A stretch of 63,760 nt of DNA, the filler included, from Lenisia limosa (taxonomy: Eukaryota; Protista; Breviatea), in NCBI GenBank assembly GCA_001655205.1. It is 16 parts of 16 records of this genome, joined end to end, with 100 filler letters (N's around TTAATTAATTAA, not from the genome) between each part and the next. Parts side by side here need not be neighbours in the genome. Positions count along the whole stretch, not along the records: positions 1 to 1,190 come from LPNZ01008598.1; 15 more parts are not named here. One strand, given 5' to 3'. A program made the translations under genes and the position numbers. Of this stretch, positions 1 through 63,760 are shown piece by piece; the first letter of the stretch is position 1; every line of letters starts with the position of its first letter. Under the pieces are notes generated by a model that saw only the letters and a program-made list of their open reading frames with translations, did no database searches and had not been told where the DNA came from.

Positions 1-60
1 AAAAATAATAGAATACGGAGTTTTGAATAAAATACGGAGTTTAGGTTGCCTAGCATATTA

Positions 61-90
61 ATTAGTATTAATATTAATTGCCCGGAGCTC
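61..90. mobile_element. Solo end of the GAGCTCCGGGCAAT MITE family
   Basis: attagtattaatattaattgcccggagctc matches the right end of the element at 20240-20315. Confidence 0.5.
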
Positions 91-367
91 AAATATATAA
101 TATGACAATACATACAGTAGCATATCGATATAATTACTATATATCATATCATATATGATATAGTTTTGCTTTTTGCTGAAAGTCTGTGTTATCGTCAATA
201 TTTATCACGAATTATTTGCCCCGTGATGCTAGTTTGATAAATGATGATGTTATATACGGTTTATATTATATTTTTTGTCGTAACTATATAGTTCGCGTAA
301 TATTTTTATTGATAATTGATATGTACTAGATGTCATAATGTCCCCAACCGCGCTAATACTATTTTAG

Positions 368-915
368 TAGTCTTTTAAAAAAGACAGAGAAATTTTCTCT
401 TGGTGTTCGACAGATACTTGAAAAGAAAGAGGTATTACCTAATTATGGTCTTAAATTTTGTTCAGGGATTGTTCCGGAAGAATATGATGGGGAAAAGGGT
501 TAACTTTGCTTGTCGGTTTGTTTGTGAGTATTTTTGTCTTATCGCCAGCTCTGTAATTTCACCTGATGCTTCACTTGAGACAAATGAGATTGGGCTGCCT
601 TTAGTGTTTGCCAAAACACTTACTTTTCCAGAGATTGTCACTCAGGTATTATTTTGATATAGTGATGCTGATAAACGTTGAGAAAGTAAGAAACCTGATA
701 CTAAATGGTTGTGATAATCACCCTGGAGCCAATTCAATTGAAATGTTGTGTTTTTTTTTTTCTAATGGTTGTAATGGAACATTTCATAATTTGAAAAGGT
801 TCAGTTATGAACAACGACTTGCAATGGCCAACACTCTTGTTTGAGATAAGCTGTATTTATCAAATTAGGCAACGTTCTCTGGTAGTCAAGGAGAGTGTCC
901 AACAGTTATAAGAAG
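368..915 (+). CDS. RPA1: RNA polymerase I largest subunit, internal fragment with tiny introns
   Basis: Exons 368-431, 466-515, 549-645, 671-747, 772-838 and 869-915 give [10 protein letters not shown]|[17 protein letters not shown]|[32 protein letters not shown]|[47 protein letters not shown]. The EKKEGLFR-x2-MMGKRVN and TNEIG motifs are Pol I type. Introns are 34, 33, 25, 24 and 30 nt. Confidence 0.88.
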
Positions 916-1061
916 GTATTATCAGCTTTTTTTTTGTATTATTATTTTTGGTGGAAGATTAACTTCCTGTGTTCAACACCCCCCTCAAAACCATCCAAAA
1001 TTATACGAAGGCTGTGCACATACATACAGTATACACCTAACATATGATGTATCGGTTCGTG

Positions 1062-1150
1062 TTAAAAACCGCGAACATGATTAAAACCGCGAAAAAGCCA
1101 CAAATCGACATAAATCGCTTCAATAACCCTCTTTTTAGTGTGAAATTCGG
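1062..1150 (+). mobile_element. End of the TTAAAACCGCGAACATGA inverted-repeat element
   Basis: About 90 bp closely matching the reverse complement of 48070-48158. Confidence 0.65.
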
Positions 1151-1190
1151 CAGTTTTGAGTACTAGACTATCAATAACATCAAAACAAAG

Positions 1191-1290
1191 NNNNNNNNNN
1201 NNNNNNNNNNNNNNNNNNNNNNNNNNNNNNNNNNTTAATTAATTAANNNNNNNNNNNNNNNNNNNNNNNNNNNNNNNNNNNNNNNNNNNN
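1191..1290. other. Artificial contig linker (first of 15)
   Basis: 44 N + TTAATTAATTAA + 44 N. The others start at 5276, 9921, 12155, 13485, 16223, 18723, 24627, 31106, 32344, 44966, 46858, 55014, 60724 and 62604. Confidence 0.97.
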
Positions 1291-1313
1291 CCCTTCCGCA
1301 TTTTTCTAATCAG

Positions 1314-3581
1314 TAGATCGAAGCTTGACGAGGAGTCTGCAGCCTTCCAGAAGAGGCTGGTGGAGTCTGAGGCCCGGGCCGCGGAGCTCGAGGCTAATAT
1401 CATAAATGAGAAGGAGCAGAACGAGCGATATGAGAAGGACATTGACAACCTGAAAACCAAAGTTGGTTCAGAATTTACTCTTGAAAAGATTAGTCATCAT
1501 ATTTCTCAATATAACCGTGATTATGACAATTACATGACATGTTATACCATAGTGTTCATTTGACAATTACTTGACATACATGTATGTTGTACCAGTGTTC
1601 ATACCATAGTATTTCATAAATCCCACGCCTAATATATGTATAGTTATGTCTTTTTACACCTGCAGTTGGCCGAGGCTGACCTGAGGGCCAAAGAGGCGGA
1701 TAAGAGGGCGGAAGAGGCCGAGGCCAAGGCCACCCAAGCTTCTGAGAGGGGTGAGTGGCAGTTAAGCTTTTGAAAGAGTTGGTGTCATTCTCTGGTTATC
1801 TGCGCTATTGCTTCTGTTCATGGGCATCCCCCCTAATAGAGTTAGTTGATTACCAATTGTTTCCCTTTAAAAGTATTCCTATTTCCCCTCTTCCCCTGCA
1901 ATACAGAAGCGACTGGTCTGGGTTCTTCATGTGTCAAATGCTTAGTAGAGTTGATTCTGGTATTTCCCCTCTTTACCCCGCAGCCGCCGCGTCGGTCCGG
2001 ACGAGTACGGAGAGTGCGGTTGTTGCCACGTCACACGAGGACGGAGATGACGTCATCATCGGCACGGATAACGAAGTCCAATCTCGGAGGGAAGAAACGG
2101 TTGCCGGGAGGGTTTTCCTTTTATGGAAGTTGCCAGAAAAACAAACTATATTTTATATTTATTTCCTTTCGAGGCAACCTTAACTTAACGCAATATACCC
2201 ACGATGATATTTGTTAAGATCACCCCATAACGCCTTGTTAATTCTGTTGCGTATAAACGTATAACCTCTCCAGAGTCCACGTGAGTCCACCCTTCCAAGC
2301 GAAGTGGAAACGTCGGCTACCGAAGATGTCCGGGCCAGGGAGGTGCGTCAACTCCACTCTTTTCCTCGAAATATTAAAAACCCCAGTGATGGGATGCGGT
2401 GCTGCAGAAGCGACTGGCTTGGGCTTTGTNNNNNNNNNNNNNNNNNNNNNNNNNNNNNNNNNNNNNNNNNNNNNNNNNNNNNNNNNNNNNNNNNNNNNNN
2501 NNNNNNNNNNNNNNNNNNNNNNNNNNNNNNNNNNNNNNNNNNNNNNNNNNNTTTCAGGTTTTCGATGATTTGGACGACATTTCAGACGAGAAGTCTCTAA
2601 ATCTTGGTGGGGGCATATTTGTTCATAAATCTGGGAGAGAGAAGGGTGCTACAATAACTTCCATCATAAATGCAGCCTATTCCAAAATCTCTTAATAATG
2701 TAGTTGTGTACTGCTTCAGATATTTCTTTACGATTCATCCATTCCTTACTAACCTTACTAACCCTGCAGACTCACTGGATACAGCATCAGAAGCGCCCGC
2801 ACCATCTGCGTAGGGGAGGGGGGACCTTCATATGTACGTTCACATTTGAAGCCTCTTATATTTAATGAAGATTTTAGTTTCATAATTTGTTTCACTCCCT
2901 CCCGACCCTTCCACCCACTTCCCACGTTTTCCCATTTTCTCATTTAATTTGTTTGTTTCTCACCTCACGTACGCTGGAGTGATGGGATGTGGTNNNNNNN
3001 NNNNNNNNNNNNNNNNNNNNNNNNNNNNNNNNNNNNNNNNNNNNNGTGTTTTCATACATTTTCCAATTTTACTTCCCAGAGAAGCGCCCCATGATGGCGG
3101 ACTCAGCCCGGTCCTTCCCGGCAAGAGCGCCTCATATGTGGGGGCTCTATTGTGGGAACTTTGGTGCGATAGTAGAGGCGAATATCCAAGGATTTTTTTT
3201 TTGTTTTTTCTTGTTTTTAACTCTTGTGTTTTCCAAATGCTAGCCAACAGTTTTTCTTCTTCATTAATGCATTTACCCCCTAGTTACCGCAGCCTGAAAA
3301 TGAGTCGGAAGAGGACGATGTGCCCCCCAGGCGGCGATATACATTTGACGACTCCGAAGTGACCGGGATGCATGGTATAAACATTTCTACTCTCCCAAAA
3401 ACGAATTAGGGCGTTTGGCCCAAAACAATAATTGAACACCTCATGTTATGCCCTCATATTAACTATGTAGTCTGACGTGTATGTGGCGGAACCGCCAACA
3501 GAAACAGAATCGGACGACGGAGGCGGCATGGATGATGATTGGGGCGATTCTTCTCTGACAGTGGGGGGTCAGCAGCAATGA
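1314..3581 (+). CDS. Multi-exon coiled-coil/acidic low-complexity protein, 3' part
   Basis: GT-AG-bounded GC-rich exons encode SKLDEESAAFQKRLVESEARAAELEANIINEKEQNERYEKDIDNLKTK, LAEADLRAKEADKRAEEAEAKATQ, AASVRTSTESAVV, SPRESTLPSEVET and VFDDLDDISDEK. The last exon reads ...GGMDDDWGDSSLTVGGQQQ-stop. Confidence 0.7.
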
Positions 3582-3896
3582 CTATAGTTTTTCTTGATGG
3601 TTGATTTTTTTATATTATTTGAACAAGTTACAATATTTTAATTGAGATGTCTTTTTTTTTTTTTTTTTTTTNNNNNNNNNNNNNNNNNNNNNNNNNNNNN
3701 NNNNNNNNNNNNNNNNNNNNNNNNNNNNNNNNNNNNNNNNNNNNNNNNNNNNNNNNNNNNNNNNNNNNNNNNNNNNNNNNNNNNNNNNNNNNNNNNNNNN
3801 NNNNNNNNNNNNNNNNNNNNNNNNNNNNNNNNNNNNNNNNNNNNNNNNNNNNNNNNNNNNNNNNNNNNNNNNNNNNNNNNNNNNNNNNNNNNNNNN

Positions 3897-3977
3897 TTGA
3901 AAAAGACTGAATTTCTCGATAAATCGTCGATAAATATTGATATTTTATCAGTCTTTTTTGATCAAGTGAATCCCTAG
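3897..3977. mobile_element. hAT-type MITE, partial
   Basis: gaaaaagactgaatttctcgataaatc...gtcttttttgatcaagtgaatcccta matches the MITE consensus. Confidence 0.6.
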
Positions 3978-5380
3978 ATAAAATTATTGATCTCTTTCTT
4001 CTTCTGCTTCACTTGGGTGTATATCTATCCATATACGGGCTGGGTACACACACACTGGCCATGGTAAGTTTTGTCCGAAATTTCTGATGATAGAGTTCGG
4101 TTAAAGCTTAACATAGGGCTTGGACATATTAAGCAGTTCTACAAGACTGGAATTTCTGTAAAGCCTCTTTTTTTAATCCGTTATTCTACTCTTGTTACCC
4201 AAAGGCAGAATTAACTGGCTGTTAACATGTCACTCGAATCCTTGCTGTTAAGCATCACTCCAGTCCTTGCTGTTAACATATATAGGCTCAATTGAAGGCC
4301 AAAAACCAACGGACATGCTCTCCAGAGTATGGGGGGGTTATACTTATCGGGGGGTAGCAAAGTGCGCAAATTGAAACCACAATAGATAGAGAGGGGAAAT
4401 TGAAACCACAATAGATAGAGAGGGGGAAGCAGATTCCAAAATCTTAGGGTTTTTATTACATTTCTAATGTTACCACCACAATGAAACTTGCTCTTTTGTT
4501 CACTCCTGACGTCTCCAGTCTCTCTACCTCAAACCAGCCACCCGATGACCAGCAGTCCCAACTCACAAGACTGACTGAAAATCCCGAGTATGTAGCTGGG
4601 TCTTATGGGTCTGAGAAGGTCCCTGGTGTGGTATGTACATGTATGTGTTATTATAATAATATTATGAACAGATTTGATATTCTACATTTTGAGGTGTAAT
4701 GAAAATTGGGTGAGCAGTCTGTACTTGTGCTATGAAACTTGAAAAGCCACAGTTGAAATGTGGTGGGTTCTTGTCATCTTCCTATGACTTCGATATTCCT
4801 TGTATATTAACTCTGCTCTTCGCCATTCCACCCATCACTTCTTTTCATATCCCCACCGACCGGCCTGGGCTTAGTTTTTTTGAGTTTGATCACTTTCCTA
4901 TTTTACNNNNNNNNNNNNNNNNNNNNNNNNNNNNNNNNNNNNNNNNNNNNNNNNNNNNNNNNNNNNNNNNNNNNNNNNNNNNNNNNNNNNNNNNNNNNNN
5001 NNNNNNNNNNNNNNNNNNCTTTTCCCTTTCGGCCGACTCGGCTACTGAAGGTGCGGAGAGAGGCATGGGTGGTGTGGCATACCACTCTTACTCACTGACA
5101 AAGGCAAAAACTATGGGACCTTTTTTGAACAAGAGAAATAATATATACATTAGAAATCTAGGGAAACAAATTAATACACAAGGAAACTAACACTCTGTTT
5201 CACGTATGAACAATTTATATAGGTGAGTGCACACGACCGCGACCTGTAACATAACCGCGACCGCTTTTCAAATTTNNNNNNNNNNNNNNNNNNNNNNNNN
5301 NNNNNNNNNNNNNNNNNNNTTAATTAATTAANNNNNNNNNNNNNNNNNNNNNNNNNNNNNNNNNNNNNNNNNNNNCACAA

Positions 5381-8300
5381 ATGAGCCTCAAAATCACCGA
5401 AGTTTCCAGTGACATTCTGGGACTGGGGGCCAGGCCGGCTGAGCCACGAGTCCTCAAAACAGCTGTGAGGGGAGGGGTGATTTCCTATATTATGGGGAAA
5501 TTGGGTATTATGGGGAAATTTTATGTTTTATAATTTCTTGGAAATACATATGAAATAATAATCCTGTTGCTAATTAGTCGAACATTACCGAATAAAACCG
5601 TAAAAAAAGGGGAAAATTTACGAAATAAAAAAGCCTCTTACAAAAAAAAAAAAAAAATNNNNNNNNNNNNNNNNNNNNNNNNNNNNNNNNNNNNNNNNNN
5701 NNNNNNNNNNNNNNNNNNNNNNNNNNNNNNNNNNNNNNNNNNNNNNNNNNNNNNNNNNNNNNNNNNNNNNNNNNNNNNNNNNNNNNNNNNNNNNNNNNNN
5801 NNNNNNTTCGTTTTACTCCCCCCTCCCCTCCCCCATGGATGCAGAAGTGACTGGCCTGGGCTTTGTTTATTTTGTTTTGATCAAACTTGTGTGTTATCAA
5901 CCAACAAAGTTGTTTTTAGGCTTTTTTTGTTTCATTAATTTTCCCATTTACCCCACCCTCCCAGGGTCACGTGCATTTGCCGAAGATGACGACATTCAAC
6001 AGTCCGACATTGGAGTATTCCCAGGCCGGGGGCACCCTGGTGGAACTGGTGGGTACCTGGGGATATTCGGGGGGTACCCGGGNNNNNNNNNNNNNNNNNN
6101 NNNNNNNNNNNNNNNNNNNNNNNNNNNNNNNNNNNNNNNNNNNNNNNNNNNNNNNNNNNNNNNNNNNNNNNNNNNNNNNNNNNNNNNNNNNNNNNNNNNN
6201 NNNNNNNNNNNNNNNNNNNNNNNNNNNNNNNNNNNNNNNNNNNNNNNNNNNNNNNNNNNNNNNNNNNNNNNNNNNNNNNNNNNNNNNCAATGACCTACAA
6301 ATTGCCCCGTCTTCTCTCGGAGCTTTTGTGAATAAGGTAGGCTATTTAGATTAATGCTGGGGGTGTGATGGGTGGATTTAATTTAATATTTCAAAGAGGG
6401 GTTGAGGTGCATCTAAACCATTTTTGATAGAAAGAACTGTATATCCGGGGAGAGGGTGTTAGTCGATTTTGTTGTGGTGATTGGGGGTATCTCTTCTCGG
6501 CTCATCTAAAAAGGGGGTATCTGTAGTTAAAAAATAGAAAGGTGTAAAAGTGGTATTTTTATGAACAAAATTAAATAATAAAAGGTTAATTTTTGCAACT
6601 ACAGACGTTTTTTTAAAGAGCCACCCCATTTTTAGACAAGGCCCTCTTTTTATCCCCTCCCCCTAGATCGAACGCCTCTATAAGGAAAACCCCTACCATA
6701 ATGTTGAACATGCAATGGACGTCACGGCTGCCATGTTTGCCTTGGTCTCTAATGTGGGCGGCGTTTATCACGATTATCAAGAATCTATCGCTACAATGGG
6801 TTTATCGCTATTGTCAAGGTTTTATAGGGGATTTATCGAGGATTTATCGAGGATTTATCGAGGATTTATCGAGGATTTATCGAGGATTTATCGAGAAGGG
6901 TATGAGAGGGGGGTGTAGTAATAATGGAGTTCCTCAAAGTTGAACATGGCCGGATATTGGTTTTATCGATATTATCGTGGGTTTATCGAGGGTTTATTGC
7001 GGATTAACGAGGATTTATCACAGATTTATCATGGAGTGTTTGGGTTCTACATATTTTAGTTAAACGATGTTAAAATAAGACTATTTTCATCCCATTGTTT
7101 ATTTTATAAAACCTGAAATCAAGAAAGTTATCACAGGACATTTCGTTTTTTTTTAGCGATCATTAATGTAAGAATGGTATTATCTTATCATCCAATTGTT
7201 AGTTTAATAATCTTTAGATCAACGTCCGAGTTTATCTCACGACAACAAATGGTAGGCTCTTTGAGGGCATGAAATATCGGGTACGGATACAACTCTAAAA
7301 CCGGATTCCGTGTGAACTAATGAATTATTGTGATGATGTAACGACTTCAGCAATTTTGCCTGACGTTTTACATCCCTCTTATTCATTGAAGTAGTATGTT
7401 TTGTTCACGTCCCCCTCCCCGCCATTATTTCCCCACACATATTTCACAACATTTATTCCCCCACCTCCTTGATTTCACTGTGCATTTATTTTTTCCCTCA
7501 CTCCCCAGTTTTCACTGCAATTTTGGCTGCGTTTTGCCATGACGTTGACCACCCTGGAGTGAATAACGCCTTCCTCATTTCAACGCGAAATGACCTTGGT
7601 GGAAGGGGGGGTATCATGATTAGGGCTTCACTGCGGTCCCAAAAAAGACTCCATATTATAGATATTTTAACGTTCTTTTTCGGACCGTAGGAAAGCCCTA
7701 ATCATGATAAAAAGGAGGTATTAATATATAATTTATATAAATCAATCCGTTGTCCTTACCACTCAGCAATCAATCACAATGACCGGTCGCCACTGGAACG
7801 TCATCACTGTTTTGTGAGTGTACGTCTCATGGAAGATTGTGGCCTTTTTGCACACCTCCCCAGGGAGGTCTATACTGAAGTAAGCAGCAATTTTTAGAAC
7901 AGGAGCAAAATGTCTTCTTTTTTTTTATTTCCTCCCTTCTATTGTTACATAGTATATTAAATATATCGATCATACAGTATTTTTTCATAATACATGAATG
8001 TCAGTACTATATAATGTATTATATACGCTCATTTCCTGCGCACACTGTCCCTCTTTCCCCCTTCTTCTTAGGACTTCACTTCGGTTCGAAAACTACTGGC
8101 AAAATATCGATAATTTTCGGATTTATCGAGAAATTCAGTCTTTTTTCGAACCAAAGTGAAGCCCTACTTCCTCTGAATCGCGTCCTTTCACTTTTCACTT
8201 CCTAGATTCGACAACTGTTCATTGAATTGGTTTTATCAACAGGTAAGATCATTTAAAAAAAGAGGGGGGGGGGGNNNNNNNNNNNNNNNNNNNNNNNNNN

Positions 8301-9711
8301 NNNNNNNNNNNNNNNNNNNNNNNNNNNNNNNNNNNNNNNNNNNNNNNNNNNNNNNNNNNNNNNNNNNCTATAGGGGCTACTTTTGGATGATTTATTGTTA
8401 TTAGATAGTTGGCATACCGGATTTTCAAATTTAAATTTTCAAATAATTTCGTAATCTTTTTTGAAAACTCTCTATTGTTGTTAAATACATGTATGGTGTT
8501 GCACCTAGACTTCTTTTCCTGATTTTGACTATTATTATTTTTATTTTATTTTTGTGTGTGTGTGTTTTTTTGTTTCATCAGCTCCTGTTACCCCTCCCCT
8601 CCCCAGATATGTCTCGACATTTTACTGTGATCAATGAGTTTAAAAGTTCAACTGGGCTGAACGAAGGTTTGGAGTACTACCATTAGGGCTTCACTTCGCT
8701 TCGAAAAAGACCAGTAAAATGTCGATAGTTTTCGAGGATTTATCGAGAATTCAGTCTTTTTTTTTTTAACCGAAGTGAAGCCCTAACTACCATATAGTAC
8801 AACCAGAAAAGACGGAATTTCTTGATAAATCCTCGAAACTATCTCTAATTAACCTGTCTTTTTTAAACCCAAGTGAAGTCCTGGGTTACCAAATAGGTTG
8901 GGTATTATTTTTTTTTGCGGATTTTGTATTATTATTCTATTTATATATGTATTTGGATTATTATTCTATTTATATATGTATTTGGCTGATATTCACTTAC
9001 CATAAAGGCAACTTTTCAGCAGCATCTTCGAACCAGGTTAACTCGCTTCTTGCAGTCTCTCTAAAGGTTTGGGCAAACTACTAAGACGCCCTTTTTTTTG
9101 TTTCATTATCCTTTTTCTTAATATCCCCCTCCCCCTTATCTTGCTGGCCGNNNNNNNNNNNNNNNNNNNNNNNNNNNNNNNNNNNNNNNNNNNNNNNNNN
9201 NNNNNNNNNNNNNNNNNNNNNNNNNNNNNNNNNNNNNNNNNNNNNNNNNNNNNNNNNNNNNNNNNNNNNNNNNNNNNNNNNNNNNNNNNNNNNNNNNNNN
9301 NNNNNNNNNNNNNNNNNNNNNNNAGTGGACTGCGGTACGGGGGTAAATCCGTGAATTGATTGGTAAATCAGTAAATTGATGGGGTGAATCCGTGAATTGA
9401 TAATATAAACGATATAATATACTGTCATCCAATATCTCGTATATTCGTGATGGTGTGGACGGCTGCTTCTGCCAGATACTCCTCTGTTTTATTTCTCATT
9501 TACAAATTTTACATTTCTACAAATTTGACTGATATTCACATTTAATCAACTCGTATTTTGTCAAATTTGACCATTTCAGCGAATCAACTCCGAGTTTTTC
9601 CACCAAGGTGACCGAGAGGCCACGAACGGAATGCCAATTAGCCCGTTTATGGACAGGGACAATATGGATATTCCTAAATCGCAGCTGGGGTTCCTCGAGT
9701 TTGTTGTTAAG
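5381..9711 (+). CDS. Class I 3',5'-cyclic nucleotide phosphodiesterase (PDEase_I), partial
   Basis: Exons in order: 6667-6753 ENPYHNVEHAMDVT; 7218-7251; 7509-7598 AILAAFCHDVDHPGVNN; 7767-7879 NDRSPLERHHC; 8206-8242 + 8607-8666 ELVLSTDMSRHF; 9020-9066 LLAVSLK; 9144-9334 LAD...WTA (partly N); 9580-9711 EFFHQGDRE..MPISPFMDR..IPKSQLGFLEFVV. Confidence 0.92.
5835..5964 (+). repeat. Intron 3'-end cassette (dispersed repeat)
   Basis: gcagaagtgactggcctgggctttgttt...ttttttgtttcattaattttcccatttaccccaccctcccag, ending exactly at the acceptor of PDE exon 5965. Confidence 0.75.
6829..6894. repeat. 11-bp minisatellite (GGATTTATCGA) x6
   Basis: Directly visible tandem array, with degenerate copies from about 6760 to 7030. 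The unit equals the internal motif of the hAT MITE. Confidence 0.85.
7621..7700. mobile_element. hAT-type MITE with perfect 8-bp TSD
   Basis: TIRs TAGGGCTT..CTGCGGTCC / GGACCGTAGGAAAGCCCTA, flanked by ATCATGAT at 7613-7620 and 7701-7708. Confidence 0.88.
8069..8166. mobile_element. hAT-type MITE
   Basis: TIRs TAGGACTTCACTTCGGTTCGAAAA / TTTTCGAACCAAAGTGAAGCCCTA; flanks CTTCTTCT and CTTCCTCT match at 7/8. Confidence 0.85.
8684..8785. mobile_element. hAT-type MITE with perfect 8-bp TSD
   Basis: TIRs TAGGGCTTCACTTCG / CGAAGTGAAGCCCTA, flanked by ACTACCAT at 8676-8683 and 8786-8793. Confidence 0.9.
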
Positions 9712-10429
9712 GTGGGGATGCTGATATTGATGTTGTTGTTGTTATTATCATGTAGTGATTTATATAAAGTACAATTACCACAATTTAACCCTGTAACACA
9801 TATAAAATTCTGATTGTTGATTACTGTCACTATTATTAATATATTTTTCATAGGAGGGGGGTCTCTCTCTTTTTTTCCCATAAATTTTCCAAATACATCA
9901 AAGTACATTAACCTCCTAATNNNNNNNNNNNNNNNNNNNNNNNNNNNNNNNNNNNNNNNNNNNNTTAATTAATTAANNNNNNNNNNNNNNNNNNNNNNNN
10001 NNNNNNNNNNNNNNNNNNNNGGGGGGGGGGTAAAAGTAAGCATTTATTAAACAAAACAAAAAGTAGCTAGAATCAAGTGTGGCTGGTAACACAACAGTTG
10101 AAAACAACAAACTTCGAGACAATAATAATAACACAAGAAGGAATAATAACAGCACTGCACTTTCCTGAACGCTAAAGAAAAAAGGTAGGGCAAAAGTATC
10201 ACGAAGGTGCTTCCGATATTACAGAAAGTTAAGGGTTTTGGATGGGATGGGGGCCGGGGGATTATATTTTAAAAGTAAGGCAGACAAATCCCGCGGTTCA
10301 ATTATGCGGCCTATTTCCAACAGAGAGAGAAAAAAAGATAAGATAAACAATTAAGCGTAAAACAAGCACAAACCGCATTTCAGGCTTAGGGCACAATCCC
10401 TCTTCAAAATAACGGTCTTAGAACCCATT

Positions 10430-11145
10430 GAAACGATATGATAAAATGGAGGAAACAAACGGGAGGGAAGATCTTCGAGAAAGGAGAGGCCCCGCATACA
10501 CGGACACTGGTGAAGCTTCCAACAAAGATGATAATATCGTCATCAAGCTCCTCGTAGAAGAACATATCGGTGATCGAAAGGAAGCCGGTCGAATCAAAGC
10601 GGAAGGGGAAGCGTTCAAATCGTGCTTCCTCGGGATAGTACTTAACAAGTCTCTAAAAGCAAGTTAGCATCGCAAAATACATAAAAACGCCTTGAAAAGA
10701 AGAGTTATTTGCTTGGGCGGCTTACTTTAGTTCCTATAAAAGTCAGTTTCAAATGAATCACTGCATTAGCATACCAGCAATGGATGCATGAACCCAAATA
10801 AAGTCGCCAGAAACGTCTTCCTTCATGAAATCAATACCCTAGATCATTAATCCAATTGGATCTTGAGATTTAACACTTCTACATCAAATAACCATCAATT
10901 CCCGCGGCTCAGGGTTTGTGGCTTACATCTTGGAAAACACCGCTTAGACCATCAGTCCTGAAGGTCTCCAGATCAAAAGAAACAAGGTAATCTTCAGAGG
11001 AGCCAATGTAAGCTCCATTGAAGTTCATGTAAACATCTATAAGATTAGAGAAAGAAAAAACGGTTTACGTTCCCCGCTGCCCACCATCAGCCACTGCAAA
11101 TAAAGCAATTTGCAACAGCAGAAAGCCCAAAAGGAACTTCATCAT
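10430..11145 (-). CDS. Putative secreted protein of unknown function
   Basis: Signal-like MMKFLLGFLLLQIALFAVAD, then GT-AG exons DVYMNFNGAYIGSSEDYLVSFDLETF, GIDFMKEDVSGDFIWVHASIA and YYPEEARFERFPFRFDSTGFLSITDMFFYEE. Confidence 0.5.
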
Positions 11146-12315
11146 CTTCAACAAAAAAAAATGGGCCTCAACTTTTTTTGAAACTGCGTATTAATAATAA
11201 TAAAACAAAACACACAAATAAGACACGCTTTCCGTATGCTTATCTGATTGATTTTTGATATTGTTTTTTTCATTATAATACAAAAGAGACGAGATCCATC
11301 ACCCACGTTCTAATTTAATATATTAAAAATGCCCCACATTTTGGGCTTTTTGGGGCGGGGCTTTTGGAAGAAGAAATAACGAACAATAAATAACATAGAC
11401 AGAAGAGAGCCACCAGATTTGAGTTTGAGCTCGGAAATCTCCGAGAGAGTTCTCAAAAATGCACGATACAGCTCCGTTGCTATGTCTCTTGGGTCTTATT
11501 ATCGTTGTTTTAGCCGCGGGAACAGACGGAGTGTCCCTCTCAGCCACTAATGGTCTTCCGACTGTTCAGAACATGATGTAAGCAATCTTTTGGGCTGTTT
11601 AAAGAGTTTTGGGTGGATCTAGTTACCCAGTTTATGGCTCTGCTGTTTGTGTATGGGGTAAGCAACTTTCAATCTTCATAATTATTATTTTTCGCAAGAT
11701 TTATTCAGGGCTGAAGTCTGACATGACTGCATGTAATGAATAGGGGAAATACAATAAGCAGTCTTCAAGAGGGGTATGAAAAAATTTCAATAATCTCCGC
11801 ACATCATCCGCCTGACATATCATGAATATTCTCGTGTGTTCTCGTTATCGCATATACTAATGTATTCTGGCTAGATCTCGTATAATGATGTATTCTGATT
11901 ATATATTATATCTCGTATAATGGTTCATTATCGTGCCTTCTGCTGAGGTGTTTCTCTATGAAACGTGATTCTAAATCGGTTTCGGCCTGAAACTTCCTTT
12001 AATATTCCTTAGTCCGTATGATACAGTAGCTCACTGATGGTGTAGCATGATGTAATGATAGCTTACTAATTATGTAGTGTTTCTAAACTTGCATCTGAGA
12101 ACCTCCATGCAGCTAATAAGGTTCGCAGTCGACTGTTTGTTTCATGGACCCTTTNNNNNNNNNNNNNNNNNNNNNNNNNNNNNNNNNNNNNNNNNNNNTT
12201 AATTAATTAANNNNNNNNNNNNNNNNNNNNNNNNNNNNNNNNNNNNNNNNNNNNTTTGTGATATATTATTAACTTTTGAATGAGTTTAAAGGTTGAGCAC
12301 CCATCCCCCACAGAC

Positions 12316-12415
12316 TAGGGGTTCGGTTCAGTTCAAAAAAGGTCTGAATGTCTCGATAAATCTTTGAATACTATCGATAATTTACTGGTCTTTTTAAAAC
12401 CGAAGTGAAGCTCTA
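12316..12415. mobile_element. hAT-type MITE, diverged
   Basis: tagggg..ggttcaaaaaaggtctgaat...ggtctttttaaaaccgaagtgaagctcta. Confidence 0.7.
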
Positions 12416-14599
12416 TCACACCCATTCCTTTCCCTCGCCCACTCGGTATAGAAGGTGTACGGATCCTTCGTGACTCTGCTAATAGGAGCAATTCCCTACA
12501 TCGTAATAGGCAGGCTCCGTGCATTTGATTGGAAAAAATAATGGCAACAACATAAAAGAGAATGACAACATTGGGGGAAAGAGTGAGCAAAGCAGTGGAA
12601 GGAGGGAGGGGGTGCGGGATATGAACCTTCATTTGAAAACAAAAACAAAATTGAAAATGAAAAAGCAAAATCCTATTAAACTAGATCCCCCCCTCCCTCT
12701 CCCCATGCAAGTAAATATATGGGAAAGAGGGAATCATTATTGATAATTTACATACAATATAAACTAGGACCCTCTTTAATGCATTTTTGGTAGAAATAAT
12801 TGACAAAATTTGAACGGGTCTGAAATTGAATTCCCATTGCAATATTTCCCACGTCAAATATTGCAATGACAACTCATTAACTGTCGTAAACATTAAGGGA
12901 TACCAGATCATAAATAGGGCTAACACGGCTTCACACCGTTCCAAAAAAGATCGGTAATGTTACCCTAGATTTACTTGATATAATTTTTTGTTCCCCAACA
13001 CCCAACACCCAACTCTCAACTCCCCCCGTACGGAGCCTGAGTTGGCAACTCCGTCTGACCATGAGTTGGACTCGATAAGGTTTCCGCTGAGGGTGTAGTA
13101 CTCCCTAATATGGTAAGTATTGCCTAATAAGGTAAGTTCAGGTAAAAAAAATCTGATTTGGTAAGAATTGCCAAATACGGCAAATATTATGGTTAATACA
13201 GTAAAAATTGGGGTGGGAACTCCATCATATGTAAGATGTGGTTGGATGAAACAATAAAAATGCTCAAAACAGTATATACGATTTCGGTTTAAAAGTCTAA
13301 AAAGGACTACGGTGAGCACAATAAGTCTATAATATATATTACTGTATATTAATCATATATACTGGGGCTACAAACCATTCTAAGCTGTCGGTGTTACCGT
13401 CCTTATTGAACTCAAGCATAATGTGGTTGTGGGCACCGGATGGAGAGGATGTGATTGTTTCGGGAGGGTGGTCGTGGGTAAGGGNNNNNNNNNNNNNNNN
13501 NNNNNNNNNNNNNNNNNNNNNNNNNNNNTTAATTAATTAANNNNNNNNNNNNNNNNNNNNNNNNNNNNNNNNNNNNNNNNNNNNTCTGTCTGCCCCCCCC
13601 CCCCACCCTACAACCACAAAACAACTATGATATATCTTACCCAACTTACTGATATCATCTTCTTTGCATATAAGTCCCAGTTGAACGTCTATGACCTGAT
13701 GTCAAGTTAACCATGTCATGTCAAAATGACGGAATAACTCCAGTGTTTACACAAAACAGTAGAGATGGGAGGAAGTATTTGCGCAAATAAATATGATATC
13801 CTTCCTCCCTGAAAACTGTCCTTGCAGAACGATGAATGATGGGGTGTGAAATGAATAAGATGTCAAGTCGCAATAATATCACTTAACACCCACCTGAGTC
13901 ATGACAGACATTCTGATATCTCTATGTTGGGGCTTGTGTAACTGTGACAGTCCAGGCACTACTGACATGGATGTCCCTTCAAAGGGGTAAATATATAAAA
14001 AAAAATTATGTAGATACATGTACAGTATACGTTGTACATATTATATATTCAGACGTGTCTTACCTTAACCTTAATAAGAGATGGCTAATTATGCCATCAT
14101 AATCAATAACCCCTCTCAACCTGAAACGGCTTCCTCAGTCGAAGTGGCAGCGGATGCAAGAATCTGGAGTGTTTAAAATACTCCCACAAAAGATCATGAT
14201 GTAATTCGATTTAATATGATAATATGATATAGTATTGCTGGTCTAAGATTACCTTTCCGGGGGGTTGGTTCGGATGGTCACGGTTTGATAGCGCCTGAGT
14301 GAGATAAAATAGTTACATCCAAACATACTATACATTTATTCCATACATACATATAATATAATATATGATATAGTATAGTATAGTATAAAAAATGTAAAAG
14401 CAATGCCCACATATGATATACTTTATCATATAATTATATACTGTATGTACTATATGATATATACGGTAATACATGACAAAGAAAAGAGGATAAAAGTATA
14501 TCATCTACATGAGAGCTCTCACCCACCTTTCTCTCACCCCCATAATACATACCCTCCCTCCACATGACATAGATTGCTATTTCACTCCACCCCCACCCC

Positions 14600-16122
14600 A
14601 CTTCCTGGGAAGACTTTCGAGACATTGAAGAAAGACGAAGGGCTTCATGATCCTGAGGAATAAGCAAGTCAAAACTCTACTGCTTAGGCCAGACACTATC
14701 TGTTTTATTTTCACATCTCTACATGAAACTATCATATTATAATATCCAAAATAGTAGTAGTATATATCATGTAGAATATCATACATTCTGAAATGTCTAA
14801 ATATATTCCTAACTCCTGCAATCCATTATCAGTAATTTTTTGAGTGTCGAAGTGCGACTCTACCTCTTGCATACCTCGGGAAGGTACTTGAGAAAATCCT
14901 CGTCATCATTGGGTAACTGAAGGGTGCGGGCGGGTGTACCACTCAGCTCTTTTGACCAAAAACTAGGACAAGGGTAAGAATGGATAAAGGATGAGAGCTA
15001 ATAATGTTATAAGAGCTTGAGGAACAACTGTATGATGAAAACAGCAACCAGTCAATAACTTGGCATTTGAGGTACCCCCCCCCTCCCCAACCATAAAAAA
15101 ATATACCAGCCTGTTGTGTAAATCTCACAATAGTCAGCCCTAGCATTAAAACTCTTGAAAGAAAAATAACACTCATAAGCAGAAGTGCGAGGGAAGGAAG
15201 TATCATTGGATTATACCATAGTTTGTGTCAAAGTCAAACACCAAGAGACCCTGTCCTCTTTTTTATTACCATAACTATCAGAACTTCTATCGTTGCTGAC
15301 TCCACCCAGCCCTGCATACTGTACAGCACCCGAGCTGTCCATCGAACAGAGTCCGCAGGATGAGGACTCTCGGATGTCTTTGGGGATGGGCTGAAGACGT
15401 GAGTGCTGCGGGCATGGGATATAGAGCATCGACTTATCAGATATTTGTTTGATTTTTTGTTTTCAACATGTTATATAAACGAGATGCTCATCCAATAGAG
15501 TTATCTCTGAAGATCCCCCCCCCCCCACCGATAGAGCAGTTGGCCAGTCGGAGTGTCCGGTCAACCGGCCTAACGACTGCATCGTAAAAAACTGAAAGCA
15601 AAGTTGTATAAATATGTATTCGCTTCAGCACAGAAACAGAGCGTAAAGTCATTTTGTTCAGAGCTGACGGGGAGTATGGTATGTCCATCTTTTTGAAACA
15701 TATAATTAATTTTAAGACCATAACACTTCTGTTTCACAAGGGAATTGCAATCACATACTGCGTTGTATATTTTCATAATTCATTTTGGATAGTATTGTTA
15801 TCATTATTGCGTTATATGAATGAGCTGAAACTACAGTGTTAACGTCCATAAAGATCAGTATCACATTACAAACTTTCAAAGTGGAGACGGAAAAAAGCAG
15901 GATATCAGAGCCAATCGTAGAAACTGCCAAGACAGATCCTTTTTCTAAAGAAATCAAAACTAAAAGTAAATTAAAAAAACATGGAAGGAACCTCATACCA
16001 TATTAATGGAAGCCGCCACCACCATCCCCGTACTAATAGAAGCCACTGATATGACAGTCAGCGGAAAATTCTTTGCTGTTGATACGGCTCTCCCATCACT
16101 AATGTCCCAGACAACTGCCGTT
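14600..16122 (-). CDS. WD40-repeat protein, partial
   Basis: Minus-strand exons TAVVWDISDGRAV, KGSVLAVSTIGSDILLFSV and MQSLGRLTGHSDWPTALS (GH..W WD signature), followed by LYIPCPQHSRLQ and LPNDDEDFLKYLPE. Confidence 0.6.
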
Positions 16123-17304
16123 CTGGGGGAGGGGGGGGGGGTAAATAAGAAATGTATGAGAAAAGAAAGAAAAAAAAAACTCTATGGTCAAGCAAGAAAA
16201 CAACAAACAAACAAAGCCCAGGNNNNNNNNNNNNNNNNNNNNNNNNNNNNNNNNNNNNNNNNNNNNTTAATTAATTAANNNNNNNNNNNNNNNNNNNNNN
16301 NNNNNNNNNNNNNNNNNNNNNNCAACAACATAAATAAAGCCCAGGCCAGTCGATTCTACAGCACCGCATCCCATCACTCCGTAAAACGAAGAAATACGTA
16401 CTTTATGAAATAAAAATAATAATAATAATAAAAAAAACCAAAAATCAACATTGTTGACAACAACAAAAAGGGAGGAACATTTACCATTTTTTGTTGTTTA
16501 GGGAGGGTAAGATATAGTATGTTGGGATTGCGAGTACAAATGAAAAAATTTTTTTTTTTAAAAANNNNNNNNNNNNNNNNNNNNNNNNNNNNNNNNNNNN
16601 NNNNNNNNNNNNNNNNNNNNNNNNNNNNNNNNNNNNNNNNNNNNNNNNNNNNNNNNNNNNNNNNNNNNNNNNNNNNNNNNNNNNNNNNNNNNNNNNNNNN
16701 NNNNNNNNNNNNNNNNNNNNNNNNNNNNNNNNNNNNNNNNNNNNNNNNNNNNNNNNNNNNNNNNNNNNNNNNNNNNNNNNNNNNNNNNNNNNNNNNNNNN
16801 NNNNNNNNAATTTTGGATATGGGCCACTCAAAGGACTTCCCAAAGAGGAAAGCTGTGAGATGGTGTGTGGGGCTTGATAGTTAGACTTCCAAAAGGGGAA
16901 ACTTCCAAAAGAGGGAGGTTATAGATACCCCCTCCCCCCACTCTGAATATGCAGTCAGGATATCCAGCATCGATGTTGACGCAATAGTGGTGGCGGCGGC
17001 GTAGGAGGAGGGGCAGTGTACACAGAGGGAAAGTTCGGGCCGGGCTATAAAGTGAAATACTCAAGAAGAAAAAGAAAAAAAAGAGACAAATTATAAAAAT
17101 TAAGAAAAAGGAAGAAGGTAAAGTAGAAACGAAAGAAACAAACAAAAAAGAAACAAAAACGCAGGCGTGGGTGGGGGGAAGAAAGAAAAGAAAACTGAAT
17201 AAGCTTGTGGGAATAAGCTTGTGGGATACTCAGTAGTATCTCAACCCAGGAATTAGCTAATCAGCATTAATACGATAGATCTCATTGAAATTCCCCTCAG
17301 AACA

Positions 17305-17517
17305 ATGCCCAACTTCATCAACCGGATGAAGGCCCAGCTTGACGAGGATCATCGCAAATTCTCACTAGCCACATGGTTCATAACTTTCAATGCCATTCGC
17401 AGCCGTAAGCACCGGCGTTTCTCACAGATCGCATACGCCTTCACGGTCTACTTGCAATCTCAAGGCGCAGTGTCGAAAAACGCCTATGGCCATACGTTGG
17501 AGCGGAAGAAAATGATT
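17305..17517 (+). CDS. Unknown ORF fragment, possibly transposon-derived
   Basis: Open frame MPNFINRMKAQLDEDHRKFSLATWFITFNAIRSRKHRRFSQIAYAFTVYLQSQGAVSKNAYGHTL. It lies antisense to the surrounding minus-strand exons. Confidence 0.35.
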
Positions 17518-17811
17518 NNNNNNNNNNNNNNNNNNNNNNNNNNNNNNNNNNNNNNNNNNNNNNNNNNNNNNAAGAGACCACTAACGACTTCAGTTTATTG
17601 TTATGTCTGTCTACAATCCTCTGTAACATATTATCACTGAGGCATGATACGGTGACGTTGTTTTCTCTTTCCCAGCATAACCTTTTCTCTTCCTTTTTTA
17701 AAAGTTAAAAGTTTAGTGCCAAATGTGATACGTACTCTCGGATTGTTTCTGGGAGAGAAGTCCGGGCAAGAATATTAATAAGAAGTGAAAGTAATACCTT
17801 CAAAATCGGCC

Positions 17812-18716
17812 TCAAAAACAGGGGTGCCCCCACCAACATTCAAGGCATCTCCGGGCCAGAATCGAGGCAGCGGAAGCAGTCGGAATAATTCCAATAGATG
17901 TTGCTCGGAGAGTGAATAATTTAGACTCTTGTGTTTCATCATCTTCTTCGGCAGAAGAACATTGGCTGCTAAAAGGATTTAGAACACCAGTGACAGACTT
18001 GGTGGTAAGAAAAAAATAATAAAACAAGGTTGTTTTATCTGGCCGAAGCCATCCCCACCATCACGCTTATAACAGATATTGGATTAAAGTATCTGGCCGA
18101 AGTCATCCCCACCATCACACTTATAAGAGATATTGGATAATATTATCTGTTCTTTTATTAGATCCGAAGAAATTGGGAATCGCACCCAGCTAACCTGTCC
18201 GGAGTTGATGTCATGGGCGTGTCAATATCATCAGAATTGAGAGCCAGGGGACTTGGGGAGAGAAGAGGCGAAGTGACCGGGGTGTCAAATACTGTGGAGG
18301 GGGGTGAAAACTGTGAGGTGGTAGAATATACTGGGTGAAACAAAAAGAGCCCAAAATCTGTTGGCTGACNNNNNNNNNNNNNNNNNNNNNNNNNNNNNNN
18401 NNNNNNNNNNNNNNNNNNNNNNNNNNNNNNNNNNNNNNNNNGTCCAGTGAATTTCTTCAGATTAGTGAAGAATTGATAGAGAATATTGTCTGTAAAGAAC
18501 ATAGCTCAACGCACAACCCCCACATTTGTCAGAACTGCTCAGATCGGAAGTTTCAGGGCTCTTCTCCAAAATAGCCGCTTCAGATTCCGACGGATGCGGT
18601 AAATGAGCCGACGGGAAGTCCAAGCGGGACATGATTTCGCCGTTTTCGTCCTCGTTGACAGACACGAGGTCGAAGTCCTCGGGGTGTGGATTGGCCATGT
18701 CCGGCGACACTACCAC
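17812..18716 (-). CDS. Ser/Pro/acidic low-complexity protein, 3' exons
   Basis: Exons DMANPHPEDFDLVSVNEDENGEIMSRL, STTSQFSPPSTVFDTPVTSPLLSP and SSAEEDDETQESK...WWGHPCF-stop, with plausible splice sites. Confidence 0.45.
18039..18140 (+). repeat. Dispersed ~54-bp repeat (CTGGCCGAAGCCGTCCACACCATCACGCTTATAAGAGATATTGGA), tandem pair
   Basis: Two adjacent copies. Others at about 21080(-), 24152, 36058-36175, 37120-37185, 42110-42165(-) and 42864. Confidence 0.75.
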
Positions 18717-19603
18717 CCATGANNNNNNNNNNNNNNNNNNNNNNNNNNNNNNNNNNNNNNNNNNNNTTAATTAATTAANNNNNNNNNNNNNNNNNNNNNN
18801 NNNNNNNNNNNNNNNNNNNNNNCAAAACAAACAGAGCCCAGGCCAGTCGCTTCTGCACCACCGCATCGGGGTAGGATGAATAATATTGGCGTAAAGGTAC
18901 TAAACGACAAAAAAGACAAGCAATAACAAACATGAGCAATAAAAACGCTAAAACTAGACAAAAACCCAAAAACAAAACCAAGCTTGACCCAGCCTTTGAA
19001 GAGTCCCACCACCTCGATCACCCAGGGGGGGGGGGGGGAAATNNNNNNNNNNNNNNNNNNNNNNNNNNNNNNNNNNNNNNNNNNNNNNNNNNNNNNNNNN
19101 NNNNNNNNNNNNNNNNNNNNNNNNNNNNNNNNNNNNNNNNNNNNNNNNNNNNNNNNNNNNNNNNNNNNNNNNNNNNNNNNNNNNNNNNNNNNNNNNNNNN
19201 NNNNNNNNNNNNNNNNNNNNNNNNNNNNNNNNNNNNNNNNNNNNNNNNNNNNNNNNNNNNNNNNNNNNNNNNNNNNNNNNNNNNNNNNNNNNGTTGTTGG
19301 AGTACATCTGAGTCACGGACGTTATTGTGAAAAAGTCGGGACCAGGAATCTGCAGGGTTAAATCAACAGCTACGTAGCATTTAATATCCTCACACAATCA
19401 AATGCTTTTTATTGCAAAAACGTTTAATTAAAGAAGAAGGGGAAACGAATGCTAGATCACAAAAGACTGGGAATAACCTGACTGTATACCAAAAAGGGGT
19501 CAAAAAACAAAGGGAAATAAACTACTATTAGTATACATACTTGCTATATAATATATGATATATAAATGGAAGTTATTGGGAAATCAACAATAAATAGTAT
19601 TGT

Positions 19604-19700
19604 TGGCTTCACTTCGGTTCGAAAAATACCGGCAAGATATCAATAGCTTTCCAGGATATATCGTGAAATTCAGTCTTTTTTGAACCGAAGTGAAGCCCTA
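19604..19700. mobile_element. hAT-type MITE
   Basis: ggcttcacttcggttcgaaaaatacc...gtctttttgaaccgaagtgaagcccta. Confidence 0.8.
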
Positions 19701-20190
19701 ACAATCAGACTAAGAAGAAATGAGGGATGGAGGACTTATACTGTATATGTATGTGTTCAGTCTTATTTCGTAAGCAGTGGATTCTTTCCATCACCCTCAT
19801 AAATAATTTCCATGCTATTCACGTTTTGAGACTCCTTATTCGTTAAACATTTAGCCTATTGATTTTGAGGGGTTTTTTTAGGACTCCATGAAGCTAATTG
19901 AGAAAATATTTTTGGATTTTGAGGTGGGACAACATTAATATTAACTCAGCTTACAACTCGATATATGTTGTTAACCCATATCCACAAGTGATATGATCAT
20001 ATGACTGACTTTCAAGTCAAAGTGATGAGATAACATGAGGGTTCATCCAGAGTGTATCAGAGTACTGTTAAGACTTGTCGGTCAATTATCACACGAGTGG
20101 ATATGAGTTAGCATATGTAGACAATGAGAAACGTGAGAAACTGATCCAAAGGCAATAAACTTTAGCTTCTAATGAAAATGCTATGATATG

Positions 20191-20373
20191 TAGTGCTTTC
20201 CTATGGCCCGAAAAAGACCGGTACAATATCGACATTTTTTAGAGCTCCGGGCAATAAATATAAATAAAATATTAGTATTAATACCTTAAACTAATATTAA
20301 TTGCCCGGAGCTCTAATATTTATCCAGGATTTATCGAGAAATCCAGGCTTTTTGGGGACTGTTGGAAGCCCTA
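20191..20373. mobile_element. hAT-type MITE interrupted by a nested MITE
   Basis: The left half (20191-20239) and right half (20316-20373) of the family consensus are split by the insert. Confidence 0.7.
20240..20315. mobile_element. Nested MITE with TIR TAGAGCTCCGGGCAAT
   Basis: TAGAGCTCCGGGCAAT...ATTGCCCGGAGCTCTA; flanks ACATTTTT and ATATTTAT match at 6/8. Confidence 0.8.
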
Positions 20374-20392
20374 CATATCACGCGACGATAAC

Positions 20393-20510
20393 TAGGACTT
20401 CCCTGCGGCCTGATAAACCCCGTCAAAATATCAAGGATTTATCTGAAAATACAGTCTATTTTTATATATCGATATTTTTACGGTCTTTTTCGGACAGTAG
20501 GGAAGCCCTT
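20393..20510. mobile_element. hAT-type MITE, TAGGGCTTCCCTAC subfamily
   Basis: taggacttccctgcggcc...cggacagtagggaagccctta. Confidence 0.7.
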
Positions 20511-20969
20511 AACACTCTAGCTTACTGTTAATCGGATTGACATCTCATAGGGATGCTCGTGGTTGAACACACGCCCTAAAGAAATCAATGGCGCTGTTCT
20601 TTTTCAATTGCTTTTATGATGATGATGATTATGGTACTGGAGGTTCTAGCCTGATATTCAGTGACCAAGGGGTAGAGTGTGGAGAGTAAAATTGGAATAT
20701 TTATGAAACAAAAAAAAGCCCGAAATCAACAACACAGGCCAGTCGCTTCTGCAGCACCACATTCCATCACTCNNNNNNNNNNNNNNNNNNNNNNNNNNNN
20801 NNNNNNNNNNNNNNNNNNNNNNNNNNNNNNNNNNNNGACTTATCCTGGCCACTGCAGGTATGCATATGTGTGAGTATAGTGGTTGTGGTAGGAGTGGCAG
20901 GGGAAGAGTGAATATGTACAAAAAGCTGTGTAAACAGAGATGCAAGGCATGGTTGGGTGAATTAATATA

Positions 20970-21047
20970 ATGGCTTCACTTCGGTTCGAAAAATCTTCGA
21001 AAATTATAGATATTTTACTGGCATTTTTCGAACCAAAGTGAAGCCTT
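20970..21047. mobile_element. hAT-type MITE, internally deleted
   Basis: ggcttcacttcggttcgaaaaa...tttttcgaaccaaagtgaagcc. Confidence 0.75.
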
Positions 21048-21284
21048 AATAATACCATAATTCAATATTTCTAACAAGAGTGATGTTGGATGGCTTCGAC
21101 CGATACCTTTTTTGGGTTGTTGTCTTCAACCCGATCTTTTCACATTACTCAAGCCCCTCGCGTCTCCCCTCCCACACTTATCACAAAAGATAATCACATT
21201 GATATTTTACCGGTCTTTTTCGATCCGACGTGAAGCCCTACCCCCACATTCATCAAAGCTAAGACCCTCACCATCCAATATGAT

Positions 21285-21382
21285 TAGGGCTTCCCTACAG
21301 TCCCCAAAAGGACAGAATTTCTCGTTAAATCCTCGAAAACTGTGGATATTGTGACGGCCATTTTCGGACTGTAGGGAAGCCC
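21285..21382. mobile_element. hAT-type MITE, TAGGGCTTCCCTACAGTCC subfamily
   Basis: TAGGGCTTCCCTACAGTCC...GGACTGTAGGGAAGCCC. Confidence 0.8.
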
Positions 21383-21459
21383 CCCCCCCCGCACCATCAT
21401 CGCTAATGAACATCAGAGTGTTTTGGTCAAGTGCTACGAACTTTGCGACACATTCTGTT

Positions 21460-21630
21460 TCCTAGGTTGTTAAGCTGATTAAGCACAAGCTGTTCCCTAG
21501 GTTGATAAAGCTGGTTAGACGCAAGCTCTTTCAAAGGTTGTTAAAGCTGGTTAGACACAAGCTGGTTAGACACAAGCTTTTTCCTTGGTTGTTAAAGCTG
21601 GTTAGACACAAGACAAGCTGTTTCCTAGGT
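21460..21630. repeat. Degenerate tandem repeat (GTTGTTAAAGCTGGTTAGACACAAGCT)
   Basis: About five imperfect units are visible. Confidence 0.65.
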
Positions 21631-22387
21631 TGTTACGCTGGTTTTGGAGTATATGTATGTATAATACATTATATAAATAGGAATACCCTGTATATATACA
21701 TGTATATATCATGTGATATGTTCTATGAATTTTCCAATTTACCCCTCGTACTACACACTGTTTCATAAATTTCCCAATTTACCCCCCCCCCCCCCCCCCN
21801 NNNNNNNNNNNNNNNNNNNNNNNNNNNNNNNNNNNNNNNNNNNNNNNNNNNNNNNNNNNNNNNNNNNTCGATTCGCCGTCTTTGGCCCTCTTCCCTGCCC
21901 TGTATATATGTCCGTCTTAAACAGTTAAGGCAAGTGATAAAATTGGAGTCTCTATCTAGAGCTTCACTCGGTTTGAAAAAAGACTGAATATCTCCATAAA
22001 TCTTCGAAAATGAAGCAGTAGGTCTATCTCAGACAAAGAAAAAACCTACACTTCGTACAAATCCTGTTTTTGAGTAAATTAATTAAGAAATTTGAAAATA
22101 AAAGGTCTGAAAGAAAGTAATTTCGCAATTGATTATACAAAGTCTGAAAAGGAAAATTCAGGGCTCCTTGTGAAGTGACAAAAAAAACAACTTCAGGAAT
22201 CAGTTACCAACTTATAAACAAGGCTTCAAAAAAGGCCGTTAAAATATCGATAGTTTTCGAGGATTTATTGAGAAATTCAGTCTATTTCGAACCGCAAGTG
22301 AAGCCCTACTTTTCATGTAAATGTGACAACACATGAAAATAAAATAGATGGTATCAAGACGAAGCCGAAAGTCACTGAAAATTTATA

Positions 22388-22465
22388 CAGTGACAGGGAT
22401 AAGTCTTGACCTATTTTCCTTGGGAAATCATAGTGCAAATCGGTCAAGACTTATCTCGGTCACTG
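22388..22465. mobile_element. Tc1/mariner-type MITE (TA TSD)
   Basis: TA|CAGTGACAGGGATAAGTCTTGACC...GGTCAAGACTTATCTCGGTCACTG|TA. Relatives at 34140, 20838 and 61291-61344. Confidence 0.85.
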
Positions 22466-23879
22466 TATATTATAGCAATGAGAAAAATAAAACAAGGTTG
22501 TATCCGGCCGAAGATTGAATTATAGAATAATATGAGAATTATCAGAAATTCATAGAAATTTAATTGTACTTACAAAGTATACAGGTTTTGACACCCTCCT
22601 ACTTTTATGCACAAAAAAGGTGGAGTACTTTCCCAGTACGTCAACTCTGATAACATCTTCGAAAGTATTGGCCGTCCCCACGGGAACCTAAATATTTAGA
22701 GATGAGTACACTACGGCGCATCGACTTGGGATTCTTGTGAAAACATTGGAATTCCCAAATTTTACATGGGAAGAGTAGGGCTTGACTCAGGTAAGAAAAC
22801 AAAAACAGTCAACTATCGGAATATCATATCGATGATTTATCAATTCAGTAAATCTGGATCGGAGTGAGGGCATAAGCTTTAGTCAATCGTGTCATGACTT
22901 ATCGCGGTTAGTGCGTTAACTGAGGGCTTCACTTCGGTAAGACTGCTCAAAAAAGATAGATTTCGATGATTTATCACTCACTGTCACTGTCACTCACAAA
23001 AAAGACACCCCATCTGTACATCTCTGGGTACCCCCCCCCCCAACCATGATCTCAGTCAAGGTCCGGACGTAGTATTGATTGGTTCCGACACCAAGAGAGC
23101 CGTCAAGATTCCGTCCGAGGCCTCGTAAGGCCCCGTAGTGGTCTGATCGTGTCGTGAATGGTTGTTGGGATTGTTTTTTGAAGTATTACTGTCTTATTTA
23201 TATGATGATGATGATGACGATGACGCTGGCAATGATGGTGATGATACTGAATTATTGTATCATTTATCAATAAATATCAAATGTCAGGAGTTATTGGATT
23301 ATCATGAATAGGCATATTAATATGAATAAATGCAGTGGATCATGCAGATGATGACGATGTTAAATGGGGTTAATGATGATGGTGATGATGATGATAATGG
23401 GGTTCATGATGATGGTGATGATTTATCGTATTTATTTTTATAAATTCATCATATTTTGGAAATTAACAATAATTGTTAGTTTTGTCAATTTCTTCAAAAA
23501 TTATTTGCCAGGAGTCCTAATTCTAAGACCCACCCATCAGGTAAAATGATGACTCGTCAATAAAAATGAACTTGTTCAGAGCGAGAGGCATCAAATAGAT
23601 AATGGGAAAATTGTCCATTGACATGAGTTCCTTGGGGGCCTAGGTTGTGAGAAGACCATCACGCTTATCAAAAATTGTTCTTTTATTGTAACCTGTTCAC
23701 TTTGCATTTTTTTTTTAACTGCAGATGCTGAAAGCAATACAGATTATGTTGAGCCTGCTTATCCAAGATATTGATTATTAAATACATATTAGCATCTGAT
23801 CAAAAGCTGTCCACACCATTATGCTTAGAAAGAAATTACTGATAATACCTTGGTCAGATAAAGATTGTAATATATATTC

Positions 23880-24010
23880 CTGCTTATTAAGATTTTATTT
23901 TATTCCTGATTTGATGATTAAGATTTTATTTTATCCCTGATTATTAAGATTTTATTTTATCCCTGATTATTAAGATTTTATTTTATTTCTGATGCATAAG
24001 ATTTTATTAT
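23880..24010. repeat. ~27-bp minisatellite (TTATTAAGATTTTATTTTATCCCTGA) x~5
   Basis: Visible tandem units. Confidence 0.75.
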
Positions 24011-24804
24011 TACCTCCGAGAAGTAAGGCGACTCAGGATCTTCAGTTGTACCAAATGTGAACATTTGTCCTACAAAAAATGAGTTGAAATACATATATGT
24101 ACAGATATATGAAGCGCCTATAACGGGGCCTTCTAGCTACGTAGAGATGAGAACTGGCCGAAGCCGTCCACAACATCACGCTGATAAGAGATATTAGAAA
24201 GAGTAAAATGTTAATTCACCCAATCATTAGCCTTACAACTCTAGACAGACAGATTTTAAACACACAAATAAAAAATGAAAAAAGAATTATCCTGGACTTG
24301 ATGTTCAGCTTGTCTTTTGACAAAAGAAGCTGTAATTCTCAAGAAATTTCGATTTTTCACACAATTTGGTAACTCCAGATGTTTTCAAAATATACCTCCT
24401 TATTTTGAGAGCCCACGAACCCAACATTTTCTTCATCTTACTATTTTTGCATAAAAAAAAGCTCCCCTCCCCCAACCATTTTCACACGCAAACGCCAAGA
24501 TATTGCGTCCTTGATGAAGACTAGCAATGCTGCAGCCAATCGGCACCGAGAAATCGACGGAAACGATGCCCATTGTTGGCGGCCTGTTTTCGGCCGACGT
24601 TACGCTCTTGAGCCACCCGGGCAGGCNNNNNNNNNNNNNNNNNNNNNNNNNNNNNNNNNNNNNNNNNNNNTTAATTAATTAANNNNNNNNNNNNNNNNNN
24701 NNNNNNNNNNNNNNNNNNNNNNNNNNCAATAGTAATCAAAACCAATTATTTAAACATTTGTCTCTTGTTTTTTTTGTCCCAGTTTTGTCCGCATTGCCGT
24801 GACA

Positions 24805-26680
24805 ATGAAATATCAGCAGTCGTTAGTGTACCTTCTGTTTTTAGAGTTCATGTTGGCAGCTTTGGCTTTCGACCAGGAAATTGTGGGTGATCTCAAACTA
24901 TAACTTGACTAGTTGCCCCTCTTACTTCGCATCAATACTCTGATAAGCCATACTCTCATAAACTGGTGATATAATCCAAAAACTATATTTTGGCACAACT
25001 TGATGGCACATTTGTTGTGCGTTACAGTACCAATGAGCATGGTTGTTATAATATATATGTTCTCACGTATTCGAATATTGATCACATTGTAGTTAATACT
25101 ATGTTTTTGATTGGATTGGAAAGAACGTAACGCTACAGCTTTGTTAACTTGAAATAGTTGTGCATGACTGATGGCAGTTGTTTTGGGGAGAGGGAAAGTA
25201 ACTAAGTCGTCGCTATTGCTGTTTACATATTTATTTCTCTTTTATCGACCCCAGTTTATAATATTTCAGATTCTTGGGAAAGATGCTTCATTCACTGAGG
25301 CAGTTTATACTGTCAATCACAACCCCAGCATCAAGGTAGGCAATGAATCTAATGCACTTCTGCAAATTGGCTTAATATTGCTTTTTTTTGTACCAGACAT
25401 TTCAGTCAATGGACGATAGATTCTAACAGCTTCAGTATCGCCTCACTGTTCCGAAAGAACTTTCACACATTGAGTAAGCTGGGATATCGATTTCATTATC
25501 TCTCTGATCTACCACACACCGGCTCATCTAATTCCAACATCATGCGTTACTCTTTTTCACCCTTTCAGCTGCAACCATGCGGCCTTTAATGACGTTGAGG
25601 TTGAAATTGCCGGATATGGCGTGATGATCTTTGAAGACCCAGAATGTAAAGGGCTTCAGTCAATTAATATGTGGTCACTCTCTAATCAGCATCATCCATA
25701 TGTGTCCTCAAGATATGTTTATTTGGTTACCATGAATTGATTTCTTCCCCTTAAATTAGCTCATCATTTCAGCTTGTTTTTCTCTGAGTAACTCCCGCCT
25801 TTCTCTTGCTGATGTTAATATCAAGGTCTGTAGTGTTCTCTTATGAATTGGACAATGCTGTTTGTGTACCTTCCAAACTCTTTACTTTTCAGACACTTGG
25901 AGAAACCAAAGAAGCCTGCTTTGATTTGGAAAACTCCTTCTTGTCTACCACTGTTGGGGGGGATTGAAAGGGGAATGGGAAGTGTAGCATTGGGCATGAA
26001 AAAGAGAAGCATAATTTCCCTACATCCTAAAGTAATTTACAGTCTGTATTAACTCAAACAACCCTATTGTCAGTTAATAAGATGTTGTATTATGCTATAT
26101 GACCGTTTAGAACATTTCCGTTGTCACCTACGGACAGCCTCTTTTCAACTCTGTCAAATCCTCCATCGTTCTCTCACACTCTGATGTGGGCCCACTGAAC
26201 ATTCGTTTGTTTTGTTTCTGGCTTCTTAAGCTACCCAATTATAGCACCTAGATTAATTACTTTCAGGCAACTGCGGATGAGCATAGCTTCGCAACAATGG
26301 TGCATTCTAATTTCACAATGGTTTGCTAGCTTCTCACAATACGACATCACCACCACGATATGGATGACGCATTGACAACCCAGGACATGACCACAGCCAT
26401 TGGGGTATCTTACGACATTTCCAAGGGGTCAAAGCTCAACATCAAGGACTCAACCTGGATGAGCCACGGCAAATCCTTGTATGTTTTCTATTACTGATGA
26501 TATTCGTTCTAGCTATCTATGTCATCTTTTTTGGCTTATTTTCATGATTTTTTTTTTTTTTTTGTTATAACAGCCCAGTATTTCGGACAGCACCTTGGAT
26601 GTGAACTCTCTTTTCTTCGACTGTGATCGTGAGTTTGTGAGCGCCGCAGTCACCTTCACTGTGGGTCGGACTGCTTGGTG
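24805..26680 (+). CDS. Unknown multi-exon protein with N-terminal hydrophobic segment and tiny introns (model incomplete)
   Basis: MKYQQSLVYLLFLEFMLAALAFDQEI; AQLDGTFVVRYSTNEHGCYNIYV; CNHAAFNDVEVEIAGYGVMIFEDPEC; NISVVTYGQPLFNSV; a 30-nt GT-AG intron before LLTIRHHHHDMDD; PSISDSTLDVNSLFFDCD. Confidence 0.45.
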
Positions 26681-26739
26681 ATGATCTTTGAATTATTTTT
26701 TAAAAAATGTTTATTGTTTTAGAACTGTATTATTAAGGG

Positions 26740-29150
26740 CCCTGAGCTTAAAACTCATGAAATCACTCTCAGCTTTGATTCGTGGGGGAGGGGTGACTGT
26801 TTTGATAATTGAAAGCAAGGGACACTGGAATGCGACAATTAACTTTATCGTGATGGCTTCCTTTGGGGTTTTTTATATGATAGTGTTCATAAATGGTGCG
26901 TTATTCAGATTGTTTTACTCCAATTTAGGTCGACAGTTGAAATTGAAGGTGATGTTGTCTTCCATACCCACCACCAAGATACCATTTTACTTGAGAACAG
27001 CTCCTTCACATACTCCGGAGATGTNNNNNNNNNNNNNNNNNNNNNNNNNNNNNNNNNNNNNNNNNNNNNNNNNNNNNNNNNNNNNNNNNNNNNNNNNNNN
27101 NNNNNNNNNNNNNNNNNNNNNNNNNNNNNNNNNNNNNNGGTACGACTATACCATTATGTATAGACATAGTAAACTGTGGCTTTTTTTTCACTCTGGTTTC
27201 CCCGTTACCATATTAGGGAATTCGTCTGTCTTCGCGCAACCGCTGCTTTAGCCTCGATAAGTCCAAAGCAACAATGGGTCATGCCTATTTCGACTGCAGT
27301 ATCGGGTGAGTTCTTTTGGTCAATGTGTTCTATTTTCGTTCTGGTTTTTTTGGGCTACGAATGGGTGACATCAGGATTTACTTGTACACAGGGCCCATTT
27401 GAAGGGAGCGTCTGAATTTCACGTGCACGGTGTTGAACAGGTTGGTTGCCTTTTTTTTGAAGAGTATTGTTGCGCAATGAATGCTGGTTGCCCTAGTATC
27501 TGATAGAACTGTGAATGATAAGGCTTGTTTTATCACAATCACATAAATAGTATTCTGTGGGTGATAGAGTTAGCAGTCCTCTCATGCAATCCTCTTAATC
27601 CCCAGGCACCCAAAAAGAAGAACTGCTCCCAAAGCCTCAGTTCAGGCAATGTATGCGACTTTTCATAACGTCGTGTAGTTTGATATGTTATTATTGTGGT
27701 AGACTATGGGCTTTTATTTTTTTGATATATTGAAGTTACGTTTAAACGGATCAATATTTACAGTGATACCATTATTCATTGCCAATACCAATAAAAAAAA
27801 TATGTGTTTACAGTTCTTCATACTCCTTCGGTTCAGGTTTTGTTTCCTGAAAAGTGAAATAAAGAAAATCAGAAAATTTCTTATTCGTTAAAGATAAAAT
27901 TGACATGTATTATGATATCTTCTTTCCAATTCTAAAAAAAAGCAACATAGAAATCATTACAACTTAATAAGAAGTACTATTTTTTTGGCAACATAAAACA
28001 GATGCCATACAACCCACCTCGCTTTTGACATCGTAGCGGTCATCACCTAGTGAGCCTTCCTTCAGCTGTTACAGAGCGTGCCATACATATGATATGATAG
28101 TATATGATTTAGTAAGAAAAATAATGAGAATGTAATGTAAAACAGAAATATTATTCCCTGTCACTCCTACTTTCCATGTTGTACCCCCAACCATTCCTGG
28201 AATATCTGAAAACTTGTCAGGGTAAGCCTTCCATATTTTGGCCTCATATTTGCGGTACTCCAGCGGTACTTTTGTGACAGCTCTCTCTTCCATGTTTTCA
28301 AGGAGCTGAGGNNNNNNNNNNNNNNNNNNNNNNNNNNNNNNNNNNNNNNNNNNNNNNNNNNNNNNNNNNNNNNNNNNNNNNNNNNNNNNNNNNNNNNNNN
28401 NNNNNNNNNNNNNNNNNNNNNNNNNNNNNNNNNNNNNNNNNNNNNNNNNNTTAGGACAACAGACGAAATCAAAATAGTCGAAATTACAACTTGGTGTGAT
28501 ATTTCCTTTTTCAAATATTCCTTCATTTAAATCTATGCCCCTCCCCACCGCCTCAGCCATCACTTTATGAAGGCCTGTAAAGAGGACTTTGGTGTACTCC
28601 AGGTTAGTGATGAACCGAATTGCCTCCTTCCACTCGGGATGGTCCCGCATGGCTGAACAGTCAATTCTCCGTTTCAAAATGAAGAAAAGTTGGTCTTGGT
28701 TTTATCCAGCAATTTCATCAAAAAAAAAAAANNNNNNNNNNNNNNNNNNNNNNNNNNNNNNNNNNNNNNNNNNNNNNNNNNNNNNNNNNNNNNNNNNNNN
28801 NNNNNNNNNNNNNNNNNNNNNNNCATGCTTCAATTTGAAATGAAAACTCAGCTGCAACTAATACGTTCATTGAGAGCCGGAGCATATCTGGGTCGGGATT
28901 AGGGGAAATCATATTTGAAGTGTTTTAAATTAATAGTATAGTATGTGTATTTAGATGATGAGGATACCTTGCAACCCAAGATTACTATGACTTTACTTCC
29001 AGCATTTACCACAAGAAGAATGCACTTGCACTGATACCCCTTCCCACCACTGGTCTTATCAGGGCTGAAGGTGAAAAGAGAATTTCCCTCACTATCTCTA
29101 CCGGCCTCCAGCATTTCGTCGTAGCTCGTCTCAATAATCTGATGAATAAA
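26740..29150 (-). pseudogene. Decayed unknown ORF(s), possibly transposon-borne
   Basis: Long intron-poor coding-like stretches with stops and frameshifts: FTFSPDKTSGGKGYQCKCILLV; RDHPEWKEAIRFITNLEYTKVLF; EYRKYEAKIWKAYPDKF. Confidence 0.4.
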
Positions 29151-29399
29151 ATGCGCAAAACTTCATCATTCTGAAAGCAATTTATTAAATTTGGCAAATG
29201 CAACCAAAAATTGAGTACCATGATTAAATTATTGAGTGAAATGTAAGACATGCACCTGAACTAAAGGATATTCATAATTGATTTCATAATATAGCCAAAT
29301 AGTAGTACTATCACATATATTACTATATATATCCATAACACATGCAATAAAAAGAAATACACATTTGACAACACTATATTACAGACTCACGTTAAACAA

Positions 29400-30100
29400 G
29401 GCGTTGAGCGGTTCACCACAGGCGTGTGCCGCGTACTCCTCTCCGGCCAAAGCACTAAGCGGTCAAGAACAACACTTGTTGTAACTAGGAAATGGTGTGA
29501 CGAAGGAAAGACTTGCTAACAAGATAATTATATCCCAGCGAAGTAGTAGTACATGAAACAAATAAAAGATAGAAAAGAGCAACATTCTTATGTACGTTCC
29601 CTTCGGATAATAAAAAGGCCCAACCCCACGTACAAACGCTTTACAGCAACATGCTGCTGGAGCCTCTTCTTACTAACGTCCTTCCTGTTGAATTAAAAAT
29701 GCTGAAATCAAGATAAACCATTAGTATTGCGTGCCTGGTATCGGGAAAGTGATGAAAATTATGATGAAAAGATAAAATAATGTCCATACTTGAATTGTTT
29801 GAGACTTTCATGAACATCATTTTCGATTCTCCTCTAGAATGTATAAATAATAAAATGAAAAGGGGAACGGTGGAAAAGGCAAATCTGATGTGTATGGCTT
29901 TTTGGCGTTTTTTAAAATACGAATTGCTCCTCTCTCTGAACCTACATTCCTCTCAGACTCAACTGCCTCAATCACACCTGAAACAGAGTAAGGATGGCAA
30001 TGGTAAGGCATAATCATGAAGGAGGTCATATATTCATTTTCTTACATATTGAAGTACAAAGGAATAGAAGAATCGCCACAAGACGCATAGGGGAACTCAT
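29400..30100 (-). CDS. Small putative secreted protein, head-to-head with DBP8
   Basis: MSSPMRLVAILLFLCTSI|..VIEAVESERN|RIENDVHESLKQF|KDVSKKRLQQHVAVKR, with GT-AG junctions. Confidence 0.35.
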
Positions 30101-30406
30101 TTCCGTATTCTGGCTCCTCTACATTCCCGTTTTCCTATACCTCCACAACTCTCTTATATCCGATTTACTATTTTAATATCTCTTCAACAACGTGTATGTC
30201 AGGCTGTCTTGGTAAATGCTTTGGTTTTTCGATGAAAAGGAGTGTTTCATGTAGGGTTTATACCTTCTTTTCAGGGCAATTTCCGGTGAATTGTTGGCCT
30301 TTCTGCCTCACTTCTGCCTATATAGCAACGATAATAACTTAAGACTATCTAATAGACCGGATAAAACCACAATTTGCAAACAGGCGTGTGAGGGACTTGA
30401 TCAGTC

Positions 30407-31046
30407 ATGGTGGAATTGGACAGCTTCAAAAAGCTTGGGCTGAATAAGTCCATATGCGAGCTTACTGACAAGCATCAAATGTTTACACCAACGCCCATTC
30501 AACAGAATTGTATCCCTGAAGTTCTCAAAGGTAATTTTCATCTTAATTGAATATTATTGGTTTTTTATATCGTTGACTAAAGCTGGACTTGAAAGGACTA
30601 TTGTACATTGAATCCCCCCACGCCCTACAATGGGTTTAGTTTTTTTAATCAGTAGAGTGGATTTTTAGCTTTTTGTGTTTCATAAGACACTCCCCTGACC
30701 CTCCAGGACGGTTTCATAAGACACTCCCCTGACCCTCCAGGACGAGACGTCATTGGGAATGCCCACACAGGTAGCGGTAAAACAGCCTGCTTTGCCCTGC
30801 CCATCATACATGACCTGTTGAGAGAGCCTTATGGCATCATGGCTCTTGTTCTCACTCCAACTCGGTGAGCTTGCCTCTTTGCCTGTGATCCCCTATTGTC
30901 AAAACATCAATCCTTTTACTTCTTCTTTGATTCTAATGTATCTTTCGTCTTATTGTGTAGTGAACTTGCGCTTCAAATCAAGGACCAATTCACAGCCTTT
31001 GGAAAGCCCTTTCACATCCAGGCAACTGTGGTTACTGGCGGGATGG
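30407..31046 (+). CDS. DBP8: DEAD-box RNA helicase DBP8/DDX49, 5' part
   Basis: Exons 30407-30530, 30741-30864 and 30961-31046 give [67 protein letters not shown]. Confidence 0.85.
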
Positions 31047-31819
31047 GTGGGTGGGTTATCATTTCAGTCTGAGGATGATAATGTAATACTATACTGGATA
31101 AAAGANNNNNNNNNNNNNNNNNNNNNNNNNNNNNNNNNNNNNNNNNNNNTTAATTAATTAANNNNNNNNNNNNNNNNNNNNNNNNNNNNNNNNNNNNNNN
31201 NNNNNTGATAGAAAACCATGAGATTTTTTTTTTAAAAAAAAAGAGATCTAAAAGTCAGAATCACATATAGGTGAAGGTACATTATTGTCCACTTTTAAAA
31301 TGTTCCGTATTTTTGACTGGGCGCAAGTATTTGGTTTTTTTTGACCAAAATCTACCCCTTAACACACCCTTTTTAAAAAAGATTTCAAGTAATTTAACTG
31401 TAAACTATCCTTTTCAAGATTAGTTTATTTATGTGCAAGTTTGACGACTGCTTTCACAAGCTTCCTGAAAAAGTATGCTGGTTAAATTAAAAAATTAATA
31501 TCTTTATTCCTTGAATGATATAACATTTACGCTGTATCACGGTATGGAGCGAAATCATGATCTACTCTTCAGTTCTTTTCACAATTGAACCAGTATTCAA
31601 AAAAATCACTTTTTTTAGAAGCAACACAAGTATGAGTGGCTTCGCATTGAGGTCAGAAAACAGAGGACAAGGTTTGATAACCTTGCAAATCATGAAAAAA
31701 TTGCATCTTTGAAGATTATTTGTGATGACGTGGGAAGAGAAGTACCTGCATTGAGAGACATTCAGACAATGTTGAATGTTGGAGGGGTGTGTAGTATCTT
31801 GAATCACCNNNNNNNNNNA

Positions 31820-32343
31820 TATCTTCAAAAACTCTTGTTGGGAAGTACTTGAATGGAGCAGTCTCGAAGGCAGTTGGTGCACCCCATAAGCTTCACACCG
31901 AACTTGAACCTGCATTTGTGTCTTCACTTCTTGAGTTGATTTTGACAGGCAACCCACCTTCAACTGCTGAATCTTTGGAAATTGTTGGTGGGGTTGGGGG
32001 TGAAGGGGTGCACTAAATTGCATATTCTTTTTACCTATTCAGGCGTCAGACATCATCACTAAACACACTGGGGAAAAGCCAACTTTCATTAAAAACTGGT
32101 TTCCAAGATTTCTGAAACAGTTTCCACTTTTAAAATTGACTGTAGGAGGGCTGTATTGATAAAAAGAATGGTACGTACTGCCCTCCCCATTAATTAATTT
32201 AGAGCCCCAATTCCCTTGATAAGGCCAGGTCAACTGCTATGGATGCTGCAAGGTATATGCAGCATATCGCTGCTCTCTCCAAGGTCCTTGTCGACCATGA
32301 AGTGCATCCAAAATTGATTTACAATTGTGACGAGACAATGATT
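31820..32343 (+). mobile_element. pogo/Fot1-type (DDE_1, CENP-B HTH) transposase gene with introns, truncated by contig end
   Basis: Exons ~31820-31983, 32043-32141 and 32203-32343 give SKTLVGKYLNG..GAPHKLHTELE..GNPP..|ASDII..KNWFPRFLKQFPLL|..DKARSTAM..HPKLIYNCDET. Confidence 0.8.
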
Positions 32344-33067
32344 NNNNNNNNNNNNNNNNNNNNNNNNNNNNNNNNNNNNNNNNNNNNTTAATTAATTAAN
32401 NNNNNNNNNNNNNNNNNNNNNNNNNNNNNNNNNNNNNNNNNNNCCAAAATGAAACCTCGGAGTGTCAGGATTTTTCCATGGATGTGATGTTCAGCTTTTT
32501 CTCTGAATATTTACATAGGGCTACAAAATGGCGAAGCATTTTATTCGTAGCGCCTGCCGCCAAAACTGAAATAAACGTTGTAATTTTGACTTGGGATATA
32601 TAAAATGGTATTTAGTTGCTAATAATGTCGAGGTACCTAGAAGCGATGATTTCAAAGCTCAAGTAATCCCATACACATGCTCAAGGTGCAAAATTATGTC
32701 GTTAGTTCGAAATAATGTCGGTGGACAAGAAACGCCTTCCTTGAACCATCAAGGTGCGTCAGATATCTAAATGGACGTCATGAACAATAAGTCAGTGTTT
32801 CACACATAAGGAGTACCGCCAAACCATTTTATTAATTAATACCCAAGCATGTGTTATGAAAGAATAATAAAAAAGGGAAGAATTTTCACGTTCGTTCTGA
32901 GGTCCTGCAGGGTTGGTGGCAGTGTCTATGGGCTAAACACCTCGGCAGTCTCGGCATTGTCGTTGTAGACTGTCTTGATTAGAAAGAGTCTCCAAAAAAA
33001 CATAAAAACACATGATGTACCTATTTACATACAATATAGTTAAAATTAAGGCGCCGATAACCCTTGC

Positions 33068-33211
33068 CAAACGAAATGAGCTGTCAAATGGCGGCTGATG
33101 GCAGATGTAGTTGAGACGGGAGGATAAGTGATATTGTTGCAGTCCTCACACGTATTCCGTCTACTCCATCCCACTTTCGAGACGTACTTGACTGTGAAGA
33201 GCTTTTGAGTT
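33068..33211 (-). CDS. BED-type zinc-finger exon
   Basis: KVGWSRRNTCEDCNNITYPPVSTTSAISRHLTAHF: an upstream W, then CxxC...TSxxxRHLxxH, bounded by AG and GT. Confidence 0.55.
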
Positions 33212-33867
33212 CTGTGATGTTAAAGAACGTCATTCAGTGTGCTCAGAAAGAGGACATTTTCTTTAAGGTAAATAACAGGTTACCAAAACAAAACACTTTT
33301 TCAATAGCATGCAGTTGAGTACATGTCTCTAGATGCATATTGGGCTGGCCATCAATTAAAAAAGGGTATTTGTCATATTTAAATTGAGTTATTGCTCAGG
33401 ACAAGGCCAGAATTCGACTAAAGAAACGTATTACTAAAATACCATCCATACCTGTTAATTCATGGATTTGGGGCTCCGTTAAGATTACGTAATAAATCTG
33501 GTTTGGGACCTGCTTTCAATACTCTATCAAATTCTGCATTTATTTTATTTTAAGTTCCTCTAATTCCCTGTTTACACTGTTTCAAATTATCTATTTCCGA
33601 CTTTAGGCTGTTTCATATTCCTCTAACTCCGCATTTAGACTGAAAAAGGTATTGACATTCTCATTACTGGTGGTGACAATGCTGACGGAGTGGGGGGGGG
33701 GGGTTATTGNNNNNNNNNNNNNNNNNNNNNNNNNNNNNNNNNNNNNNNNNNNNNNNNNNNNNNNNNNNNNNNNNNNNNNNNTTTTTTTTTTGATACTTTT
33801 CATTCTTTCTTGTCAATTTATGGGTAGTAGTAGTATTTGATATGTATTATTTTGAGCGATCCTTAAC

Positions 33868-34009
33868 TAGAGCTTCATTTATGGTTCCATAGGACATGTT
33901 AAATATCGATATTTATCGGGAATTTATCGAAGATTTATCGAGGATTTATCTATGGAGGATTAATCGATATTTATGAAGGATTTCTCGTTGAACCGAAAAT
34001 GAGGCTCTA
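33868..34009. mobile_element. hAT-type MITE with expanded internal ATTTATCGA units
   Basis: tagagcttcattt..ggttcc ... gaaccgaaaatgaggctcta, enclosing several gatttatcga units. Confidence 0.65.
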
Positions 34010-34025
34010 TCCTAATACCCCTCAG

Positions 34026-35304
34026 ATCGAACAGAGCGCCACCATTCACTTCACCTGTGATATGGAGGCCGGCAAGGGCATCCCCTCCGTGTCCGAACTT
34101 TCCAGTACAAGGTGGGCGGGGGGGAGGGGGGTCTATATGCAGTGACCAGGATAAGTCTTGACCTATTTTCCTGGGGAAATCATATGGGCTCCACTTCGGT
34201 TCTCACCAATCCAGCCTCACAAGCCTCATAAGGCAGGTTCTGGTGTATTTATTTCTCACCTATCCAGCCTGACAATTGCTTGGCCGACGGTCTTTGCCTG
34301 CGACGTCTGCACCCCCGACCAACTTAGACAAATCAAGGTTGGATTGCGGGCTTATAAAACTGGGTTGGTTTTGTTGAAATATGGATTGTCATTGTTGGGA
34401 ATATACTAGGTGAAATGTGAGATATGGGATAAAACATCGATCAAATAGTGGAATAACGGATAAATGGTGAAATATGAAAATGACGTGAGATTGCAAACAA
34501 AATTCTCCCCGATTCTAACTCCTCGATTCCATAACTATATCTTTGGAGACCAAAAATAATACATGGGTTTGACACAAACCGCCAGTACAAAATGATCAAC
34601 ACCGACCTCATAAAGCTCAGTATTCATATCAGGACTTTTCATCCAAAGCGGGTGTTCCTTTCATTAACCTGCCCCATTCACCCTGTTAGTAAGCAGGAAA
34701 CTAGCATCACCTTCCGCTCACATAAACAGGGAGCCTGCGAGAACGGCCAAAGGACGATTGAATGGGCTGTCAAGGATGATGTTGACTGTCTCATGCAGGG
34801 GGTGGACTACATTGTAGGGGGGATATATCATAATATAAAAATTAAATGGGGGGTTTTGGTTCTTTTTTGTTGATAACTTTTCTATTGTTACCCTCTTAGC
34901 TTCAAGTCGAAAGCTGCTCTGAAGTTTCGGTAAACTCCTACGTGCTTTTTGCTATTACTGGTGCTGCTATTTCTGTCGCTGGAGTGTCGTGTTGTCTCTT
35001 CAGGAAGAACAGGAAGCTGTATAGGTCGGAATAGCTGCTGGATTTTTTTAGGTTCATAAGTTACCCATTGTATCTCCCAACTTCTTACACGTCCTTCACA
35101 TATTTCTTATCTAAGATCATGCTATGTTCACGATGGGGTGCGGTTTGAGCTTTTTTTGTTTCATAAATTTTCCTGTTTCACTCCCCCCCCCCCCAGCCAG
35201 TACCAATCTCTCCAAATGAGGTCATCTGGTAACGATGGTGACGAAATGGGCTTCTTCCCCGAACAAACTGACACCTCGATTGGCACGATTGATGTGGGAG
35301 GGAG
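34026..35304 (+). CDS. UPF0577/ELAPOR(EIG121)-like type I membrane protein, 3' part
   Basis: Exons 34026-34111, 34268-34337, 34730-~34812, 34900-35024 and 35197-35304 give AWPTVFACDVCTPDQL..GACENGQRTIEW..DC, a TM helix, then CLFRKNRKLYSQYQSL. This matches the family C-terminal pattern from memory. Confidence 0.6.
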
Positions 35305-35324
35305 GTACTATAGTTAGGGCTTCA

Positions 35325-35413
35325 CTTCGTTTCGAAAAAAGATCAATTTCTCGATAAATTGTTAAAAACTATCGATATTTTACCGGTCTTTTTTGAACCG
35401 AAGTGAAGACCTA
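35325..35413. mobile_element. hAT-type MITE
   Basis: tagggcttcacttcgtttcgaaaaa...ttttgaaccgaagtgaagaccta. Confidence 0.8.
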
Positions 35414-36364
35414 ATTATATCATTGGTTGATGAGTATTAAAATAAGTCATAACCCCCCCCCCCNNNNNNNNNNNNNNNNNNNNNNNNNNNNNNNNNNNNN
35501 NNNNNNNNNNNNNNNNNNNNNNNNNNNNNNNNNNNNNNNNNNCCCCCTTTTAATAATATATGATATTGGCATTTTCAAGGATCTGATTGACTAACGATTN
35601 NNNNNNNNNTAAGTATGTGCCGCTGTGCTCCCCTATTACTCCCCCTCACTATGTCAGCTCCCTTCCCTTATCATACTATATACATATTACTAGCATACTA
35701 GAACCTTCCTGCTCACTATATCAGGACGTCCCTGAGAGAACCACTCGAACACTTGAGCCGTCCCTTGATCAAGTCGGACTGTAGCCCCCTTTTAATAATA
35801 TATGATATTGGCATTTTCAAGGATCTGATTGACTAACGATTAAGACCCGTCCCGAAATTACATAACATTGTATAAATAAAACAAAATTGACACAAAATTG
35901 ACAGAGATAGAAAAATTGAGAAAAATAATGGAATCACATGATCTAAACCACAGACAGCTCTGTGATGATAACTGAGTTACCCGATTCGAGGGTTTTATGA
36001 ACAGGGCACTTGTCACAGATCTTGCTTAGGGCTTCTTCCTAAAGAGATCATAGGGTCTGACCGAAGCCGTTAGGAGATATCTTGGATTATTAGCCGAAGC
36101 CGTTACCATCACGCATAAGATATTATTTTCTCTGGCAGAAGCCGTCAACACCATCATGAATAAGAGATATTGGAAAACAGTATTACATATTATATTGATT
36201 CACGCAACCATTTGTCTTACATCTGTGCACCTTTCTCCATGCCTCAAAATATACTTGTAATATTAGAATGATTGATTATTTATCGAGATGTAATAAAAAT
36301 GGCTTGTCAAAATGGGCTGGCAGTAAAAAAATGTTTGTAGACAAAAATTAACTTCTTTTTTTTT

Positions 36365-37940
36365 TTAATTTTTCCTTTCAACGCTCAAGCCAAATCGGGC
36401 CTTTAGTCTATGAAGTCCCCGGGTACCTTCCCTNNNNNNNNNNNNNNNNNNNNNNNNNNNNNNNNNNNNNNNNNNNNNNNNNNNNNNNNNNNNNNNNNNN
36501 NNNNNNNNNNNNNNNNNNNNNNNNNNNNNNNNNNNNNNNNNNNNNNNNNNNNNNNNNNNNNNNNNNNNNNNNNNNNNNNNNNNNNACACAAAAAAAAAAA
36601 ATAACAAAACAAACAGAGCCAGTCGCTTCTGCAACACCATCTCAATAAAGGAAGGGGAACGGGGCAAACAACAAAGCCCAGCCCTGTATACAATCGAACC
36701 TTTCGGGTTGTCTTGAGGGGCAGCGGGGCATGCACCTGCAGCTAACTTCTTATGTGTCACACTGGGGGGTTATACACCTTATATGAGATCCGGGAGACCA
36801 AATTTACGGATTTTAGACATTTGTTCAAAATTGAAAAAAAAAGGGTGGGGAACATTAGGGGGTCCATTTCTCTATGTATCTGTCGAAGCAGTTTTTCAAA
36901 CACTAACTTTGGCCTATACAAGGTGTCAGTTTCTGTCCGGTGAATTTTGGATGATGTCCGGAGCTCTGAGGACCCACATATATATATCATATAGGTTAGG
37001 CAAGTTTTATGCCTTTAACAAAGGGCTCTCTTACAGTCCAAATCCAAAAAATGACCGAATTTCTCGATAAATTCCCGATAAGTATCGATATTTTATTGGG
37101 TCTTTTTCGGACCAGCGAAGCCGTCCAGATCAAGGTTTCTGGTCGAAGCCGTCCACACCATCACGCTTATCAGTGATATTGAATTATTAATTCGCAATCA
37201 TTTGCCTTACACACAGCTTCCTCACATTTATAATATAATACTCCGCCCGCCCATTTACCTCACATCGACGCCGTCAATTTCGAACTTTTTATGTGCCGCA
37301 TACTGGGGAGGTAAGTTCCGGGGGGGGGGGGNNNNNNNNNNNNNNNNNNNNNNNNNNNNNNNNNNNNNNNNNNNNNNNNNNNNNNNNNNNNNNNNNNNNN
37401 NNNNTCAACTCTGTTGGATGACAAGCCGGTTTCTTCTGATATCTTTATGATCCTAGTTTCAATTTTCTACAAAAAACCCAAAGTATTCATCGTCCCCATA
37501 AGGGCTATATTTCCGGGCACGGATCTGACTCATCAAAAAAGCGAGGATCTGGAACTATAATCCTATTCCCCACCACCCCTCCTTCATGTGGCAATTATCC
37601 ACCACCCCTCCTTCATGTGGCAATTATCCACTCACAAAAAATGTTGCCTTTTTTAAGGTTGCATTACAATAAATGCCAAACGTTTCTTTGTCTCCTACCA
37701 CCCCCCCCCTCTCACCATTTCCAGGGTCATAGCAGTACAGGCTCCGAGTCCAGCCGCAACAAATTCAAACGGGCTAAATAATGAGACTTTGCTTTTGCTA
37801 TATTAAGGGTAGATTTATACCAACAATCTTTACCGAGATTTTTGATGTTTATACCATAGTTATCACATGATGAAAAAAGTGAAGCCCTGCTCATACCTTG
37901 GTCCGGTCTCGGCACCACCAACAGCTTTAGGCTCGTCTGC
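36365..37940 (-). CDS. OsmC/Ohr-family protein, partial
   Basis: Exons 37897-37940, 37716-37773 and 37259-37302 join in frame to DEPKAVGGAETGPSPFEFVAAGLGACTAMTLEMYAAHKKFEIDGVDV, the OsmC-like motif with its first Cys. The 3' exons are uncertain. Confidence 0.75.
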
Positions 37941-37986
37941 CTATCTAGTAAATCTTAACATATTCTATCCAAAATGAAGTCATAAT

Positions 37987-38073
37987 CACTACGGCACATC
38001 GACTTGGGATTCCCATGTAAAATATGGGAATTCCAACTTGTTCACAAGAATCCCAAGTCGATGCGCCGTAGTG
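37987..38073. mobile_element. MITE with TIR CACTACGGCGCATCGACTTGGGATTC
   Basis: Near-perfect 26-bp TIRs. Relatives at 22710-22770 and 38178-38300. Confidence 0.8.
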
Positions 38074-40774
38074 ACACTCCCTTCCCTTCCAAAAATATTA
38101 TCCATGTATTCTAGATCTTCTGGAACAAAGGTGAATAGTAACTAGAGGAAGTTTTGAAATAAGAAAGTATCTTGGTACACTGCGGCGCATCGACTTGGGA
38201 TTCTTGTGAAAAAGTTGGAATTCCCATATTTTATATGAGAATTTCACATAATTTTATGGAAATTTGATTCCCATATAATAAAAGGGAATCCCAAGTCGAT
38301 GCAGATCTCTCTGAACCTAGTCAAAAAAAAAAAAGGGGGGGCTTCCTGTTCTTCCTGATCAAAAACCTTCGCAAACCTTAAATTCATGTTTGTTGTCGAA
38401 GAGCAGGTCATAGGAGAACTTTGAAATATCCTTAAGATGGTAAAGAAGGAACTGGAAAACGAAAGGGAATCATTAAGGGAATAAGCCGAGGCAGTTAATA
38501 ATTGAAAGAAATGTGACCCTATCTGAAAAGCTCTTCTGGGGACGGCACTTGCTTCTTTACAAAATTATATTATAAATCACTGGCCACATAACACACCTTA
38601 CGACTGGTGAGAGAAACCGTAGGGGTGACAGCTCCCGCCTTTGCAGCAAACCTAACTAGGATTATCGTGGAATTAGGGCAAATAATTATGAAATTATGAG
38701 TTCTGATTCGGGTATAATAAGCCTGAAACTAACGTGTAAGGCTTCACTTTTGGTTCCAAAAGTGACGCTCTACTTATACCTATGGTCCTAAGGCCCGGTA
38801 AAAGAGAATTTGATATTGAGGATTAGGGAAATCTAGGAGGCAGAATATACTTCTGGGGACCCAATAATAAAGTCAAAAAAATTGAGATTCATTTTCTTCT
38901 CCAAAAAGACTAATTTCTCCATAAATCCAATAGGTATCGACATTTTACTATGAAAATCCGAAGAAAATATGGGATTTCAAAATACATGGGAATCCCAGTC
39001 AATGCCAAATTATCTAAACATCAAAGAAGCAACTCCCCGAATGAAGAGTCGAATAAACTGAGGAACAAAAAAAAAGAAAAAAGAACAGATACAAGGTATT
39101 GGCTAGTTATTTTTCAGATGAGGTGCTAGTAATGTATTCCTTTCGTTTCAGCTGAGCTAAAAAAACAACTTCCGAGTAATGAAGTGGAATATAGATTATA
39201 TTCCTCCTCCAACCGAGGAAACAAAAATAAAGGTAACAAACCCCAGAAAGAGTGAAAAAAAACTCAGAGATAGGACTCCCTGCAATGAATTGAAAAAGTA
39301 TTGAACAATTTGAAGTGAGTCGTATTGATATGTAACTTCATTTCAGACACTTTCATTTCAAATTCTATCGATTAATTTCTAGAACAGATAGAAGCAAACC
39401 TAGGGATCAATCTACTTTATTTCTCCTCTATCATTTCTATATAATATAGCGTGCAATTAATTTTTTGAAGAAATTAATTGACAAATAATATAGTGTCTGA
39501 AATGGATTTCCCATAACAATGGATGGGTCTCACTTCAAATTCGGCAATTTTTTTTTTTTCAACTAGTTGCACCTAGGAGGAATAGAGATAATAGTAGATA
39601 TCATATCATATACTATTATATACCAAGAATAAACTCAGGGAACAAAAAGTAAGAAGCAAACCCCCGAATGAGAGAAGTGGCGAGAGGCTGGGCCAGGCTT
39701 CGTTGAACTGAAGTTGCTGATAATAATAATGATGATAGCATTGTGGGNNNNNNNNNNNNNNNNNNNNNNNNNNTTGTGACTGTGAACGGGTAATCAACGA
39801 GTTTAGTAGAAACCCCCCGACCTGTATCGCGCGCAAGGCGCTGGTGCCGCTCCTTGTTTCAAACAAACTTCCCCGAGCCGCCCTTCATGGAAGGACTTGG
39901 ACTGGTTGGACCGGGGAAGACCGGGGAATACACTAGATCCAACCCACCACCACCACCACAAACGAACCACAAAAAACACTCACTGCTACCACCAGGGACA
40001 AGCGAAGCGGCACAACGGCACAAACTGACATAACTTCCATCACACCCGATTACCTGGTTTGTTTATACTATTTGAATAATCTCCTTCTAAAAACTGAACA
40101 TCATTGGTGCTTACCTCCAAAGGTGGTGATGGTAGATTGTCCTATGTCATGGGACCATCTACGTCTTCAAAAAGACGGTGATGGAGATTCATCAATTTGG
40201 TCAGATAAAAGGAACGATTTTGTGAACTCTTAGATGTGGCATCACCAAGAATCAACTATATTCTCACAAACCTTGTATGTATTTCTACCCCTAGACACAA
40301 TTTCATTATTTTGAAAACATCCTGCGCAAACAATTATGTTCTCCAGAATACATCAATACATCAACCATGAAAATAAATTACAATAAACAAACCCGGGGGT
40401 GCTAGTCAGAGTCAGAATCACTGAACATGTTGGTGAGGTCAACTGTAGGTGTAAAACAAAAATCAAGGAAGAGTGAATTAGAGCTTCACCTTCGGTTCCA
40501 ATAAAGTCTGAAATCTTCTTGATAAATCCTGGATAAATATCAATATTTTACCCATGTATGACAACAAAATGAGGAAGAAGGTTGCCATTTAAACATTGAT
40601 TGATACTCTGTGCAATTAATTTTTAACAAATTTGTTGAAAGTGAAACCACTCAAATGTCGTAAATAGGGCTTCCCTAAGGTCCGAAAAAAGACCATTAAA
40701 ACATCGATGTTTATCGAGGATTTATAGAGATTGTAAATTCAATTCCAAACACTTATATTTCAAATAAGTTTAAA

Positions 40775-40914
40775 CCGGATTTTCAAATTTCAGTTTTCAA
40801 ATAATTTCAAAATAGAAACCAAGATTTCAGATTTCAGCTGAAAATGGGAGAATAAATGTGATAATTTAAGAAAGTTGCAAGATTTCAAAATTATTTGAAA
40901 TTTGAAAATCCGGT
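40775..40914. mobile_element. MITE with TIR ACCGGATTTTCAAATTT
   Basis: accggattttcaaatttc...gaaatttgaaaatccggt; a solo end lies at 8416-8450. Confidence 0.65.
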
Positions 40915-40979
40915 GTGCAAACTGTCATTGTCAGTCAATTTCTTAAACATAAAAAAAATGCACGGAGCCTAAATTTCAC

Positions 40980-41056
40980 GGAGCCCTAGAAACAATATCC
41001 AATAATTGCACAGAGCCCTAGAAACAATATCCAATAATTGCACAGAGCCCTAGAAA
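40980..41056. repeat. 32-bp tandem duplication (CACAGAGCCCTAGAAACAATATCCAATAATTG)
   Basis: About 2.4 near-identical units. Confidence 0.7.
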
Positions 41057-41067
41057 CAGGGGCCAAT

Positions 41068-43240
41068 CCTACCCGCATCAGGGTTCTTCGCCTTGTTCTC
41101 CTTATCGAAGTGTTCCTTGGCCTTTTCAGTGTATTTCGACGTGGAACGTCCAAGTTCTTTGTCCATTGCCATCGAGGCCTGAGGGCGACGGTGAAAATAG
41201 CAGGATCTTAGATAGGAAATATGTGAAGGACGTGTTAGGGGGGGGGGGGNNNNNNNNNNNNNNNNNNNNNNNNNNNNNNNNNNNNNNNNNNNNNNNNNNN
41301 NNNNNNNNNTTAGCGGGCATTTGGGAAACAGACAAATGTTAATTATTATAGTCTGCTTCAAAAGGGACAACATATTGTGGGAGTAGTTGGCCAGAAAAAT
41401 TCTTACAATAGCGTTGAACTGAGTACCACTTACTATGGTACCACAAGACTCCCTGCTAATCGGCATGATTATTTCTTTTAAACCAGATATTTTATTATTA
41501 TTCCATCTGTTTAAACTTTTAAAATGATAAAACATACCTTGAGAGCAGCCCTTCTCGGAGTTCTTTTGGTACCGTATTTTGCTACATCTCGAGCGGCGTC
41601 CTTGATCACCTCTTCATCTGCAGGGGGAGAGGGTAAAATTGGAAAATTTATGAAACAAAAAAGCNNNNNNNNNNNNNNNNNNNNNNNNNNNNNNNNNNNN
41701 NNNNNNNNNNNNNNNNNNNNNNNNNNNNNNNNNNNNNNNNNNNNNNNNNNNNNNNNNNTATGTGTTAAGCCCCTGTAAAACATTGTCTGTGTGAAAATGT
41801 GGTAGAGATTCACTTCCGGTTCCAAAAGCCTTGTAAAATATCGAAAATAATCGAGAATTGAGAATTCCGTCTTTTTAGGTTGAAACTGAAGAATACTCAT
41901 CTTTAGGGCTTCACTAATGTGAAATATTTGAAAGAGCAGGGTAATACATATTAGTTATTACCCAACATATTGTATACTTATTATGCTATATCTACACATA
42001 TCTAATATGAATGGGAAATAAAAACAAGGTTGTATAAATGTATAACATAAGCCCGCACTCCCAACGATCAAAATCTAAATGTATAACGTATGCTGGGGAG
42101 GCACGCAGAACGCTCTATAATCCAATATCTTATAAGCGTGAGGGTGTGGACGGCTTCGGTCAGATACATCCTTATTTGTTATTTCTCATTGCTATACGAA
42201 ATATATATACTATATAATATATATATATTACATAAGCCCATACCTGCAGAGCAGCGGTCCTCATCTTCCTCGAATTCCTCGTCAACTTCGCTTTCGCTTT
42301 CCTATGGCGGTAAGACAAAGGATATTTCAGGGGAGAGGGCACGAAAGCCGAAGGGAGGGGGGTAGGAAAGCCAAAGGAAGGGGGTAAGAGGGAAGGGGAG
42401 AGGAAGGGGCTATGAGAGTAGAAGATATACTGCACTTTTGGCACCTATCCTTTTGTACTTTAGTATTATTATATACAATGACCTAACTTTTGGTATCTTT
42501 TTGTACACTGCTCTCCTTAATGTCTCCCCGATTACGGGAAATTTTGGCTTGGGAGTGTTGTGAATAAGAGCATTATTATGGGAAGATGTTGGAGTAAAAT
42601 ATTNNNNNNNNNNNNNNNNNNNNNNNNNNNNNNNNNNNNNNNNNNNNNNNNNNNNNNNNNNNNNNNNNNNNNNNNNNNNNNNNNNNNNNNNNNNNNNNNN
42701 NNNNNNNNNNNNNNNNNNNNNNNNNNNNNNNNNNNNNNNNNNNNNNNNNNNNNNNNNNNNNNNNNNNNNNNNNNNNNNNNNNNNNNNNNNNNNNNNNNNN
42801 NNNNTATCATATGTATATCGAGAGGGAGAGAGAGATCAGAGAAATAACACAAAATAAGGTGGTATCTGGCCAAAGCCGTCCACATCATCACACATATAAA
42901 ACCATCATACTAAACCATAAAAACTGACCCTCAAACTACCCACAAAACAAAACAAAGCTCAGACTATGCAGCGCTATCTCCAACAACAAACAAGTTCCAC
43001 CAATTAGTTTCGTTTCATTTCACTATTCCATGAATATCCTTCCTACCTCCTCCTTCTTCTGTCTCTTCTTCTCAGACTGCTTCTCTGGGGAGTTAGGAGG
43101 GAAGCAAAAATACAAGAAGATCTAGAGAGATACACAGCCTATTGGCATCTAGGCATCCATTATCAAGCCAATGAGGCTCGAGAGCCTCCTACCTTGGACT
43201 TCTTCTGTCTTCTGTGTTCTCTTCAATGCGTCTTCTACCA
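41068..43240 (-). CDS. Charged (acidic/basic) protein of unknown function
   Basis: In-frame exons EDALKRTQKTEEVQ, EKQSEKKRQKKEE, ESESEVDEEFEEDEDRCSA|DEEVIKDAARDVAKYGTKRTPRRAALK|ASMAMDKELGRSTSKYTEKAKEHFDKENK. Confidence 0.55.
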
Positions 43241-43467
43241 TTATGTGTGTTCAGCTATAAATATAGATACAAAATACGTTAAACAGAGTAGTGAAAGGAA
43301 AGATCTTAAAAAATGGCGGGCTTTTACGTAAAACCCTGGTCCAACATAAATGAAAAATTAACGAAAATGAGCCTCTTTACTTGCTCCTCAGAATAAAAGC
43401 TCATTTTAAGTTTTATTAAGGTTCAAACAAGACAGAGCAGCGGAGTATCAGATTTTAGGTGTCGATC

Positions 43468-43547
43468 ATGGATTCGTGAGGGGATGTCTCTCTCTCTCNN
43501 NNNNNNNNNNNNNNNNNNNNNNNNNNNNNNNNNNNNNNNNNNNNNNN

Positions 43548-43592
<45 letters not shown>

Positions 43593-44670
43593 CTCTCTGT
43601 GTGTGCTTCTGTCTCTATCTCTCTCTCTGTGTGTGTGTGTGTGTCTTTCCTCTCTCTCTCTCTCTGTGTTGTTTTGTTTTCAACCCTTGTAAACCCGCGT
43701 GTGTTGTCAAAGCCATCAGAGTTGATTGCTTTTTTGTTTCACAAATTTTCCAATTTTCATCCCCCCCCCCCTCCNNNNNNNNNNCAAATGAAGGACGAAA
43801 AGGCGCGGATGATGGTGAATCAGAAGCTGCAGGACTCTGGAGAAAAGGAAAGGTGGGGCTATGGGTGGGTTATGAAGAAAAAGAAAAGTGAGGATGGGTG
43901 GGGACTTGACTAACAAGTCTCAATGATGCTTTGATAGCTTCGAGTATCTTCTTTCAACATGTCAACTTGAAAATCGTATTATCATATCCGTAGTGGATAT
44001 GGGTCAACACACAACCCGATATAGACCCCCCACCCCATGCTGAAAGTCACCCGATTTAGACTGAAGGAACTTTTGATTGCAAGACTTATCGAGTGTGGCT
44101 GGAGAGAGGAAATGCAGAAAACTTGTGGAGGTGGGGGGGGGGGGNNNNNNNNNNNNNNNNNNNNNNNNNNNNATTTGTCGAGAAGTTTAGACTTTATTTG
44201 GGGCTGTAATGAAGCGCGAATATTGATATTTATCAAGGATTTATCGATAAGTTTAGCACACACACTATATAGTACCATGAATCCACCCTTTTAACGCCCC
44301 CATATAATATCATCCCCCAATCTTTTGCAAAGGGAAAGTTGTCTCGGATAGCAGATTAATTACGAAGAATAGGCTTTCCTTGGAGTGACTTATGTATATT
44401 ATCCCATTTTGTATTGATAGCGACTCTAAAGTCGATTCTGAGAAAGGAGTAAAAGAGTCAAAAGTGGCGTGATTCACGTTCAATATGACGCGAAGTTAAG
44501 AAAAGCGTGCGTCGGATATCCGAGACAACTTTCCAATATGAAACACTGCTTTAATGTCACCACCACCCATATACCTCCCATGAATGACAATGCAGATATT
44601 ATCGCCACAAAGGGCTTAGACAATATTTCAGTAGATGAGCTGATCGCTGAACTCACTCCAAAGGGTCGCG
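43468..44670 (+). CDS. ENY2: ENY2/Sus1 transcription and mRNA export factor, last exon missing
   Basis: MDS|..QMKDEKARMMVNQKLQDSGEKER|LKELLIARLIECGWREEMQKTCG|DIIATKGLDNISVDELIAELTPKGR (exons 43468-43475, ~43785-43852, 44060-44130, 44596-44670). Confidence 0.92.
43486..43670. repeat. (CT)n/(GT)n microsatellite in ENY2 intron 1
   Basis: Visible dinucleotide run, partly N. Confidence 0.9.
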
Positions 44671-44689
44671 GTGGGGGGTGTTATTTGGT

Positions 44690-44752
44690 TGCTATTTGAT
44701 ACATTTTGTTGCTATTTGATACATTTTGTTGCTATTTGATACATTTTGTTGC
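44690..44752. repeat. 20-bp tandem repeat (TTGCTATTTGATACATTTTG) x3
   Basis: Visible. Confidence 0.85.
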
Positions 44753-45251
44753 TATTAGCTGTTGTTTGTTAGGAGTGAAGGGCACCCCCCCCCGTCCACC
44801 CTTTCTTTACACGGCTTTCACATATATGTATTTCCTATCAAAGTTCCTTATATTTTTTTGTCAGCCAACAGAGTTGATTATTGGCTGTTTTTGTTTCAGA
44901 AATTTCCAATTAGTGATGGGATGCGGTGTTTCAGAAGCTACTGGCCTGCATGGGCTTTGTTTTTGNNNNNNNNNNNNNNNNNNNNNNNNNNNNNNNNNNN
45001 NNNNNNNNNTTAATTAATTAANNNNNNNNNNNNNNNNNNNNNNNNNNNNNNNNNNNNNNNNNNNNCCAAAAATGGTCTACTCAGCCATTTTCGACACTGT
45101 ATACAAGCGGGATTTCTAATATTCACCTATATGCATACATTCCTCTCCATTGTGAAAAGAGTCGGAGGACAGGGGGGAGGGGGGGTCGAAAGGAGATATC
45201 TTCCATGAAAACAAGTAGGACTCAAAAGAAACAATAAAAATACAACACAAA

Positions 45252-46809
45252 CTAAAACCATCCTTGAAGACTCTCCACCGAAAGCAACAGCGTAGCCACG
45301 TCATCAGCAACAGCCTGTAACATTAGAAGTTGAATCAAAAAATAAATCTTAAAAAAACTTGCCTCTCACGTTTAAACTATCAGCCACCCTGTTCTGCTGG
45401 ATCCTATCAAGGGTATTGAACTGGTAGAGTAAATTGCCGTCAAGGAAGGGCGATGACGATGGGTTGGGGAGTTTTTCGACTAAAGGGTACGATTATCTTT
45501 AAGGCTTTCTAATGCGTAAGCAATTCACGACTTTTTTTCTCCCGCTTAAATCACTCTACACCTTATTTTGAAACCTTTATCAAAATATCGAAAAATTGAG
45601 GAAACATAGATAGTGGAAACCTATTGAAAATGTCCAAAAGCTTATAGAATGTTCGAGAAAAAATGGCAAAAAATCCCTTATACTTGAGGTCATGACCCAT
45701 TACGTCAAGTATGCAGATCCCACCTTTCTTCATGAACAAAACATCAATATTCTTCACTTCATTACTCGCCCGCTCTTTGGAGGGTTTTAGACCTGGAGTG
45801 TTACCCATAATCTCTGAAATACAAATTTAGACAAGCCAATATACCTCCTCCACTCGAAAACACGCGAATCGAATGAATGTTGCAATACCTGGGTGCCCTC
45901 ATACCTGCACGGGGTGGGATCATTTTCTCGAGAATGTTTTGAAGCTGATTAAGGGCCCTGAAGTAAGGCTGGGACACGGGAGTGAGAGACAGCAAGCCAC
46001 CTTCGCGGGTCGAAATGACAGAACCCCAGTCTCGGACAGCGAGACGTCTAGAAAGTAATGGAGACAGCAATGAGATAGTAACGAAAATTAATTCATGAGA
46101 GCTCAAGAATTGTCCACCAAACCACATGTCTTGCACAACATGACATCCCTCTCCCTCATACTCAGCGCTATTTGAAAGGTTCCTCACGCGGAGTAGCTCA
46201 GTGGGTGTCTGACCAAGCTGCAAGGAGCCAAGGGGAAGAAGTGCCTTGCCTCTTCGAGAGCGTAAAACTAAATGTCAGTGAGAAGAGATCCTGAAAGAAA
46301 CGACACGAATATCGACAATAACTCGCGTGAACTGCCCCTCCCCCCAACTAGCAGGATCGTATTTGAGGAGAGTCAAACGACCGTTGACGTCAGCGGCGCA
46401 AATGGCACTTGCAGTTCCTTGCACAAGGGGGATAGCCTACTGTGTTAAGACTGCAATGCGAGCTCATAAAAGGTCGTGTTACAGTGTTTTGGGAACATGA
46501 TTTGAGGATGAAGCCCCATTTTGGTTGCCACCTCTCCAACCTGAACCATTGGAAGCAGTTCTCTGTGGTCAGATATAATGTCCAGTTTCTTGCCTGTATC
46601 CTAAAGTATTAAAAAAGAAACAGTGTTCCATGTCATGAAATAAAGTCCACTTGGTCTACCCATACCTTCCATCTCAGGACTTGGATTGCCATTTGATAAT
46701 CGGAAACAATAAGGTAGTTCTTGAACGCGTCGAGACTGACAATGTAGTACTGCATTTCTTTGAACCCGACATGAAGCAAATCGTTACGACGCCATTCGTA
46801 GAGGATAAT
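45252..46809 (-). CDS. CPSF1: Cleavage and polyadenylation specificity factor 160 kDa subunit, 3' part
   Basis: IILYEW..LLHVGFKEMQYYIVSLDAFKNYLIVSDYQMAIQVLRW; ADVNGRLTLLKYDP; TREGGLLSLTPVSQPYFRALNQLQ; FLDGNLLYQF; ..LQGWF-stop. This follows the CPSF_A C-terminal propeller pattern. Confidence 0.75.
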
Positions 46810-47009
46810 CTGGGGGAGGGAATAACGCGAAAGAAATTTCGGTGATGAATACAACTGNNNNNNNNNNNNNNNNNNNNNNNNNNNNNNNNNNNNNNNNNNN
46901 NTTAATTAATTAANNNNNNNNNNNNNNNNNNNNNNNNNNNNNNNNNNNNNNNNNNNNAGTTTTGGCCTTTTGTAACTTATCAAATATTACAATTGATTTA
47001 TTTACTGGT

Positions 47010-49794
47010 TCAGGTTGAAACAATCGTGAGGGAGGAGAGCCTGTAGAATTTGACGTAAGTGTTGACATAACAGAATACGATAGGGAAGTCATGAAGAGGG
47101 ATTCCCCAACCAACCATGTCTTTTATGACAAGCCCAGAGAACTAGCTGAGAAGGGAATTAGAAATACAGAGTGTAAAAAACTACCAAATGAGTAACTAGA
47201 GCGAAAAAGTTGAAAGCTTCCAGGGTATAAGGAAGGGACTAATTTTCCGAGAATAATTTTCCGAGAAAGTGCGCGATCCTGCATCCTGGTCAGGTATGTC
47301 TCTATTTTTTTGATTATTTTAAAATAAATTGTTTAGGTAATTGCAAACACAAGTGAGTTGAAAAGTGATAGGGTGAAGAAAAAGGCGAATCAAGGAGGGT
47401 TGATCAATCCTAATGCTGTGACAAATTTGAGAAAACATGCCAAAAAAGAAGTTAATTACAGTTTACATGCATATTTTCACCCTCTCTTTTATCGTGATTT
47501 GTCTTTTTTGGTGGTGAAAGCGCTGTCTTACCTCAATGTCAAAAAAAGGTATCATATTTGTTTAAATCAAGAGAACTATTGTAATTTTTCAAAAAAAAAC
47601 TTAATCTACAGGTATTTTTGGAAAATCTCAAAACCGTTGGAGTTTATCAAAAGCGTCGGGGTTTCTGCGCCTGAGCATATAGTTAAAACCGCAAACATGA
47701 TTAAAACCGCGAACATGATTAAAGCAGCGAACAAAAAGGAGGCTTCTCTTTCAATTTTTGAGCCAATACGCTCCTTATTTACGCCTCTTTTGCATTTTTT
47801 TGCAAATTATCGCCCGAAACACTCCTTATACAGGATTTTATTCAGAAGAATAGGCAGGGGTATCAATACATGCAAAATACCACCTTCATGGTACTTCAAT
47901 TTTTCATGCGAAATACATTAAAAACACTGATTATGATGGGCCTAGAATGTCCCTGCGATAAAGTAAAGACGTTCTTGCACCATCAGATTTGTTTTTTCCA
48001 CTCTTGAGTAACCTAGAGGCATTTAAGTAGAGAATAAGAGACAAATTGGGCAAAAAATGAGCGTGAATTACCGAATTTCACACTAAAAAGGGTGTTATTG
48101 AAGCGATTTATGTCGATATTTGGCTTGTTCGCGGTTTTAATCATGTTCGCGGTTTTAAATCTGTGGTGCTGCCGAAGAATGTGCCTCTACTTCTCTTGAT
48201 TCGGACACAGTGAAGATCCATCGACAAGACATGCTGAATCTGTCAGGAATGCCAGGGATTCGAACCGTCATTGCATTCGAAAAGAACCAGGCTTCTGGTG
48301 AAGTAAAAATGGGTCCCCAGGAACAGCAACTTGAGATTTTAGCACAAAATAGTACGTCGACCCTTATAGATATCCTGGAAGAACTTGAAGGCGCTGATGA
48401 TTCTGATGCTCTGAACCACATACAACGGCCTACAAAAAGGCATTTACTCTTGTTAATCTAGGTGATGAGTACTCAATCAACCCTGAATATGATAAGTTCA
48501 CAACTGAGCACCTCAAGGATGTCTGTGGACAGCAGGTTGGTTTATTATTGTCTTACCACATCATCTCATTACTTTTAGAATGAGGCCCATGACAACCCCA
48601 CAGAGCATTTTCAGGAATTTTCTGTAGTTCAGTCAAACTTTTTCGGATAGAGGAGTTGTCACTTCGGGTGAGTTTAACATTTTTTGTTTTTCGGTTTTAT
48701 TTTTTAAATAAAACACATGTTATGTTTGATTGCTCAATAACCACCTAGAAATTGGAAGCTCAAAGACGGACCTTCTCCAGAAGAAAAAGGAAGCAGATAC
48801 ATTTGCCTTGAGAATGGCATATGTCCTTTATGGTCATGGAACAAAATACCGACAGTTTGTGGGTTGCTTTCAATTAGGAAGGACATTTGTTATTTCTTCT
48901 GACCTCTCAGAGCTCTGGAAAGGGCATTGATGGCCTGTGTCGCGGCATCACGCGACATATTGTCTCTGATACTTTGCCTGGTTTGTCATCATTTACAACT
49001 TCACTTTCCTACACATTACAGGATAAACTTGGGCTAGCTAAAACTCCACTGGCTATCTTGCGTCCCCCGCCTCCTGTCAAGTTACCTTGCGACACGCTCG
49101 ACTTCCTTCCAAGTGCCAAGCGCCACAAAGCGCTTCCAACGGTCCACTATAACCTTGCAGAATGGGTCCAGTGTCTTCAAAACCAAACAGTCCCCACCTG
49201 CCATCACAAACCCTGCACTTTTTCTTTGACAGCGACACAAACTCTTGTCGACTCACCAATCCCTGCTTTCATAGTCGAGGATAGCACGTGTCTTCTCAAT
49301 AACAAATTTTCCATAACTTATCCCGGCCCAATTCCTCGCATGTTTTACGTACAGAGCAAACTTCAGAGATTTGGTTCCTTGTTAGATATGGAAGGGTGAC
49401 CGCCTCCATGGTGAGTGAAATCCTGAGATTCACTAGTTATTCCACGATTGTTGTTCAAGATTTGAAACAACAGGCAATTAGTTCTCTCAGATCCCTCAAC
49501 CATGAAACAGTTTTACCCCCACTACGATTCTCAGACAGTTCTACAGCGATAACTAAGGCAGCACTTAGCGAACTCAATGAGAAGAAAGGTGCCGGTGGCA
49601 ATGTCCATGAGAGCTCGGATGTTATTCTGCCAGGTAGGGCCACGGAAGGGAACTGGAGAAGAGTGGTTCATGAGTGGCTTGCCGGGCTTAAAGGATGTGT
49701 TCGTGTTAGTGATGTAGCAACCGATGATGCCCAAAAGTTCAGTTTTGAGAATCTTCCAGGGTGTCGAGTACTTCGCAAACGAAACTTGGTATAA
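47010..49794 (+). pseudogene. Large decayed unknown gene interrupted by an inverted-repeat element
   Basis: Consecutive coding-like frames with stops and frameshifts and some GT-AG introns: EFDVSVDITEYDRE; KIHRQDMLNLSGMPGIRTV; FALRMAYVLYGHGTKYRQFVGCF; LAEWVQCLQ; WRRVVHEWLAGLKGC. Confidence 0.45.
47683..48158. mobile_element. ~476-bp non-autonomous element with TIRs built from an 18-bp unit
   Basis: TTAAAACCGC(A/G)AACATGA-TTAAAACCGCGAACA at the left end and its reverse complement at the right end. Confidence 0.75.
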
Positions 49795-50370
49795 TAAGAT
49801 TTCAGGAAATCTTCTGTGTAAAGGCAAAAATTGTAATAGACAATTATATTGAAACACTTCGCTTAGGTTAGATTAAAACTGTTCATCACGAATTTAAATA
49901 TCATTTTTTATTCTTTGAACCAATCATTTATTAAAGTAAAATATCATTTGATAATATCCCAAGCACACCGTGCAGCCATTGTGCTTCCAGTCGACTTGGA
50001 TGGTACCTCCGACTTTGTAGTGGCCGAGCAATAGGTCAGATGTCGTGTTCATGAAAGGATCTCAAGTTGCCAGGCAATTTGGAGAGAGTAGAGAACAGGG
50101 CATGCATCCGAAATTGCACAAACTGGCGGACACTTCCCCTCAACCACGTTCAACTTTCCTTGATCAAGGATCAGTCCATCGGGCGACATAGCAATCTGCT
50201 CGAGACGGTCCCCACTCGCAATGGATGCAGTGACAAGCCCACATCGGATGAACTAAAAAGGTCAAAACAACAATTGGTAACATTTAAATATGTGAAATTG
50301 CTTTCGTCAAAAAAAGAATAATCGTCATTGAAAATTGTTATAACAATCGCCATAAGCATACTCTTGATTT

Positions 50371-51231
50371 TTGAGAGAACGCAGGCTTCACGAACATCTC
50401 GATTGCAGTGAAGAGGGCATTCGGCTCATTGTTGTTACCATACTTCAGGATTGTCTCCTTGTCCTATTTCGAGCTCGTCGTCGGCTTTGGTGCCTTGGTG
50501 ATTGCCTTGATCTTCAACATCTATCCGGCGGGCCATGCTTGTTGAAGTCCCCTAAAATCTTTGATTCCGGCGTTTGGGAGCATGCCGAGCCAACACCACC
50601 CACTCAATCGCTTTCTCCTTTTCATCAAGATCTTTCTGAAGCAGTGAGCAGCTTAGCAACGTCCATCATTTCTCTCCGCAACACAGTCATGTTCCGAATG
50701 AAGAAGCTCAATACGATGATGTTTGCCAGCATCGACAACGACGCATGTATTCCAACTGCATTTTTTGGGAGTGGAGTCGGCTCGGATACACAGGAAACCT
50801 ACTGGTGCAAGATGACGGAGAACGCTTATGGTATTGAACTCATGAAGAAGATCAAGGACTTGCCTCATATTCCTAAAAAGCCTCCCCTCTTCATCATCAG
50901 GGTCGATGACGGTGCTCTTCGAGGTGCTCAGATCAAGTCGCCTTCTGGAAAACTTCTTTCGTCTATTGATGTGACCAATAAGGGTCTCTCACTGTCACTG
51001 CCCGTCAAGGATAAGATGTTGAACTCGCTTCTTGAGGTTGGTGTTACGCCCCCTTCCAAATCGACACTGCTGGAGGTTCAGGCAGAGTACTGCAAAAAAT
51101 TCGCCAGAAGTAACGTGGAAGCTTTGTTTGCGGACTGGGGTGAGACATTACTACATCTTAAGGTGATCACAGACGAAGACCTCAAAGCTGTGGTGGATGC
51201 AGTGATGAAGATCGGCTTTGGTTCCTGTTGA
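50371..51231 (+). CDS. 286-aa uninterrupted ORF of unknown function
   Basis: Longest open frame in the window, with no introns and no recognisable motif. Upstream 49957-50270 looks like a decayed 5' extension. Confidence 0.55.
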   Translation: MRERRLHEHLDCSEEGIRLIVVTILQDCLLVLFRARRRLWCLGDCLDLQHLSGGPCLLKSPKIFDSGVWEHAEPTPPTQSLSPFHQDLSEAVSSLATSIISLRNTVMFRMKKLNTMMFASIDNDACIPTAFFGSGVGSDTQETYWCKMTENAYGIELMKKIKDLPHIPKKPPLFIIRVDDGALRGAQIKSPSGKLLSSIDVTNKGLSLSLPVKDKMLNSLLEVGVTPPSKSTLLEVQAEYCKKFARSNVEALFADWGETLLHLKVITDEDLKAVVDAVMKIGFGSC

Positions 51232-52360
51232 TGTTAAAATGACAAAAGTGAGATGTGTCAACCGTGAACTGTTTCAACAGCTTGAGGCGCAATATGTGAA
51301 ACCAAAAAAAAGTATTGGAATTCAATGACAAGCACAAAGGTGAATTTAACTCATGATAAGGAGATTATGATCAATGTCAAGAAATAAAAAGCATTGTGCT
51401 CAATATATCAATATATAATTAAATGGGAAGTGCGAGTGTGTGTGATTTATGATGGGTAAGTGAGAAAAAGTTAAATACAATAGATATTGAATCAGCATAT
51501 ACCTTTATAACAATAAATCAATCGTTATAATCACTGAGAAGAACCCATAAAAGAGAGAGGAATAAGAAGAGCGGGAAGGGGAAAGAAGGCAAAGAAAATG
51601 AATTGGAAGATACCCTACCATTCATTTCAAAGTTCCTGCGGCTTTTAACAAAATGAACCTAAACAATAAAATTTTGGTTAAAAATCGCACGACTTCTGCA
51701 AATTCACGGTTTCAATTTTCGCCTTCGGCGCGTTCAGGATGTTATTTATGTTGGCTTTAGTTTCCTTTAAGAAACTTTATTTTTTTGCCGCAAAGTTTGG
51801 GAGTTGAAGAACCTAAGCCTGCTCAAACCATGTTTCGAAGTTTTAACTGACTGACTTCTCAAGCTGCACGCTCATCCTTCTCCCCTTCCCCAACCCCTAT
51901 ACTAAAAACACTGAGCACATACATACATAAAGCAAAGACAAAAAACCACAAATAGGGGAGTTCGTGCTGCTTCCAGGTCGTAAAGGTTATTTTTTTGTTT
52001 GAGTGAAAGATCGCTGGGATCCCACTGATATTTGGAAAACTTCCGCTTTTAGTACCAGTGTCTAGTATCACATAAATATTGCAATAATTAAATATTTGGA
52101 CGCGGGATTCTATCAGGAACTTCCGCTCGCGAGTTGATGAGTTTCATTGGTTCACCGTTAGGTTATGTGATTTGGATTTTGAAAGTGGTGGAAAATACAA
52201 AAAATTTCATAATTGTGCTGAGTAGAAACCCTTTTAATGGTATATTAAGTGACACATGCCAACTCACTTATAAATGTAGCCTCCCCGGGATCAATTTATA
52301 AAGGTAGTGACTATTTTTTTTACTTTTAGTATTCAAAAAAACAGTTGACAGATTGAAATA

Positions 52361-53294
52361 ATGAGAGAAGATTTATTTTATGCAATATCCGGAGCCTGTG
52401 CTGGAATATCTGAACACTGTGTCATGTTTCCAATTGACACAATGAGGGTTTTTTTTTACGTTGATTGTTGACAAGAATGCAGCTTAGTGGAGGATTTAAA
52501 AGATGCATTAACAGCAAAAATTTATTCTCTGGGATTTCTTCTGTTGCAATTGGAGCTGGACCTGCGCATGCACTTTACTTTTTAATTTATGAATCTGTCT
52601 TCAGAAAGTTACCTCATCGAAATTCCAAAATACAAACGTCTTTCAACAGGTTTGCTGAACTGATTAATAGTTCTATCGCAGCTATAGTTTCTACTTGTGT
52701 TAGTGATGCATTTATGAACCCTTGGGATGTTGTGAAACAGGTTAGTGTCTAATTTTCAGTTTAGAGAATGCAAATAAAAACAAACACTTCCCTCTTTGAG
52801 ACAGGTTATTCAATGTTAAAAAATGAAGGAATAAGGTTTGTTTTTTTTCATGTTAAAAGAGCTTTCTTCATCTCCTATCCTACTACTCTGTTCATGAATA
52901 TACCATTTGTAGGAATTAACTTTGGAGTCTATATGTCTTTAAAAACTGTTTTGTGTGACAAGGATTCTTTTAACATTAGAGTTTTTTGATTCCGTAATTA
53001 GCATCACCTTTTTGCGGGATGTATCAGTGGAGGAATTGCAGGAGCGCTTACAACACCATTTGACGTGGTGAAGACCTTTTTACAGCTTCAACCAAAATTG
53101 TATTTTGCTAATATTAACTTTTTAAAAGATTTAAGAGCCAGAATTGCTTCACCTGTATGAAAACTTTGGTGTTGTTGGAAGGTAGTGGAATTCTTTGGAG
53201 AGGGCTGGTTCCAAGAACTCTTTTCTTTGCACCAGCAGCAAGTATATCTTGGGGAGTGTATGAACTGCTCAAGCATATACTGGGTGCAAATTAG
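52361..53294 (+). CDS. MRS3: Mitochondrial iron carrier (mitoferrin, Mrs3/Mrs4-like), complete, 263 aa, six 21-29-nt introns
   Basis: Exons 52361-52447, 52471-52649, 52671-52740, 52765-52835, 52860-52980, 53002-53099 and 53129-53294 total 792 nt. Motifs: GISEHCVMFPIDT..RMQ, GAGPAHALYF, DAFMNPWDVVKQRMQ, SYPTTLFMNIPF, ALTTPFDVVKT, WRGLVPR..ISWGVYE. Confidence 0.92.
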
Positions 53295-53429
53295 CTGTTT
53301 GTATAAATTCTGAGGAACAACAAACTTTAAGGCCAGTTTGTAGCTTCAGCTACAGAGGTTATGGTGTTACGGTTATGGCGAAAAAAACTGAATCACTCGC
53401 ACTTGTTTAAAATTTGAGAATAGGCTGAG

Positions 53430-53498
53430 GATACTTTGATCTCCGGACTCTCTTTCCATTCGCTTTGCCAGAGTGTACGTTAGTCATAGCTTTCCTGA

Positions 53499-53535
<37 letters not shown>

Positions 53536-54636
53536 ATGGTTTTTCGCTGCAAAACCCAATTTCAAGTACCGATTTCCACGTCATGGACGCTTTCTGAGCT
53601 CCAATCTTCGAGCTCACGGATGGTAATGGAGGAAGTGCTGGTGCTTTTTGTTGAACGTGTACATCAGTGGTTTGATCTTCTTCTTCGTCTTCTTCTGAGA
53701 ATCTTCATGCGCCGACAGCTCATCAGTATTGGAGTCGGGGTCATCAATGTTATCGACGTCATCACCATCACTTTCGTAATCGTGGACTCCTTGCCTTTCA
53801 TGAAAAGAGCATCAATACATGTTGATATTCCACTGAGTAGCATCACCACTTTCGATCCACCAATGGTTTTGAGGGCCGATGAAAACTCCAGAATGTACTG
53901 AGAGTGTTGGTTACGTATTTTCATTGCAGCCAGGCAACCGTTCACAGTCATCTCGTGCTGGATGAGATACCGCTCCTTCAGTTCAGTTGGTGGCATTAAC
54001 GCGCAAATCATGGCTGTAGCATCGTTAAGATAGGAAGTGTCGAGAAGCGTAGTGGCTTTCGCGGCAGCAACAAGGAAAAGGGTAGAGAGACTGGTTGCTC
54101 TTCACGGACTGGAAAACTGCTTTCGTGAGTAGCTTAGTGAGGTCATCGTCAGGATGTTGATACTTCGAAACCTTTGTACGAGCAAGTCTTGCTGTCTTGA
54201 TGGGGTCAAAGTCTTGGCTGTCTGCTTGAACAGCTTGATACGCAAGACGTGATTTATCTTTGAGAAACTCGGTCTCAACTAAGCGGCAATCGACACATTG
54301 ATATGAAGACGGTGTTGCAAAATCTGGGCATGTTGAAGACCTTGGCGCAACTGAAGGACTGGCTTGCATAACGACGATACCTTTTCTGGTGTGCCTCACT
54401 GACCAGTCCACGTGTGATACTCTTCGGTGAGTGAGACCGAGACAGGGAGGTTGGGGCCATTGATGGTCGATGGTTGTCGTATCGAGTCCAACGTCAGAAA
54501 TGTACTTAATGTGTAGTTGTTCTCCATTGGACGGGATACACGTGGATACAACAAACGGAAAGCCGTCCGTTGGCTGGTGCACACACACTGAGGATCCAGC
54601 CGCGTTGGTGACAAATTCTACTATCATAAAATTCAT
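53430..54636 (-). pseudogene. Frameshifted intronless unknown ORF
   Basis: ORFs 54636-54025 (contains YQCVDCR) and 54011-53664, plus an acidic/basic tail in a third frame, overlap by frameshifts. Confidence 0.45.
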
Positions 54637-57600
54637 GTTGCTAATGCCTAAAGAAACAAGGTTAAGAACCTACCAAAATGTGGATTATTGGTAGATAATG
54701 CGACAGGGTAGCTTTTTCCTTCTTCACTCTCTGAAACATTCAGGTTTTCCGTATGCCTCGAATTTGAGCAAAAGTACACGTATCCAGCATACAAGAGATG
54801 CGGTCGTTCAAAATTCTGGTTATTTCGCTAACTCTGGTTTTTTCGAGTACTGCTGCTTTTTTTTCTTTATTTTTTTTATGAGATTCACTCTTTTTGAGAA
54901 AAACAAGTCTAAAATGTCTATATTTTTTTGTGTTTGTCTCGCAAAATTAGAAGTAACTAATCGCCATTCTCGCCATTTTGCCCACAAATGTCTCAGATAG
55001 GTTTCTTAGTCACNNNNNNNNNNNNNNNNNNNNNNNNNNNNNNNNNNNNNNNNNNNNTTAATTAATTAANNNNNNNNNNNNNNNNNNNNNNNNNNNNNNN
55101 NNNNNNNNNNNNNCCCCCCCCCCCCTCCCTCACTTAACATCTTACTATTCTTATCCCTCCCCCCTTACTGGATAGGTTTGCCGGCCGCATGATCCCCTCA
55201 AAACTCCCAGTCGAGCAATACAGTGCCGATGACTTTCTGACATGTGTCGTGGCCTATTCATGGGTCGTTTCTGCCAGCTTGGAATGTGGGTGGTTGAAAG
55301 CAATTGTCTTGTGAAGAAATGTAGTTGTATTTTATGACCGCCACAATTTTCTTCTTTGATACAATTAGTATATGACAAAATGTGTGCAAAAAAATTTGGA
55401 AGGCAAATGATTGGGTGAATTATTATTAGACAATGCGGGTGTGGACGTCCCCATTTTATTATAATGCGATCAAACAAATCAAATACATTATGATGCCCGA
55501 AACTCCAAACGGGATCTACTTTTTTTGTACATATAACTATTGACCCAAGTTTTTTTTCAAAAAAAACTCCTCCAGTCATACATACTGTATGCTCCTGCTA
55601 CAAACCCCGTCATTATTGGGGTCTCCATTCATTTTTGAATTTCGGAGAAATAAGCTTGAAATTGTTTTTTGTTGTTGTTTATTTTGTTGTTAACAGTAGT
55701 TAATGAGTAATTGAAGCAAATAAACCCGTAAGGCACAATAAAAGAATGTATTGATGTACTAAAATGAACGTCTTTTATTCCTGTGGGGTTTTTTTCTCCT
55801 TTTGCTAGATGTAATTTGTTATTCAAAAAAAAGGTGGCGAACAATTAGTTTATGCCTTCTTCTTTATTCTGTTAAAAAAATGTAATAAAAAAATCAACTT
55901 TGGGTAACTTAAAAAGAGGAGTCAAAAAAAGTTCGTGAAAAGGGATGAACTGAACTTCCGAAACTTCCGAAGATTGTTTTTTTAATTTTACTATTATTTA
56001 CTTTTTGCTGGTTAGAATAGTAAAATAGTGGATTATTGAGGTCTTATGATGCCGTTTATTCAAAATTGCCGAGATATTCCAATAATGACGGGGTTTTGGC
56101 ACGGAAGAATGTGCATACCTTGACCAACGTCATCCGCTCTGGTCCGCTAAGCTTCTTCTTCGTTCTTGTCACTTTCACTGGAAATAACAACCTTAAAAAG
56201 TTACCATAAATACAAAACACAACATATGCATAATATTATACTCTATGACAATTTGACCACTGCAGCAATTGTCCCGTGTAGCCGGCTAGTGACTGTAGCG
56301 CCTTCACCCGGGCAACTGTCCAATGCCCCACTTCAGGTTGGAGGGGGGGTTCTTCTCTTATTCTCATTTTTGTGGTGGGAGGGGGGGGGGTGCCGTTTCA
56401 TTTCAAGAAATAAGTCCTTGTGTGACATTTTTGACATTTTGAAGTAATAATGTTTCAGGTTTATTACTTGGAGGAAGTTGGCTGTTGGCTCGATCCTTGG
56501 GGTTTGCTGGGAAATTGTAACCTCGTGATGCAATCAATCCCATACTATCTCCTTAAATCAGGGTTGTATAAATGATACGATTGATTGAAGAAAAGCTCAA
56601 TATCCGTGTCTGTTAGTGTAAATATTCATCTCATATAAGAGCAAGCAGAAATGTATATTTCTTCTTTTGATTCTTTTAGACGGCTTATTGCACTGCACTT
56701 TAATTGTCATCGCTGTCATCGTGGGGAGGAAGGGGGGGGGGCTAAAGCATATTGCTAATGCTGGTTGAACTCTTCGATGATGAATACCCCTCAAAAGAAC
56801 TTGGTTTTTTTATGACTCTTTCAGTTCATCATTTCCTTGATATCCGGCCTCATAATTGCCTTTTTCTGCTATGATGGTGATGGTGAGTGAACTGGTCTCA
56901 ACTCTTTGGAAAAAAACCATCTTCGCAATTTTTTTCCCTATTTTTCACAATTTGTAATTTGCTTTTCCCACCACCACTGATTGAGCAGTCAAACTGCGAG
57001 GGGAAGGCTATACCCCAGGTTCATTGTATACGCCAGTGCCGAATTTGGAGTCACCAGTCTTTGATGATGACAGCAGCTCGTCTTATCGCACTATTTAGGA
57101 ACATGGTTTTCTTTAGGTAGAATCCCATTGTCGTGTATTTTAGTTTTGTGTACAATTCAGGTAATATTATGTTTCAAGGGATATTTGTCCTTTTTTTTTT
57201 TTGCAAAAAAGTGGATGAGTTAAAAATTGAGATAATTCGCAATTGTATAATCAAAATTTTTACGTAGGTGAGGTCTCCCATATTGATGGTTTTGAAGACT
57301 CCTCAGCTCAGGCATTAACCGCAAGACTATGAAACCATAGATAGTGACCAGATCATGAGGTGATCTAGTTAATGTGTTTTCTACCCAATGTCACTGCAAT
57401 ATGCCAATTCTAGACCGCGCCGCATTCTAATAGATATGAAAACACACCAATCTGGTAATGCAGATCAACAAAAATAAATCAAAATCAAAAGAAAAAAGTG
57501 GCGGGTGTCTCGGGAAAATGATGTGAAGCGCTGTTGTGATAATTCTTGCTTTAAACAAAACCTTTTTTTTTTTTACAGGTGGTTCGTTTGTGATGTGGTG

Positions 57601-57689
57601 AATCATAGTTAAAATATAAATTACACATGGGAAACCTAATACAAATACAGGAAGACCTACAAAACCTCGGAAACTACTGCGAAACAACG

Positions 57690-60411
57690 ACCGTGTCTCT
57701 TTCGACCAACTGAACGAGGAACGCCAAGTCCAGAATCGCTACAAAGTCAAGAGAACCTGGACTTTCAGCCAGATCTCCCCTTGTTTTCCTTCCCATACCT
57801 CCCTCTTCTAACGCGGCGATTCGACAGAAAAGGCTATCAACATACTCGGAGGGCCGAATTGAGTACAACTAGGATGGTTAATCATTACATCACCATGTTT
57901 CCATGTTTACTACCTTAAAAACCTCTATAAATCTGTGATATTGCGGATCCTTGCATCATAACACTATCTTTTCTTACCCATTCTCCCTCCCTGAGACAAC
58001 CAAAATTACGATGCTTTTATGGAAAGCTATATCTATCTAATTATCAATAAACACACAATCCCAATACTAAGCCTTGTTGAATGTTGCTATTTAGGGGTTG
58101 TTGTTTATTGAAGAGAACATAATCCCAGTCTTAATCTCAACGCCCTACTAACCGAGTCAACTATCCTGGAGATATCCTCGGGGGTAGGTGCTCTGACCGA
58201 CTCAAATTGCAACCGCTCCAGAATTGACTTCTACAGGGGGGGAGGGGTAAAATTGGAAAATTTATGACAAAAAAAGCCCAAATCAACTCTGTTGCTGACA
58301 AAAAACGAGGGTTGATAACAACNNNNNNNNNNNNNNNNNNNNNNNNNNNNNNNNNNNNNNNNNNNNNNNNNNNNNNNNNNNNNNNNNNNNNNNNNNNNNN
58401 NNNNNNNNNNNNNNNNNNNNNNNNNNNNNNNNNNNNNNNNNNNNNNNNNNNNNNNNNNNCCTCATATTCCCCCTCCTACTTGGGTGGGTCCGCTGAGTCT
58501 GAGTTTCATCTTCACGACTTTCGTAATGAGGTTCTGAGCTTCCAGGTCGGCAGCATCGTCTGCATGGTGAGTGGTTTATTGGACTTTACTGAAAAAAGAA
58601 AAAACACCACGTGTTGATCCGAATAACACCCATAGCTAAATCTGAAAATCCCTGGTAAAATAGAAAGTTTGTGACTCAAAAAAACAAACCTCAACTCTTA
58701 ATAAAGCCCAGGCCAGTCGATTCTGCAACACCGCATAGGTATGGTAATTTGTTAATGGTATCCCTATGTATTTATTTGTTTCCCCAAGAATAGTAATATA
58801 CATTATTTCTTTTGTTCAAAAAAACCGCATTTATAGCCAAAGCCACATCATCAAGTTGGGACACTATCCCACCCTTTTGCGCTATAAGGTACTCAATCAG
58901 CTTTTCATAGTAAGGGACTGCAACGTCATAGTTATCGGTCCCGTCTGCGGCAAGGGCAACCTGCGTGGTGAGTGCAAAGAAAAGAGTTAAATAATAATAA
59001 TAGAAAGAAGAGGTATACACAAGATACATAGTTAATGTGTGTAAGCTTTGTGCTATAAATTAAATGATGTGAGTAAAGTAATGAAAATAAAGCGTCTGAA
59101 GTTCCCGTTGCATTTTTCATACCACCCACCACAAGTTTTCCTCATATCCAACACCCTGCCCACCTGGTAGTAGCTCCTCAGAGTATCGGGGTGCGACTCT
59201 CCAAGTAAGGGCTCACGAATGGCCAGGGACTACAAGAGTGAGAGAATGTATCCAATTTGTTTCCCTAGATTTCTAATGGATAATATTTCTCTTGTATGAA
59301 AAAAAATCGTGAATAGTGTTTATGGCAATGAAAATAATATGTATGATTAGCTGGAGGTTAAATAGTGAAAGAATAATAAGGTTTAATGTGGACTAAAACA
59401 GTGATAATACATATATGTACATACCAAAACGTGTTTATAGTGATGATATGTGTGAATTACTAGAAGTTAGGTATAGATAGTATTAAAAGAGTAAACCATA
59501 AAACTACCACCGTATACCCCCCAATAACACAGAAAAACACCCCCTCCCCCCACCACCTTCATTCCAGCCTCAACGGCAGCGACAAGGTCTGTTTTTTCAT
59601 TGTACAATTCTGCCAACTCGAAGTAACTCGCCGCAGTGCTTGCGGATGTGGAACCTGGGGGGAGGGGGGGGGGGGAGATTAGACTTCACTTCGGTTCAAA
59701 AAAAGACTGTTTGTCGATAAATCCTCGAAAACTATCGATATTTCCCCGGGTTTTTCCGAACCGAAGTGAGGCCTTAGGTGGGAATGGAAACAATGCATAC
59801 AGAACTAAGACCGAAACCATAATTGTATGTGGGTGTCCTCTTGATTTACAAGAGGTTAAGTTGAAAGCGTTACCGCATTTGATATCTGATTCCTTGACGT
59901 ATGTATTTATTTGTTTCCTAGATTTATAATGTAGTATATTATTTCTCTTATTGCAAAAAAGTCCTCCAAACCGCAAACCGTGGACGGATTTGACGATATT
60001 CAGAGCCCGTTCGTAGAGGGGGACGGCCTTGGAGAAATGGCCGTTTTGCCGATGAAGCTGTCCCACTGTCTCGCAATACCTNNNNNNNNNNNNNNNNNNN
60101 NNNNNNNNNNNNNNNNNNNNNNNNNNNNNNNNNNNNNNNNNNNNNNNNNNNNNNNNNNNNNNNNNNNNNNNNNNNNNNNNNNNNNNNNNNNNNNNNNGAG
60201 AGAATGAATGAACAAACGATGGCATATTGTGGCGACGGTGGGAAAAGAAGGATGGTGCTAGGGGTATGTTGTTACGGAGGTGTATTGTGAGAAAAAAAAA
60301 TGTAATATACGATCCCCCACCGTGCCGTCAGAGGATGCTGTCCTCCTACGCACTTCTCACAGAGGTATAAACTCTCCAGGTAGAACGGGAGGGCCTTCTG
60401 GTGTCTGTTTG
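57690..60411 (-). CDS. TPR-repeat protein (kinesin-light-chain/NPHP3-like TPRs), partial
   Basis: Exons KALPFYLESLYLCEKCVGGQHPLTAR|YCETVGQLHRQNGHFSKAVPLYERALNIVKSVHG, AASYFELAELY, SLAIREPLLGESHPDTLRSYYQ|VALAADGTDNYDVAVPYYEKLIEYL, then DAADLEAQ..|KSILERLQF..|LYSIRPSEY. Confidence 0.75.
58235..58322 (-). repeat. Intron 3'-end cassette
   Basis: Reverse complement reads gtcagcaacagagttgatttgggctttttttgtcataaattttccaattttacccctccccccctgtag|AAGTCAATT, ending at an exon. Confidence 0.75.
59680..59776. mobile_element. hAT-type MITE
   Basis: tagacttcacttcggttcaaaaaaagac...ccgaaccgaagtgaggcctta. Confidence 0.8.
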
Positions 60412-60839
60412 CTGCAACATCAGAGTAGTTTAAATGACGGAAAGGAAGTTGGTGTAGGATGTTGTAATGTAAGGAAGATGCTGTAAAGTATAGATGTGGG
60501 TGTTGAGTTTGCTACTCGATTAGTTCAGGATGTTCAGAGGGACGAATGCGGCTTTCATGAAACTATAATACAAAAAGAACGGTATTTATTTCGATCAAAA
60601 TACAATCCTCCAATAAATACCAAAAATAAACACAGTATGAAACGAGTGATATGAAAAAAAACAAAAAAAGAAACAAACAAAGAAGAACAAACACTCCAGA
60701 CCTCACCCCCCCCCCCTACAGGCNNNNNNNNNNNNNNNNNNNNNNNNNNNNNNNNNNNNNNNNNNNNTTAATTAATTAANNNNNNNNNNNNNNNNNNNNN
60801 NNNNNNNNNNNNNNNNNNNNNNNCCCCCCCCCCTCCCAG

Positions 60840-61555
60840 GTGAAGGCATGTGATCAATGGGCAAGCAACCAGGCCGACTCGTTGTCCTTTATTCTCGCAG
60901 CGGCGGAACGAGCAGCACTCCTCTTTGACAAACCCGAAGAAAGCAGAAGCCGGAGGGGGTCGGCCTTCATATCCCCTGTTCGACATGTGAGTGGTGTGAT
61001 ATGCATATGGTTGATGTGGTATTGATGTTGTTTGGTGTGATAGTGATGACTGATGTGATGATAATGATGGTTGGTGTTGTGTGATAATGATGATTGGTGT
61101 GAAGCTGATAATGGCTTATGGTATGACGATTTGTAGGCCTGAGGCCTTGCGTTATTTTTGTGGATAACGGATAACTCTATTCTATGATGCTCCCATAATA
61201 CCAATATATCATTGTATCATGGGGGGTGTAACTGGTGGTAAGGGTAGAGTGAGTAGATATCTTGATTCACGTTAACAATAGTATAATATACAGCGACCGG
61301 GATACGTCTTGACGATTTGCTGTGATGACTTATCCCGGTCACTGTATGTTTTTTTCATCCGGCGTAGAACAGCAATAAAATGCAGTTTTACATACCACCT
61401 TACAGCTCATGATATCACAGATTATGACTCGTTTTTGTCCAGCAGAATATTTTGATATTAATTTTGCAAATCCCCCCTTTAACGCTTTTAGGGTCGCAGA
61501 GGCCCTAGAACACAGAAGTCGCCTGAGAGGAGGAGAACTGCTGAACGGCCAAAGG
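60840..61555 (+). CDS. Unknown protein exons
   Basis: cag|VKACDQWASNQADSLSFILAAAERAALLFDKPEESRSRRGSAFISPVRH|gtgag and GRRGPRTQKSPERRRTAERPK|gtatg. Confidence 0.4.
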
Positions 61556-61639
61556 AATCGCATAAGAACACAAGGAACGCCGTATGTTGGATATGGTCTC
61601 GTGTTAAGGCATTATTATGTCATATTCTGTACTAGTAAA

Positions 61640-62090
61640 CCTGATTTTACCCGATTGTTTATAAACTTTTTGAACAGTTGCCCTCTTACAACGTGAACAT
61701 CATTAAAAACCATTGGAAATATGAAATAATAATCAAATGTAAAATTTCACAAAATTCCAGGAAATTTGGCAATCCGGGCCGGGCGCCCAAGCAAATTTTC
61801 TTCAAAAATCAGGACTAAATCTCGCTACTGTTGTCATTTTGAGATGTTCTNNNNNNNNNNATATATGCTTCCGACACTAAACCGATTTTACCCGATTTTT
61901 TATAAACTTTTGAACAGTTGCTCTCTTACCACGTAAACATCATTAAAAACCATTGGAAATATGAAATAATAACCAAATGTAAAATTTCACACAAATTCCA
62001 AGAAATCTGGCACTCCGGGTCGGGCGCCCGGGCAAATTTTCTTCAAAAATCAGGACTAAATCTCGCTACTGTTGTCATTTTGAGATGTTC
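61640..62090. repeat. ~210-bp direct duplication (61640-61850 / 61878-62090)
   Basis: Two diverged copies of cccgatt..ataaactttt...ttgagatgttct, separated by a 10-N gap. Confidence 0.8.
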
Positions 62091-62148
62091 TTAGATTTGG
62101 AATTAATTTTGCAGAAGTCTCATAACTTTTACGATATTTTTTGATTTG

Positions 62149-62603
62149 GGACCTAAATGTTCCAGAAAGTTCGATACTTGCCTAATTGGGAAAACAGGAT
62201 TGAAAAAGTAAAAAAAACGGTCGTTTCTCATCATACGGCCCTTTAAAACTTCGAATGACTTCAAAAACTGAAAGCCAGACCCCCAAAACCCGCAAAATGG
62301 TCGAATCGTATTTTGAAATAGCGTAATAATAAGCCTGACATGTTGACTGAAATTAGCATCTGTGGAACATTCGAGATTTTTGGTAATTTTAATCAAAAAG
62401 TCAGGATTTTTATCTCGAGCCTACTTACGCTATTTCAAAATCCGATTCGACCATTTTGCGGGTTTTGGGGGTCTGGCTTTCAGTTTTTGAAGTCATTCGA
62501 AGTTTTAAAGGGCCGTATGATGAGAAACGACCGTTTTTTTTTTACTTTTTCAACCCTGTTTTCCCAATTAGGCAAGTATCGAACTTTCTGGAACATTTAG
62601 GTC
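62149..62603. repeat. Foldback inverted repeat with ~178-bp arms and ~100-bp spacer
   Basis: 62149-62325 is the near-exact reverse complement of 62426-62603. Confidence 0.85.
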
Positions 62604-63505
62604 NNNNNNNNNNNNNNNNNNNNNNNNNNNNNNNNNNNNNNNNNNNNTTAATTAATTAANNNNNNNNNNNNNNNNNNNNNNNNNNNNNNNNNNNNNNNNN
62701 NNNGAGGGGTCGATAACGACTTCGTTATTAATTCGGCTAATAACAATTCCTGCAGCAGAGAACACTTTGTCGACGTGGTCTGGGTGAGTTGCGATGTAAA
62801 ACGCTCTCAAGCAAGCCTTCAAGGAGCAGCAGCGGTTGTGGGCAGTCTTTGTGACACCCTCAGGGATGGGTGCTGAGAGCAATTGGGTAAGTTCGCTTCT
62901 CATTGACTTCTTCGTTGTTCCGCAATAGAGAGTGAGTCTAATTTATATTTAGCTCAGAAAGCTGCTAAGACGGAAGAAGATCGTATCAAGAAGCTTGGTA
63001 AGCGCCTTTAATTCAGGTTTTTCTTATTTCACTTAGCTCGCAAAACAGAAATCCAATCAAAGCAATGCAACAAAAAAGGTGCCTGAATATTTTGGAAAAG
63101 TAGTCTCAATTATGTACAATTTTGACTATTGTAGGCCGTCGCTCCCGTAAATAGTTTATCCGTTAGCTGTATTTCCGCTGTTGTGTTTTAATATATATTG
63201 TTTACTTATCATTTATCGTCTCTTATATATGCACAAATAGAAAAAATGAGTGAAAAAAAGACTTTCTCAGAAAATACAATTTCAAAAAACTGGGCCCCTT
63301 CATATGCACTGGGCCCCTTCATATTCCCTGACCTATATGCAAAAAGTAGTAGTATATAATAGATTGAAAAAATATAAACGATATAATTAATGCAATCCTA
63401 TCAGTACTTACCTCCTGATTTGAGGTGGTCATCATTTCGACTGCTTTACGAGCCGACTCCGGAGCCCCCTGGCATTCCTTTGTGGTAAGATAGTAAGATC
63501 GTAAC

Positions 63506-63583
63506 TAGAACTTCACTTTGGTTCGAAAAAAAGACTAAATTTCTCGATAAATCGATGTTGTCCCGAACCGAAGTGAAGACTTG
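63506..63583. mobile_element. hAT-type MITE, deleted
   Basis: tagaacttcactttggttcgaaaaaaagac...cgaaccgaagtgaagac. Confidence 0.7.
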
Positions 63584-63760
63584 GTAAGATCGTAAGATCG
63601 CAACGTTTGGGGGGTGGGGCGTGCATGATTTATGAAGAAAGCCATCAACAGCATTACGGGTCTCTCTATAATGGGAGAGACCCCTTCCCTCCAACTCCTA
63701 CAAGCCCCTTCCCTCCAACCACAGCTGTAACAAGAGTGCTGGCAGCTATTTTGCCGTTTT

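What the first reader, a model, noticed from the sequence alone, without database searches (positions are those of the whole stretch)
646..771. Two adjacent tiny GT-TG introns in RPA1
Intron 646-670 (25 nt, gtattattttgatatagtgatgctg): the internal AG at 661-662 gives an immediate TGA. The AG at 681-682 is in frame but deletes INVE, including the conserved N of 'PE.VT..N'. TG at 669-670 gives EIVTQINVEKVR, which is colinear with the remembered Pol I motif. Intron 748-771 (24 nt, gtgtttttttttttctaatggttg) is T-rich, has CTAAT and contains no AG. Removing it gives SIEMFNGT; retaining it inserts eight residues (LCFFFSNGC in place of F).
Basis: partly seen in the sequence, partly recalled or inferred. 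Interest (0 to 1): 0.8.

Follow-up and report, generated by a model that had tools for sequence, protein, structure and literature searches.

The report
Two tiny GT-TG introns in RPA1
A fragment of the RNA polymerase I largest-subunit gene from an unidentified AT-rich eukaryote yields the universally conserved protein only if two stretches of 25 and 24 bases that start with GT but end with TG instead of AG are removed. This would be an unusual way to end an intron, but no RNA junction was seen here.

Summary
Bases 646-670 and 748-771 read as stated, and the gene is RPA1 (best solved-structure matches are Pol I A190/RPA1).

Using the only canonical acceptor at element 1 (AG 682) and keeping element 2 scores 134 bits. 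AG 682 deletes four residues where 35 of 35 orthologues have fixed spacing.

Features that fit introns:
- Element 1 starts with GTATTA, the same donor as the GT-AG intron at 432 and the GT at 916.
- Both elements are T-rich like the three GT-AG tiny introns beside them.
- Another eukaryote has a GT-AG intron at the site of element 1.
- For each TG, the first AG downstream is in frame, at +12 and +27. This is the TG-AG tandem arrangement known from human alternative acceptors.

A polyA RNA run of the same study holds a third of the exon-region words, so the locus is transcribed and its RNA is not colinear with the DNA. No junction could be read.

The bounds of element 2 are not fixed by homology. 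The organism is unknown.

Verdict: probably real GT-TG ultrashort introns (about 0.55). They are a new variant of a known rarity. RNA proof is missing.

The parts
368..431 (+). RPA1 exon (…[21 protein letters not shown]). The 5' bound is uncertain, with AG at 366-367 or 369-370. A non-coding intron of at least 266 nt lies upstream.
   Evidence: tblastn of full-length orthologues onto the window; frame-3 translation
432..465 (+). Canonical tiny intron, 34 nt, GTATTA…CAG
   Evidence: Removing it joins EKKE to [13 protein letters not shown], as in all orthologues
466..515 (+). RPA1 exon ([17 protein letters not shown])
516..548 (+). Canonical tiny intron, 33 nt, GT…AG, in frame and free of stops
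   Evidence: All solved and library orthologues lack these 11 residues between AxR and SVISPD
549..645 (+). RPA1 exon ([32 protein letters not shown])
646..670 (+). Element 1: a 25-nt putative intron, GTATTA…GCTG (GT-TG). Placements 645-669 and 647-671 to 649-673 score equally. The in-frame alternative acceptor is AG 681-682.
   Evidence: Scan of all in-frame removals; fixed spacing of 10 residues in 35/35 orthologues; same donor hexamer as 432 and 916, and 48% T; GT-AG intron at the same site in L001
671..747 (+). RPA1 exon ([25 protein letters not shown] + tt). Its first 12 nt (INVE) are lost if AG 682 is used.
748..771 (+). Element 2: a 24-nt putative intron, GTGT(T)11CTAATGGTTG (GT-TG). 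The bounds are not fixed by homology. The in-frame alternative acceptor is AG 797-798.
   Evidence: Removal gains 11.6 bits over retention and 17 bits over the GT-AG 748-798 option. Orthologues have 24 residues between PGA and A..L in 34 of 41, and none has more than 25. 67% T.
772..838 (+). RPA1 exon (t + [22 protein letters not shown])
839..868 (+). Canonical tiny intron, 30 nt, GT…TAG. It contains in-frame stops.
869..915 (+). Probable RPA1 exon ([15 protein letters not shown] + ag). It is followed by GTATTA at 916 and no further recognisable exon up to 1190.
   Evidence: Adds 2.4 bits and aligns with the variable linker before ..kkvyr; no NRQPTLH-bearing exon downstream

Best explanation
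Bases 646-670 and 748-771 are two ultrashort U2-type spliceosomal introns in the RNA polymerase I largest-subunit gene of an AT-rich eukaryote whose introns are mostly 24-34 nt long. Both have an ordinary GT donor but are cut at a TG acceptor a few bases past a branch-like motif. In each case a true AG lies in frame 12 or 27 nt further on. This is the TG-AG tandem arrangement known from rare alternative acceptors in vertebrates. In the proposed mechanism, the donor and branch region define the tiny intron, and the second catalytic step takes the TG that sits at the usual short distance from the branch. The downstream AG may help early recognition, or may be used in a minor in-frame isoform. 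Shown here: the sequence, the RPA1 identity, the need to remove 25 and 24 nt, the lack of a canonical pair that does so, and transcription with a non-colinear RNA. Inferred: that the spliceosome does the removal and that the cut is exactly at TG.
For: 1. The product is gap-free over 104 profile positions at 161.2 bits, against 133.8 bits for AG 682 plus retention of element 2.
2. The only canonical pair at element 1 (646-682) costs 15 bits and deletes INVE. There 35/35 orthologues keep 10 residues between PE.VT and .NG, and N-V-E matches the profile consensus.
3. Retaining element 2 gives 32 residues where 41 orthologues have 17-25. The GT-AG options give 15 or fewer.
4. Donor GTATTA at 646 is identical to the donors at 432 and 916. 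T content is 48% and 67%, like the GT-AG introns (40-52%) and unlike the exons (30%).
5. A different eukaryote (L001) has a 46-nt GT-AG intron in the codon right after PEPVT, the same site as element 1.
6. The first AG after each TG is in frame, at +12 and +27. Both lie within the 28-nt TG-AG limit reported for 36 human genes (PMC2374985).
7. CTAAT ends 5 nt before the TG of element 2, similar to the branch-like CTTAT and CAAAT near the AG of the canonical tiny introns.
8. PolyA RNA run X1 holds 0.33 of the sampled words of 367-915, while the DNA-like run holds 1.00. A spliced model predicts 0.36-0.43 and unspliced RNA about 1.
9. The DNA contig of run X2 (depth 43) matches the window with no differences over 31-1092.
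Against: No junction read or spliced contig was seen: read laying laid nothing from the RNA run, and no mRNA-derived protein of this organism is in the protein collections. The word share (17 of 51) fits models that use the downstream AGs slightly better (likelihood ratio about 2.6). In human, TG acceptors have never been found as the sole acceptor, and AG-to-TG mutants do not splice at TG (PMC2374985). Element 2's ends are not fixed: GT..GG (745-768) and GT..TA (750-773) score as well. Position +1 after the TG of element 2 is T, not a purine. Run X2 is probably the source of the assembly, so it is not independent proof of the two T bases.
Confidence: 0.55

Rival explanations
1. Only canonical acceptors are used. 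The mRNA is spliced 646-682 (37 nt) and 748-798 (51 nt), or keeps 748-771. This fast-evolving organism then makes an RPA1 lacking four and nine residues, or carrying eight extra. The ortholog-like coding look of 671-682 and 772-798 would be a remnant of recent AG-to-TG changes.
For: Both downstream AGs are the first AG after the TG and are in frame. The RNA word share of 0.33 is closest to the models that use them (expected 0.355-0.38). In human, AG-to-TG mutants shift to neighbouring AGs (PMC2374985).
Against: It costs 15 and 17 bits against the orthologue profile. It deletes the N-V-E of a segment with invariant spacing in 35/35 orthologues, which archaeal Rpo1N also has. It needs two independent recent A-to-T changes at position -2 of two neighbouring acceptors, while about 400 nt of exon show no damage.
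Confidence: 0.2
2. The window is a recently disabled copy or allele of RPA1 (a pseudogene or a deleterious haplotype). Its two acceptors were hit by mutation, and a functional copy lies elsewhere.
For: The piece is a short contig bounded by very high-copy repeats (depth up to 26,000 against 43). No exon with the obligatory NRQPTLH motif is found in the 275 nt after 915.
Against: All six exon pieces are open and 57-65% identical to orthologues with no gap. Two random hits both landing on the A of an acceptor AG, and both being A-to-T, has a chance of roughly 1e-5 by my estimate. The missing downstream exon is explained as well by a long repeat-bearing intron like the one upstream.
Confidence: 0.1
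3. The two elements are removed from DNA, not RNA. They would be germline-limited internal eliminated sequences of a ciliate-like organism, and the window would come from germline DNA.
For: Element 1 can be drawn as a TA-bounded 25-bp unit (TA at 647-648 and 672-673) whose excision gives an equally good product, QVNVE, at 161.4 bits. The sizes resemble the shortest Paramecium IESs (my own knowledge).
Against: Element 2 has no TA pair and no pointer longer than 1 nt at a 24-nt spacing; there is only a 3-nt TGT at a 21-nt spacing. Both elements start with intron-like donors. All four glutamine codons in the exons are CAR, with no in-frame TAA or TAG. The best named matches are fungal.
Confidence: 0.05
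4. Artefact: assembly or sequencing errors created the two T bases or the two insertions.
For: The assembly is fragmentary and may derive from amplified DNA. The only DNA run is probably its own source.
Against: The contig has depth 43 and is identical over 31-1092, with no variant at 669 or 770. Two errors of the same kind at the same functional position are very unlikely. Insertions of 24-25 nt that start with good donors are not a known artefact.
Confidence: 0.03

Closest known systems
TG-AG tandem 3' splice sites of U2-dependent introns in vertebrates (Szafranski et al. 2007, PMC2374985; GNAS, TSPYL2 and ARS2 examples in PMC4176328 and PMC1557818)
   Same: An ordinary GT donor, a TG as the cut acceptor, and an AG within 28 nt (here 12 and 27 nt). 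There is a pyrimidine at -3 in both elements and a purine at +1 in element 1.
   Different: The vertebrate introns are of normal length. Their TG is always a minor or tissue-specific alternative and never the acceptor needed for the conserved protein. Here the introns are 24-25 nt long, two lie 77 nt apart in one essential gene, and the TG form is the one colinear with all orthologues.
Ultrashort GT-AG introns of myxobolid myxozoans, dicyemids, Paramecium, Stentor, mikrocytids and nucleomorphs (PMC13644364, PMC6543705, PMC9505925, PMC10245619)
   Same: The length class of 22-34 nt, AT-rich sequence, reduced splice-site motifs, and A-rich or branch-like bases a few nucleotides before the 3' end.
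   Different: All are described as ending in AG. Annotation pipelines there allow only canonical ends, so TG ends would not have been seen. The organism of this window is not identified.
RNA polymerase I largest subunit (yeast A190 / S. pombe rpa1 / human POLR1A; PDB 4c2m_A, 7aoc_A, 7ob9_A)
   Same: The region GLFRK.MMGKRVN.A.RSVISPD…NEIG.P.VFA..LT.PE.VT..N…NG….PGA is colinear, at 57-65% identity with fungal and other orthologues.
   Different: Only about 120 residues are in the window. Cys replaces Ala/Gly in NFACRSV, as also seen in some library orthologues. The catalytic NADFDGD and NRQPTLH parts lie outside the window.

Membership tests
RNA polymerase I largest subunit (RPA1/A190) | Scores better against Pol I than against Pol II, Pol III or archaeal largest subunits | tested here: met
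   RPA1/A190 45 bits (E 7e-11), RPB1 29 bits, Rpo1N 28 bits, RPC1 23 bits. Named library hits are RPA1.
RNA polymerase I largest subunit (RPA1/A190) | NRQPTLH and NADFDGD motifs present downstream | not testable with these tools
   They would lie beyond the piece. No such exon is found in 916-1190.
U2-type spliceosomal intron | GT (or GC) at the 5' end with the local donor consensus | tested here: met
   Element 1 has GTATTA, as at 432 and 916. Element 2 has GTGTTT, compared with GTTTGT at 516.
U2-type spliceosomal intron | AG at the 3' end | tested here: not met
   Both end in TG. The only AG-ended in-frame options delete conserved residues.
U2-type spliceosomal intron | Branch-like motif a short way upstream of the 3' end | tested here: inconclusive
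   Element 2 has CTAAT ending 5 nt before the TG. Element 1 has only GTGAT or GATAT. Three reference introns are too few for a model.
U2-type spliceosomal intron | Absent from mature mRNA, shown by junction reads | tested here: inconclusive
   Read laying laid no RNA contig. The RNA run holds 0.33 of the words of 367-915, which fits any spliced model and excludes an unspliced one.
TG-AG tandem acceptor introns (PMC2374985) | A TG acceptor with an AG no more than 28 nt away | tested here: met
   The AG is at +12 (682) and +27 (798), and both are in frame (for the rule).
TG-AG tandem acceptor introns (PMC2374985) | Both the TG and the AG isoforms exist in RNA | not testable with these tools
   No junction data were obtained.
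U12-type intron | Donor RTATCCTT and branch site TCCTTAAC | tested here: not met
   The donors are GTATTATT and GTGTTTTT, and neither element has TCCTTAAC.
Ciliate TA-bounded internal eliminated sequence | TA at both ends, at a spacing that restores the frame | tested here: not met
   Element 1 has such a pair (647/672), but element 2 has none.
IRE1-cleaved HAC1/XBP1-type intron | CNG|NNGN in seven-base loops at both junctions (motif recalled from my own knowledge) | tested here: not met
   Element 1 has CAG|GUAU and CUG|AUAA, which lack G at +3. Element 2 has GUU|GUGU. In the predicted folds the junctions are not in 7-nt loops.

The most novel reading that the evidence does not exclude
In this lineage the spliceosome places the 3' cut of ultrashort introns by distance from the branch point rather than by the AG dinucleotide. 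TG would then serve as the constitutive acceptor in a sizeable share of introns (two of five here). That would overturn the rule, drawn from human data, that TG never works as the main acceptor. It would also mean that gene sets of tiny-intron organisms, predicted with GT-AG-only models, systematically miss or mis-join exons.
Probability: 0.3. Interest if true: 0.75.

Novelty: new variant of a known kind. Interest (0 to 1): 0.55.

Why it matters
AG at the 3' end is the most rigid rule of U2-type splicing. The known TG acceptors are minor alternatives that depend on a nearby AG. Two TG-ended introns of 24-25 nt that are needed to make the conserved form of an essential enzyme would show that a minimal intron can be defined without the AG. 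They would offer a natural system for studying how the second catalytic step picks its site. On the practical side, genome annotation of parasites and protists with ultrashort introns uses GT-AG-only models. If TG ends are common there, some of their reported low gene completeness and odd insertions or deletions could be an annotation artefact.

Tried and rejected
- Read laying on the polyA RNA run laid nothing. The tool warns this can be a false zero, and its single call was then spent.
- I looked for the organism's own mRNA-derived protein in four ways, and none found it. The searches were an exact ORF look-up, a word-indexed search with the ORF 608-841, a full HMMER scan of 1.8 billion representatives (best hit 85% identical over 48 residues), and a profile search seeded with the window's exons.
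- Metagenome scans for relatives of exons 4-5 and for the high-copy flank repeat were empty.
- Rfam and ARAGORN found nothing in the window.
- Exon-exon pairing across the elements, as in euglenid non-conventional introns, was weak. The hairpin around element 1 has z = -2.68, but duplex tests of the flanking exons give p of about 0.2 for element 1 and 0.03-0.08 for element 2, and one canonical intron scores alike. I rejected this as evidence.
- A +1 frameshift at TTT-TGA (652-657) would restore the frame but would add eight residues where spacing is invariant, so I rejected it.
- An intron ending at AG 661-662 (17 nt) gives an immediate TGA, so I rejected it.
- The apparent likeness of 958-1010 to NRQPTLHKPS did not score.
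- The organism could not be identified. The best named matches are early-diverging fungi at no more than 65% identity. Mikrocytids are excluded by their 16-17-nt introns.

Full report
**What is there.** The piece (1-1190, 33% G+C) carries a fragment of a eukaryotic RNA polymerase I largest-subunit gene on the + strand.

- Translating 466-645 and searching the solved structures gives Pol I RPA1/A190 of S. pombe, yeast and human as best hits (E 7e-11 to 8e-9). These are ahead of RPB1, archaeal Rpo1N and RPC1.
- In every alignment, 11 residues (516-548) are looped out. This is a 33-nt GT-AG intron that happens to be in frame.
- Reading on, the gene is cut into small exons: about 368-431, 466-515, 549-645, 671-747, 772-838 and 869-915.
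- Three of the tiny interruptions are canonical: 432-465 (34 nt), 516-548 (33 nt) and 839-868 (30 nt).
- The two under review are 646-670 (25 nt) and 748-771 (24 nt). Both start with GT and end with TG.

**Is removal needed, and can a canonical pair do it?** A HMMER scan of 1.8 billion representative proteins with 466-645 returned 609 hits. From 46 that span the region I built a profile and scored alternative products.

| Product | Score (bits) |
|---|---|
| Element 1 removed, element 2 kept | 149.6 |
| AG 682 used, element 2 removed | 145.8 |
| Element 1 removed, GT-AG 748-798 used | 143.9 |
| AG 682 used, element 2 kept | 133.8 |

- An exhaustive scan of in-frame removals around element 1 shows that all the best ones are 25 nt long. 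The only well-scoring canonical pair is 646-682, and it deletes INVE.
- In 35 of 35 orthologues, exactly 10 residues separate PE.VT from .NG. The deleted N-V-E matches the profile consensus, and archaeal Rpo1N has the same segment.
- Around element 2, any 24-nt removal starting between 739 and 752 scores 159-162 bits. So the length is supported but the ends are not.
- Of 41 orthologues, 34 have 24 residues between PGA and A..L, and none has more than 25. Retention gives 32, and the GT-AG options give 15 or fewer.

**Are they introns?** Several features say so.

- The donor of element 1, GTATTA after CAG, is identical to the donor at 432 (after GAG) and to the GT at 916 (after AAG). By my estimate, such a hexamer among the eight best placements is a sub-per-cent chance.
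- Both elements are T-rich (48% and 67%), like the three GT-AG introns (40-52%) and unlike the exons (30%).
- Element 2 is a T run followed by CTAAT that ends 5 nt before the TG. This spacing is similar to CTTAT and CAAAT before the AG of the canonical tiny introns.
- A genomic contig of an unrelated eukaryote (L001, 46% G+C) was fetched through an ORF that reads into its introns. It has a 46-nt GT-AG intron in the codon right after PEPVT, which is the site of element 1. So an intron at this position exists elsewhere.

**Fit to known TG acceptors.** GT-TG introns are a known rarity (PMC4176328, PMC1557818).

- Szafranski et al. (PMC2374985) verified TG acceptors in 36 human genes. They were always in tandem with an AG no more than 28 nt away, with a pyrimidine at -3 and a purine at +1, and were never the sole acceptor.
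- Here the first AG after each TG lies at +12 and +27, and both are in frame. Position -3 is C and T. Position +1 is A for element 1 and T for element 2.
- The arrangement therefore fits that class.
- Two things differ. The introns are ultrashort, and the TG form is the one that keeps the protein colinear with every orthologue.

**RNA and DNA evidence.** Two runs of one 2016 study hold the sequence.

- The DNA-like run X2 has a contig identical to 31-1092 at depth 43. It is probably the source of the assembly.
- From the polyA RNA run X1, read laying laid nothing.
- The index shows that X1 holds 0.33 of the 51 sampled words of 367-915, while X2 holds 1.00.
- X1's 0.16 share over the whole piece comes to about 19-20 of 122 words, so nearly all of them lie in the exon region.
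- The locus is therefore transcribed and its RNA is not colinear with the DNA.
- The figure cannot tell TG from AG use. It leans slightly to AG (likelihood ratio about 2.6), and incomplete transcript coverage would lower any expectation.

**Rivals.**

- *Only the AGs are used.* This needs two recent A-to-T changes at position -2 of neighbouring acceptors and a polymerase missing an invariant segment. I give it 0.2.
- *A disabled copy.* This is hard to square with about 400 nt of undamaged, well-conserved exons. I give it 0.1.
- *DNA elimination.* Element 1 can be drawn as a TA-bounded 25-bp unit giving an equally good product, but element 2 has no such ends. I give it 0.05.
- *Artefact.* This is unlikely at depth 43 with two like changes at the same functional position. 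I give it 0.03.
- U12-type and IRE1-type splicing fail their sequence tests.

**Organism and novelty.**

- The best named orthologues are early-diverging fungi (Smittium, Geosiphon, Coelomomyces), but at no more than 65% identity. The source lineage is not identified.
- Lineages known for 22-34-nt introns include myxobolid myxozoans and dicyemids (PMC13644364, PMC6543705). Mikrocytids have 16-17 nt.
- All of these are described as GT-AG. Their annotations were made with canonical-only predictors, so TG ends would not have been noticed.

**Verdict.** It is a new variant of a known rarity, and of moderate to high interest if RNA confirms it.

Noticed in passing
window 1-120 and 1041-1190: Both ends of the piece are very high-copy repeats. 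Summed contig depth in the DNA-like run reaches 1,500 and 26,000, against 43 for the unique middle. Each end holds a small tandem duplication: AATA(G/A)AATACGGAGTTT at 7-23/26-42 and TG(T/A)T(A/T)AAAACCGCGAA.A at 1060-1077/1078-1095. They have no Rfam, tRNA or metagenome match.
   Followed up: partly
window 108-119 and 1020-1031: An exact 12-nt direct repeat, ATACATACAGTA, lies just inside each repeat-rich flank, 912 nt apart (blastn E 0.009 between the flanks). It could be chance or part of a repeat family.
   Followed up: no
window 516-548: This canonical 33-nt GT-AG intron is a multiple of three with no stop codon, so its retention would go unnoticed by nonsense-mediated decay. It makes an 85-residue ORF (400-657) that reads through it.
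   Followed up: yes
window 619-690 and 738-786: The exon sequences on either side of both TG-ended elements can pair. Examples are 635-640 with 669-674 across the 3' junction of element 1, and GAAATGTT (740-747) with AACATTTC (778-785) around element 2. The hairpin around element 1 folds better than 196 of 200 shuffles (z = -2.68). Duplex tests of the flanks alone are weak.
   Followed up: partly
L001 1050-1900: An RPA1 locus of another eukaryote (Logan contig, 46% G+C) has GT-AG introns of about 40-130 nt. One is 5 nt away from the window's 516-548 intron (after AARS-G rather than inside the R codon). One is at the site of element 1. None is at the site of element 2.
   Followed up: partly
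window 916-1040: After the GTATTA at 916 there is no recognisable RPA1 exon. A faint likeness of 969-1010 to NRQPTLHKPS did not score. The next exon presumably lies beyond the repeat at the contig end.
   Followed up: partly
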